Assembly (NCBI RefSeq): GCF_036365525.1
Contig: NC_090378.1
Location: forward strand, 124,047,593-124,111,592
Direction: 5' to 3'
Source: Heterodontus francisci
Lineage: Eukaryota
DNA length: 64,000 nt
A program made the position numbers and the translations under genes. This document shows, one piece after another, positions 1 through 64,000 of this stretch. The notes beneath the pieces were generated by a model, which saw only the letters and a program-made list of their open reading frames with translations, was not told the origin of the DNA and made no database searches. Numbering within the stretch: position 1 is the first letter of the stretch; every line of letters begins with the position of its first letter.

Positions 1-52
1 CTCTGGCTCTGACTGGGAGTCCAACGCCCGCTTCTCCTGTGCCCTGATCCAT
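1..52 (-). CDS. Candidate first coding exon (MDQGTGEAGVGLPVRAR...) of an unidentified gene running off the left edge
   Basis: Minus-strand ATG at 52-50 (ctcATGg) opens a frame to the window edge; TATA-like TATATTTAAA about 90 bp upstream; non-repetitive sequence. Product not identifiable. Confidence 0.35.
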   Translation of the reverse strand, partial: MDQGTGEAGVGLPVRAR

Positions 53-139
53 GAGACCCTCTCCTCTCCCCTCAGTAAGAGTGTGAGCAGATCAGAATGT
101 GTGTAGAGTGTTAGAGACAGTCCGCAGAGGAGACACAAC

Positions 140-932
140 TTTAAATATAACAGGGGTGAGCTGGGAGGATAAAGGTCATTTTCAACACGGAATTTCAACT
201 CTCTTCCTTCTCGTGACTGGGTCTGAGACACCTCTGAGGATCAGGGGTTAAGGCACTAAATTGGGACAGTGTAGAGGGAGCTTTACTCTGTATCTAACCC
301 GTACTGTACCTGCCCTGGGAGTATTTGATTGGACAATGTAGACGGAGCTTTACTCTGTATCTAACCCGTACTGTACCTGCCCTGGGAGTGTTTGATTGGA
401 CAATGTAGACTCGTGATGCCAAGTAAAACCTCTCTAAGATGCTGAAGACTGTCAGCTGAGCTAAAATAATGTGAACCTCAGAATTCGCCGCTCAGTAAAC
501 CAGACCTCCTTCCTGCTCACTCTGCAGTTACAATTTAAAGTTTAGTCTCTGTTTAAAGCGACAGGATTCTCATGTTATTGAGAAAATCTCCACAACTGTT
601 TTAATAAACCTCCATTCTCCCTGTGAATTTCTCCAGCTACCTCTCGCTGGGCTGTTTATTCAAGTCTTTTTTCTGTAAATGTAAATCAGTAAAAGGTAAT
701 AAACATTAAGAATATTCAGTAAATGTCTTGGGAGTGCTTTGGAAATGTCCCACCTTCCTGTCAGCTGATTGGCTGCATTTCAGCAAGTGAATCTGATGAT
801 TGGCTGGTTGACCTGTCAATCAATAACATGTCAGAAGCAGAATTGATTCATAGCCAATTGTAAATCATATTAAAATGATCAGTTTTATCTCAAATCCCTT
901 GAGATTACAAGATTAAAAACAGAAACTGAAAG
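140..932 (-). promoter_or_regulatory. Candidate promoter: TATA-like box, NF-kB-like site, CCAAT boxes, ISRE-like site
   Basis: TATATTTAAA (minus, 140-149); GGGACATTTCC (minus, 741-751); ATTGG at 768 and 799, CCAAT at 854; GAAACTGAAAG at 922-932. Motif matches only. Confidence 0.35.
263..410. repeat. 65-bp tandem repeat (~2.3 copies), common shark satellite-like repeat
   Basis: ggacagtgtagagggagctttactctgtatctaacccgtactgtacctgccctgggagt repeated with a 65-bp period. Confidence 0.85.
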
Positions 933-1210
933 CAGCTGGAATTAAATCATCACAATCCCAGCATTCACACTTCACTCTTCACACTGGAGGTGTTGGTGTA
1001 GCCCCAGCTGGTGGGATCGCACTGTGCACTCTGTGCTGACTGCTGAGTAATACCTGAAATGAGCCTGGGACAATCTCAGGGCTGGAGGCCACACTCACAA
1101 TGTTCATTTCTCCCACCTTAACCAATGCCTCATGGTAACAGTACAAAACTGAACCAAGTGAGGTCTCAGTTTAGAGAGAGGAGCAGTCAGGGTATCATTG
1201 TGTACATGAC

Positions 1211-4200
1211 CCTGAGTGTGGGTGTGACTGTTACCCAGTACTGTCTGTAGGTGAGTGTCTCTGAGTGTGGGGGTGTTACCCAGTACTGTCTGTAGGTGTG
1301 TGTCTCTGAGTGTGGGTGTGTTACCCAGTACTGTCTGTAGGTGTGTGTCGCTGAGTGTGGGTGTGTTACCCAGTACTGTCTGTAGGTGTGTGTCTCTGAG
1401 TGTGGGTGTGTTACCCAGTACTGTCTGTAGGTGTGTGTCTCTGAGTGTGGGTGTGTTACCCAGTACTGTCTGTAGGTGAGTGTCTCTGAGTGTGGGTGTG
1501 TCACCCAGTACTGTCTGTAGGTGTGTGTCTCTGAGTGTGGGTGTGTCACCCAGTACTGTCTGTAGGTGTGTGTCTCTGAGTGTGGGTGTGTCACCCAGTG
1601 CTGTCTGTAGGTGTGTGTCTCTGAGTATGGGTGTGTCACCCAGTACTGTCTGTAGGTGTGTGTCTCTGAGTGTGGGTGTGTCACCCAGTACTGTCTGTAG
1701 GTGTGTGTCTCTGAGTGTGGGTGTGTTACCCAGTACTGTCTGTAGGTGAGTGTCTCTGAATGTGGGTGTATTACCCAGGACTGTCTGTAGGTGTGTGTCT
1801 CTGAGAGTGGGTGTGTCACCCAGTACTGTCTGTAGGTGTGTGTCTCTGAGTGTGGGTGTGTCACCCAGTACTGTCTGTAGGTGTGTGTCTCTGAGTGTGG
1901 GTGTGTCACCCAGTACTGTCTGTCAGTGTGTGTCTCTGAGTGTGGGTGTGTTACCCAGTACTGTCTGTAGGTGAGTGTCTCTGAATGTGGGTGTATTACC
2001 CAGGACTGTCTGTAGGTGTGTGTCTCTGAGAGTGGGTGTGTCACCCAGTACTGTCTGTAGGTGTGTGTCTCTGAGTGTGGGTGTGTCACCCAGTACTGTC
2101 TGTAGGTGCGTGTCTCTGAGTGTGGGTGTGTTACCCAGTACTGTCTGTAGGTGTGTGTCTCTGAGTGTGGGTGTGTTACCCAGTACTGTCTGTAGGTGCG
2201 TGTCTCTGAGTGTGGATGTGTTACCCAGTACTGTCTGTCAGTGAGTGTCTCTGAATGTGGGTGTGTTACCCAGTACTGTCTGTAGGTGCATGTCTCTGAG
2301 TGTGGATGTGTTACCCAGTACTGTCTGTCAGTGAGTGTCTCTGAATGTGGGTGTGTTACCCAGTACTGTCTGTAGGTGCGTGTCTCTGAGTGTGGATGTG
2401 TTACCCAGTACTGTCTGTCAGTGTGTGTCTCTGAGTGTGGGTGTGTTACCCAGGACTGTCTGCAGGTGTGTGTCTCTGAGAGTGGGTGCGTTCCCCAGTA
2501 CTGTCTGTAGGTGTGTGTCTCTGAGTGTGAGTGTATTACCCAGTACTGTCTGTAGGTGTGTGTCTCTGAGTGTGGGTGTGTTACCCAGTACTGTCTGTAG
2601 GTGCGTGTCTCTGAGTGTGGATGTGTTACCCAGTACTGTCTGTCAGTGAGTGTCTCTGAGTGTGGATGTGTTACCCAGTACTGTCTGTAGGTGTGTGTCT
2701 CTGAGTGTGGGTGTGTTACCCAGTACTGTCTGTCAGTGAGTGTCTCTGAATGTGGGTGTGTTACCCAGTACTGTCTGTCAGTGTGTGTCTCTGAGTGTGG
2801 GTGTGTTACCCAGTACTGTCTGTAGGTGAGTGTCTCTGAATGTGGGTGTATTACCCAGGACTGTCTGTAGGTGTGTGTCTCTGAGAGTGGGTGCGTTCCC
2901 CAGTACTGTCTGTAGGTGTGTGTCTCTGAGTGTGGGTGCATTACCCAGTACTGTCTGTAGGTGTGTGTCTCTGAGTGTGGGTGTATTACCCAGTACTGTC
3001 TGTAGGTGTGTGTCTCTGAGTGTGGGTCTGTTACCCAGTACTGTCTGTAGGTGTGTGTCTCTGAGTGTGGGTGTGTTACCCAGTACTGTCTGTAGGTGTG
3101 TGTCTCTGAGTGTGGGTGTGTTACCCAGTACTGTCTGCAGGTGTGTGTCTCTGAGTGTGGGTGTGTTACCCAGTACTGTCTGTAGGTGTGTGTCTCTGAG
3201 TGTGGGTGTGTTACCCAGTACTGTCTGTAGGTGTGTGTCTCTGAGAGTGGGTGCGTTCCCCAGTGCTGTCTGTAGGTGTGTGTCTCTGAGTGTGGGTGTG
3301 TTACCCAGTACTGTCTGTAGGTGTGTGTCTCTGAATGTGGGTGTATTACCCAGTACTGTCTGTAGGTGAGTGTCTCTGAGTGTGGGTGTGTTACCCAGGA
3401 CTGTCTGCAGGTGTGTGTCTCTGAGAGTGGGTGCGTTCCCCAGTACTGTCTGTAGGTGTGTGACTCTGAGTGTGGATGTGTTACCCAGTACTGTCTGTAG
3501 GTGAGTGTCTCTGAGAGTGGGTGCGTTCCCCAGTACTGTCTGTAGGTGCGTGTCTCTGAGTGTAGGTGTGTCACCCAGTACTGTCTGTCGGTGTGTGTCT
3601 CTGAGTGTGGTTGTATTACCCAGTACTGTCTGTAGGTGAGTGTCTCTGAATGTGGGTGCGTTACCCAGTACTGTCTGTAGGTGTGTGTCTCTGAGTGTGG
3701 GTGTATTACCCAGTACTGTCTGTAGGTGTGTGTCTCTGAGTGTGGGTGTGTTACCCAGTACTGTCTGTAGGTGTGTGTCTCTGAGAGTGGGTGCGTTCCC
3801 CAGTACTGTCTGTAGGTGTGTGTCTCTGAGTGTGGGTGTGTTACCCAGTACTGTCTGTCGGTGTGTGTCTCTGAGTGTGGGTGTATTACCCAGTACTGTC
3901 TGTAGGTGAGTGTCTCTGAATGTGGGTGCGTTACCCAGTACTGTCTGTAGGTGTGTGTCTCTGAGTGTGGGTGTGTTACCCAGTACTGTCTGTCGGTGTG
4001 TGTCTCTGAGTGTGGGTGTGTTACCCAGTACTGTCTGTAGGTGTGTGTCTCTGAGTGTGGGTGTGTTACCCAGTACTGTCTGTCGGTGTGTGTCTCTGAG
4101 TGTGGGTGTATTACCCAGTACTGTCTGTAGGTGAGTGTCTCTGAATGTGGGTGCGTTACCCAGTACTGTCTGTAGGTGTGTGTCTCTGAGTGTGGGTGTG

Positions 4201-4890
4201 TTACCCAGTACTGTCTGTAGGTGTGTGTCTCTGAGTGTGGGTGTGTTACCCAGTACTGTCTGTAGGTGTGTGTCTCTGAGTGTGGGTGCGTTCCCCAGTA
4301 CTGTCTGTAGGTGAGTGTCTCTGAATGTGGGTGCGTTACCCAGTACTGTCTGTAGGTGTGTGTCTCTGAGTGTGGGTGTATTACCCAGTACTGTCTGTAG
4401 GTGCGTGTCTCTGAGTGTGGGTGTGTTACCCAGTACTGTCTGTAGGTGTGTGTCTGAGTGTGGATGTGTTACCCAGTACTGTCTGTAGGTGTGTGTCTCT
4501 GAGAGTGGGTGCGTTCCCCAGTATTGTCTGTAGGTGTGTGTCTCTGAGTGTGGGTGTGTCACCCAGTACTGTCTGTAGGTGTGTGTCTCTGAGTGTGGAT
4601 GTGTCACCCAGTACTGTCTGGAGGTGTGTGTCTCTGAATGTGGGTGCGTTACCCAGTACTGTCTGTAGGTGTGTGTCTCTGAGAGTGGGTGCGTTCCCCA
4701 GTATTGTCTGTAGGTGTGTGTCTCTGAGTGTGGGTGTGTCACCCAGTACTGTCTGTAGGTTTGTGTCTCTGAGTGTGGGTGTGTCACCCAGTACTGTCTG
4801 GAGGTGTGTGTCTCTGAATGTGGGTGCGTTACCCAGTACTGTCTGTAGGTGAGTGTCTCTGAATGTGGATGTGTTACCCAGTACTGTCTG
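1211..4890. repeat. 45-bp minisatellite, about 81 copies
   Basis: Unit gtgtgggtgtgttacccagtactgtctgtaggtgtgtgtctctga repeated head to tail with point variants; a 2-bp deletion near 4453 shifts the phase. Confidence 0.99.
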
Positions 4891-4994
4891 GGTGTGTTGA
4901 AGACGGATAATGCTCCAGGGTTGAAGTCACAGATGAGTCCATGTGTCACTGGTTCCAGCCGTTATGGTGATGTGACAGGGCTGATAACCTGATT

Positions 4995-5495
4995 GGAGAA
5001 ATTCAATGAAGATTTGTGGATAATAGGAACAATGAGGCAAAAATATGAAAAATCACTAAAAGTAGTGACACAGGTGAATAAAGACTTAAACAAAGCAAAT
5101 CAAGCAGCTGGATTTATTTCCAGAGGGTTAGAATTGAAAAGCAGTGAATTTCTGTTGAACTGCTGTACAATCTTGTTGAGGCCACACTCGACGTACACTG
5201 AACGGTTCGAGCCTCCATATTCAGAAAAGGATCTCGAGCCAGTGGAGAAGGTGCAAAATAGATTTACCAGAACTGAGAGGATAAACTTATCAGGAAAGGC
5301 TAAACAGGCTGGGGCTCTTTGGTGACCTCATGAATGTCTTTAAGGATATGAAGAGGTTTGAGAGAGTAGATGTTGAGAAGATTCTTCCAATTGTGGGTGA
5401 GATCAGAACATACAATAATCAACATTAAATCCAATAGGGAATTCAGGAGCAACTTTTTTAACCAGAGAGAGGTTAGAATGTGGAACTCATTCTGG
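4995..5495 (+). mobile_element. Degenerate CR1 LINE 3' fragment
   Basis: Translation KANQAAGFISRGLELKS...LEPVEKVQNRFTR matches the CR1 ORF2 C-terminus seen in other copies in the window. Confidence 0.8.
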
Positions 5496-5519
5496 CAAAC
5501 AACACCGAGAGACAGCAAT

Positions 5520-5604
5520 GGTGTAAAATAATAGATTTTATTCTGTTTCATTGGATAGAAAACATTGTATACTGGAAATTCATTGTTTTGCAGTCAATCA
5601 CCTC
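5520..5604 (-). other. Candidate terminal (3' UTR) exon with poly(A) signal
   Basis: Minus-strand acceptor gtttgtctgtctctgttcAG (AG at 5606-5605); AATAAA at 5542-5537; candidate donors upstream at 5703 (CAG|GTATTT) or 5713 (GTGAGT). Confidence 0.5.
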
Positions 5605-5720
5605 CTGAACAGAGACAGACAAACGCTGATGGTGGGAAGACAGTAGAAATTGGAAACAGGAGGTTTGAAAGTGGATGAAACAGGATATTTAAATCCAAAA
5701 TACCTGGACTCACAGGACTG

Positions 5721-6002
5721 TTAGACCCTGTTCCCCCAATACTGCCAGCTCCCTGCTCCCCCCCCCAATACTGCCACTCCCTGTACCCTCCAATACTGCC
5801 AGCGCCCTGCTCCCCCCCCAATACTGCCACTCCCTGTACCCTCCAATACTGCCACTCCCTGTACCCTCCAATACTGCCAGCTCCCTGCAGCCTCCAATAC
5901 TGTCAGCTCAATGTCTACGAATTCCTGCTGGTACTGGCGCCCGAGGCTGTCACCCACCTCCCGGAGGACGCGGTTGAGCTTTCCCGGCATGGATGGTGGG
6001 AA
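5721..6002 (-). CDS. Small exon/ORF with a BH3-like motif (Bcl-2-family-like), C-terminus expanded by a tandem repeat
   Basis: MPGKLNRVLREVGDSLGRQYQQEFVDIELTVLEAAGSWQYW...: L-x3-G-D-x-L core plus Y, F, D, I spaced as in Bcl-xL (LREAGDEFELRYRRAFSDL); possible acceptor tttcatcAG at 6004-6003; CpG-rich coding-like sequence. Confidence 0.5.
   Translation of the reverse strand, partial: FPPSMPGKLNRVLREVGDSLGRQYQQEFVDIELTVLEAAGSWQYWRVQGVAVLEGTGSGSIGGGAGRWQYWRVQGVAVLGGGAGSWQYWGNRV
5737..5903. repeat. 25-31 bp imperfect tandem repeat (caatactgcca... units, ~6 copies)
   Basis: caatactgccactccctgtaccctc and caatactgccagctccctgctcccc units alternate. Confidence 0.9.
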
Positions 6003-6019
6003 CTGATGAAATGTTTTAT

Positions 6020-6270
6020 TCCCTGCATCCCCTTCACCCCCCCCCCCGCTTCCCCTTCCCAGCTCCCCCCTCCCAGCTCAACCCCCCCCGCACCCTCTTA
6101 CCCCACCCCCTCCCCCCTCGCAACCCCTTCCCAGCTCCCCCCTTACACCATCTTCCTCCTGCACCCCCTTCCCCTGAACCCCCCCACCCCTCTACAGCCC
6201 CCTTCCCAGCTCCCCCTCGCACCCCCTTCCCTCCACCCCTCCCCCTCGCACCCCCTCCTCCCACCGGCAT
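6020..6270. repeat. C-rich low-complexity tract (G-rich on minus strand)
   Basis: Many C4-C11 runs, with ccccttcccagctccc recurring. Confidence 0.85.
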
Positions 6271-9200
6271 CCACCTAGCCCTGAGCAGGGGCCCTAACAA
6301 CCCCACTGCCTTGTTGGCGTCTTGGGGGAGTCCAAGGCTAAGGCAGTAAACCCTAACAGACAATCCGGAGCGGAACCCCGTAGGCGGTCATGTGTCACTT
6401 TAGGCATGTTTCCGGCAGTTCCTTCAGCCATACCGGTGCCAAATATCGTGCTCTGCACTCCTTTGGACCCCACCAGAAGGCCGAGAGGGGGGTGTTGACG
6501 CTTGGGCAACTCACAACCTCCATACATTCACCCAGGCAAGGGCCCTGGAGAGGTCACTCCAAAGTCGCCTCACAGCAACCGAAACAACACGGAAGGCAGC
6601 AGTTACAGGTTATAAGTCCAGCTCAATTGGCGTAGAGATTGGGCGCCACGGGCTGCCTTTGTCGGTGGGAGAGGTCATTGCGTCTCACTGGACATCTACC
6701 GCCCGCCTCAAACCGGGAAACCCCCAGTCAATAAGGTTCTGTCCCCCCACAGTCCACCTGCTTCAATGGGTGCTTGGAGCTCAGGGTTATTGCCCGAAAA
6801 GTGGACTGCAACACCACACCAAACAGCACGAAAAAAGGAAAGAAGGTACCAGCCCTTCGTTTTGCAAGCTGGAACGTCAGAACTATGTGTCCTGGCCTGT
6901 CGGAAGACCTTACACAAATCAACGATTCTCGGAAGACCGCCATCATTAACAACGAGCTCAGTAGACTCAATGTGGACATTGCAGCACTTCAGGAGACTCG
7001 CCTCCCAGCGAGCAGATCTCTAACAGAGCAAGACTACACCTTCTTCTGGCAGGGTAGGGTTCCTGAAGAACTAAGACAGCATGGAGTGGGCTTCGCCATC
7101 AGAAACTCTTTGCTCAGCATGATAGAGCCACCTTCAAATGGCTCAGAACGCATACTGTCCATCCGACTGCTCACCACCTCTGGTCCAGTACACCTACTCA
7201 GCATCTATGCTCCAACACTCTGCTCCCCACCTGAAGATAAAGACCAGTTCTACGAGGAACTCCATAATATCATTGGTAGCATCCCAAATACCGAACATCT
7301 GTTCCTGCTGGGGGCAATTTAATGCCAGGGTTGGGGCCGACCATGACTCATTGCCCTCCTGCCTTGGGCGCTATGGCATTGGAAGGATGAATGAGAATGG
7401 ACAGAGACCGCTTGAGTTGTGTACCTATCATAACCTCTGCATCACCAACTCATTCTTTCACACTAAACCCTGTCACCAGGTTTCTTGGAGGCACCCAAGA
7501 TCACGTCGTTGGCACCAGCTGGACCTCATCATCACAAGGCGAGCCTCCTTAAACTGTGTTCAAATCACACGCAGCTTCCACAGTGCGGACTGCGACACCG
7601 ACCACTCCCTGGTGTGCAGCAACGTTAGCCTCAAACCAAAGAAGCTGCATCACTCCAAGCAGAAGGGCCACCCGCGCATCAACACGAGCAGAATTTCTTT
7701 TCCACAGCTGTTACAAAAATTTCTAAATTGACTTGGAAAAGCTCTTCAAAACACTCCCGCAGGGGATGCAGAGACCAAGTGGGCCCACATCAGAGACGCC
7801 ATCTATGAGTCAGCCTATGACCACCTATGGCAAACGTGTGAAGCGGACTGCAGACTGGTTTCAATCTCACTTTGAAGATCTGGAAGCTGTCATAGCCACT
7901 AAGCGCATTGCACTGCTGAACTACAAAAAAGCCCCCAGCGAGTTAACATCCGGAGCACTTAAAACAGCCAGAAGCGCTGCACAAAGAACAGCCAGGCGCT
8001 GCGCAAATGACTACTGGCAACATCTATGCAGTCATATTCAGCTGGCCTCTGACACCGGAAACATCATTGGAATGTATGATGGCATTAAGAGAGCTTTTGG
8101 GCCAACCATCAAGAAGATCGCCCCCCTCAAATCTAAATCAGGGGACACAATCACTGACCAAAGCAAGCAAATGGACCGCTGGGTTGAGCACTACCTAGAA
8201 CTGTACTCCAGGGAAAATGTTGTCACTGACACCGCCCTCAATGCAGCCCAGTCTCTGCCAGTCATGGATGAGCTGGACATACAGCCAACAAAATCAGAAC
8301 TCAGTGATGCCACTGATTCTCTAGCCAGCGGAAAAGCCCCTGGAAAGGACAGCATTACCCCTGAAATAATCAAGAGTGCCAAGCCTGCTATACTTTCAGC
8401 ACTCTACGAACTGCTTTGCCTGTGCTGGGATGAGGGAGCAGTACCACAGGACATGCGCAATGCCAATATCAACACCCTCTATAAGAACAAAGGTGACCGT
8501 GGTGACTGCAACAACTACCGTGGAATCTCCCTGCTCAGCATAGTGGGAAAAGTCTTTGCTCGAGTCGCTTTAAACAGGCTCCAGAAGCTGGCTGAGCGCA
8601 TCTACCCTGAGGCACAGTGTGGCTTTCGAGCAGAGAGATCGACCGTTGACATGCTGTTCTCCCTTCGTCAGCTACAGGAGAAATACCGCAAACAACAGAT
8701 GCCCCTCGACATTGCTTTCATTGATCTCACCAAAGCCTTTGACCTCGGCAGCAGACGTGGTCTCTTCAGACTACTAACAAAGATCGGATGTCCACCAAAA
8801 CTACTAAGTATCATCACCTCATTCCATGACAATATGAAAGGCACAATTGAGCATAGCGGCACCTCATCAGACCCATTTCCTATCCTGTGTGGCATGAAAC
8901 AGGGCTGTGTTCTCGCACCTACACTGTTTGGGATTTTCTTCTCTCTGCTGCTCTCACACGCGTTCAAGTCTTCAGAAGAAGGAATTTTGCTGCACACAAG
9001 ATCAGGTGGCAGGTTGTTCAACCTTGCCCGTCTAAGAGCGAAGACCAAAGTATGGAAAGTCCACAACAGGGAACTCCTCTTTGCTGACGATGCTGCATTA
9101 AGATCTCACACTGAAGAGTGTCTGCAGAGTCTCCTCGACAGGTTTGCGGCTGCCTGCAATGAATTTGTCCTAACCATCAGCCTCAAGAAAATGAACATCA

Positions 9201-10072
9201 TGGGACTGGACGTCAGAAATGCTCCATCCATCAATATCGGTGACCACACTCTGGAAGTGGTTCAAGAGTTCACCTACCTAGGCTCAACTATCACCAGTAA
9301 GCTGTCTCTCGATGCAGAAATCAACAAGCGCATGGGAAAGGCTTCCACTGAGATGTCCAGACTGGCCAAGAGAGTGTGGGAAAATGGCGCACTGACACGG
9401 AACACAAAAATCCGAGTGTATCAAGCCTGTGTCCTCAGTACCTTGCTCGACGGCAGCGAGGCCTGGACAACGTATGTCAGCCAAGAGCGACGTCTCAATT
9501 CATTCCATCTTCGCTGCCTCCAGAGAATCCTTGCCATCAGGTGACAGGACCGCATCTCCAACACAGAAGTCCTCGAGGCAGCCAACATCCCCAGCTTATA
9601 CACACGACTGAATCAGCGGCGCTTGAGATGGCTTGGCCATGTGAGCCGCATGGAAGATGGCAGGATCCCCAAGGACTCATTGTGCAGCGAGCTCGCCACT
9701 GGTATCAGACCTACCAGCCGTCCATGTCTCCGCTTTAAAGACGTCTGCAAACGCGACATGAAGTCCTGTGACATTGATCACAAGTCATGGGAGTCAGTTG
9801 CCAGCGATCGCCAGAGCTGATGGGCAGCCATAAAGGCGGGGCTGAAGTGTGGCGAGTCAAAGAGACTTAGCAGTTGGCAGGAAAAAAGACAGAAGCGCAA
9901 GGGGAGAGCCAATTGTGTAACAGCCTCGACAACCAATTTTTTCTGCAGCACCTGTGGAAGAGTCTGTCACTCGAGAATTGGTCTTTATAGCTACTCCAGG
10001 CGCTGCTTTACAAACCACTGACCACCTCCAAGTGCTTACCCATTATCTCCCGAGACAAGGAGGCCAAAGAAG
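6270..10072 (+). mobile_element. Near full-length RTE-clade (BovB-like) LINE: AP endonuclease + RT + C-terminal zinc finger, lightly disabled
   Basis: FASWNVRTM, DIAALQETR, FNARVG, DTDHSL (APE); NYRGISLLS, FIDLTKAFD, KQGCVLAPTLF, LLFADDA (RT); CSTCGRVCHSRIGL near 9945. Breaks at ~7318, ~7731, 9542 and 9818; short gaaga tail. 5' boundary approximate. Confidence 0.95.
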
Positions 10073-12860
10073 ATAGCCATTACAGGTTACAGGACGACAT
10101 TGATTGGGACCTGAATATTGAAGGATATCTGGCATTTAGGAAGGACAGGAAGCTAGGAAACGGTGGAGGGGTAGCTCTGTTAATTAATGATGGCATTAGC
10201 GCAATAGAGAGGGATGACCTAAGTTCAGGAGACCAGGATGATGAAGCAGTTTGGGTAGAGATGAGAAATCATAAAGACAAGAAGTCACATGTGGGAGTGG
10301 TGCACAGGCTACCTAACATTAACTACACTGTGGGAAGGGGTATAAAGGAAGAAATAATGGCAGCTTGTCAGAAAGGTATAGTGATAATTGTGGGGGATTT
10401 TAACCTACATATAGACTGGAAAAATCAGATGGGCAGAGGTAGCCTAGATGAGTACATGGAATGATTTTGGGATAATTTCTTGGAACAATACGTTCTGGAT
10501 CCAACCAGAGAGCAGGCTATACTAGACCTGGTATTGTGGAATGAGATAGGAATAATTAATGACCTCATAGTTAAAGTGTCCCTAGGTAGCAGCGATCAGA
10601 ATATGATTGAATTTTACATTCAGTTTGAAGGAGAGAAGAGTGGGTTCGAGACTAGTATTTTAAACTTAAATAAGAGCAATTATGAGGGAATGAAAGCAGA
10701 GCGAGCTGAAGTGAACTGGCAAAGCAGGTTTAGGGATAGGTCAATAGAGATGCAGTGGCAGACTTTTAAGGGGATATTTCAGAATATACAGAATAGGTAC
10801 ATTTCAACGAGAAAGAAAATTTCCAAGGGTGGGACCCGCCATTCGTGGTTAAGTAAAACAGTTAAAGATATATAAAACTTAAAGGAAAAGCCTATAATTG
10901 TGCAAAGGTGGGAGGCAGGCCAGAAGATTGGACGGAACATAAAAAACAGCAAAGAAGGACTAAAAGATTGAGAAGGAAGGTAAAGTTAGAGTACAAGAGA
11001 AAGCTAGCTAGAAATATAAAGATAGATAGCAAGAGCATCTATAAATATATTAAAAAGAAAAAAGTTAACAAAGTGAGCATTGCTCCTATAAAAAGTGAGT
11101 CTAGGGAATTATTGATGGATAAAAAGGAGATGGCTGATGAATTGAAAAGATATTTTGTATCAGTCTTCACTACTGAGTAAACACGTAACATCCTAGTATT
11201 AGCTGTAAGTCAGGAAATGGAAGGGAGGGAGGAACTCAAGAAAATTACAATCATCAGGGACGTGGTACTGAACAAATTGTTGGAGCTGCGGGATGACACG
11301 TCCCCAGGTCCTGATGGACTTCATCTTCGGGTGTTAGAAGAAGTGGCTAGTGAGATAGTTGATGCGTTAGTTTTAATTTTCCAAAATTCCCAAGATCCAG
11401 GGAAGGTTCCTTTAGATTGGAAAATAGCAAATGTAACTCCTTTATTCAAAAAGGGAGGGAGACAGAAAGCAGGAAACTACAGGCCAGTTAGCTTAACATC
11501 TGTCTCAGGGAAAATGTTTGAGCAGGGTATTTAGAAAAATTCAAGGTAATCAGGAAGACTCAACATGGTTTTGTGAAAGGGAAATCATGTTTAACCAAGT
11601 TATTGGAGTTCTTTGAGGGAGTTACATGTGCTGTGGATAAAGGGGAACCAGTGGATGTATTGTACTTGGATTCCCAGAAGGCATTTGATAAGGTGCTACA
11701 TCAAAGGTTATTGCAGAAAATAAAAGCTCATAGTGTAGGGGGTAACATATTGGCATGGATCGAAGATTGGTTAGCTAACAGCAAACAGACAGTCGGCATA
11801 AATGGGTCATTTTCTGGTTGGCAAGACGTAACAGGTGGTGTGCCACAGGGATCTGTGCTGGGGGCCTCAACTTTTTACAATTTATATAAATGACTTAGAT
11901 GAAGGTATGGTCGCTAAATTTGCTGAGGACAGAAAGATAGGTAGGAAAGTAACTTGTGAAAAGGACATAAGGAGGCTACAAAGGAATACAGATCGGTTAA
12001 GTGAGTGGGCAAAGACCTGGGAAATGGAGGATAATGTGGGAAAGTGGGAAAGTGGGAAATTGTCCACTTTGGCAGGAAGAATAAAACAGAAGCATATTAT
12101 CTAAATTGTGAGAGATTGCAGAGCTCTGAGATGCAGAGGAATCTGGGTGTCCTAGTGCATGAGTCAATGAATCGCAAAAGTTAGTATGCAGATACAGCAC
12201 GTAATTAGGAAAGCTAATAGAATGTTATCATTTATCACAAGGGGAATTGAATACAAAAGTAGGGAGGTTATGCTTCAGCTATACAGGACATTGGTGAAAC
12301 CACATCTGGAGTACTGTGTACAGTACTGGTCTCCTTATTTAAGGAAGGATGTAAATGCTTTGGAGGCAGTACAGAGAAGGTCTACTAGACTGATACCTGG
12401 AATGGGTGGCCTGTCTTACGAGGAAAGATTGGACAGGCTAGGTTGTATCCGCTGGAATTTAGAAAAGTAAGAGGCGTCTTGATTGAAACATATAAGATCC
12501 TGGGGGGTCTTGACAGGGTGGATGTGGAAAGGATGTTTTCCCTTGTGGAAGAATCTAGAACTAGGGGTCACTGTTTAAAAATAAGGTGTCGCCCATTTAA
12601 GACAGAGATGAGGAGAAATCTTTTCTCTCAGAGGATCGTGAGTCTTTGGAATTCTCTTCCTCAAAAGGCAGTGGAAGCAGAGTCTTTGAATATTTTTATG
12701 GAAGAGGTAGATAGATTCTTGATAAGCAAGGGGGTGGAAGGTTATCGGAGGTAGGTGGAAATGTGGAGTAATCAGTTCAGCCATGAACTTATTGAATGGC
12801 GGAGCAGGTTCGAGGGGTCGAGTGGTCTACTCCTGCTCTGAATTTGTATGTCCGTATGTT
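10073..12860 (+). mobile_element. CR1 LINE ORF2 (APE + RT), degenerate, 5'-truncated
   Basis: VGDFNLHIDW, PTREQAILDLV, SPGPDGLH, NYRPVSLTSV, GVPQGSVLG, HLEYCVQYWSP; frameshifts; gtatgt-type 3' tail. Confidence 0.95.
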
Positions 12861-13105
12861 CTCGGTAATGGTGACTATGAAACCATTGTAGATTGTCATA
12901 AAAACCCATCTGGTTCACTAATGTCCTTTAGGGAAGGAAATCTGCTGTCCTTATCTGGTCTGGCCTATGTATGACTCCAGACCCACAGCAATGTGGTTGA
13001 CTCTTAAATGCCCTCTGAAATGGCCTGGCAAGCCATTCAGTTGTACCAAATCACAAAAGAAAAGTCTAAAAGGAATGAAACTGGACAGACCTCCAGCATC
13101 AACCG
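12861..13105 (+). mobile_element. SINE body fragment (same family as 61277-61645)
   Basis: aaacccatctggttcactaatgtcctttagggaaggaaatctgc...cccacagcaatgtggttgactcttaa is the reverse complement of sequence at ~61360-61470. Confidence 0.7.
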
Positions 13106-13108
13106 AGG

Positions 13109-15538
13109 TGTAGTATAAGGATGTAAAGAGTTAATACCAAAGACAATGAGACCCCTCCCACTGTGCAAGTGATGATGTAACAGTCACATGAGATAGACTT
13201 GAGAAGGAGAAGGTATAGCAGCACGAAGGATACTAGTTTAAGTGGCTTGTGGAGAGTGTATATAGTAACTGTGAATAATAAAGATTTATTGTTAACCTTT
13301 ACCGGAATTGAAGACTTTCTGTAGAACGCCCTTAAACACTACTAATACAAACACGACAACGCAATATGGTGGCTGCTGTGAAAGGGATCAGGAGAATTTG
13401 AAGAAGGGTCAGTGACCCGAAACGTTAACTCTGCTTCTCTTTCCACAGATGCTGCCAGACCTGCTGAGTGGTTGCAGCATTTCTTGTTTTTATTTCAGAT
13501 TTCCAGCATCTGCAGTATTTTGCTATTATTATAGGAGAATTTGAAGATCTCCTTACCTTTTGAAGGAACACCAGGGGTAAAGCAGAGAAATTTAAAGATA
13601 AATACTGGTCCAGTACAGTAAGAAAATGACTTACTGGCAGAAGAGGCTGTGAAGAGGCTCTGGAGACCACACCACAGCAATGGGAGACTCTGCGTCAGTA
13701 CATCCAGCACATCCAGCGGTTGGGTCTGAGTCTTCATGCCAGACGACGATCCAGGATCGGTGGGACAGTGAAATTGGCCATTTGTTTAAACGGTGCACTG
13801 GGAAAAAAATCAGGTGCAGAAAGCGATCTCAGTCGAATCGGCGACGAGAGGCGAGTACAGTGGCAGCCATTGCTCAGCCTCACCGAGGGAAAAAAGCTTG
13901 GTATTTGTCAGAAAGTGCGTGAAAGGTCGGAGAGCGTGGGAAAGCCCCAAACAGAACGCAAACACCTCGAGCCAAGGACCACCTTAGCAAAGTCTAAAAA
14001 ACGAAAGGAAGCAATATGGATCCAAAATTGGGAATGCCTGAGAGTTTCCAGAACCAAGAAGGTCTCAATCAGGTCCAAAATTGGCTAATATGGAGAATAA
14101 GGTTCTTAATATTCAGAATTGCTTCTCAACTCCAGACCAAATCTGAAATGGAGCAAGTGAACACCCTCCTGTATTCAGTAGGTGCAATAGCAGACAATGT
14201 AACTGTCCGACAAGGGATCAATGAGGCTTCTGATAAATTCAAAAAGTACTCCAAGCTTTTGATAAATATTTTAATCTGCCTACCAATGAAATTTTGAAAA
14301 GAGCCAAATTTAATAAGTGGGTGCAGATGATTGGAGAGTCTGTAGATTCTTATATTAATGACCTGTATAAATTGTCAGAAGGTTGTGAACACAGTGAATG
14401 AAAAGCAGAACTAATCAGAGACAGGATAGTCATCGGCACAGCGGATGAATCCTTGTCAGACCTGTTGCAATCCAAGGAAGACCTTACACTGGAAAAGGCC
14501 ATTCAAATTATAAGACAAGCTGAGGTTCACAAACAGAATAGGGACATTCTACGAGCTGAAGACAAGCTGTGGATGAGAAGGAGTCCAATTCCCAACCAAC
14601 TGGTGAAGCCAAAGCCAGGGAAAAACTTTGAGGAACAGAAAAAAACATCCAGGTGAGAAGATGCATGACACAGGAAAACCTTGTCAATGTTGTGGAGCCA
14701 AGAAGACCCACAGACGAGAGCAGTGCCCAGCAAGTAAAGCTGAGTGTTTTAATTATGGGAAGATGTGCCACAGCAAAATCTCTGCACTTAAAAGTATAAA
14801 GCAGAAAACCTTCACTCAAACAGCAGTGAATCAAGTACAGCAATATCCACAAGGGCAAGTACCAGGAGAGCTCTTGGGAGAAATCAATAATCCAGACCAA
14901 GATTTCTGGACAGCAGACATCTCTGTGAATGGACGCCTCATGAAGTTTAAGCTTGACACAGGGGCGAGTATCATGGTATTGTCTGACCAAGATCCTTGGG
15001 TGAAGAGACATTACCTGCAACTGACAGATATACAATTGCACGGTCCTGGCAGGACATAACTGTGAGTAAAAGGCAAACTCCAAGAAACTCTTCAGCACAG
15101 CGGCAGACAACTGGTAGAGAACTTGCATTTCTTGCACAATCAAGCATTTTCTTTACTAAGCAGGAATGTCTGCTGACAACTGCAGTTGATTAAAAATGTA
15201 GCCAAAGTCAAGCAAACAAAGGCTAACAATTCCTTTCAAACAGAATTCCTGAAGCTGTGCAAAGGGCTCAGAAAACTAAAGACGGAGTACAGGATCACTC
15301 TGAAGGAAGGGGACAAATCAGTGTGTATCTTCACACAAAGAGGAATACCTCATCCCTTATTAAACAAAGCCCAAAAACAATTGGAGGAGGTGACAAGAAT
15401 GGGCATTATCTCTCTGGTAAGACAACCAATGAACTGGTGATTAGCCATGGTTCCTGTCCTGAAGCCAAATGAAACTCTGCGAATATGTGTGGATTTAACG
15501 CGGCTCAACAAAGCAGTAGTGTGCGAGATTCACTCAAT
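13109..15538 (+). mobile_element. Decayed Ty3/Gypsy LTR retrotransposon 5' half (LTR, gag, zinc knuckle, protease, start of RT)
   Basis: TG-start LTR 13109-~13363 with AATAAA, then TGG PBS-like site; gag EQVNTLLYSVG, LTLEKAIQI; CQCCGAKKTHRREQCPASKAEC; protease FKLDTGA; RT MVPVLKPNETLRICVDLTRLNKAV. Confidence 0.9.
13405..13532 (+). mobile_element. Short Penelope-like terminal-repeat fragment inserted in the Gypsy leader
   Basis: Flanked by 15-bp direct repeat aggagaatttgaaga (13390-13404, 13533-13547); begins agggtcagtgacccgaaacgtt. Family assignment inferred. Confidence 0.7.
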
Positions 15539-15800
15539 GGGCTGGATTTTACCGTAGGCGGACGAGACTTCACCACTGACTTTTACGCATAGCCCGGGGA
15601 TCCAACCTGCATTTTACGGGTCCCTGGGATTTAATTGTTCCGAGGCAGGACTTCCACCCACTTGAGGGAGGAGATCCTGCCTCAGTAACTTGCCGACCAA
15701 TCAGTGGGCCGGCAGCTCTTAGTCCCAGCAGCTCCACTGGGAGTGGTGGCCACTGCTGAGACTGCAGCCCGTCCAATGCTATGGAGCCAGGAGTTCAGGC
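15539..15800 (+). mobile_element. End of a non-autonomous DNA transposon (Harbinger-type)
   Basis: Starts GGGCTGGATTTTAC; the same terminus occurs at ~47878 and inverted at 31931-31944; body shared with 30060-30140. Confidence 0.55.
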
Positions 15801-18568
15801 GTGTCGAACAGCAGAAGCAGCATGTGATAGAGATAAATGATCCCACAAGCAAAGGATCAGATCTAAGCTCTGCAGTGCTGCCATATCTACTCGTGAATGA
15901 CGGTGGACAATTAAACAACTAACTGGGTGAGGAGGCTTGTTACAACTGTAATGGGAGCAACACACTGTTAATTCAGTCCCGTCACTCCGCAGGTCGTAGC
16001 ATATTATTAAGCTTTCACACCCAATCGGAAAACTGCCAAATTAAACAGTAACCCCAGAATGAAACAGATCAAACCAGACATGTTTAGACAACAATAAATT
16101 AACTATTTATTAAAATGCAATCTTAAACACTATTAAGATAAACCTATTCTAAAGACCTTATAACTTATATTAATCTAACTCCCACATTCACACACATATA
16201 CTCAGAAGTAACAATAGTTAACTGTTTTTTTTATTAAAGTGGAATTTTTAAAAATTAGCTGTCTCTTAAGTATAAATAAAATAAGAAAGTGTTTGTGGAT
16301 TATGTTCCTGGTGGATGAGGTCTTCTAAAGTGAAAATAGTCAAAGGTCATTTGCGGTCTTATCATGGATCTGGTGAAAACAGTCCTTCAGAAGATAGGCA
16401 TTCAACTCTTCAGCTGTAGCACACATTAAACAGTTCTTTGAACGATGAGCACAGCAATACAAATAATTTATTGAGGAAGAAAAGCTTTTCTTCTTTACTC
16501 AGGAATGAACGTGGCTTGTAGCACCTTGTAGAATTTTTCTGAGAGAAAATAATACAGCTCCTTTTCTTCAGATCGCCTCACTGGAAAGTCTCTCAAAAAC
16601 TAACTGGTCTCAGCCGGTTTCTGCCAGTTTCACACACAGTTAAAATGGAAACATTACCATGTGACCTTTCTCTCTCCTGCTGTTGCCCATTTTAACAAAA
16701 ATGCAGCTGGTGCACTGTGTCTCCAGGAATTCTAAAACATTCTCTCCCTTGGAGGTACACTGTTGTTAACAGCGTCTTAAAGGCACGCATACTGTTTTTA
16801 ATCTGAGAAGAAAAATAATTAAAGGTCTGTGACAGGCTCCACAAACATCCCCATCCTCAACTATGGGGGAGCCCAGCATCTCTGTGTGCAAGACAAGGCT
16901 GAAACATTTGCATCCATCTTCAGCTAGAAGTCAATGATTCATCTTGGCCTCTTCCTGAGGTCCTGAACACCATAGATGCCAGTCTTCAGCCAATTTGATT
17001 CACTTCATGTGATATCAAGAAACGACTGAAGGCACTGGATAGAGCAAAGGCTATGGGCCCTGACAACATTTCGGCAATAGAACTGAAGACTTGTGCTCCA
17101 GAACAATCAGCGCCCCTAACAAAGCTATTCCAGAACAGCTACAGCACTGGCATCTATCCGACAATGTGGAAAATTGGCCAGGTGTGTCCTGTTCACAAAA
17201 AGCAGGACAAATTCAACCCAACCAATTACTGCCCTATCAATTTACTCACGATCATCAGCAAAGTGATGGAAGGGGTCGTCGACAGTGCTATCAAGTGGCA
17301 CTTGCTCAGCAATAACCTGCTCACTGACACTCAGTTTGGGTTCTGCCAGGGCCACTCAGCTCTTGACCTCATTGCAGCCTTGATTGAAACATGGACAAAA
17401 GAGCTAAACTCCAGAGGTGAGGTGGGAGTGACCGCCTTTGACACTATTGACCGAGTATGGCATCAAAGAGCCCTCGTAAAACTGGAGTCAATGGGAATCA
17501 GTGGAAAAACTCTCCACTGGTTAGATTCAGACCTAGCATAAAGGAAGATGGTTGTGGTTGTTGGAGGTCAATCATCTCAGTTCTAGGATATCTCTGCAGG
17601 AGTTCCTCAGGGTAGTGTCCTAGGCCCAACCATCTTCAGCTCTTTCATCAATGACCTTTCCTCCACTTTAAGGTCAGAAGTGAAGATGTTTGCTGACGAT
17701 TGAACAATATTCAACACCATTCGTGACTCCTCAGAGACTGAAGCAGTACCTGGACAACATTCAGGCTTGTGCTGATAAGTGGCAAGTTACATTTGCGCCA
17801 CACAAGTGCTAGGTACTGATCACATCAAACAAGAGAGAATCTAACCATCTTCCCTTGACATTCAATGGCATTACTATCGCAAAATCCCCCACAATCAACA
17901 TCCTGGGGGTTACCATTGACCAGAAAATGAACTGCACCAGCCACAGAAATACTATGGCTACAAGAACATGTCAGAGGCTAGGAATTCTGCAGTGAGTAAC
18001 TCACCTCCTGACTCCGTAAAGGCTCTCCACCATATACAAGGCATATGTCAGGAGTGTGATGGAATACCCTCCAATTGCCTGGATGAGAGCAGCTCCAACA
18101 ACAATTAAGAAGCTTGACACCATCCAGGACAAAGCAGCCCACTTGATTGGCACCCCATCCACAAACATTCACTCCCTCCACCACTGACGCACACTGGCAG
18201 CTGTATGTACCATCTACAAGATGCACTGCAGCAAAGCACCAAGGCTCCTTTGACAGCACCTTCCAAATCTACAATCTATATCACCTAGAAGGATAAGGAC
18301 AGCAGATGCATGGGAACACCACCACCTGCAAGTTCCCCTCCAAGGCACACACCATCCTGACTTAGAACTATATTGCTGTTGCTTCACTGTTACTGGGTCA
18401 AAATTCTGGAACTCCCTTTACAACAGCACTGTGGGTGTACATACACCACAAAGACTGCAGCGGTTCAAGAAGGAGGCTCACCACCATCTTCTCAAGGGCA
18501 ATTAGGGATGGGCAATAAATGCTGGCTGAGCCAGCGACACCCACATCCCGTGATAGAATAAAAAAAAG
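15800..18568 (+). mobile_element. CR1-group LINE (RT and 3' end), split by a solo LTR
   Basis: MGPDNISAIELKTCAPE, NYCPINLL, GVPQGSVLGP, MFADD; ends cccacatcccgtgatagaataaaaaaaa. Confidence 0.9.
15938..16834 (-). mobile_element. Solo LTR, 897 bp
   Basis: TGTTACA...TGTGACA termini; 4-bp TSD ggct (15934-15937, 16835-16838); removal restores the LINE sequence ggaggaggctccacaaac. Orientation tentative, from a minus-strand AATAAA near 16106. Confidence 0.9.
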
Positions 18569-18714
18569 TATTTTTCTTCTTTCTAAAATGGGGCAGTGTA
18601 AACTGGTACTGGGGAAATATAAGTAATGTATAAACTTGTAGCTTAATGAGTTAAACAAATTAATATAACTACAAATTATCATTCAGTAATATTTTTAAAC
18701 TTGAAACACAATCG

Positions 18715-18960
18715 AGATGTCAGGGCAGGTGATGTGTTGCAGCTGTAGCAAGTGGAAGCTGGTGGATGCCAGTGTGATTCACTGAAACCACATCTGCAGT
18801 AAGTGTCTGCAGCTCGAGGAACTTCAGCTCAGAGTTGACAAGCTGGAGTTCGAGACTCAGACACTGCGAGGCATCAGGGAGTGGGGGAAAGTTACCTGGA
18901 CACTTTGTTCCAGGAGGTAGTCACACCCCTTAGGCTTGGTATTTCAGATTTGGTACTTAA
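18715..18960 (+). mobile_element. CR1 ORF1 5' fragment (zinc finger / leucine zipper)
   Basis: MSGQVMCCSCSKW...HICSKCLQLEELQLRVDKLE, typical of the CR1 ORF1 N-terminus. Confidence 0.7.
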
Positions 18961-19559
18961 ACGGCCGCCTGTTTCAAAAGGCTGGGTCTACATGGAAGAC
19001 AGGGTCACCTGGAAACAAAGTGTACAGCCAGAGCAGCATTGGGGGAGGTGGTGTCTGTGACCTGAGTGTAGGAGCAGGCAGAGGGAGACGTGTCGATCTG
19101 GATTGTCTTGCTGAACTTTATTGCTTCGAACTATAAACTTGGTATAAATGAAAATGCAGGGAACTTTGCCCACTGCTGGCCTTTGCTAAGGTTCCGTCAT
19201 ACTCATTTCAATGGGCCATGTTGCTGTTTCACATTATCTTCTTTCTTGCACATATCCCTTTCATGTTGCTGTGTTCCATGTTGGCCATCAAATGAGTCAC
19301 ATATCAGCTGCGTGTTTGCACGAGTTGTTTGGGGCACTTTGGTAGAACATATGGGGCTAGAATTTGGTTAGCCCCAAGTTTTGGACATGGAGGTCATGAC
19401 TTGTGACCTGTCTGCGTCCATTCAGTTCAAGGTGGACAACACAAGCATCATGTCGCCACCTCAACTGAAAGATTATGGCATTGGCCTGAGCAGTTTCCGC
19501 TTTGATGTCTGATCCTGAACACTGCCTGTGGCCCCTACACACAGCAGGAGGGCCCAGCA

Positions 19560-20300
19560 GCATTGTTTGTAGGTCACATTGCCCAGCCAGCTTACTCTTC
19601 TTAAAGGCAGTCTGTCCCTCTTAAAGGAAAGCTGCATCATTATTTTTGTGCAATGCAAATTAGTATAACGTAAACACCAGGGTAGACAGAGGATTCCAGA
19701 GTGACAGATGCAGTGCTGGAAGCATTAGTGGAGCAGGTGAGAAGGAGGAGAGATTCCGTGGTTCTGCAGGGAGCTAGGAGACCCTCAAGGACACCCCTCA
19801 GATGGAAGTGGGAGCTGGTGGCCAGAAAGGTCAACTCTCAGAGTCTGGACCCAAGGACCTGATAGCAGCGTTGCAAGAAGTCTAATGAGCTCATGCAGTT
19901 GGTCAGAACATGAAATCTCCGACCCACCACACCATCAACACTTCACGCTGCTCAATGCATCCCCATCACTCATCTGACAACATTCGCTGGCACTCAGGAC
20001 TCAGGTCTAATAATCAGATATTCCACCACAACCTTCACACACCTAACAATGCTGCCAGCCTCACACCCACCTCTCACTGCCTTCACATATCTCCAGCTAT
20101 TCAGCTATGGCAGACACATCACCCAAATACAGTGCTACACAAGCAGTGACATTCTGACCTCTCTCTTGCAAGACAAGGTAGTACACAATAGAATGGAGCA
20201 TGGGCAAATCCAGTGGCAGAATAAGACGCCTGCATCTCCTGAGCCCTATGGATTGATTGCAATGGGGCCCTTGGCATCTGGCATCATGGAGAACATTGAC
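19560..20300 (+). mobile_element. Harbinger Myb/SANT-gene relic
   Basis: DAVLEALVEQVRRRRD and QRCKKSNELMQLV resemble the Harbinger trihelix ORF; similar motif at ~36915-36965 on the minus strand. Confidence 0.6.
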
Positions 20301-20304
20301 AATG

Positions 20305-21362
20305 TGGATCCAAAATTGGCTTCGTGGCAGGAGGCAGAGGGTTGTTTTTGTGAGTCGAAGCCTGTGACCAGTGGTGTACCTCAGGGATCGGTGCTGGGAC
20401 CCTTGCTGTTTGTAGTGTACATTAACGATTTAGACGTGAATATAGGAGGTATGCTAAGGAAGTTCGCAGATGACATTAAAATTGGTGGTGTCGTAAATAG
20501 TGAGGAGGAAAGCCTTAGATTATGGGACGATATAGATGGGCTGGTAAGATGGGCAGAGCAGTGGCAAATGGAATTTAATCCTGAGAAGTGTGAGGTGATG
20601 CATTTTGGGTGGACTAACAAGGTAAGGGAATATACAATGGATGGGAGGACCCTAGGAAGTACAGAAAGTCAGAGGGATCTCGGTGTACTTGTCTATAGAT
20701 CACTGAAGGCAGCAGCACAGTTAGATAAGGTGGTTAGGAAGGCATATGGGACACTTGCTTTTATCAGCCGAGGCAGAGAATATAAGAGCAGGGAGGTTAT
20801 GATGGAGCTGTATAAAATGCTAGTTAGGCCACAGCTGAAGTACTGTGTACAGTTCTGGGCACCACATTACAGGAAGGATGTGATTGCACTGGAGAGGGTG
20901 CAGAGGAGATTCACCAGGATGTTGCCTGGGCTGGAGCATTTCAGCTATGAAGAGAGACTGAAAAGGCGAGGGTTGTTTTCCTTAGAGCAGAGAAGGCTGA
21001 CAGGGGACATGACTGAGGTATAGAAAATTATGAGGGGCATTGATAGGTTAGATGGGAAAAAAAATGTTTCCCTTAGCAGAGGGATCAATAACCAGGGAGC
21101 ATAGATTTAAGGTAAGGGGCAGGAGGTTTAGAGGGGATTTGAGGAAAATTGGAATTTGGAACAGACTGCCTGAAGGAGTGGTAGAGGCAGGAACCCTCAC
21201 AACATTTAAGAAGTATTTAGATGAACACTTGAAACGCCATAGCATTTAAGGCTATGAGCCAAGTGCTGGAAAATGGGATTAGAATAGTTCGGTGCTTGAT
21301 GGTTGGCATGGACAAGATGGGCCGAAGGGCCTGTTTCTGTCCTGTATAATTCTATGACTCTG
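20305..21362 (+). mobile_element. CR1 LINE 3' fragment (RT C-terminal half)
   Basis: VTSGVPQGSVLGPLLF, KFADDIK, FNPEKCEVMHFG, RPQLKYCVQFW; tctatgac tail. Confidence 0.95.
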
Positions 21363-21614
21363 TGGAAAGGTCACCTCATTCTCTGCCCTCCTGTCCCTCA
21401 CCATGAGGATGCAGCAACACTCTCTAGTAAATCCAAGAACTCTCAAAAATACTCCAGAGTACTTCCAGACATTTTGCAACGGAAAAGTTGCAAAAAAATG
21501 ACCTTACCTGCAATCAGGGTGCCTAACCCTTGAAATAACGTTAATGCAGAGTCCATCTTGCTGCTTCGTGCTTGTTTTTTCTTGAGTGAACAATGCAGAC
21601 ACGATCTGGACCGA

Positions 21615-21715
21615 GTTCAGATGAAAGATCACAGACCTGAAATGTTAACTCTGTTTCTCTCCTCACAGATGCTGCCAGAACTGCTGAGTGTTTCCAGCAG
21701 TTTCTGTTTTTATTC
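21615..21715 (+). mobile_element. Penelope-like terminal-repeat fragment
   Basis: cagatgaaagatcacagacctgaaatgttaactctgtttctc...cagatgctgccag; same family as 13405 and 49419. Confidence 0.65.
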
Positions 21716-21748
21716 CTCCCTGTACATTCTTTGCCCAAATTTGGGACT

Positions 21749-22069
21749 TTATTTATTTATTTAGAGATACAGCACTGAAACAGGCCCTTCGGCCCACCGA
21801 GTCTGTGCAGACCAACAACACCCATTTATACTAACCCTACACTAACCCCATATTCTCTACCACATCCCCACCATTCTCCTACCAACTACCTACACTAGGG
21901 GCAATTTACAATGGCCAATTTACCTATCAACCTGCAAGTCGTTTGGCGGTGGAAACCCACGCAGACACAGGGAGAACTTGCAAACTCCGCACAGGCAGTA
22001 CCCAGAATCGAACCCGGGTCTCTGGTGCTGTGAGGCTGCGGTGCTAACCACTGCGTCACTGTGCCGCCC
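21749..22069 (-). mobile_element. HE1-type V-SINE, full length
   Basis: Minus strand: tRNA-like head GGGCGGCACAGTGACGCAGTGGTTAGC...GGTTCGATTC, V-domain GGAGTTTGCAAGTTCTCCCTGTGTCTGCGTGGGTTTCC, CR1-like tail with (TAAA)n. Confidence 0.9.
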
Positions 22070-23602
22070 ATAAAAATGAATTCCATTCCTCCCTTGTCTG
22101 CACGGCCTCACAAACGCGAATCTGTTATTGTCCAGCCACCACATTCAAGCAGATCTAGTCAGCACCGCTGGAGAGATCAGAAACAGGAATCCCAGCCAGT
22201 TTTCCCCTCCCAAACCTATGGGTACTGAGGTCAATTGGAGAGTCTCCATCACTATCTCTTTATAGACCAGGGGTTGAACTTGAGACCTTTCTGGACTGCA
22301 TTGTTCAGCTGCTCATTGGAGGACCTCACTGAGCTGCTGGCTGGGGATCAGTCGTTGATTTTTATATGCGGTTACTGACATGTTCTGAAGTTTTTCCCAA
22401 AAGATAGACAGCCAGCAAGTATGAAGTCCAAATCCACCTCTCAAGAGAATGCATTGTAGAATCAGCTCTGTGGTCTCCACTTCTTATATTAGTGTAAAAC
22501 TTTGCATCTTTCTCCTTTTAGCAAGTTATAATTTTCTGCATGTTATACTTCCACCCTTGGCTTTCATTTCTACACAATTTATTCTTGGCCATCTGCAATT
22601 GTGACAGATCATTCAGATGGATTTTACATTCCTCAGCGTTCCCAATAACTGGAACTCTTTGTTCATTTGGAGTGATCTTGGATCAGATATTCATCTATTA
22701 CAGGAGCTCAGTATTGTTCTCTTTTACTTTAATACATCATTGGATCAATATACATTGTTCTTCCTCTATGAGCCATGACTTTCAATCCTGTAACTTTGAG
22801 ATTTGACACTAAGGCCTGTATTTTCTTGATGTTGGATACTGGGGAGACAAGACTTCTGCTCGGCACTTTGACCTTGAATTAACCCCCAACCTGATTTCAT
22901 GGTCAGAGCTCATTCGCTGTGCAAGTAAATCTCCTACAGTGATCCTTGCCACCAAGAGGGAGGCCTATGCTGCAAAGCCAGAAAATTCTGGAATTTCTCC
23001 AATGAGACTGTCACCACAGCACCTGAGGAAAAGGGGATTTTGAGAGAATGGGGGTATTTAAAGGGAACAGAAGAGCCCAGAAAGGGAGGAATGGAATTCA
23101 TTTTTAGCCTCAGTCTAATCCTAAAGCCTTAAAAGATTAGTAATTGAGATCGACAGGAAGGGAGATGAGACCACTAATAACTCCTCTCCCTCCATCCAGC
23201 TGCATGGGCATTCTACTGCCACTCACCAGTGCCTACTGCCAATTTCCAGGGCTACCACCACCCTCGAGGAACTACCACTACCTTCCAGAGCTTCCTATCA
23301 CCTGCTGTTGACAGTACCAGGCACTGGCAGGGAAAACACCGGTAAGCAAGAAAATCCAGAGACTTGGTCCAGCAGTATTTGCATGTGGTCATTGGCAAAT
23401 GAAATATGACAGATAAATGTGAGATAATGCACTATGATAGGAAAAATAGAAATATCGTCTTTCCTTTGAAAATAAGAAAGTGAATGGGGCAGAAGAGAAA
23501 AGTGATCTGAGGATACAAGTGAACAAATGATTAAATGCAGCATCGTAGGTCAGTAAAGATATTAAAAATTCTAACAAAGCACTGGAATTTATATCTAGGA
23601 GT

Positions 23603-24455
23603 TGTCATGCCACGAAGGGAAGTGGTGAATTATTAAATGAACTGGAAGAATTATGAAATAAAACTCAACTGTTGAACCGAGCTACAAAAAATGGACACCT
23701 TCGTGCCGCAGACAAAATGGAGTAAAGGTCAAGTGACCCCTCCTGTATTGTCAATAAACATGTATGTCTATTGAAGATTAAACCCATTATCCACATCTGA
23801 ATTAGCTTTGGGGAAAGCACATTGAAATAGAAAAAACAGCCCATTCCATGCTAACAACTCCTATCGACAGGCATGGAGCTAACAAAGACGTTTGCAGACA
23901 GATTGACTCCAAAGCCAAGGCCAAAATTATAGGTACGAACACCTATTTATCAAAATGGACCATATTTAGACACCATCATGTAACAATTGGTTCCCATGTC
24001 CTGGAACATTGTATAAATCACCCCAGGGGACAGAGCCCTTAGTCACCTGACCGACACCCCAACCTGGCGAGTTTCTCCCTTAAAAGGTATTTCTCTGGAG
24101 AGAGAGAGATAGAGAACAGCCAATGAGCAGCCAAAGAAGGTCTTTTCCAGGCAGACCAGCTATGAGACAGTGCCAACTAAGCAGAAGCCTCAGTGATAAC
24201 ATCTTTTAACGACTGCAGCAGAAAAATTGCAAGGGGAACCAGGATTTCCCACCACCAACTTCAGACTGAGGCTTAACCACAAGGAGCCTATGACACTTCA
24301 TCCTTTTCAAGACAATGAACATTCAGACCTGTACGGATGAAAGATTTCCTCACAAAAAAACTTCTAAAGCTTTTTTTTAAAGACTGAACTCTTTACAATT
24401 GGAATCAATATTGCACACGACCCTCTACTCTCCATCTTTTCTTGTGTGCGTGTGT
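23603..24455 (+). mobile_element. LTR-like sequence truncated by the downstream provirus
   Basis: Starts TGTCATG inside a CR1 relic; TATA-like tgtataaat near 24010; GA and GT microrepeats as in the LTR at 48055-48550. Confidence 0.45.
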
Positions 24456-24914
24456 TGTGGAGTATTCTTGAAAGCACTTCACACGAGACGGCTGTAGGTG
24501 AACTAAGGAAAATTTATTCAGAGATACAAGTATGCATACAGGGGAGTACATTTCTCAGTGAGATCCAAGAGGCAACTCAAAACTCCTTTGTTCAATTCAC
24601 ATACTTATACTTTAACTTCACGTGACATTCTCTGCGTCAACTATTTTCACATATTCACTTGGCCAGCTGCTTATTCCAACATACTTTGTTTCTACATATC
24701 AGCTATTTTTTAATCATCTAACCGTTCCAAGGCCATCAGTTTGTGGTTTGATCGTTCAATTTCCTTCTTCGTTCTTGTTCCTTCCCCAGTCATGTCTCAC
24801 TTTAATTATATCTTCACATGGCCCATTGCTTCACACTTCTGAAAAACAGGTTGAGGTAACACATTATGTACAATGTTGGCAGTTTTCAACATTCTTCTTG
24901 CTAATTATTCCATG
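24456..24914 (-). mobile_element. 3' LTR of an endogenous retrovirus-like element
   Basis: Imperfect terminal inverted repeat TGTGGAGTA / TATTCCATG; minus-strand TATA-like GTATAAGTA (~24602-24610) and AATAAA (24518-24513); purine-rich PPT gtggggtctaaagtagggaat at 24935-24915. Confidence 0.7.
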
Positions 24915-25120
24915 ATTCCCTACTTTAGACCCCACTTTTGACCCCTGGTCAGATACGATCTGGCCCAGGTGGCCCAGGTGGTCATTCCCTGAATCCTCCA
25001 CCTGTCGAACAATCTGAGGATCTGGGACTCGACAAACTTCAAATCCCTTCCTGAGGTCCTCTTATGGCCTTACTGAGGTCTTAGTGATCTAGGCTGAGCC
25101 TGGGACTGATTCTACCTACA

Positions 25121-26434
25121 TTACATCATTATTACCTCTCTGAGGTTGCCCCCCCGTAAGTAGGTGCGTGACCCTGTGGGCATTGGATTGTATCTTTTGG
25201 TGGCCAGCATTACCATTAGCTCTGCTTGAGACATCATCAGTTTCTGGGAACAGCAGATACACAGGCTGATTAGCAACACTACAATGGATGCACCTGCTGC
25301 CACATATCTCTCTCTGTCCCACTACTCGTACCGCATTCTTGCTATTGTTTCACTGCCTTGTGCTGAATCCTCCAGCTTCCTGGCTTTCTCTGTTGCCTGG
25401 TGTATTTGTACTCTCCCACTGGTTACTGCCTGGTAACTTTCCTTCACATATTTATTGGCCATAATCAGGGCCTTACCTATCGCCTTCCTTCCAGGCTATC
25501 TCTCCTGCGCATCATCTATGCTTTGCGTTTTGTCCCACCGTGGGCTAAACATGTATCCAGTGAGAGCCCTACCAGCTATGTGGAAGTCTCCAACAGTAAA
25601 TAAGTCAATTATATGCAGACAGAAAGTGTGATTGTTGCCACACTCTAAACTTCCGTTTTATCTGTCAGGAAAGACCATTGTGTGAGGGAGGTTTGGACTG
25701 CCTTGAAGGCCTTTTCCAGAGGATTCACTGACACTACAATGGCAGAACTATTACTGATGGGCTTTAAGCTGTTGCCTGAGCAGACAATGAAATGCTGTGA
25801 TTCTGTACAACATTGCCGTGTTGTCATCAGTCAGGTGGTATTCTTACTGGTCACCAAGTATTCCCGGGATCCCACCTGGTATACCCACCCAGTCTATTCT
25901 ATTCCTAATGATTTGAATTTACATCCCCCTTGATAATTCTCATTGGTATGTTACTGGGGCAGGGTCATCAGAAACTTTATTATTTTCTCTCCTCCACTCG
26001 CAGTGGGTCATCAACGTTTTTAACATCGTATCATTACCCGTACTGGTAATACAGGTCAAGTTAGACTTGTGTATGTGACACTGACAAGAGGAGTTAATGC
26101 AGCCTGCAGGCTCATACAGCCAAGAGCCTACGTCGTCTCTACACGAGGACCACGGGTTTGGCAGGCAGAATGTAAGACCTGGTCTGGACAGTGATACCTG
26201 TGTTATCACATTCCTCAAACTAATCGAGATGATGCGATGGCTGTCTCCGGTCATCCTGTCCAATATCCGGACATTGGGTCTCCTTACCCACTCTCCATGG
26301 CCTCCTTTGGGCAGCTGTATGTACTGGCCAGGATGCTAACAGGTGTTGTTTCTAATAACTATCAGAGGCTTTTCCCAGGCTGCCACAGTTCCCTAGAGGA
26401 TGGTTGCGATGATTCCATCTCTCCAATTCATCAT
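25121..26434 (-). pseudogene. env: Decayed env-like gene with paramyxovirus-F-like motifs (lokiretrovirus-like)
   Basis: Acceptor ctgtgatttctcccaacAG (26440-26439) just before ATGATG; signal-peptide-like MMNWRDGIIATIL*GTVAA; Cys motif EYLVTSKNTT*LMTTRQCCTESQHFIVCSGNSLKPIS; heptad-like segment; TM VAAGASIVVLLISLCICC; cytoplasmic tail; several stops and frameshifts. Confidence 0.7.
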
Positions 26435-26477
26435 TACACTGTTGGGAGAAATCACAGAGGACGCCGGTCATGACTGG

Positions 26478-26710
26478 TTAGTCCTTATTATCCTTTGCGC
26501 CTTTAAAAGGTTTAAGTTGGGACCAATATTTTCAACTACCCTTCCCTCTTATATCCACACGTGCGCAAGTGTCCTTGTCATTAGGACCTCATAGGGCCCT
26601 TGCCATCGGGGTGCTAATCCTGTCTTTTCATTTAAAATCTTGACCATGACCTGATCTCCTACCCCTGGTATGTCTGAATACTATTGATTGTTCTGACCTT
26701 CCCCACCTAC
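26478..26710 (-). pseudogene. pol: Retroviral integrase C-terminal tail (GPY/F module)
   Basis: IPGVGDQVMVKILNEKTGLAPRWQGPYEVLMT, then after a frameshift DTCARVDIRGKGS*KYWSQLKPFKG; stop at 26480-26478; truncated near 26710. Confidence 0.8.
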
Positions 26711-26714
26711 AGAT

Positions 26715-28900
26715 CACGTCACTCAATAATGCTCTCAACTATGAGCACATAAATACATATAATTCAAGCAATCAATCATTCATGGACTTAAGATTCTCCA
26801 GCTCTCCTTTTATCTGCATCCAACTTCTGGATAATTCTTATTAAATGCTAGACTTAGATCTTAATTGTCGCAATCCAGATTCTATATCCCTCTTTATATT
26901 AATTTCACTCCCTCTGACAGGTACAATTCTATCTGATTAATTTAAAGTCAGTTTCTCTATGGAATACGTGTCAATGCTTTGATGATTCAAAATGTTGTCT
27001 CACTCCACTGGCCACAATAACCATTTCATGTCATGCTGTTTGTCAAGTAGTTGCACATGTTTGAGAACCGTTCGTCAGTGCATTTCCACCATGCATTTTG
27101 CATGTTAATTACTTCACATGTAAAAAGTCACATCTGCACTCTTACACTGGTATCCCAATATCACGCCACACATTCTCAACTCTCAGGTGATCTTATCAAA
27201 AGATCAAAAAGGGGGGTGTCTGTCACAAAACCTTTGCTTATCTCCCCCGTATGGTTCTGATACCTCGGGCAGTGGCTGGACATTTAAATGTGGTTTTCTT
27301 TAAAAAAAAACTCAAAGGCAAGGATACAAATATTTCCAAGAGAAAAGTGTCAATTACAATTCTTATCTACACATCTTAACTTCCACTGGAAAGTACTGGA
27401 CTTCTCGGAAATTATACACGATACTAATTGAAGGGTTTGAATTTTAATTTTCTAATATTTGTTCCCCAAATTCCCTTATTAGCTCTTGCACCAGCCCGAT
27501 TTAACTTCCAATATTATAATTAATCCCATTAATTAGAATTCCATTTCATTTTTTTGAGCCCTGGAGGAACTTTACAGTCCAATACAATATTATAATATCT
27601 TTAAACCTGAGAACCAAACATTCCCATTTGATCCCAGGCATTACAAGATTTTGTTTGTTCTTATTCTTAGATGGCATTTTAGTTTCTCAAAAGTAACTTG
27701 CAAAATTACGTTGGACTCTTTGCATCTCAAAATTATCCCAAATTCAAATAACAGTGTTGTTGGAGTGACAAGGTTTATTCATGTTCTATTTATTTCTCCC
27801 CAAAAGAGCCTTATTCTCATGCACTTTGTCTTGGAAGATAACAAATGACAAAAATCTTAGAAAAGGTAAAGCCTTTCGTCCAAATCTGATGTCTGCAGAT
27901 AAGTTCTTAAATTCTCGTGCTGTGGCATCAATTCTCATGTCGCCTGTTTTAAAAAAAAACACACAAAGAACCCATTGTGGCTCTGCCCCAGAGCCAAATG
28001 GGTTAACTTATCCAAATACATCTGCCGATTTAGAAACTTAAAATTTAATAATGTCCAATATATAAATTTTACACTCAGCAATGCAAAAGTTGTGTGGTGA
28101 ATTAAATGAAAACGCAGATGGAGCAAAAATAATTCTCAGATTTGTCGCTTTATGTAACTTCTTTTTTCAAAATACTTTCCTGATTGAAAACAATCAAACT
28201 CCATTTTAAAATAGTTTTTTTTCCAATTCTTTTTGGTATCCTTAGGAAGTGAAAACAGCAAAAATCATTCGTAACATCATCAACTTATAGAGAGATACAG
28301 CATTGAAATAGGTCCTTCAGCCCACCAAGTCTGTGCCGACCAACAACCACCCACTTATACTATTCCAACATTAATTCCCATATTCCCTACCACCAACCTA
28401 CACTAGGGGCAATTTACAATGGCCAATTGACCTATCAACCTGCAAGTCTTTTGGCTGTGGGAAGAAACCAGAGCACCCAGTGGAAACTCACATGGTCACA
28501 GAGAGAACTTGCAAACTCCACACAGGCAGTACCCAGAACTGAACCAAGGTCACTGGAGCTGTGAGACTGCAGTGTTAACCACTGCGCCACTCAAACTCCA
28601 AATAAAAATGTCTCTGGCAAGGAAGTCAGCGTTTTGGATTAACTTCCAATTGTTTCCAAACTTTCTAACATCGTCTTGTAAGAGGTTTCTAACCCAATGA
28701 TTTTTTGATAACAACCAGGCTTATTCCAAATTCCAGTTCACAGCAATAAACATATAAAATTCAAACTGTCAATGTTACATGAGTGAGCCTTGTATCTGGA
28801 ATTAAAGAGTCTCTCAAACCTTGATAATTTCATTGTGGTAACAAATGAAATTCCAGTTTTCCCAACTTAACAGGTTCGTTAACTTTAATACTCCCAATTT
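26715..28900 (+). mobile_element. Possible 3' end of a second LTR element (PPT, then an AT-rich LTR-like region)
   Basis: aaaagatcaaaaagggggg followed by tgtctgtcacaa at ~27197-27228; hydrophobic decayed frame at ~26770-26900. Right boundary unclear. Confidence 0.35.
28288..28590 (-). mobile_element. HE1-type V-SINE
   Basis: Homologous to 21749-22069. Confidence 0.9.
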
Positions 28901-29164
28901 AATTCAAATTATGGTACAGTACATGGCTCTACTTGATTGTATCATACTGTATTTGATTTGATAATATTGAAACTGTGTCACTGTGCATGCCTGTGTAATA
29001 CTGGTACTATATTGCAGTACTGTATCTGACTGTAATACTCGTACTCAACTGTATTGCTGTACTTGACTAATATATTAATAACATGCTTTCTTACAGTAAA
29101 TGGCTGTGCGATATATGTACTTTTTTTTATTACTGTACCTGAATGTAATAGTGGTGCTTTACTG

Positions 29165-30070
29165 TACAGAGCAGGACAAGCTGCTGGAAGAGGGAGGAGG
29201 AGGAGGGGGGAGAAGGGCTCTCAGCAGGAGGCCATGTCCACCCAGGTTGTTCAAGGAGCAATTTTCCCACCTGAACCTCAGCGAAGAACTGTGGGAAACT
29301 TGTTTTCACTTCACCAAGGAGGTCCTCACTGAAATCTGCCACAAGCTACAGCCACAACTGCAGTTCAGAGCAGGGTGAGGATGACATTGCCAGTGACTGT
29401 GAAGTCACTGTGATCGTAACCATGAACTTTATGTGTTGGGCTCCTTCCAGGCAGCAGCAGGCAATATTTGTAACTTCTCTCAGTGTGCCAACTACTCTTG
29501 CATAAGGGAGGCCACTGAGCCTCTGTATTGCAAGAATGCTGAATGCATTTCATTCTGTCTTGCCAGAGAGAAATAGGTGGAGCAAACATGTGGCTTCACG
29601 AGGACTGCAACTTCCCCACGGTGCAGGGTGCCACTGATTCGACACAAGTCGCGTTGCTGGCACTGCATGCTAACTCTGAGATATACCACAACTGAAAGTG
29701 ATCTCACTCCCTCAATATCCAGTTGGTGTGTGACCAGATGCATGCAGGTCAATGCCCGGTATCCTGACAGCAGTCATGATGCCTTCATTCTGCAGCAGTT
29801 GGCTGTGCCATTTGTATTTCAGCCACCACCACAAACCAGAGGGCGGCTCCTGGGCAACAAGGGCTATCTGCTGACAACATGATTCAGACTCTGGTGCACA
29901 TGTTGCAGCATGCATACAATGAAAGCCACGCTGCCACACAAAATGTGAATATACAGACCATTGGGATGTTGAAACAGCGCTTCTACTGCCTGAACCATTC
30001 TGAAGGAGGCCTGCAGTACTCGGTAGAGCACGGGTCAAGGTTCATGGATGTCTGTTGCGGCCTGCAATGT
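29165..30070 (+). mobile_element. Harbinger DDE transposase relic (HARBI1-like)
   Basis: PPRLFKEQFSHLNLSEE, FTKEVLTEIC, LPVTVK, HSLNIQLVCD, QVNARYPDSSHDAFIL, LLGNKGY, QTIGMLKQRFYCL; many frameshifts. Confidence 0.9.
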
Positions 30071-31401
30071 TAGCAGTGGCCATTACTCCCAGTGGTGCTG
30101 CCGATACTGTTGGACTGCCGGACCTGTGACTGGCCAGCAGCTCTTGGAAGCAAGATCCCCAGTCGAGAGCCATAAAATCCAGCTCTTTCAGTGGAGAAGA
30201 ATGTAGATGGCCGTGCAGGCCAACCTCAAGCAGCTCGAGGCCTAGTGACTGAGCTTCCACCACCTTCTGGAGAAAAGAATTCCAAAGATTCACCACCCTC
30301 TGAGTGCAGAAGTTCCTCCTCATCTCAGTCCTAAATTGCTTGCCCTTTATTCTGAGATTGTGACCCCTGGTTCTAGACCCCACAGCCAGGGGGAACATTC
30401 TTTCTGCATCTATCCTGACTATCCCTTTAAGAAATTTGTAAGTTTCTATGAGATCGCCTCTCATTATTCTAAACTCCAGAGAATACAGGCCCAGTCTCCT
30501 CCATCTCTCCACATAGGACATTCCCACCTTCCCAGGACTCAGTCTGGTGAACCTCCGCTGCACTCCCTCTCTGGCAAGTATATCCTTCCTCAGGCAAGGG
30601 AACCAGAACTGCACACAATATTCCTGGTGCAACCTCACCAATGCTCTATACAACCGAACCAAGACTTCTTTACTCCTGTACTCAAGTCCTCTTGTGATGA
30701 AGGCTAACATACCGTTTGCCTTCCCAATTGCTTGCTGCACCTGCATGCAAGCTTTCAATGACTTATGAACAGGAACATCTAGGTCCCTTTGGACATTAAC
30801 ATTTTCCAATCGCTCATCATTTAAGAAATACTCTGCACCTCCGTTCCTCCTACCAAAGTGGATATCCTCACACTTATCCACATTATATTCTATCTGCTAT
30901 GATCCTACCCACTCACTCAGCCTGTCCAAATCCCCTGAAGCCTCTTTGTATCCTCCTCACAACTCACATTCCCACCAAGTTTTGTCATCCGCAGACTTGG
31001 AAATATTACAATTGTTCTCCATATCCAAATCATTGATGTAGATTGTGAGCAGCTGGGGCCAAAGCATTGATCCTGCCGGTACCCTACTAGTGACAGCCTG
31101 CCAACTGGAGAATGACCCATTTATTCCTACTCTCTATTTTCTGCCTGTTACCAATCCCCAATCCATGCTAGTATATTACCCCCAATCCCATGCACTTTAA
31201 TTTTTCTTACTAACCTATGTGGGACTTTATCAAAAACTTTCTGAAAGTCCAAATACACCACATCCACTGGTTCTCCCTTATCCACTCTGCTAGTAAAACA
31301 TGATTTTCCCTTCGTAACTCCATGTTGACTCAGCCCATTATTTTCTAAGTGCCCAGTAAACACATCCTTTAAAACAGATTCTGGTATTTTCCCTACTACC
31401 C

Positions 31402-31944
31402 ACGTCAGGCGGTGGCTCATTAACACGGAGGGGGTTGAACGCCCACCCCGAGGGGCGCATGCTCCGTCCTCGCCAACAGTGTCTGGAGCCACCACATAGG
31501 TGCCGGTGCCATTTTTAAAGGGCCTTCCATTGTATTAAAATTTTTAAAGGCACAGGTTTGTGAAACAATTTGAAAAAATGGAGTCACACTTCCAAACCCC
31601 TCTCCTCCCCCACTCAATGAATAATCACAGCATTATTTTTCATGCCCCCCAAAAAATGCAAATCCTCCATCCCCACCGGCTGGAACATTAGCGTAGGATG
31701 GCTGTCACTGTAAGGTAAATCATTATTCTATAAGTATAATTTATATACATAAGTTAATGATATTTTTTCTGCCGAGCGGCAGGGGTGCAGGGAGGGACAC
31801 CACCGAGGCCTCGTCGCTGCTGGTAAAAGGGGGCGGAGCCTTCCTGGCCTCGAGGCCCATGGCAGGCCTCTCCTGGAAGCATTTTCCGGGACCTCCTGTC
31901 ACAACCCCCAAGGTCGGGGGGTGGGGGTCAGTAAAATTCAGCCC
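31402..31944. mobile_element. Non-autonomous Harbinger-type element fragment inside the CR1
   Basis: GC-rich block ending gtaaaattcagccc, the inverse of the GGGCTG(G/A)ATTTTAC terminus; interrupts the CR1 RT. Confidence 0.55.
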
Positions 31945-32227
31945 AAGTTTGTAGTTCCCTGTTTTTCTCTCCTTTCTGAAACAGTGGGGTTATATTTGTA
32001 ATCTGCAGGCACCGTTGCAGAATTTATGGAATTTTGAAAGATGATCAGCAATGCACCCACTATCTCTGTAGCCATCTTTTTCAACACTCTGGGGTGAAGT
32101 TCATTGAGTCCCAGGGATTTGTCAACTTTCAATCCCATTAATTTCTCCAATACTACTTTTTTACTAATCCTAATTTCTTTTTGTTCCTCATTCTCACTAG
32201 CCCCTTGGATCTCAATTATTTCAAGGA

Positions 32228-32570
32228 ATGTGTGGCGCAGTGGCTAGCACCGCAACCTCACAGCTCCAGCGACCTGGGTTCAATTTTGGGTACTGCCTGT
32301 GTGGAGTTTGCAAGTTCTCCCTGTGTCTGTGTGGGTTTTTGCCAGGTGTTCCAGTTTCCTCCCACACCCAAAGACTTGCAGGTTGAAAGGTAAATTGGCC
32401 ATTATAAATTGCCCCGAGTATAGGTAGGTGGTAGGGCAATATAGGGACAGGTGGGAATGTGGTAGAAATATGGAACTAGTATAGGATTGATAGAAATGGG
32501 TGGTTGATGGTCAGCACAGACTCAGTGGGCCGAAGGGCCTGTTTGATTGCTGTATCTCTAAATAAATAAG
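32228..32570 (+). mobile_element. HE1-type V-SINE
   Basis: tggcgcagtggctagc A-box-like and ggttcaatt B-box-like motifs, V-domain, tail gtatctctaaataaataa. Confidence 0.9.
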
Positions 32571-35164
32571 ACAGACTCAAGTAATTATTTAGCTTCTCTG
32601 CCATTTATCTATTTCCCATTATAAATTTTCCTGTCTCTGCCTGTCATGGACCCACATTTGTCTTTGCTATTTTTTTCCTTTTTACATACCCATAGGAACT
32701 TTTACAATCTGTATTTATTTTTCTTGCTCGTTTACATTCATATTCTATTCTCTCTTTCTTTATCAATTTCTTGGTCCTCCTTTTCTGGATTCTAGAATTC
32801 TCCCAATGCTCTGGCTTATGACTTTTTGGCAACTTTATAAGCCTCTCTCTTTGATCTAATATTATCTTTAACTTCCTTTATTAGCCAAGACTGACTCGCT
32901 TTCCCTATTGGGTTTTTTTGCCCGAAATGAATATTTTTTGAAAACCATGCATTAATTCTTTAAATACTAGCCATTGCCTGTCTGCCGACAAACCTTTTAA
33001 TGTATTTTACCAATCCACCATGGCCAACTTGCCCCTCATACCTTCATAATTGCCCTTGTTTAAATTTAACACACTAATTTCAGATTGAACTACATTTTTT
33101 CAAACTTCATGGAAAATCTATCATACTATGGTCACTTTTCCCTAAAGGTTCTTTTACCTCCAGATTATTAATTAGCTCTTTCTCAATGCATAATACTAAA
33201 TCCAAAATAGCCTGTTCCCTAGTTGGTTCCTCAACATATTGCTCCAAAAAACCATCTCGGACACATTCCAAGAATTCTTCTTCCATAGCATTGGTGCTCA
33301 CTAGATTTACCCAGTCTATATGCAGATTTAATTCACCCATGATTATTGTATTGTCCTACCCATGATTATTGTATTGTCCTTGCTACATACACTTCTAATT
33401 TCCTGATTTATACCACACCCTACATTTACACTACTGTTTGGTGGCCTGTAAACCACTACCAACAATTGTTCCCCTTTTCTGTTTCTTAGCTCCATCCAAA
33501 CAGGTTCTGCATCCTGTCCTTCCAATCAAGGATGCTCTCTCACTAATGCACTAATCCCATCCCTTATTATCAGCACTTCACACTGCCTTTTCCTTTTTGC
33601 CCGTCATTCCTAAATGTTGAATATCCTTTAATATTCAGTTCCCAGTCTTGGTCACCCTGCAGCCACGTCTCTGTAATGGCAAATCAATTATACCTGTTTA
33701 CTCTACTTGTGCCATCAACTCACCTTGTTGCGAATGCTACTTGCAGTCAGCTAGAGTGCCTTTAATTCTGCCTTTTGAACACTATTCTGTATTTTGACCC
33801 TGGTTGGTTCTAGCATTTGTTTCTGCTGCTTTCCACTTTCATTTACAGCTTTTCTACTTCCCATAACCAGCTTTGCTTTTCTCCTATCTGCATTTCCTCG
33901 CAGATTCCCAACCCCCTGATAAATTAGTTTAAACCCTCCGCAACAGCACTAGCAAATTTCCCCACCAGGATATTAGTCCCAGTCCTGTTAGGGTATAACC
34001 CGTCCATCTTGCAGAGGTGCCAACTACCCTGAACCGGTCCCAACTGCCCAGGAATCTAAAGCCCTCCTTCCTACACCATTTTTCTAGTCACGTGTTCATT
34101 CGCTCTATCTTCCTATTTCTAAACTCACTACCACATGGTACTGGGAGTAATCCTGAGATTATGGCCTTAGATGTCCTGCTTTTTAATCTCCTTCCTACCT
34201 CCCTAAATTCTGCTTTCAAGACTTCATCCCTCTTTCTACTTATGTATCTCGTGTCAATGTGGACCACAATTTCTGGCTGTTCACCTTCCTCCAAAAGAAT
34301 GTCCTGCAGCCATTCCATGATATCCTTGACCCTGGCACCAGGGAGGCAAGTTACCATCCTGGAGTCATGGTCTCCAGCCACAAAAATGCCTGTCTGTTCC
34401 CCAAACTATCGAATTGCCTACCACTATTGCCCTACCACTGTTTTTTGCCCCTACATGTGCAGCTGAGACACTTGTGGTGCCACAACCTTGGCTCTTGTTA
34501 TATTCCTCTGACGAACCATTGCCCTCACCAGTATCCAAAATGGAAAACTGGTTAGTGAGTGAGATCGACTCAGAGGACTCCTGCACTACATGCCTGCCCA
34601 ACGGTCATCCATTCACTCGCTGCCTGCACGCTCTTAATCTGCAGTGTGACCACTTGTTAAACATACTATCCACATAGTTTACAGCTTCCTGGATGCACCA
34701 CAGCGACTCCAACCTCCGTTCGAGTTCCAAAACACAGGAGCTTGTTTTTACAGCTGGAGACACTTTCTGCATGTGATCGTCTGGGCCACGTGACGTGTCC
34801 ACGACTCCCCACACGTCACAGAATGGCCATTCCATGCAGCCGAGCTGTCCTTCCACGCCTTAAGCTTACTTTCAGATTATTTACTTTAAACTGGAGACCA
34901 GAGAGTAGAAAGTAAAATTACTCAGCAATCAGCTCCTTCTGTGTGTACAAGGTAGGTTCTTCAGAGTTCAAGAAAAAAAAACTTTCACCTTTCTTCTACG
35001 TTTTTTCTATAATCCAATTATTAACCCACCTAAAGTTTTGAATGCGTCAAGCTCTTTACAATCAGACACTTACACTACATACTCACCAACCAATCAGCTT
35101 ATGACTTTGCTGTGATATCACAGATTTTTTTCCAAATCAGTGCCTCTGATTCCAAGGAGCTCCT

Positions 35165-35450
35165 GATGTGTCTCTGACTCCCAGGTAAGTGTCAGCCTCG
35201 ATCCTCGCTCCCGATTTATAGTCTCCTATTCCGGGCTGTTTCCTCACAGATCCAATGTCTCTCTGATTCCCAGGTAAGTGTCAGCCTCGATCCTCGGTCC
35301 TGATTTATAGTCTCCTATTCCGGGCTGTTTCCTCACAGATCCAATGTCTCTCTGACTCCCAGGTAAGTGTGGGCCTCGAGCCTCAGTCCCGATTTATAGT
35401 CTCTCACCCTGGGCTGTTTCCTCGCAGATCCAATGCCTCTCTAACTCCCA
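35165..35450. repeat. 89-bp tandem repeat, ~3.2 copies, at the 5' end of the CR1
   Basis: ccaggtaagtg recurs at 35181, 35270 and 35359. Confidence 0.9.
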
Positions 35451-37360
35451 TGGGTGGTAGTTGTCTGGGCTGGCTGGCTGGCAGCAAGGACACTGGCGAA
35501 GTGACAGTAGTGGGAGGATGAATGCTGTCAGCCTGAGAGAGGACAACAAGTTTGTTCTCCATGAGGCCACTGCCACTCCCCTGGGGTGGTGCCTCAGCAA
35601 TCTCTGTAATGTGTTGCTGGACAGATTGTTGGGCTGCTGTGACACCATGCAAGCACCGTTCAACACTAGTATCCCCAGCCATGATAGAATCAGTCTGCTC
35701 GTGTGTGACAGCAAGCTGACGTTGCATAACTTGACTCCGATCTTCCACTGCAGCACCCAGAGGTTGGGAGGCTGCAACTTGTGCTGCAATAGAAACTGAG
35801 ATATCGACAATCAGATGCCACAAGGGTCATGGTTTGGTCCACAAACGTGCCAATGAAGTTGGCTACCACTTCCACACTGGAAAACATGGGCTCCAAACTC
35901 TGTGCAAAGCCCTGTGCCAAGTTGGTTCTGGGCTCCTCCATGATCCTTGACATGGACAGTAGGATTTCTGTCAAGCCTGCTAATACACCAAGTATTTCAG
36001 TATCTATCAGTGTTCTTCTGTAGGCCACACCATAGAAGTCCTCATCTGAATACTCTGCAGCAGAACACATGTGCAGCCATGCCCTCCAGCAAGTTGACAC
36101 CTGTGCTACCCTTGTCCACTGCTTTTCTGCAAGCCACTCATGCCCAGCATCTCACCACATGCAAACCCACCTCTCAGATATTCTCTAAAGTACATGTAAT
36201 GTTAATATCTGAGCTGACAGCTGCAAGTGAGATCGCAAGATGCCGTTTCTCTTCACCACTATCTTCCTCCTCTTCCATCTCTTGCTCTTTCACCACTGCC
36301 TGATCAGGTTGCAGTCCGTGAGTATCTGAAAGGAGAAAGGCACAAGGGTCGTGTTGTGGTGAGTGCAGGGGGAAAGCAAGAGGTGCATGTTTACAGCATC
36401 TGTACTTTGTAAATCTGAAGGGATTGTGGGATGAGGAGGAAGTGGGACGTGAGAAGGAGGATTCGGTATGAGCATGCCGTCACCTTCCATGGTTTCAGCC
36501 CCACCTCTGGCCTCAGTCGTGGCTGCTCCAATGATGGTGAACACTGGCTCCTCCATGGGGGTAAGGCAATTCTGCTGGATCTGTTCCCCACCGGTTAGCT
36601 GCAGCTACTTTCGGTTATCCTCCATCTTGTTCTGCAAGGGAGAGGCAAATGTGTCAGAGAGTGTGTTCCAATGTGTTTGGGTGATGTGGTTGTTATGGTT
36701 GAATAGCTGGCAGTGAATGCAAGCAATGAGATGTGGGTATGAGGTTTGCAGTAGTGCTAAGTGTGTGAGGGTGAGGTGAAACTATGCATATTAGATATGA
36801 GTCATGATTGATAGTGACTGTTGGTAGCTAGGTGATGGGGTGGGGTACACACAGCAGTGTATGAAGCTAATGGTGCAGTTGGTAGGAGATAACATTTGAA
36901 GATATATTCCCTGACCTTGACCACTTGTGTGAGGTCATTGAATTCTTGAGGCACTGCATCCAGGTTGTTAGGGCTGGATTCCTGGCATTAACCACAATAG
37001 CGACCCGGTCCCAGTGCCTTCTCATCATTGGTCTGGAGTGTCACCTGACCCCCTATGGATAGATAACACCTCTCCTCCTCTCCACCTCCTGCAGCTAGGC
37101 CTCCAGCGCAGCATCAGAAAATCTTGCACCCTGCTCTATGTCATATTGTACCATTCTTGTGTCTTTTCCACTTCAAAATCACTTTTAGAAAGACTTTCAG
37201 CTCCTGCTCCAGCCAACACATGCCTCCCCTTTAAGAGGTGTAGCCAGGCTTTAAGTAGTGCAGATAGTTTTAACTCATCCTTGCCGCTCATGTTTCTGTC
37301 CTCTGCTCAGGTGTGCAGCCACTCAACAGTACAGTTAGCATTGGCTGCAAGCTACAATCA
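35450..37360 (-). mobile_element. Harbinger Myb/SANT-gene relic with intron remnants
   Basis: TWMQCLKN/FNDLTQVVK near 36915-36965; TPMEEPVFTIIGAATT exon-like segment; convergent with the transposase at 29165-30070. Confidence 0.7.
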
Positions 37361-37364
37361 TTTC

Positions 37365-39395
37365 AATTATCAAGCAGCCTTTTTGATTATTTTCTGCTCT
37401 TGCTCGTGGCATTTTAAAGATCTATGCACCTGAACTCCCAAGTCTCTTTGGACATCCACTGTACTTAACCTCTTCCCATTTAGAAGATCTATCATTTTTT
37501 GGTCCAAAATGGATAACCTCACACTTGCCCGCATTGAAATCCATCTGTCACAGTTTTGCCCATTCACCTAGTTTGTCAATATCTCCTTGTAATTTTATGC
37601 TATCATCTAGACTGTCTACAATGTCACCTAACTGTGTATCATCAGCAAATTTGGATATAATACTTACGATGCCATCATCCAAGTCGTGAATGAATAATGT
37701 GAATAATTTGAGGCCCCAACACAGATCGCTGTGGGACACCACTAGTCACATCCTACCAATCAGAGTGCTTACCCATTATCCCCACTCTCTGTCGCCTACC
37801 ACTCAACCAACTTCCTCACCATCAGACATGAATCTTATTTAATAAGGCCATAAAAAAGAAAAAAAAACACGTGTTCATATCTAAAAGGACAGAATTGAGA
37901 AGCAGTGACATTAAGTTCAACTTGTATAGAGCCTTGGTGAGAGCACACTTGGAGTACTGTGAATAGTTATGACCTTCACATAAAGAAAAAGATATTGACG
38001 TACTAGAAAAGGTGTAAAAAAGATTTGGAAGGATGTTACTGGCTCTGGGTGGTTATACCTATCAGGAAACATTGAACAGGCTGGAGCTATTTTCTCAGGA
38101 AAAGAGAAGGCTTTGGGTAACCTGAGAGAGGCCTTTCAGGTAATGAAATATAATAGGGTAAATGTAGAGAAGATATTTCCCCTTGCAGGGAGAACAGAAC
38201 TAGAGGACAAAATGTATAAGATCACCACTAATAAATTCAATAGGGAATTCAGGAGAAAATTCTAGACTCAGAGATGGTTAGAATGTGGAACTCAACAACA
38301 ACAACAACTACAGCGCCTTTAATGTAATAAAACATCCCAAGGTACTTCACAGGAACATTATAAAACAAAATATGACATCGAGCCACAAAGGTGATCTGAG
38401 GTCAGATGAGCAAAAGTTTTAAGGAGCGTCACAAAGGAGGAAAGCAAGGTAGAGGGGCAGAGACAAGTAGGGAGGGAATTCCAGAGATTGCAGCTGAGGC
38501 AACTGAAGGTATGGCCACCAATGGTGGAGCCATTAAAATCGGGGATACAGAAGAGGCCAGAATTAGAGGAATGCAGGGATCTTGGAGGGTTACGGAGTTG
38601 GAGGGGATTGCAGAGATATGGAGGGGCAGGGCCATGCAGGGATTTGAAAACAAGGATGAGATTTTAAAAATTAAGACGTTGCTTGACCAGGAGCCAATGT
38701 AGATCAGCGAGCAAAAGGGGGATGGGGGACAACACTTGGTGCATGTTAAGACATGGGCAGAAGAGTTGTGGATCACCTCAAGTTTACAGAGAGGAGACTA
38801 TGAGACAGCAGCCAGGAGTGTTTTGGAATAGTCACACCTAGAGGTAACGAAGACATGAATGAGGTTTCAGCAGCAGATGAGCTGAGACAGGGGCGAAGGT
38901 GTTATGGAAATAGAAATAGCTGGTCTTAGTGATAGCAGGAATATGAGGTCAGAAGCTCATCTCGGGGTCAAATGTGGCAAGCAGGCTGGTTTGCAAGGGG
39001 ATTGGAGTACAGGAATAATGAAGTCTTAGTAAAATTGTACAGGGCTTTGATGAGACCACACCTGGAATACTGTGTGTAGTTTTCACATTTAAAAAAGAAT
39101 ATACTTGCACTGGAGGCGATGCAGTGAAGATTTACTAAATTGGTCCATGGAATGAGGGGGTTGTCCTATAATGAGGGGTGAATAAATCGGGCCTATATTC
39201 TATGGAGTTTAGAAGAATCAGAGGCGATCTAATTGAGACATACAAGATTCTGAAAGGGCTTGAAAGAGTAGAAGCTGAGATTCTTTCCGTTGGTCGGGAA
39301 ATCTAGAAAGCAGGGTCAGTCACAGGATAAGGGGCCAATCATTCAGGACTGAGATGAGGAGAAATTACTACACTCAAAGGGTTATGAATCTTTGG
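37365..39395. mobile_element. Cluster of LINE fragments: CR1 (-) 37365-37820, CR1 (+) 37830-38295, L2-like 3' end (-) 38295-38990, CR1 (+) 38995-39395
   Basis: SKFADDTQL, HLEYC motifs; L2-like HVLTCTKCCPPSP with an (aac)n tail. Confidence 0.8.
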
Positions 39396-39889
39396 AAAGG
39401 TCACAGACCTGAAATGTTAATTCTGTTTCTCTCTCCACAGATGTTGCCTGACCTGCTGAGCATTTCCAGCATTTTCTGTTTTTATTTCAGATTTCCAGCA
39501 CCTGCAGTATTTTGCTATTCTGATTTTTTTAAGTGTTCTGCTTCCACGTTCCTCATAATAGATTCTAGTATTTTCCCATGATCTGACACTAGAACATCTT
39601 AATTTGGGGGAAATTCTGCTCAAAGAGTTTGTCCTACACTCCCATTTCTACATCTCTTGTCACAAATACTTTGAGTGACTGTGGTGCAGTGGATGCTTTA
39701 TTAGGAACAAACAGCTACTCAGTCCAAATATGGCTGCCAAGGGCTGTGAATTTGCCTTTTCCTTCTAGTCCGGGCCTTAAATTCCCACCACCCACCTTAA
39801 CTTGCCACATGCAGGTGGCAGGTCTAATGTAGGCGCAAGAACCAGGGCATCATCACAACTGAAGTGTTATGTAACCTGTCCTCACATGA

Positions 39890-41745
39890 AAACCATGACA
39901 ACACAGAAGCTGCAGGGCTGTATAAAACATAGCAAATTGATACAAACTGTGTATATGTGACTGCAACAGCAAAGAGGGAAGAGGTAAAGCCAAGTGTGTT
40001 AAAAACTTCCAAATCTTTGAAAATCACCTATTTGAAAGAAATCCAAAAGAAGCCAACCAAACAGAATCTGATTTCAATCAATGGGCTGTGGAATGAGTAT
40101 AAAATGGACATCTAAGTAGATTTATTCACAGCTCTCCTTGAAGAGATCACTGAGAAAAGTGAAAATTCTCAGCAGAATATATCAAATACAATCCATCATG
40201 TAGAGGAGGGGATCATTTCAACTGAAGACCATGAGCGACAGAGAGCCATGCAGACCACCTTCGAGCTTCTGAAAGTTTACTGGCAGAAACTCAACGTCAG
40301 TAATGGTGCATCTGGAAATATTATGGGGACTCTAATTGGACGATTGATGCTGTGCTGTGCAGACAGTTCGCTACCTGTGTGACAGATGGCCCTGGTCTCT
40401 GTGTACACCATCCTGTCCATTCAGTTATAATATGAAGGTACCGATCTGGATCAGTAACAGGAGCAGCTAGAGGATCTGAACACACTCAGAGAACAGTTAG
40501 ACAACAATGACCTTTCAGTCCTCTTGCAAAAATGCCATCAGATCGCAAAGGTAATTTCCAAGAATTTTCCCCATAACCAGCTGTGCAACTTGCTCCTCAT
40601 GGTCTTTAAAGGACTGTCTGACCAACACCCCAGCTGTTCCTTTGCAGCCGCTGTGCTCGTAAAAATCATGATTAAAGGTGAGGCAGTGATCCACGGGACC
40701 AAGTCTCAGAAATACTAGACATGCTGAGGGTTGAATTGGAGTCAGTTCCTTATGAAGATGTAAAACGTTCAGTTCTATGTAGTTTCACCATTTTGGCCTG
40801 GCACAATATACCAGCGGTTGTGTCCCATCTCCTCATCTTCCCAATCCCATCGGAGAAATTTGTCAGAGACGTGCGGACATCAGTGGCCGAAGACACAAAA
40901 TGTGCAGTCAGGACTATCAAGGAGCTGGTGTACACACTTGGGAAAAGAACCTGCCCCATCAGTGGGACAGAAAAACATATTCAACCGCTGTATCACTGGC
41001 TGCCGTCTGAGTGAGATTATCACTAAGCCTGAGTTGGCAAAGGTGGTGAATACTTCATTGAGAACTGCTTAAAGCTCCACTGGTTTCAGGGTCGCAGCTC
41101 ACAGACACCATGGTAAATGGTTTGATAAGGTATTTTCGGTATGTCTCTCCTGTTACCCAGTAGCTGTGTGTCTGGGTCCTGAGAAATATTAACTTTGGAG
41201 CTAAAAGTCAGTTGTGGAGCGTGATGGACACAATGATTAGCCTGTTGGGGAATGAGCAGAACTCGGAGTTGCTAACGCATGTGGTGCTGTCCTACCCGAG
41301 TAAGACATAATCCAGTCAATGGCAAACACCATCCAGCTCTTTGTGGATCCAGTCCTTACCAGAATTCAGCCACTCTTTGGGGCAGAGTCTGAGAAAGTGC
41401 GGGTGGAAGCAGTCAACATATTGGTGAACTTGACCAAGTGCGGAATTGGATGGTCCACGTCTTTCTTCTCCCAGCAGGTCCATTCCAACCTGGTGCACTT
41501 GTTGTTGCACTTGGATGGAAAGAGTGAGATCACCTGATCTTGCAGTTTAACACTGTGGATGATCTTACCACTTATTGGATCTGCGAAGCATTCCTCTTTA
41601 ATTGAAAGATATCTACAGGAACCCAACTGGAGTTACATGGACTTCCTCAGACACATCTCATGCCAGTTGGTTCAAGATTTCCCAACGGGTGAATTCCTAT
41701 GCCATGGATTGTGAATCATTTTTCAATGATGACCAGGAGCAGCAC
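39890..41745 (+). pseudogene. MROH1: Intronless MROH1-like (maestro HEAT-like repeat) pseudogene, copy 1
   Basis: HERQRAMQTT...GTLIGRLMLCCAD...QMALVSVYTILSIQL*YEG...LLQKCHQIAKVISKNFPHNQLCNLLLMVFKGLSD matches remembered MROH1 (HERARAL..GLLIGLFSPRCAD..QEAVDCVYSLLYLQLGYEG..LFHTCHSVGQIIAKRLPPDQLISLLLTMFEALGD); multiple stops; ~385-bp deletion at ~41054. Family is firm, exact paralogue less so. Confidence 0.85.
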
Positions 41746-41760
41746 CGAGATCATGCAAAG

Positions 41761-42024
41761 TAGAGGTGTGCAAAGGAAACCTGACCCAAGTCTGAATGCT
41801 GGACCTGGAAGCTCGACCTGACCCGACCTGAACCCGACACATGCCGTCGGATCCCGTCGGGGTCAGGTCGGGTCGCAGGCTTTTACCCATGTACTGATGT
41901 AAAGGCCTGCCACACAACCCGACCCCAACGGGTCCCGACGACATATGCCCGGTTCGGGTCGGATGGGGTCGGACTTCTGGGTCTGGAATTTGGGTTCACG
42001 TCGGGTTTCCTTTGCACACCTCTA
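41761..42024. mobile_element. hAT-type MITE, 264 bp
   Basis: 25-bp TIR TAGAGGTGTGCAAAGGAAACC(T/C)GAC; diverged 8-bp TSD atgcaaag/acgtaaag; inverted ACCCGA subterminal repeats; empty site in copy 2 (~52244). Confidence 0.9.
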
Positions 42025-43374
42025 ACGTAAAGACTTTTTCAACTTTCCTCCTGAGGCAGCCAGCATGTTACCGCCTCAGCCGGTGGGTCACCTGGTGGAA
42101 GAACTGCTGATGTCAAGTACCAGAATAAAGCCTAAAGAGATCCAGGCCCCGATCCTCCTCCACTTCTTCTTACCATCAAACTGATCCTCCTTTCAACATG
42201 ATTTGTACATTTGTAAATTATTGTAAATAAATAAATATTTTGTTGCAATAAATATTCTGTTGTGCCATTGTAATTATTGGTGGATCTTCATACAGTGCAG
42301 TTTCTCCTGATGAACACACACTCACTCACACACAGACACCAGACATTGCAACTCACATCATTTTATCGTAAGTGACACCCTCACTCACGATCTTACAAAT
42401 GGGCTCTAAAAATCAGCCTTTTTGACAGACATTGAAATACCGAGCTTTTCTGGTCTGCTACGTTCTGTCCTGCCCCCAATGGATCATGTGACCAGAAAGG
42501 CTTCATCATCGGTGTGAAGCCTCCTGCAGATACATGGGGAACAGGCCACAGACTTGTCAGTACTAAATGCAAGACAAAGATTGCAGTTGATAGTTTGACT
42601 GTGGCCGTGTGAGTGACTGGGAGTCAGAGAGAGGCAGCGGGCTGGGATTTGGTGCTTTGTGAACAGGGATCTACTGGATCCCTAGTGTTTAAACACAACA
42701 TTGGTGTCGAATCTCTTTCGGAGGAATCAGTTTGCAGCTTTCTCTGGAGCATGAGACTCAATGGCCAGATGACAATCTAATTAGGTTTGATATAAAAACT
42801 GAAAAGGAAAGAGGACAATCTGTGATAAATGTTCGTTACTGGGGCCAATTTCAATCAGTTAAAAAGAGAAGCAGCCCAGATCGATTGGAAAGAAAAGATG
42901 GCAAATAAGTCAGTGCAGAAATCAGGGGAAATGATTAAACTGGAGATGATTGGGGAACAAACTTCACAGAACAACATTTACAACTGATAAGAGAGACTGA
43001 GCAATAACACAGAGAGAAATATATTGATAAACAACATACAGACAGGTAAAATCAAACACTTAGAAACAAAAAAAACACATATACAAAAAGTATTTACAAA
43101 TAACACACAGATATAAGTACATTGATAATAATACACTTACTTTTGTTTATCCGGACTATTCTGATTGATCAGTTAAAGGGGGGCTTCTGTTGCTGGGTGA
43201 TGCCTGTCGCACACAGAGGCACATGGGACACGCAGAGGATTGGAGTACGTGATGTACGTAGGTTGTCAACGGTTGGTGGCTGCAGCAATGGCAGGCTGGG
43301 GTTTGGGGAGAACAAAAACATTGGAAGGTAAGGGGAGCACAACAAAGTTACCCTGGCTGGAGAGATTGTTTCCA

Positions 43375-43570
43375 TAAAGGATGGGATGGGATGGGATTGA
43401 TGGGAATGGCATGAGAGGGATGGAAGGAAAGGAATGAGGGTGGCATGGGATGGAAATAGCATGGGAGGCATGGAAGGAATGGGATGGCATGAGAGGGAAG
43501 GCATGGGAAGGATGTAATGGCATGGGATTGGTATGGCATGAGATGGAGGGAATGGCATGGGGTGTGGTTG
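43375..43570. repeat. Purine-rich (GGGAT/GGCAT/GGAAT)n degenerate microsatellite
   Basis: gggatgggatgggatt...ggcatgggatgg pattern. Confidence 0.85.
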
Positions 43571-43689
43571 AGATGGTGGAATTGATTAAGAATAGCAAAA
43601 TGGAAGGGAATTATTATTATTATTCGAAAGCTATTCTCGTGCTAAAAATGAAGCTTCACTAGATTTGAATAAAAGAGTTTTGGAAAAGC

Positions 43690-44440
43690 TGCCATGATGG
43701 GGAAGCCATGTTGGATCATCCACTCAGCTCTTCTGGTTGAAGATGGTTACAATTGCTTCAGTCATCTTCAGCCTTGTCTTTTGTACTCTCATGCTAGGCT
43801 CTGCCATCATTCAGGATACGAATGTTCTCGGAGCCTCCTCCTCCTGTTGTTTAATTGTCAACCACTATTCACGACTGAATTCATTGATTGTGAATTCCTT
43901 TGCTGTCTAAAGCATGCTGCTCCCACTGTTCAGTTCTGTGCTGCAGCTTCACAAGTTACAACTCATTTTCAGGTACACCTGGTGTTCCTCCTAGCATATT
44001 CTTCTACACTCCTCATTGAACCAGGTTTGGTCTCCTGGCTTGATGGTAAAGGTAGAGTGAGGGATATGCTGGGCCATGAGTTTATAGATTGTGCTGTTGG
44101 CTCTGAGCACTTCATGGATGCCCAGTTTTGAGCTGCTAGATCTGTTCTGATTATATCCCATTGAGCACATTGATAGCACTACATAACACAATGGAGGATA
44201 TCGTCAATTAAAGGGTGGGACTTTGACTCCACAAGGACTGTGTGCTGGTCACTCCTACTAATGCTGTTATGGACACATACAACTACGACAGGTAGACTGA
44301 TGATGACGAGGTCAAGTAGGCTTTTGCTTCACGGTGTTCTCATCACCTGGAAAAGCTCAGGCTTGCAATCATATCCTTTAGAACTTAGCCAGCAATGCTG
44401 CTACCAAGCCACTCTTTGTCATGGACATTGGTACTTTCCT
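43690..44440 (-). mobile_element. Old CR1-group LINE fragment
   Basis: QHIPHSTFTIKPGDQTWFNEECRR on the minus strand. Confidence 0.7.
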
Positions 44441-44969
44441 CTGATTAAGCTGGGAGGATTCATTCTCCAAAAGAAGTGGTGTTATGGGATATTTAACACG
44501 GACCCCTCTGTTCCATCTCAAAGATGTAAATTAATGTTGTTACCAGCACCTGCTTCTAAAAATTAGGCCTGTTGCCCAATGTTATTTGCCCCACTTCTTC
44601 ACTGCTGTCTCCTCCTACTAAGGACCACCTGAACTTCGGGCCTTGAAGCTCCGAGCTCTACAATCCAAGAAACTGCATTCATGAAAATCAGTTTCAGGAT
44701 GCTTAAAATTATAGTTTTTGTATCTTCACACTTTTCCTTTTGAAGTAATGCGTGGTAGGATAATGCTTTACAGGCTGATTTATCATCCACTAGGCTGCAA
44801 CAGGAACACGTTTTATGACTGTAACCATCTTTACACCAGTTAGTTGGGTGGTAAATCCAATATGGCAGGAGGGTTAGGCACATCCATCTGACATGAAAAA
44901 CCCTCTGGATAATCAACCCAGAGCCTGAGCTCTGATCTCTATTCATGCATACAGTCCACAGGACTGAGA

Positions 44970-47030
44970 CAAGTGAGGGTTGAAATCATGCAGGCACTGG
45001 CCATAGTTTTTCAGTCTTCCTTAGACTCGGGCGTGGTGCCAGAGGACTGGAGAATTGCAAACGTTTCACACCCTCGTTCAAAAAGGGGTGCAAAGATAAG
45101 CCCGTCAACTATAGGCCAGTCAGTTTCACTGAGTTTTTTTGAGGAGGAAACAGAAAGGGTTGATGAGGGCAATGCAGTTGATGTGGTGTACCTGGACTTT
45201 CAAAAGGAGTTTGAGACAGTACCACACAACAGACTTGTGAGCAAAGTTATAGCTTATGGATTAAAAGGGACGGTAGCAACACCAATACGGAATTGGTTGA
45301 GTGACAGGAAACAGAGTCGTGATTAATGGATGCTTTATCGGCTAGAAGAAGGTTTGAAGTGTTGGGACCTGGACCTTTATGTACAGGGCAAAAATTCAAA
45401 GTCTGCAGACAATATGAAACTATGAAGCATTGTGAAGTGTGAGGAGGATAGTGTAGAACTTCAAAAGGACACAGACAAGTTGGTGGAATGCGCGGACAGG
45501 TAGCAGATGAAGTTCAAAGCAGAGAAATGTGACGTGATTCATTTTTAGAATTAGAATTAGAACATTACAGCGCAGTACAGGCCCTTCGGCCCTCGATGTT
45601 GCGCCGACCTGTGAAACCATCTGACCTACACTATTCCATTTTCATCCATATGTCTATCCAATGTCCACTTAAATGCCCTTAAAGTTGGCGAGTCTACTAC
45701 TGTTGCAGGCAGGGCGTTCCACGCCCCTACTACTCTCTGAGTAAAGAAACTACCTCTAACATCTGTCCTATATCTATCACCCCTCAACCTAAAGCTATGT
45801 CCCCTCCTGTTTGCCATCACCATCCGAGGAAAAAGACTCTCACTATCCACCCTATCTAACCCTCTGATTATCTTATATGTCTCTATTAAGTCACCTCTCC
45901 TCCTCCTTCTCTCCAACGAAAACAACCTCAAGTCCCTCAGCCTTTCCTCGTAAGACCTTCCCTCCATACCAGGCAACATCCTAGTAAATCTCCTCTGCAC
46001 CCTTTCCAAAGCTTCCACATCCTTCCTATAATGCGGTGACCAGAACTGCACGCAATACTCCAGGTGCGGTCTCACCAGAGTTTTGTACAGCTGCAGCATG
46101 ACCTCGTGGCTCCGAAACTCGATCCCCCTACTAATAAAAGCTAACACACCATATGCCTTCTTAACAGCCCTATTAACCTGGGTAGCAACTTTCAGGGATT
46201 TATGTACCTGGACACCAAGATCTCTCTGTTCACCTACACTACCAAGAATCTTCCCATTAGCCCAGTACTCTGCATTCCTGTTACTCCTTCCAAAGTGAAT
46301 CACCTCATACTTTTCCGCATTAAACTCCATTTGCCATCTCTCAGCCCAGCTCTGCAGCCTATCTATGTCCCTCTGTACCCTACAACATCCTTCGGCACTA
46401 TCCACAACTCCACCGACCTTAGTGTCATCCGCAAATTTACTAACCCACCCTTCTACACCCTCTTCCAGGTCATTTATAAAAATGACAAACAGCAGTGGCC
46501 CCACAACAGATCCTTGCGGTACACCACTAGTAACTAAACTCCAGGATGAACAGTTGCCATCAACAACCACCCTCTGTCTTCTTTCAGCTAGCCAATTTCT
46601 GATCCAAAGCTCTAAATCACCTTCAACCCCATACATCTGTATTTTCTGCAATAGCCTACCGTGGGGAACCTTATCAAACGCCTTACTGAAATCCATAGAC
46701 ACCACATCCACTGCTTTACCCTCATCCACCTGTTTGGTCACCTTCTCGAAAAACTCAATAAGGTTTGTGAGGCACGACCTACCCTTCACAAAACCGTGCT
46801 GACTATCGCTAATGAACTTATTCTTTTCAAGATGATTATAAATCCTGTCTCTTATAACCTTTTCCAACATTTTACCCACAACCGAAGTAAGGCTCACAGG
46901 TCTATAATTACCAGGGCTGTCTCTACTCCCCTTCTTGAACAAGGGGACATTTTGGTAGGAAGAGCATGGAGACACAATATAAACTAAAGTGTATAATTCT
47001 AAAGGGGATGCAGGAGCAGATGGAAAGGTC
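44970..47030 (+). mobile_element. Old CR1 RT fragment, host of the younger CR1 insertion
   Basis: QSSLDSGVVPEDWRIANV, VDVVYLDFQK; continues after 46953 (cattttggtagg). Confidence 0.85.
45546..46947 (-). mobile_element. Young 5'-truncated CR1 LINE with an uninterrupted RT frame
   Basis: About 440 codons without a stop (VPLFKKG...FADDTK...HMDENGIV); (TTCTAA)n tail; 6-bp TSD catttt (45540-45545, 46948-46953). Confidence 0.97.
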
Positions 47031-48054
47031 CTCCTCAAAATCTGCCTCATTCGTTAGGTCACCAACACTATTATCTCCTTCCTTGGCTCAGTGTAAATTG
47101 TTGACTGATTACACTTCTGTGAAGTAGCTTGGGATGTTTTTTCCAACATTAAAAGCACCATATGAATGCATTATTGTTGTTTTTGTCATCGTCCTCATTA
47201 TGATTCCTCCCTCAACAAATACGATCAAAAACTAAGGGAATGGATCATTCACCACACTGTCTGACATTGGTGGGGAAGATTAGCTGCAATTCGTTTACGT
47301 AACAGCAGCCACTGTTTCAATGTGATCTCGACTGGTTTCAATTACCTGAGGGGGTCGGAGAACAATGGTTTTCTGCCTCTTCCAGCAAGTTAAATAACTG
47401 TGGAGTGGTCTCAAAGCATCTAGCCATGATGGACCAGGTTTGGGGTAGGCTTGATGGACCAGCTGGTCCTTTCCTGTCCGTCAATTTTGTATGTTCATAT
47501 GTACTCCAGAAGTGATGTGCTTTGAGATCTTTCACTGACATGATAAGCAACCAGATACATCTTATGTAAAGGTGAAGGAGGTTTATGGTGGACTGTCTGG
47601 CACTCAATGTCAGTTTTATTGGTGTCTTGGAGATCCTTGTGTAGCATCACCTTCTGTATGAAATAGCTTCAGTGATGTCATCCCCTCACTTCCTGGAATG
47701 GCTCTACAGTAAAGATCAGGATGTCGTGAGTTCACTCTGACCTTCCAGCTACTAGACTCCAGGAATTCATGCTGCAAGCAGGGCAATCTGCATCCACAGT
47801 CAGCAGGGTGGCCTCCAGATCAATCTGGAGTTTAGACCACCCGTCTCCTCCAACTTTGACCATGCAACTGACTCCTTGGGCTGGATTTTATTTCTACAAT
47901 GGAAGTCTGGGCAACAGGTCAGAAAGTGGGAGGGACAATCCTGCCTCGGCCCTTTATCAGACCCCCATCCGAATTCAACTGGGCATTTAATTAACCTGCT
48001 GGCCAACTTGGAGTTTTGAATTGTGCTCACAGGACAGTTTGGCCAAACTGCTGC

Positions 48055-48550
48055 CTGGCTCTCTCTCTCACTTTCTCACAAGCCTCCGGACCTGATGAAG
48101 TTGCTTAAACCTCAAAAGTGGAAAACCTCCGACACTGAAACAAGTTAAAGCGTGCGCTGGGCCCCAACGAACAGCAAGACTTACCGACAACCAGAGACTC
48201 AACATCAAACTCAAAGGACTGTAACTACAATCCATCTGTTGCCTCAAACTTTTCCCTTTATTCTTTCTACCTTTCCTCTCTCTATCTGCATGTGTGTTTA
48301 TCGCGTGGTCACATCGCATGTTCGTAGTCGTTCATTGGATTAGAGTTTAAGATAAATAAACTTCCACCTTGTTTAAATCTAATACAATCTGTCTAATTAA
48401 TTTGTTTGTCTTACAATTGGAAAACAGTGAACAAGAATTCGCTGAGGGGGAACAAAAAACACGGTGTTTTTAAAATTAAACCCTGTTACGGTTACACCAG
48501 GCAAAGGCTGAGAGGGAACCCCAAGATCCCTATCTCACTTGGTCGGAACA
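48055..48550 (+). mobile_element. Partial LTR (R/U5-like portion)
   Basis: CT and GT microrepeats, AATAAA at ~48355, ends ggtcggaaca. Confidence 0.5.
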
Positions 48551-48984
48551 ATACAGAGGAACAAAGGTCGGCCTTTTCAGCTGACAAGACCGCTTTGTTA
48601 TTTTGTTGGCCTGGCAACATCTACATATTTAAACCCAATTTCGTTACCCGTGCTCCAGATGTCTCAATTCATTCTGCATCTGTCACCTTCTGCATTCCAC
48701 ATTTTCACAGCCCTGTGTATGAATTTATTTGTTTTCAATTTTAACCCTCAAAAGAGTAAGCCACTTTATGCATTGTGTGGTGCTCTAGCCAGCTGCACCA
48801 GTTCATTAATGCTGACAGAAGACTTTCACTCCATCATTCTGGGCTGGATTCTAACCCAGGTCCCAAAGGTGAGAGGACAGTATTCTACCCAGTACCGTGC
48901 AGCCCCGGCATAAATCATTTCACAGCAAGTTGTTATGTCGGTGGATACTTTACCTTGCTAGTATTAAGAGTGGACTGGGCTTTC

Positions 48985-49310
48985 TCCAACACTCACTCCC
49001 TTCATCACTGGTGCACAGCGGCAGCAGTGTGCACCATCTACAGGATGCACTGCAGCAACTCATCAACTCTCCTTTGACAGGACCTACCACCTAGGGGGAG
49101 AGGGGCAGCAGACCCATGGGAACACCACCACTGTGGGTTTCCCTTCAAGTCACACACCATCTTGATTTGGAAATATACCACAGTTCATTCACTGTCGCTG
49201 GTCAAAAATTTGGAAACACCTGCCTGGCAATGCTGTGGGTCTGCCTGCACCACATGGACTGTGGCGGATCGGGAAGGTGGCTCACTACCAACTTTTTAAG
49301 GGCAATTAGA
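48985..49310 (+). mobile_element. CR1-group LINE 3' fragment
   Basis: Homologous to 18165-18505 (cagtgtgcaccatctacaggatgcactgcagcaa). Confidence 0.8.
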
Positions 49311-49418
49311 CTACACTGCTTGCTACAACCTCAAAAAATTCCATGAGATTCGTTAATTAAGAGTTGCCTTTCATAAATCCATGTTGACTCGGTCAAAACA
49401 CATCATGATTCTTTAAGT

Positions 49419-49626
49419 AAAAACTGAAATGTTGAAATACTCAGCAGGTCAGGCAGCATCTGTGGAAACAGAAACAGAGTTAACGTTTCAGATTTGTGAC
49501 CTGATGAAATGTCACAGATTACAATGTTAACTGCTTCTCTCTCCACCGATGCTGCCTGACCTGCTGAGCATTTCAGCATTTTCTGTTTTTATTTCAGATT
49601 CCCAGCATCTGCAATATTTTGCTTTA
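49419..49626. mobile_element. Palindromic Penelope-like fragment (inverted + direct terminal repeat)
   Basis: ctcagcaggtcaggcagcatc...gatgctgcctgacctgctgag inverted pair; 14-bp TSD atgattctttaagt (49405-49418, 49627-49640). Confidence 0.75.
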
Positions 49627-49989
49627 ATGATTCTTTAAGTGTTCATGCCCCTAATAATAGATTCCAGCATTTTCCCATGATCTGACACTTGAACATCTTA
49701 ATTTGGGGGAAATTCTGCTCAAAGAGTTTGTCTGACACTCCCATTTCTACATCTCTTGTCACAAATACTTTGAATGACTGCAGTGCAGTAGATGCTTTCT
49801 CAGGAACAAACAGCTGCTCAGTCCAAATATGGCTGCCAAGGTCTATGAATTTGCATTGTCCCTATGGTCTGCATCTCAGGCCTTAAATCCCCACCACCCA
49901 CCTTAACTGGCTACACGCAGGTGGTAGGTCTTGTGTGGTGCAATATCCAGGGCCACATCAATACTGAAGTGTTATGTAACCTGCCCCTC

Positions 49990-52230
49990 ACCAGAGAACC
50001 ATGACGACACAGAAACTGCAGGGCTGTATAAAACACAGCAAATTGTTACAAACTGTGCACATGTGTCTGCAAGAGCAAAGAGGGAAGAGGCAAAGCCAAG
50101 TGCGTTAAAAACATCCAGTGAAGATCACTGATTCAAAAGAAATCCAAAAGAAGTCAACCAGACAAAATCTGATTTCAATCAGTGGGCTGTGGAATGAGTA
50201 TAAAATGGACATCAAAGTAGATTTATTCACAGCTCTCCTTAAAGAGATCGCTGAGAAAAGTGAAAATTCTCAGCAGAATATATCAAATACAATCCATCAT
50301 GTAGAGGAGGGGATCATTTCAACTGAAGACCATGAGCGACAGAGAGCCATGCAGACCACCTTAGAGCTACTGAAAGTTTACTGGCAGAAACTCAATGTCA
50401 GTAACGGTGTGTCTGGAAATATTATGGGGACTCTAATTGGACGATTGATGCTGTGCTGTGCAGACAGTTCGCTACCTGTGTGACAGATGGCCCTGGTCTC
50501 TGTGTACACCATCCTGTCCATTCAGTTATAATATGAAGGTGCTGATCTGGATCAGTAACAGGAGCAGCTAGAGGATCTGAACACACTCAGAGAACAGTTA
50601 GACAACGATGACCTTTCAGTCCTCTTGCAAAAATGCCATCAGATCGCAAAGGTAATTTCCAAGAATTTTCCCCATAACCAGCTGTGCAACTTGCTCCTCA
50701 TGGTCTTTAAAGGACTGTCTGACCAACACCCCAGCTGTTCCTTTGCAGCCGCTGTGCTCGTAAAAATCATCATTAAAGGTGAGGCAGTGATCCACGGGAC
50801 CAAGTCTCAGAAATACTAGACATGCTGAGGGTTGAACTGGAGTCAGTTCCTTATGAGGATTCAAAATGTTCTGTTCTATGTAGTTTCACCATTTTGTCCT
50901 GGCACAATATACTAGCAGTTATATCCCATCTCCTCAGCTCCCTGGACCCATTGGAGAAATTTGTCAGAGACGTGTGGAGATCAATGGCCAAAGACACAAA
51001 TGTGCAGTCAGGACTATTAAGTAGCTGGTGTACACACTTGAGAAAAGAACCTGCCCCATCAATGGAAACAGAAAACCCTATTCAACCGCTGTATCACTGG
51101 CTGCCATCTGCAGGTTGTGTGAGATTATCACTAAGCCTGTGTTGGCAGAGGTGCTGAATACATTATTCCCACTGATATTCAGTACCCTAATTATTTTGTT
51201 AACCAGCTGCGTTAATATTTCTCTGTTCGATTGTTCAGATACTGAATCGCAGCAGAGAGATTTCACAGCCCTATTTCAAACATCACCAAGTTGGGATCAG
51301 TATAAGAAGTGTGTACAGACACTAAAGGTCCTTCCAGGCAAAGCAACAAATGGAGGCGTCATTGAAAACATGAATAGAAATGGAGGATGGTGCCAAAGGA
51401 TGAAGCTGAACCACTTCGACAAGGGGGTCGTTCTGTTGGCCAGAGCAATGGCAGAACATGCTGGCTACAGTCTGCCTCATATCGTGAACCAACTGGCTTC
51501 TCACATCATTAGGCTCCAAGACTATCAGGCAGTTAAAGTAATCACCTCCTCGGAGAACTGCTGAAAGCTCCACTGCTTTCAGAGCTGGAGCTCACAGACA
51601 CTGTGCTAAACGGTTTGATAAGGTATTTGCTGTATGTCTCTCTTGTTAGCCGGTTGTTGTGTGTCTGGGTCCGGAGAAATATTAACTTTGGAACTAAAAG
51701 ACAGTCTTGGAGCGTGATGGACACAATGATTAGCCTGTTGGGGAATGAGCAGAACTCGGAGTTGCTAACGCATGTGGTGCTGTCGTACCTGAGTATTATC
51801 CAGTCAATGGCAAACACCATCCAGCTCTTTGTGGATCCAAATCTTACCAGAATTCAGCCACTCTTTGGGGCAGAGTCTGAGAAAGTGCGGGTGGAAGTAT
51901 TCAACGTGTTGGGGAACTTGACCAAGTGTGGAATTGGAGGGTCCACATCTTCCATCTCCCAGCAGGTCCATTCCAACCTGGTGCACTTGTTGTTGCACTC
52001 AGATGGAAAGAGTGAGGAGATCACCTGATCTTGCAGTTTAACACTGTGGATGATCTTCCCACTTATTGGATGTGTGAAGGGTTCTTGTTTAATTGAAAGA
52101 TATCTAGAGAACCCCAACTGGAGTTACATGGACTTCCTCAGAAGCATTTCATGCCAGTTGGTTCAAGATTTCCCAACGGGTGAATTCCTACGCCATGGAT
52201 TGTGAATAATTTTTCAACTTTGACCAGGAG
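49990..52230 (+). pseudogene. MROH1: Intronless MROH1-like pseudogene, copy 2
   Basis: Same motifs as copy 1, plus retained LFPLIFSTLIILL...GVVLLARAMAEHAG segment; in-frame stops and frameshifts; AATAAA downstream at ~52750-52772. Confidence 0.85.
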
Positions 52231-52330
52231 CAGCTCTGAGATCACACAAAGGCCTTTTCAACTTTCCTCCTGAGGCAGCCATCATGTTACCGACTCAGCC
52301 GGTGGGCCACCGCCACCTGGTGGAAGAACT

Positions 52331-52591
52331 TTTTTTTATTTATAAAATATACTTTATTCATAAAAATCTGTAAAAATTACATTGCCAGACAGTTTCCAAA
52401 CAGCACGAAAAAATACAAACATTGCAAAAGAGATCAGTTTCTTTCAATAATATCATGAGTTTCTTCCCAACCCTTCCGTTTCACAATTGTCATGTCAATT
52501 ACAGTTTTACATTTACAGCAATTGAGAATATTAACGATACAGTTCGAGGGGCTTCCCATGGTTCCAGTCCCTCAGTCCAGCTTGGTGGGGG
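52331..52591 (-). mobile_element. 5'-truncated poly(A) retroposon 3' end (L1/Tx1-like)
   Basis: 19-bp TSD gccacctggtggaagaact (52312-52330, 52592-52610); T-run and tttatt at the left end; absent from copy 1. Clade assignment tentative. Confidence 0.8.
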
Positions 52592-53107
52592 GCCACCTGG
52601 TGGAAGAACTGTGCAATCAACTGTTGCTGTCGAGTCCCAGAATAAAGCCAAGAGAGACCTAGGCCCCGATCCTCCTCCAACTCCTCCTCTTAACATCAAA
52701 CTGATCCTCCACTCAACATGATTTGTACATTTGTAAATTATTGTAAAAAAATAAATATTTTGTTGCAATAAATATTCTATTGTGCCATTGTAATTACTGT
52801 TCGATCTTCATACAGCGCAGTTTCTCCTGATGAACACACACAAACTCACACACAGACACCAGACACTGCAACTTATGTCATTTTATCGCAAGTGACACCC
52901 TCACTCATGATCTTACAAAGGGCTCTGAAATAGTGGGATTTTTGACAGACAGTGAAAGACCTACCTTTTCTAGTCTGCTGCGTTCTGTCCAGCTCCCGAT
53001 GGATCATGTGACCAGAAGGCTTCAGCATGGACGTGAAGCCTCCAGCAGATACAGGAGGAACAGGCCACAGACATGTCAGTACTAAATCCAGGACAAAGAT
53101 TGCAGAC

Positions 53108-54828
53108 ATTGTAGTAAAATAGGAAGAGTGTGAAATATTAGATACGATAAAGGACAATGGGAGAAGGAAATACTCGACAGTCTGATATTCTTGAGGGTGG
53201 ATAAATCGCCAGGGCCGGATGGATTGCATCCCAGGTTGTTAAAGGAAGCCAGGGAGGAAATAACGGATGTGCTGAGGATCATCTTCAAATCCTCACTGGA
53301 TATGGGAGAGGTGCCAGAGGGTTGGAGGTCTGCGAATGTTATACCACTATTTAAAAAAGGTGCGAGGGATAAGCCAAATAATTATAGGCCGGTCAGTCTG
53401 ACCTCAGTGGTGGGTAAGTTATTCGAATCAATTCTGAGGGACAGGATAAACTGCCACTTAGAAAGGCATGGATTAATCAGGGATAGTCAGCATGGATTTG
53501 TTGAGGGAAGGTCATGTCTTGCTAACTTGATTGAGTTTTTTGAGGAAGTAACAAGATGGATAGATGCGGGTAACGCAGAGCATGTGGTCTACATGGATTT
53601 TAGTAAGGCATTTGATAAGGTCCTGCATGGCAGCCTGGCCAGTAAAGTGAAAGCCCATGGGACACAGGGAAATGTGGCAGGTTGGATCCAAAATTGGCTC
53701 AGTGAGAGGAAACAAAGGATAGTCTGATTGGGCATAGTCAACATGGATTTATGAATGGAAAATCATGTTTGACAAACCTGTTGGGAGTTTTTTTAGGATG
53801 TTACTAACAGAATTGATAAAGGGGAGTTGGTGGACGTGGTATACTTGGATTTTCAAAAGGCCTTTGATAACGTCCCCCACAGGAGGTTGATTAGCAAAAT
53901 TAAAGCAAATGGGATAGGAGGTAATATACTGGCATGGATTAAGGATTGGTTAACAGGCACAAAACAGAGTAGGAATAAACGGGTCATTCTCACATTGACA
54001 GGCTGTGACTAGTGCGGTACTGCAGCGATCAGTGCTTGGGCCCCAGCTGTTCACAATATATATCAATGATTTGGATGTGGGGACCAGATGTAATATTTCC
54101 AAGTTCACGGATGGCACAAAACTAGATGGGAATGTGTTTTGTGAGGAAGATTCAAAGTAGCTTCAAGGAGATTTGGAAAGACTTTGTGAGTGGGCAAGAA
54201 CGTGGCAGATGGAATCTCATGTGGAAAAATGTGAGGTTATCCACTCTGGTAGGAGGAACAGATGTGCAGAGTATTTCTTAAATGGTAAGAGATTAGAGAG
54301 TGTAGATGTACAAAGGGACCTGGGTTTCCCTGTCAATAAGTCACTGAAAGCTAATATGCAGGTGCAGCAAGCAAGCAAGGCGGCGAATGGCATGTTAGCC
54401 TTTATTGCAAGAGGATTTGAGGACAGGAGTAGTGAAGTCTTACTTCAATTGTATAGAACCTTGGTTAGACCACACCTGGAGTATTGTATGTAGTTTTGTT
54501 CCCCTTACCCTAGGAAGGATATTATTGCCATAGAGGGAGTGCAATGAAGGTTCACCAGATTTGTTCCCAGGATGGCGGGATTGTCCTATGGAGAGAGATT
54601 GGGGAAACTGGGCCTGTATTCTCGAGAGTTTACCTCAGAGGGCTGTGGAAGCTCACTCATTGAGTATGTTTAAAGCAGAGATTGACAGATTTCTAAATAC
54701 AAGTGACATAAGGGGATATGGGGATCGTGTGCGAAAAAGGCACTGAAGTAGATGATCAGCCATGATCATATAGAATAGCGCAGCAGGCTCGATGGGCTGA
54801 ATGGCCTACTCCTGCTCCTATGTTCCTA
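53108..54828 (+). mobile_element. Two abutting CR1 RT fragments (53108-53725; 53726-54828)
   Basis: KSPGPDGLHPR...WIQNWLS, then a restart at QHGFM..KSCLTNL; tail cctatgttcctag. Confidence 0.93.
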
Positions 54829-55274
54829 GACTGAATTTGGAGTAAACAAAATGCTGCTAAAAATAAACACTTGAAACCTTAATTATAAATGAAACAAAAA
54901 ATATCACTATCAGAGATATCCAAGAGCAGGTATGAATCTAGGCCTGCTCACAGAACAACTGAGCTTCAAAATAATGTCCAACATCACCAGAGAGGCTGTT
55001 CATCAAAATAAAGTCAGATTTATCAGAAGGTTTAACTTGTCTTTTACATGTAACCTTGTCTAAGACCGAGGCTTAGAGATATCTATTAAATCAGTTTATC
55101 GATTCAGTATATAAAATAGTACAGCACTTGAATCTGACAATAGCATCTCCTATGAAGTAAACCTCAGTTGCATCAGATTCCTGGAAAGTTGCATCTTTGA
55201 GAAATTTTTTGTCGCAAAGTAGAGAGAAACAAATTGTTTGACCAATCTCGACTATCGAAGATTGTGGATTTGCT

Positions 55275-55342
55275 TCAGTCTGATGCTTGCAGTTCACTGA
55301 GGCAATTAGATTTCTGCCCTTCTGGACTTGATAATCTTTGGT
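55275..55342 (-). pseudogene. CEP350: Candidate next CEP350 exon start, stopped after 22 codons
   Basis: Acceptor ttgtgtttgttacAG (55344-55343); phase-1 reading (D)QRLSSPEGQKSNCLSELQASD*; no clear homology. Confidence 0.3.
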
Positions 55343-55399
55343 CTGTAACAAACACAAGTAATTGGTGTTACTCAATCACTTTCTATAAAGAATGAAATT

Positions 55400-55770
55400 G
55401 TGTGTGTACAATACACTTCATGTCCTCAGGACCACCACCAAAGCACCTGACAATAAATCAAATACTTTTTGAAATGCAGTCACGGTTGTAATGTTGGAAT
55501 CACGGCAGCACAGCAAGGTCCCACAACTAGCAATAAGATCAATGACGAGATAATCTGTTTTAGGTGTTCACTGAGGGATAAAAATTGGCCAGGACACTTG
55601 GGAAGAACTCGCTACACTTTTCTTTTACATCCACCTGAGAAGGCAGACGGGGCCTCGGTTTAACATCTTCAACAAAAGACAGCACCACCAACAGTGAAGC
55701 TCTCACTCAGTACTGCACTAAAGTGTCAGTCTGGATTATGGGATTCAAGTCTCTGAAGTGGGACGTGAAA
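55400..55770 (-). mobile_element. Deu-domain SINE relic (SacSINE1/AmnSINE-like)
   Basis: catccacctgagaaggcagacggggcctcggtttaacatc...cagtactgcact core. Confidence 0.7.
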
Positions 55771-56201
55771 TTATTTTATCCATGTAAACTTGCAATGACA
55801 CCACTTGAGGATGTAGTTTTGAAAGCTATTGCATTCTCAGTAAAGGAACAAAAAAGCCTTACTGAAACAATATTTGGAATTTTTTTTTAAAAAGCCAGTC
55901 TGGTGATGGCACATACAAGTTCAGAACTGAATGCGAAAGATCTAGATACAAGGGAGAGTAGGTGAACTGGAGATCAGTGCAGCAACCGATTGCAGAATTA
56001 CCAAAAACATAAATATATCAGCTGCTGATTTACACTGGCTTTCAATATGAAGGCTGACTGCTTGCTGCTCAATACATCAAGTCAAAATATTAAAATGATA
56101 GTAAACATTTTCTAGAGCTTTTCAATCCTACACTAACTTAGCTGTTTAAAGGCACAACCCCTGGGGTCCAAATCTATTGGTGTGTGGTAACAGGTACATA
56201 C

Positions 56202-56281
56202 CGTGTTTGGCAACGGAGCCCAACGATGCTTTGGATCTTTCGCCCTCAGTAAGGGATTTCCAGCTCTTTGCAGATTCAGTC
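56202..56281 (-). CDS. CEP350: CEP350 exon (R)TESAKSWKSLTEGERSKASLGSVAKH
   Basis: ttttcAG acceptor, GTATGT donor, 80 nt, phase-compatible with the previous exon; matches remembered human RSETAKNWKSLTESERSRGSLESIAEH. Confidence 0.9.
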
Positions 56282-56764
56282 CTGAAAACAGAAAACAAAT
56301 TCTAACTTAGAGCTCGGCAGCGTAATCATATAGTCCGTGCAGTATAACCAACTTAGCTATTTTCACTGATGGATAAATCCAGTCAACCCCTTCCTGGACT
56401 GTGGTGCATAAACAGGCAGTCCCCATACTAAACAGCATTTCCCAATCTTTGCCTAACCTTCTGGAGTGTCTGTGATAGACACAACTGGTAAACCAACACT
56501 GGCCTCCTAGTCAGAACCCTGAAACTGTTGTGCCACTATTTCCCAGCAAGCTTTTCTGACTTGCTTTTCACCTTATAACCTGCCCTGCTGGTAACACAGC
56601 TGATGTCTCTGGGTAATAGTCACATTTTAAACTGCAAGAACACAGATTTCTGCACTGCTGCCTGGAGGAGTTATATCAGTAAAAAGGCAATCAGCTATCA
56701 AAAATGTCTTCCAGGGAATGTAAAACAATTCCCACTCTGGGCCATAATGAGTTGAATAAAATGA

Positions 56765-56935
56765 CAAAAGCAAAATACTGCAGATGCTGGAAATCTGAAC
56801 GAAAAACAGAAAATGCTAGAAACGTTCAGCAGGTCAGGCAGCAGCTGTGGAGAGAGAGAAATGGAGTTAATGTTTCAGGTCAATGACCTTGCATCAGATT
56901 CTGATAAAATGTCACCAACTTGAAACAGCAACTTT
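56765..56935 (-). mobile_element. Penelope-like terminal-repeat fragment with partial inversion
   Basis: aaaagcaaaatactgcagatgctggaaatctg...gtttcaggtcaatgaccttgcatcag, then ctgataaaatgtcac...gaaac. Confidence 0.65.
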
Positions 56936-57924
56936 ATCATTGAATAAAAATGAACCTGAAACACCAGCAGTAAGAAAGGTACCATCCTGATCTAATATTA
57001 CAATCACATTTCTGTGCTGTGAAATACAAAATGCTGGAGAAATCTACCATGTTTCAGTTATAAAGGAATTCCAATTTTTATTTTCCACACACATTTCGCT
57101 CCATGCACTTAGTCACTTTTGATGCGTATTAAATTAAGATGCCAAACAGTTGCATCGTCCAATCTTCTTAAACCAGTAGCATACAAAGCTTCGGTTAAAT
57201 GACTGTCTGCTATCAACACCCGAAAGAGGAGAATATAATTGCAGCACTTAGCACAAACTAATTGAAGGAGGTATTGGGCCTGGTGCACACTGTGTGGAAG
57301 CATTGGGTCAACCTGAAGTTGAGTTTCTGTCTTGATTGACACTTACTCCTTCCCTCATCATTGGCTAGACCATGGTGAAAGGAGAAAGTGGTAACATGGT
57401 GGAATGGATTCTTTTGACACTGAAGGTTGCTACAGAGCAGTACTCAAATATGTAACCGGGCCTCCAGGCTGGAACAACCAGCTCTTTAGACAATAGTGTG
57501 TGATGGAGATAGGGTAAACGGAAGCAGCAAATAAATTCAAATTTCAAGTATGAAAGGGTGTTCAATATGAATGGAGAAAAGAGTCATTGTCCATTTCAGT
57601 GCATGGAACATTACAACCTGGGGGCAGGAGATGCGAGTATACAAATGGCAGTTTACAATCCCAACAATACACGGATTTTGTGGAAATACTACACTCCCAG
57701 GACTGCCTCATGGCACATCCCAAAACTCACCCAATTGACCTGCCCAGGTAATGTATGAACATTAACATTTTGGAGCAATTGCATAGGTTTGCTTTAAAAT
57801 AAAATTATTGAACAATGCTCTTCTTTTCTGTCATACAGAATGACCTGATCGGTTTTGCATCAGATATACAGGCTTGTTTTTGGAAAGGTTTTAAACTGTT
57901 GAGAGGAACATTAGTTATAACTAT

Positions 57925-58365
57925 TAGGAAAGGCTGAACCGACTGGGGGTCTTTAATCTAAAAAAGAGAAGGCTGAGGTGTGTCCTGATGGAGTTCTTTA
58001 AAATATGAAGGGGTTCAAATAGGGTAAACATAGAGAAGATGCTTCCACTTGTGGGGGAGACCAGAACTAGGGGCCATTAATATAAGGCAGTCATGAATAA
58101 ATCCACAGGGAGTTCAGGAGAAAATTCTTCACCCAGAGTGTGGAGTGGAGAGTGGTGAGAATTATGGAACTGGCTACTACATGGAGTGCTTAAGGTGAAT
58201 AATATAGATGTATTTAAGGGCAATCTAGATAAGTACCTGAAAGAAAAAGGAAGAGGAAGCACTATTAGGGTCAGATGGTGTAAGGTGGGAGGAGGCTCAG
58301 GTGGAGCATAAATACCTACATAGACCTGTTGAGTCGAATGGTTGGTTTGTGTGCTATAAAGTCTA
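57925..58365 (+). mobile_element. Old CR1 3' fragment
   Basis: gaaggctgaggtg...gagaagatgcttccacttgtgggggagaccagaactagggg pattern. Confidence 0.75.
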
Positions 58366-58557
58366 GGTAAATGCACAGCTTCCCCAACATAAAGCTGCTA
58401 GATAACTGGGGACCCTTCAACCACTAACTTATTTCGACAACAGGAATTCCACTCGGGTAGAAGACCCACCGTTACTATCATATTTATCATATAAAAGTGC
58501 AATAGAAGAGACAATTCTTCAGAAGATTTTCCAATTAGCACCCAACACTGACAGTAC

Positions 58558-58697
58558 CTCTGTAGAGAGAGTGGTTTAATCTTGGGTTTCTCAGTACCAG
58601 TGGAGTACAGGTTTTTGATCTGCGGTTTGGTTGAGCAGGCCACATCAAGGTCTTTACTTAGTTCAGCCTGGGTCTTCTTAATAAATTCATCATAGGA
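58558..58697 (-). CDS. CEP350: CEP350 exon SYDEFIKKTQAELSKDLDVACSTKPQIKNLYSTGTEKPKIKPLSLQ(R)
   Basis: ctgtcttcaccAG acceptor, GTACTG donor, 140 nt; matches remembered human SYDEFIKKTEAELSQDLE..KPQIK..EKPKIKPL. Confidence 0.92.
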
Positions 58698-59488
58698 CTG
58701 GTGAAGACAGAGACACAGAGAGACATGTGAGGTCAAACATTCCGATTTAAAGAACCACAAGTCAATCATAGTTTGCTAACTGCACCAGACAAACTGCAAA
58801 ACCATTTCTGAATAAAAAAAATGAATTTTAGCAGCAAGTAAAACTAATCACCCAAGTAAGTAACTAAAAAGATTAATGGGGGTGACAAAATACCTGGATG
58901 GTCATATGTTGTCAAAACCAATCTGTTAGTTAAGGGTCCCCCCTCCCTACCAAACACTTAACACACAAAATCCCAACACTACAACAACCTCTAATTATCC
59001 AGCATTTAATATAGCAAAATGCCCCGAACTGCTTTAACAAAGAAGAAGTGGGCATTGAGCAGGAGTGTGACAGCCTACGGAGAGGCTACCCAAGGTGCCA
59101 TTGAAAAACATAGATCTTCAGGAACCTCCTGAAAGTAGGAAGTGATGTGGCAATGCAGATGGATTTGGGAAATGGTTTTGAACGAGCTTTGGACATAATG
59201 TGGAAGACTCTGCCACTAACGGTGGAGCAGAGACAGACCAAAAGAGAAAACCTATTTTTGAATAACATCTTTCTTGCCCGCCGGACATCCCAAAACACTT
59301 TATAGCCCTCAATGATTTTCTAATTAAAAATTGTAAAAGCATCTACTTTGTAGATGCTGAGTTGATTTTGAGAATATGAATTATGTGCAACTGGCTGAAT
59401 TGCAGCTTCTGCAGTGACTGATGTTCTATCGCCAGCTGAAAACTGGTTAGACAGTGTGGGGTGTCAGGCCCTTCCACAATAGTCTCAC

Positions 59489-59930
59489 CTCCAGTTGTTT
59501 AAGGAGGCTAGCCTCCTGGGCTTTCAATCTCTCCTTCTGACGTTTCTTCTGTTCTTTTTTCAGCTTATCTGCCTGTGTGGAGTTTGCAAGTTCTCCCTGT
59601 GTCTGCGTGGGTTTCCTCCGGGTGCTCCGGTTTCCTCCCACATGCCAAAGACTTGCAGGTTGAGAGGTTAATTGGCCATTATAAATTGCCCCTAGTATAG
59701 GTAGGTGGTAGGGAAATATAGGGACAGGTGGGGATGTGGTAGGAATATGGAATTAGTGTAGGATTAGTATAAATGGGTGGTTGATGGTCGGCACAGACTC
59801 GGTGGGCTGAAGGGCCTGTTTCAGTGCTGTATCTCTAAACTAAACTTATCCACAATTGACTTGCGTTTCCTAAGCTCATCCTTCAGAGCACGGATTCTGC
59901 TTTCAATATCACTCTGGTCTGATGTTGTTT
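59489..59930 (-). pseudogene. CEP350: CEP350 exon interrupted by a SINE
   Basis: Removing the SINE and one TSD gives a 161-nt exon (E)TTSDQSDIESRIRALKDELRKRKSIVDKLKKEQKKRQKERLKAQEASLLKQLE with canonical AG and GTGAGA; near-identical to remembered human CEP350. Confidence 0.92.
59570..59844 (+). mobile_element. 5'-truncated HE1-type V-SINE inserted in the CEP350 exon
   Basis: V-domain and (TAAAC)n tail; TSD cttatc at 59564-59569 and 59845-59850. Confidence 0.95.
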
Positions 59931-60329
59931 CTGTAAAGAATCCACTCAGGTTAAGATGATAACAGTTTTACTTACAACCACACTCATGTAGCAATAGCAC
60001 TCAAAATCAAATGCAGTAAGGGAAGGAATCCACTTTGAAACTCAATTATGTCCTAGGTCCATGTGTTTAAAAACAGAGATAGTTATGCTTAGTCAAATCT
60101 CCAGTTAACATGCATCCAGTCTCTGCACACTAACATTAACTGATAGAGATAAATGTAAATCCACATCTGTATAACTCCTAGATTCACTCATCATAACCTC
60201 TTCAGTAACTGTAATCAGACCCGCAGTCCCGCTGCACACACTGACCGAGCGGACCCGCAGTCCCACTGTAAACTCTGACTGTGTTGTACACTGATCTGGT
60301 CAGACCCACAGCAAGTCAAAAGGAACAGA

Positions 60330-61270
60330 AATTAGGAGCTAGTGGCTAAAAGCTTTGTGAAAGAAGCTGTTTTAAGGAGAATGCTTACGGAGAAGAACAA
60401 TGGGGTTTTGAGGCAATTCCAGAATGTGGGGCCTAAATTTTGGGAAGTATGGCCATGAATGACGGGGAGAATGAAGGGACAGCAGGGGGTGGAAATGCAG
60501 ACGAGTTCGGCTCAAGAGTGCCTCGGAAGGTGGATGGAATCAGTGGCTATGTCAGTATTGGATGTCAGAGAAGCAGTGTTAGAAATCGGAAGCAGTGAAG
60601 GAGATGAAAGAGGTGGTGGTAAAAGCTGGTTGTTGCCACTGTACAAATGGAATCTTACTGTGCATTGGTTTATGTTCCCAAAGGACAGCATGTAGATGAG
60701 AAATAGGTAGGGGAGACCAAGATGTGGGAGCAGGAAGAGAAATCATTGCAGGTGATTCGCTGGCCACTACTGGAATGCTAGGAATGAAACCAGGTGAGGG
60801 CAGTCTCAGGCTGGATGACAGAGAAGCATTGGAGGAGGATGGTGTGGTCAACTGTGTCAAAGGCAGCAGACAGGTCGAGTAGGATGAGAAGTGATAATTA
60901 ATGACAGTCACAATCATAAAGAATGCCATTTGTGACTTATTGACAAATGTTTCGATGCTGTGACAGGAATGGATACCTCACTGGAGAAGTTTAAACATGG
61001 AGCTGTGGGAAATTTGGGCAAGGATTTGGGAAGCAACAACACGTTCAAGAACTTTGGACAGGAAAGGGAAGTTGGAGATGGGCTGGTAGTTTGTAAGGAC
61101 AGATGGATCAAGTGTGGGTTTTTTGAGGAAGGGGGTGATGCCAGCATATTTGAAATGCTGTTGTATGTGACTTGGAAAGACACAAAAGGATGTGAGATTG
61201 GGATGGGAACCAGAATGTGAATGGAAAGGGAGGTGATCAGAAATGGTCGTATCTTTGATTGACGTGATGG
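60330..61270 (-). mobile_element. L2-like LINE RT fragment
   Basis: FKYAGITPFLKKPTLDPSVLTNYQPISNFPFLSKVLERVVASQ. Confidence 0.85.
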
Positions 61271-61276
61271 GAGGTT

Positions 61277-61645
61277 TTTTTAATTCTTTCATGGAATGTG
61301 GGTGTCTCTGGCATGGCCAGCATTTGTTGCCCATGCCTAATTGCCATTTCAGAGGGCAGTTAAGAGTTAACCACATTGCTGTGGGTCTGGAGACACACAT
61401 AGGCCAAACTGGGTAAAGACTGCAGATTTCCTTCCCGAAAGGACATTAATGAACCAGATGGGTTTTTACGACAATCGATGATAGTTTCATGGCACCATTA
61501 CTGAGACTAGCTTTCAATTCCAGATTTTTATTAATTGAATTTAAATTCCACCAGCTGCCATGGTCGGATTTGAACCTGTGTCCCCAGGACATTAGCCAGA
61601 GCCTCTGGATTACTAGTTCAGTGACAATACCACTACGTCACCACC
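61277..61645 (-). mobile_element. tRNA-derived SINE with a CR1-like tail
   Basis: Head ggtggtgacgtagtggt...ggttcaaatcc; tail matches the LINE 3' end at 18500-18560. Confidence 0.8.
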
Positions 61646-62094
61646 TTAGAGAGGCTAAGTGAGACCACATAGTATTATACAGTATTTACAGCACACATAG
61701 GACTTCAGCCCAACAGCCATTGCTTCTACTCCACACAAGCTTCCTCGTGGTAAAGTTGAGGGATTGGCTTTGAATATGGGCAGCAGAGACTGTGTACAAA
61801 TTGATTGTATTGTTTGCACTTTAAAATTAATTCACTGGCCATCAAATGTTTTCGGATGTCCTGAAGACGTGAAAGATTTTATAGAAATCTAAGTTATTTC
61901 TGAGTATACGGGCGCATATACATTTCTTGACCTCACTGTGGCCTTTGACAGAGGTAAAGAACTAGAAACTAGCCAGCTCCTGTAAAAGGTAGCATGCAGA
62001 GACCTGAGGGATTGGCATACAAAGAAGTTATAACATGGAAACAGGCCATTCGGACCACTAGTGAGTATCAGCATTTACCCTTCACACAAACAAA

Positions 62095-64000
62095 CAGTCC
62101 TCATCACAGACTATCTGGTCATTATCACATTGCTGTTTGTGGGAGCTTGCTGTGCACAAATTGGCTTCCATGTTCCCTACATTATAACAGTGACCATGTT
62201 TCAAAAGTACTTCATTGGCTGGAAAGATCCTTGGGATATCCTGAGGTTGTGAAAAGTGTTATATAAATGCAAGTCTGTCTTTTCTTTTATTTACCCACTC
62301 TGTTCCCATATTTCATCCCAATTTTCTTTATCCACCTATCTAATCTAATACAGACTTTCACTACCACAAAACTTAAAGTTTATGCAATCTGTCCTCATAA
62401 TTTAACCCTTTAAACACTGGCATCATTCTAGTGAATCTAGTGAATTTGTCCCCACTCCAAAGCCAATCTCGAGGTATAGGCTATAAAAGCCAAGAGGTAA
62501 TGATGAGACTATTTAAACCTGAGGACCTCAGTGAGAGTAATGTCTGTAGTATTGGGCTGCACATTACAGGAAGTGTATTGAGGCTTTAGAGAGGATAGAA
62601 TGCAGATTCATTCGGATACTATCTGGTATGGGGAAATACAAATACAAAGAAACACTTGAGAATTGGTGCTTTTGGGGGAAATTCAGAACAAGGAAGTACA
62701 ATTTTAAAATTAGAGCTACACCATTGAGGCCTATTTGGAAATGCTTCTTCACACAAATGCTGCAGAAATCTGCAACTCTCTCTCCAAAAGACAATGAATG
62801 CTGGGGGATCAAATGAAAATTTCAAGACTGAGTGATAGATTTTTCTTGAGCAATGATACTAAAGGATACAGATCAAAGGTGGGTAAAATGGGGTTGATCT
62901 AATTGAATGGTGTAACAGGGTCAAGAGGCTGAATGGCTGACTCCTGTTCCTATGTTCCTAAAACATAGAATTCTATTAGCCTGCCTTTTTTTTTAACAGC
63001 CCTATCAACCAAAGGTATTGTGTTTAATGTCCTGTGAACCTGTTCCTGCAGATCCTTGCTCTTCATAGCACTGAACCTACTCCCACTCAGAGTATAATTA
63101 TTGCTGTTATTTTTTGCAAACCAAACACTAAAGTGACATTGAATTCTACCTGCCACTTTTTAACCCATTCCATCATCATCTCAATCTCCCTTTGCAGCTT
63201 CCTTTGGTCTTCCAAAGAATTAGCTATTCCTACTACTTTGATACGATCTGCACATTACAACACCACTCCCTCTAGTCTGTACCCAAATCAATGACAGAGT
63301 GAACAGAAGTGGCCCCAGAACAAAACCCTGTGGGACACAGCTACCCACTTCCAATCACTCTGGAAAACTGCACTCAATTCCTACTCTCCATTCCCTTCCT
63401 TCTAACCAATTTTTTATCCAGTTTGTTATCCTCCCCCTAATTCCATACCCCTTAATCTCCAGTAATCTCATGTCATGCCTTGTTAAAGATTTTCTAAATC
63501 CATGTAAACCACATCCACCATATTTCCACATCTACTATCTCAGTCAGCTCTTCAAAAAATGGAGGTTTGTTGAGCACAATTATCCCTTTTGAAATCGGCT
63601 CTAACTGCTACTGTTTTAGCTTGAACAACAACTTGTATTTATATAGTACCTTTAAAGTAATAAAACGTCCCAAGGTGTTTTACAGAGGCAATGTAAAACA
63701 AGACATGTTACTGAGCCACATCGAGAGATATTAGGGCAGATGACAAAAAGTTTGGTCAAAGAGACAGGCTTTAAGGAGTGTCTTAAAGGAGGAATGTGAG
63801 GTAGAGAGGTTTAGGGAGGGTGTTCCAGAGCTTAAGGCCTTTGCAACCGAAGGTTCTGCCACCAATATTGGAGTGATTGAAAACGGGAATGCTCGAGAGG
63901 CCGGGATTAGAGGAGCGCAGATATCTCGCAAGGTTTACGGCTGGAAATTACAGAGATAGGCAACTGCCAGGCCTTGGAGGGATTTGGAAACAAGATGAGA
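62095..64000. mobile_element. Mixed old fragments: SINE tail (62095-62290), CR1 (+) 62480-62960, CR1 (-) 62960-63600, L2-like 3' end (-) 63620-64000
   Basis: CR1 tail cctatgttcct; L2-like end acaacaacttgtatttatatagtacctttaa, similar to 38295. Confidence 0.7.

What the first reader, a model, noticed from the sequence alone, without database searches (positions are those of the whole stretch)
25930..26210. F-like env appears to lack the fusion peptide and HR1 core, with a short Cys-rich module in their place
Between the F2-like strand and the later F-like segment there are only ~90 residues (GLTFCLPNPWSSCRDD...GCINSSCQCHIHKSNLTC...HCEW). They contain no furin-type site and no hydrophobic fusion peptide, whereas F proteins have roughly 250 residues there. 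Either this copy has an internal deletion, or the family encodes a compact non-fusogenic membrane glycoprotein (attachment, interference or immune decoy). The second would be a new architecture.
Basis: inference. Interest (0 to 1): 0.7.

Follow-up and report, generated by a model that had tools for sequence, protein, structure and literature searches.

The report
Deleted retroviral env, not new architecture
This is an ordinary broken endogenous retrovirus envelope gene that lost about 890 bases, including its cleavage site and likely fusion peptide, while related copies in the same genome keep that part.

Summary
The short form is real DNA, but it is a one-off deletion in a dead provirus.

Window 26,005-26,009 (minus strand) is a junction. 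All 11 of 11 dispersed copies that align on both sides carry 341-1,473 extra bases there. Two cleanly aligned copies carry 865 and 894, and a 5-base microhomology marks both ends. The missing DNA holds the true F2 strand, the basic cleavage site, a fusion-peptide-like stretch and the predicted HR1 helix. It has 152 matches in the genome.

Only 8 places carry the junction. All lie on one contig and share 98-99% identical flanking host DNA where checked (3 of 7 paralogues), so this is one event copied by segmental duplication. All 8 have a stop at codon 33, before the Cys-rich module.

That module belongs to an N-terminal extension that precedes F2 in relatives; it replaces nothing. 'HCEW' is an off-frame reading across the junction.

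The parent family is an F-type Env: a model of a 744-aa teleost homologue matches paramyxo/pneumovirus F and foamy Env. Only the family itself keeps modest interest.

The parts
26380..26434 (-). env start codon and signal-peptide-like stretch; stop at codon 14 in this copy
   Evidence: signal peptide inferred from the sequence
26010..26434 (-). retained first ~140 codons of the N-terminal extension that precedes the F-like core; stops at codons 14 and 33
26030..26179 (-). the Cys-rich module of the finding; part of the N-terminal extension, also present in copies that keep the fusion core
26005..26009 (-). deletion junction with 5-base microhomology (GACCC); ~890 bases missing relative to L018, 865 relative to L010
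25250..25980 (-). C-terminal part of the F-like env (matches residues 476-713 of teleost P0010), in two frames, with 5 stops
25250..25306 (-). transmembrane-anchor-like hydrophobic stretch of env
   Evidence: aligns to the end of P0010
26545..26680 (-). remnant of the integrase C-terminus; the rest of pol is not detected in the window
   Evidence: homologous stretch in L051 weakly matches Pfam MLVIN_C, E 0.084
26871..28908 (-). upstream internal region of the element (likely gag remnant), interrupted by a repeat
   Evidence: matches to L038, L033, L039; gag identity inferred from position only
24452..24925 (-). 3' LTR; no second LTR copy found in the window
   Evidence: matches the 5' LTRs of L038, L033, L034, L039; single self-hit

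Best explanation
This is a dead endogenous retrovirus env gene in which about 890 bases were deleted at window 26,005-26,009, likely by microhomology-mediated joining, and the deleted copy then spread to eight places on one contig, likely by segmental duplication of the surrounding host DNA. Shown: the deletion and its 5-base microhomology; the loss of F2, the basic cleavage site and the fusion-peptide-like stretch; the stop at codon 33 in all eight copies; shared flanks. Inferred: the parent Env worked as an F-type (class Ib) fusion protein. It would be a signal peptide, a ~230-250-aa N-terminal extension (likely receptor-binding; the Cys-rich module is part of it), F2, furin-type cleavage, fusion peptide, HR1, the F-like body, HR2 and a membrane anchor. 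The window copy makes no such protein and likely has no function. Whether the deletion arose during reverse transcription or later in the chromosome cannot be told.
For:: outside contig C8 every listed match breaks at or before query base ~692-697 (window ~26,005-26,009) or covers only one side; 11 of 11 dispersed loci aligning on both sides carry extra DNA (341-1,473 net); 2 further loci (L047, L048) did not align on both sides and were dropped; 7 of 7 C8 paralogues have no gap. GACCC stands at both breakpoints in L018; all 11 hold part or all of the missing coding segment, 152 matches in all; 8 of 21 matches span the junction, all C8 116.9-124.1 Mb; flanks of 3 of the 7 paralogues checked, 97.5-99.3% identical over several kb each, one 10-kb stretch wholly outside the LTR; stop at codon 33 in 8 of 8, at codon 14 in 4 of 8; homologues in two shark species and many teleosts with the whole core. 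F-type fold of the teleost homologue.
Against: The genome searches score only the best candidates (40 of 241), so a distant copy with a similar deletion could be missed. Flanks were checked for only 3 of 7 paralogues. No RNA data were examined. F-likeness rests on a low-confidence model (pLDDT 49.7) of a teleost protein only 19-33% identical to the shark pieces. No Pfam fusion family was hit by sequence and no F structure by sequence. The strict R-x-x-R site is intact in only 4 of the 9 loci with the motif; the others carry substitutions.
Confidence: 0.95

Rival explanations
1. A conserved compact, non-fusogenic glycoprotein family (attachment, interference or decoy).
For: Eight copies carry the short form. 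Signal-peptide-like and anchor-like ends are both retained.
Against: The eight are 98-100% identical, and the three checked share host flanks. All have a stop at codon 33 and 9-10 stops in the start frame. The sequence after the junction is in another frame. No dispersed copy shares the junction.
Confidence: 0.01
2. The deletion defined a short-lived deleted sub-lineage that retrotransposed before dying, so the junction is older than this insertion.
For: Short-homology deletions during reverse transcription are common in retroviruses (own knowledge). Five siblings have their own, different deletions in the same region (L020, L021, L022, L028, L030), and close siblings lack RT, so defective forms did move.
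Against: No copy with this junction was found outside the C8 block (8 of 21 matches).
Confidence: 0.03
3. The gap is an assembly artefact.
For: The region is a duplicated block, which is hard to assemble.
Against: Eight separately assembled paralogues that differ by 7-18 substitutions across env all carry the same junction.
Confidence: 0.01

Closest known systems
Decayed ERV proviruses with internal env deletions
   Same: LTR, primer-binding site, gag/pol/env order in relatives; stops, frameshifts and large deletions. 10.1101/2021.11.05.467493 (passages) says most endogenous elements have large deletions, especially in env.
   Different: Nothing of kind; only the family is unnamed here.
Lokiretrovirus (lokiortervirus) Env, PMC7947760
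   Same: Signal peptide, RxKR-type site, fusion peptide, coiled coil, anchor, F-like; tether plus second RNase H in pol (tether by Pfam; second RNase H by Pfam in teleost P0069).
   Different: Lokiretrovirus Env hits PF00523 (E 2.2e-7 in the paper); this family gave no PF00523 hit. The paper lists no cartilaginous fish among hosts. RT placement against lokiretroviruses was not testable.
Foamy virus Env (PDB 8rm0; PMC11468914)
   Same: Best VIA-align match to the teleost homologue (Z 7.9, rmsd 5.1, 190 aligned, tied with paramyxovirus F); F-type class Ib core.
   Different: Foamy Env inserts its receptor-binding domain between the F2-like part and the cleavage site. Here only ~75 residues separate the F2 start from the cleavage site and the extra domain is N-terminal. 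A related gag has a weak zinc-knuckle hit (E 0.0011), which foamy-like fish ERVs lack (PMC5210030 passages).
Epsilonretrovirus Env (WEHV1, WDSV)
   Same: Ranks 2 and 6 in the viral fold search (E 8.7e-10, 3.3e-7).
   Different: Much longer (1,159-1,317 aa). The family's RT falls outside the well-supported class I clade of the small tree (100/99).
Paramyxo/pneumovirus F (RSV, hPIV3, NDV, Nipah)
   Same: All 44 listed Foldseek PDB rows are F proteins (best E 2.2e-5); model residues ~250-600 align from F residue ~33 onward.
   Different: ~250-aa N-terminal extension; encoded in an LTR element; 9-14% identity.

Membership tests
   8 of 21 junction matches span it, all in one block of C8; 11 of 11 dispersed two-sided copies are long
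   stop at codon 33 in 8 of 8; 9-10 stops in the start frame
F-type (class Ib) fusion protein: parent family | basic cleavage site followed by a fusion-peptide-like stretch | tested here: met
   motif in 9 of 10 loci scanned, strict R-x-x-R in 4 of these 9; R-x-K-R in teleost homologues; absent from the window copy
F-type (class Ib) fusion protein: parent family | F-like fold (domains I-III, HR1, HR2, anchor) | tested here: met
   teleost homologue model, pLDDT 49.7: Foldseek E 2.2e-5 to RSV F, all listed PDB rows are F; VIA Z 7.9-6.3; Atlas features 0.93 to F/Baculo_F/Gypsy clusters. Moderate strength, by homology to the shark copies
F-type (class Ib) fusion protein: parent family | Pfam PF00523 match | tested here: inconclusive
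   no hit for shark fragments or five homologues
F-type (class Ib) fusion protein: parent family | membrane fusion activity | not testable with these tools
   none
Endogenous retrovirus | LTRs, primer-binding site, gag-pol-env order | tested here: met
   two LTRs in 4 siblings, 82-89% alike; primer-binding site complementary to the 3' end of genomic tRNA-Ser(TGA) genes; protease, RT, tether, integrase in relatives L059/L060
Class I ERV (gamma/epsilon) | RT inside the class I clade | tested here: not met
   RT of the distant relative L059 lies outside the 100/99 clade holding the Gag_p30/MLVIN_C-bearing rows; 30 rows, 177 columns, no named reference viruses. Close siblings have no RT
Clade Huo (snakehead-retrovirus-like / class III) | RT groups with SnRV | not testable with these tools
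   no SnRV sequence was on hand; best RT hits are unnamed rows and coelacanth and turtle ERVs at 43-56%; unresolved in the tree
Lokiretrovirus | RT in the lokiretrovirus clade; integrase close to CGIN1 | not testable with these tools
   no reference sequences on hand; RT scores MLV 106, foamy 103, Ty3 63 bits
Foamy-like ERV | receptor-binding domain inserted between F2-like part and cleavage site | tested here: not met
   F-like fold starts at residue ~250 and cleavage follows residue ~324 of P0010

The most novel reading that the evidence does not exclude
The compact architecture is excluded. What remains: a shark-and-teleost ERV lineage outside class I, primed by tRNA-Ser in the shark copies, carries an F-type Env with its likely receptor-binding, possibly Ig-like, module fused to the N-terminus. 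That is the coronavirus-spike layout, not the foamy one. The same fold search suggests that epsilonretrovirus Env is F-type too. If undescribed, F-type fusogens would be far more widespread among retroviruses than foamy viruses and lokiretroviruses alone.
Probability: 0.3. Interest if true: 0.5.

Novelty: new member of a known kind. Interest (0 to 1): 0.14.

Why it matters
The flagged feature does not matter: it is ordinary proviral decay amplified by segmental duplication. The by-product has some value. The parent family is a large (152+ matches), apparently unnamed fish ERV group with an F-type Env and long open env frames in teleosts. It bears on how often retroviruses used paramyxovirus-like fusogens and where receptor-binding modules were attached to them.

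Tried and rejected
Sequence-level proof of F-likeness failed. Pfam gave no fusion family; PDB sequence searches gave only flagellin, opioid-receptor or other chance hits. A word-based homologue search with the deleted segment found nothing among longer proteins; the full HMMER scan found 7.

The Atlas could not read the shark fragment; the teleost homologue was used instead.

Homology between the shark and teleost N-terminal extensions is not significant (hhalign probability 0.7%), and MAFFT misplaced the shark pieces. The fold of the teleost extension therefore cannot be assigned to the window's Cys-rich module. That fold itself is only a weak lead: Ig-like hits at Z 5.6-6.1, below helical chance hits, and viral Ig-like/RL11 proteins at E 1.8e-5 with low probability.

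The RT tree could not place the family beyond 'outside class I'. Two look-ups of earlier findings returned nothing. RNA and read data were not examined. No insertion age is given: sibling LTR pairs are 82-89% alike, but no host rate was established.

Full report
What is in the window. The finding lies on the minus strand inside a decayed LTR element, among LINE fragments. Read in order, it has an upstream internal region (26,871-28,908), a scrap of integrase C-terminus (26,680-26,545), an env from 26,434 to about 25,250, and a 3' LTR at about 24,452-24,925. The quoted peptide is real (open frame 25,940-26,335). The host is probably a cartilaginous fish; this is an inference from the closest named homologues, which are shark proteins.

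A DNA search of the own genome with 25,000-26,700 gave 53 matches from 40 of 241 candidates scored. Eight matches on contig C8 are colinear and 99-100% identical. All other listed matches stop at or before query base ~692-697, resume there, or cover one side only; that position is window 26,005-26,009. I aligned 13 dispersed loci and 7 C8 paralogues. Eleven of 11 dispersed loci that aligned on both sides carry extra DNA (net 341-1,473 bases; 894 in L018, 865 in L010, 838 in L009, 813 in L029). L047 and L048 did not align on both sides and were dropped. Seven of 7 paralogues have no gap. In L018 the five bases GACCC stand at both ends of the extra DNA, and once at the window junction, the mark of a microhomology deletion.

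What the deletion removed. The extra DNA encodes a second Cys-rich stretch, a long strand-helix segment, a basic site, a moderately hydrophobic Gly/Phe-rich stretch and a long helical region. The site-plus-peptide motif was found in 9 of 10 loci that I picked from the top matches, and not in the window; 4 of the 9 keep a strict R-x-x-R. A 216-aa open piece of this segment has 152 matches in the genome, including all 11 two-sided loci; the window's place is not among the 150 listed. Against a 744-aa teleost homologue the window matches significantly only residues 476-713, whereas five siblings also cover stretches within about 150-445.

The short form is one event and cannot be translated. Of 21 matches to a 116-base junction probe, 8 span it, all on C8 between 116.9 and 124.1 Mb. 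For the 3 of 7 paralogues whose flanks I fetched, host DNA matches the window at 97.5-99.3% over kilobases, including a 10-kb stretch wholly beyond the LTR. They are segmental duplicates, not new insertions. All 8 have a stop at codon 33 of env, 4 of 8 also at codon 14, and 9-10 stops in the start frame.

The Cys-rich module replaces nothing. It has 78 matches among 146 candidates, and in the siblings read it lies upstream of the deleted core. In the structural alignment the F-like fold begins at residue ~250 of the teleost protein, against F residue ~33. The matching shark stretch is inside the deletion. So the 'F2-like strand' seen upstream is not F2; it and the module belong to an N-terminal extension of about 230-250 residues.

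The parent family. The HMMER scan found 7 homologues: two from sharks, two from named teleosts and three unnamed. A second search found 51 proteins, mostly teleost, several of 700-744 aa with the whole core. An AlphaFold2 model of P0010 is of low confidence (pLDDT 49.7). Even so, all 44 listed PDB matches are paramyxo/pneumovirus F (best E 2.2e-5). VIA-align ranks foamy Env, NDV F and hPIV3 F tied at Z 7.5-7.9 (the tool warns that Z under 8 is middling). The viral library ranks an unnamed protein, WEHV1 Env, a baculovirus F and WDSV Env among the top six. The Atlas gives F, Baculo_F and Gypsy clusters at 0.93. Sequence searches did not show F-likeness. Relatives with env 44-46% identical to the sibling piece (L049/L059, L050/L060) carry protease, RT, tether and integrase. 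Their RT scores about equally to MLV and foamy RT and falls outside the class I clade in a 30-row tree without named references. The primer-binding site matches genomic tRNA-Ser genes (3 of 4 loci called tRNA-Ser). A place among snakehead-retrovirus-like/class III ERVs is my best guess, not a tested result.

Literature. F-type Env in LTR elements is known from lokiretroviruses (PMC7947760, parts 1-2 of 4, passages and a search of its supplement, which was cut when stored; PMC9040795 passages), foamy viruses (PMC11468914 passages) and errantiviruses (PMC13524379 passages). The foamy paper notes that F can take a receptor-binding module at its N-terminus (coronavirus spike) or between subunits (foamy Env). 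PMC9967133 (passages) calls epsilonretrovirus Env distinct from gamma-type. PMC4422223 (part 1 of 2) reports snakehead-retrovirus-like and epsilon-like ERVs in elephant shark; PMC6001957 (passages) defines clade Huo. Passages were also read in PMC5210030, PMC12193657, PMC12583693, 10.1101/2021.11.23.469661 and 10.1101/2021.11.05.467493; none of these passages describes this family's Env as F-type. Nine searches found no such description either. Two relevant papers were not held (a cartilaginous-fish foamy virus paper and a 2024 spumaretrovirus structure paper), and bioRxiv supplements were not seen, so absence from print is not established.

Verdict. Interest 0.14. The residual lead is the family's Env layout (probability 0.3 that it is undescribed, interest 0.5 if so).

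Noticed in passing
L031-L040 (close siblings, 76-89% DNA identity to the window element): 0 of 10 stretches match the family's RT or tether. In 4 of them the 5' LTR lies within the stretch (L033, L034, L038, L039), so this subfamily may have spread without its own RT while keeping env.
   Followed up: partly
G000:C8 116.9-124.1 Mb: At least eight recent (98-99%) segmental duplicates of the block holding this window, in both orientations.
   Followed up: partly
window 51,025-52,028 (+): Two overlapping open frames that look like a helical-repeat host protein; only a weak Pfam hit (TOR1L1_N, E 0.048). Possibly the gene or retrocopy carried by the duplicated block.
   Followed up: partly
fold search: Walleye epsilonretrovirus Env models (WEHV1, WDSV) match the F-type teleost Env better than most F proteins, suggesting that epsilonretrovirus Env is F-type.
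   Followed up: partly
L020, L021, L022, L028, L030: Five siblings have their own deletions of different extent in the same part of env.
   Followed up: no
L062:5,001-8,021: A related env on C8 holds a ~3-kb expansion of a 24-base unit just before the cleavage-site region.
   Followed up: no
window ~1,090-4,960: 45-base tandem array, about 82 copies, giving long spurious open frames.
   Followed up: no
window 7,727-9,544 (+): 605-aa open LINE reverse-transcriptase frame (Pfam RVT_1, E 4.5e-28).
   Followed up: no
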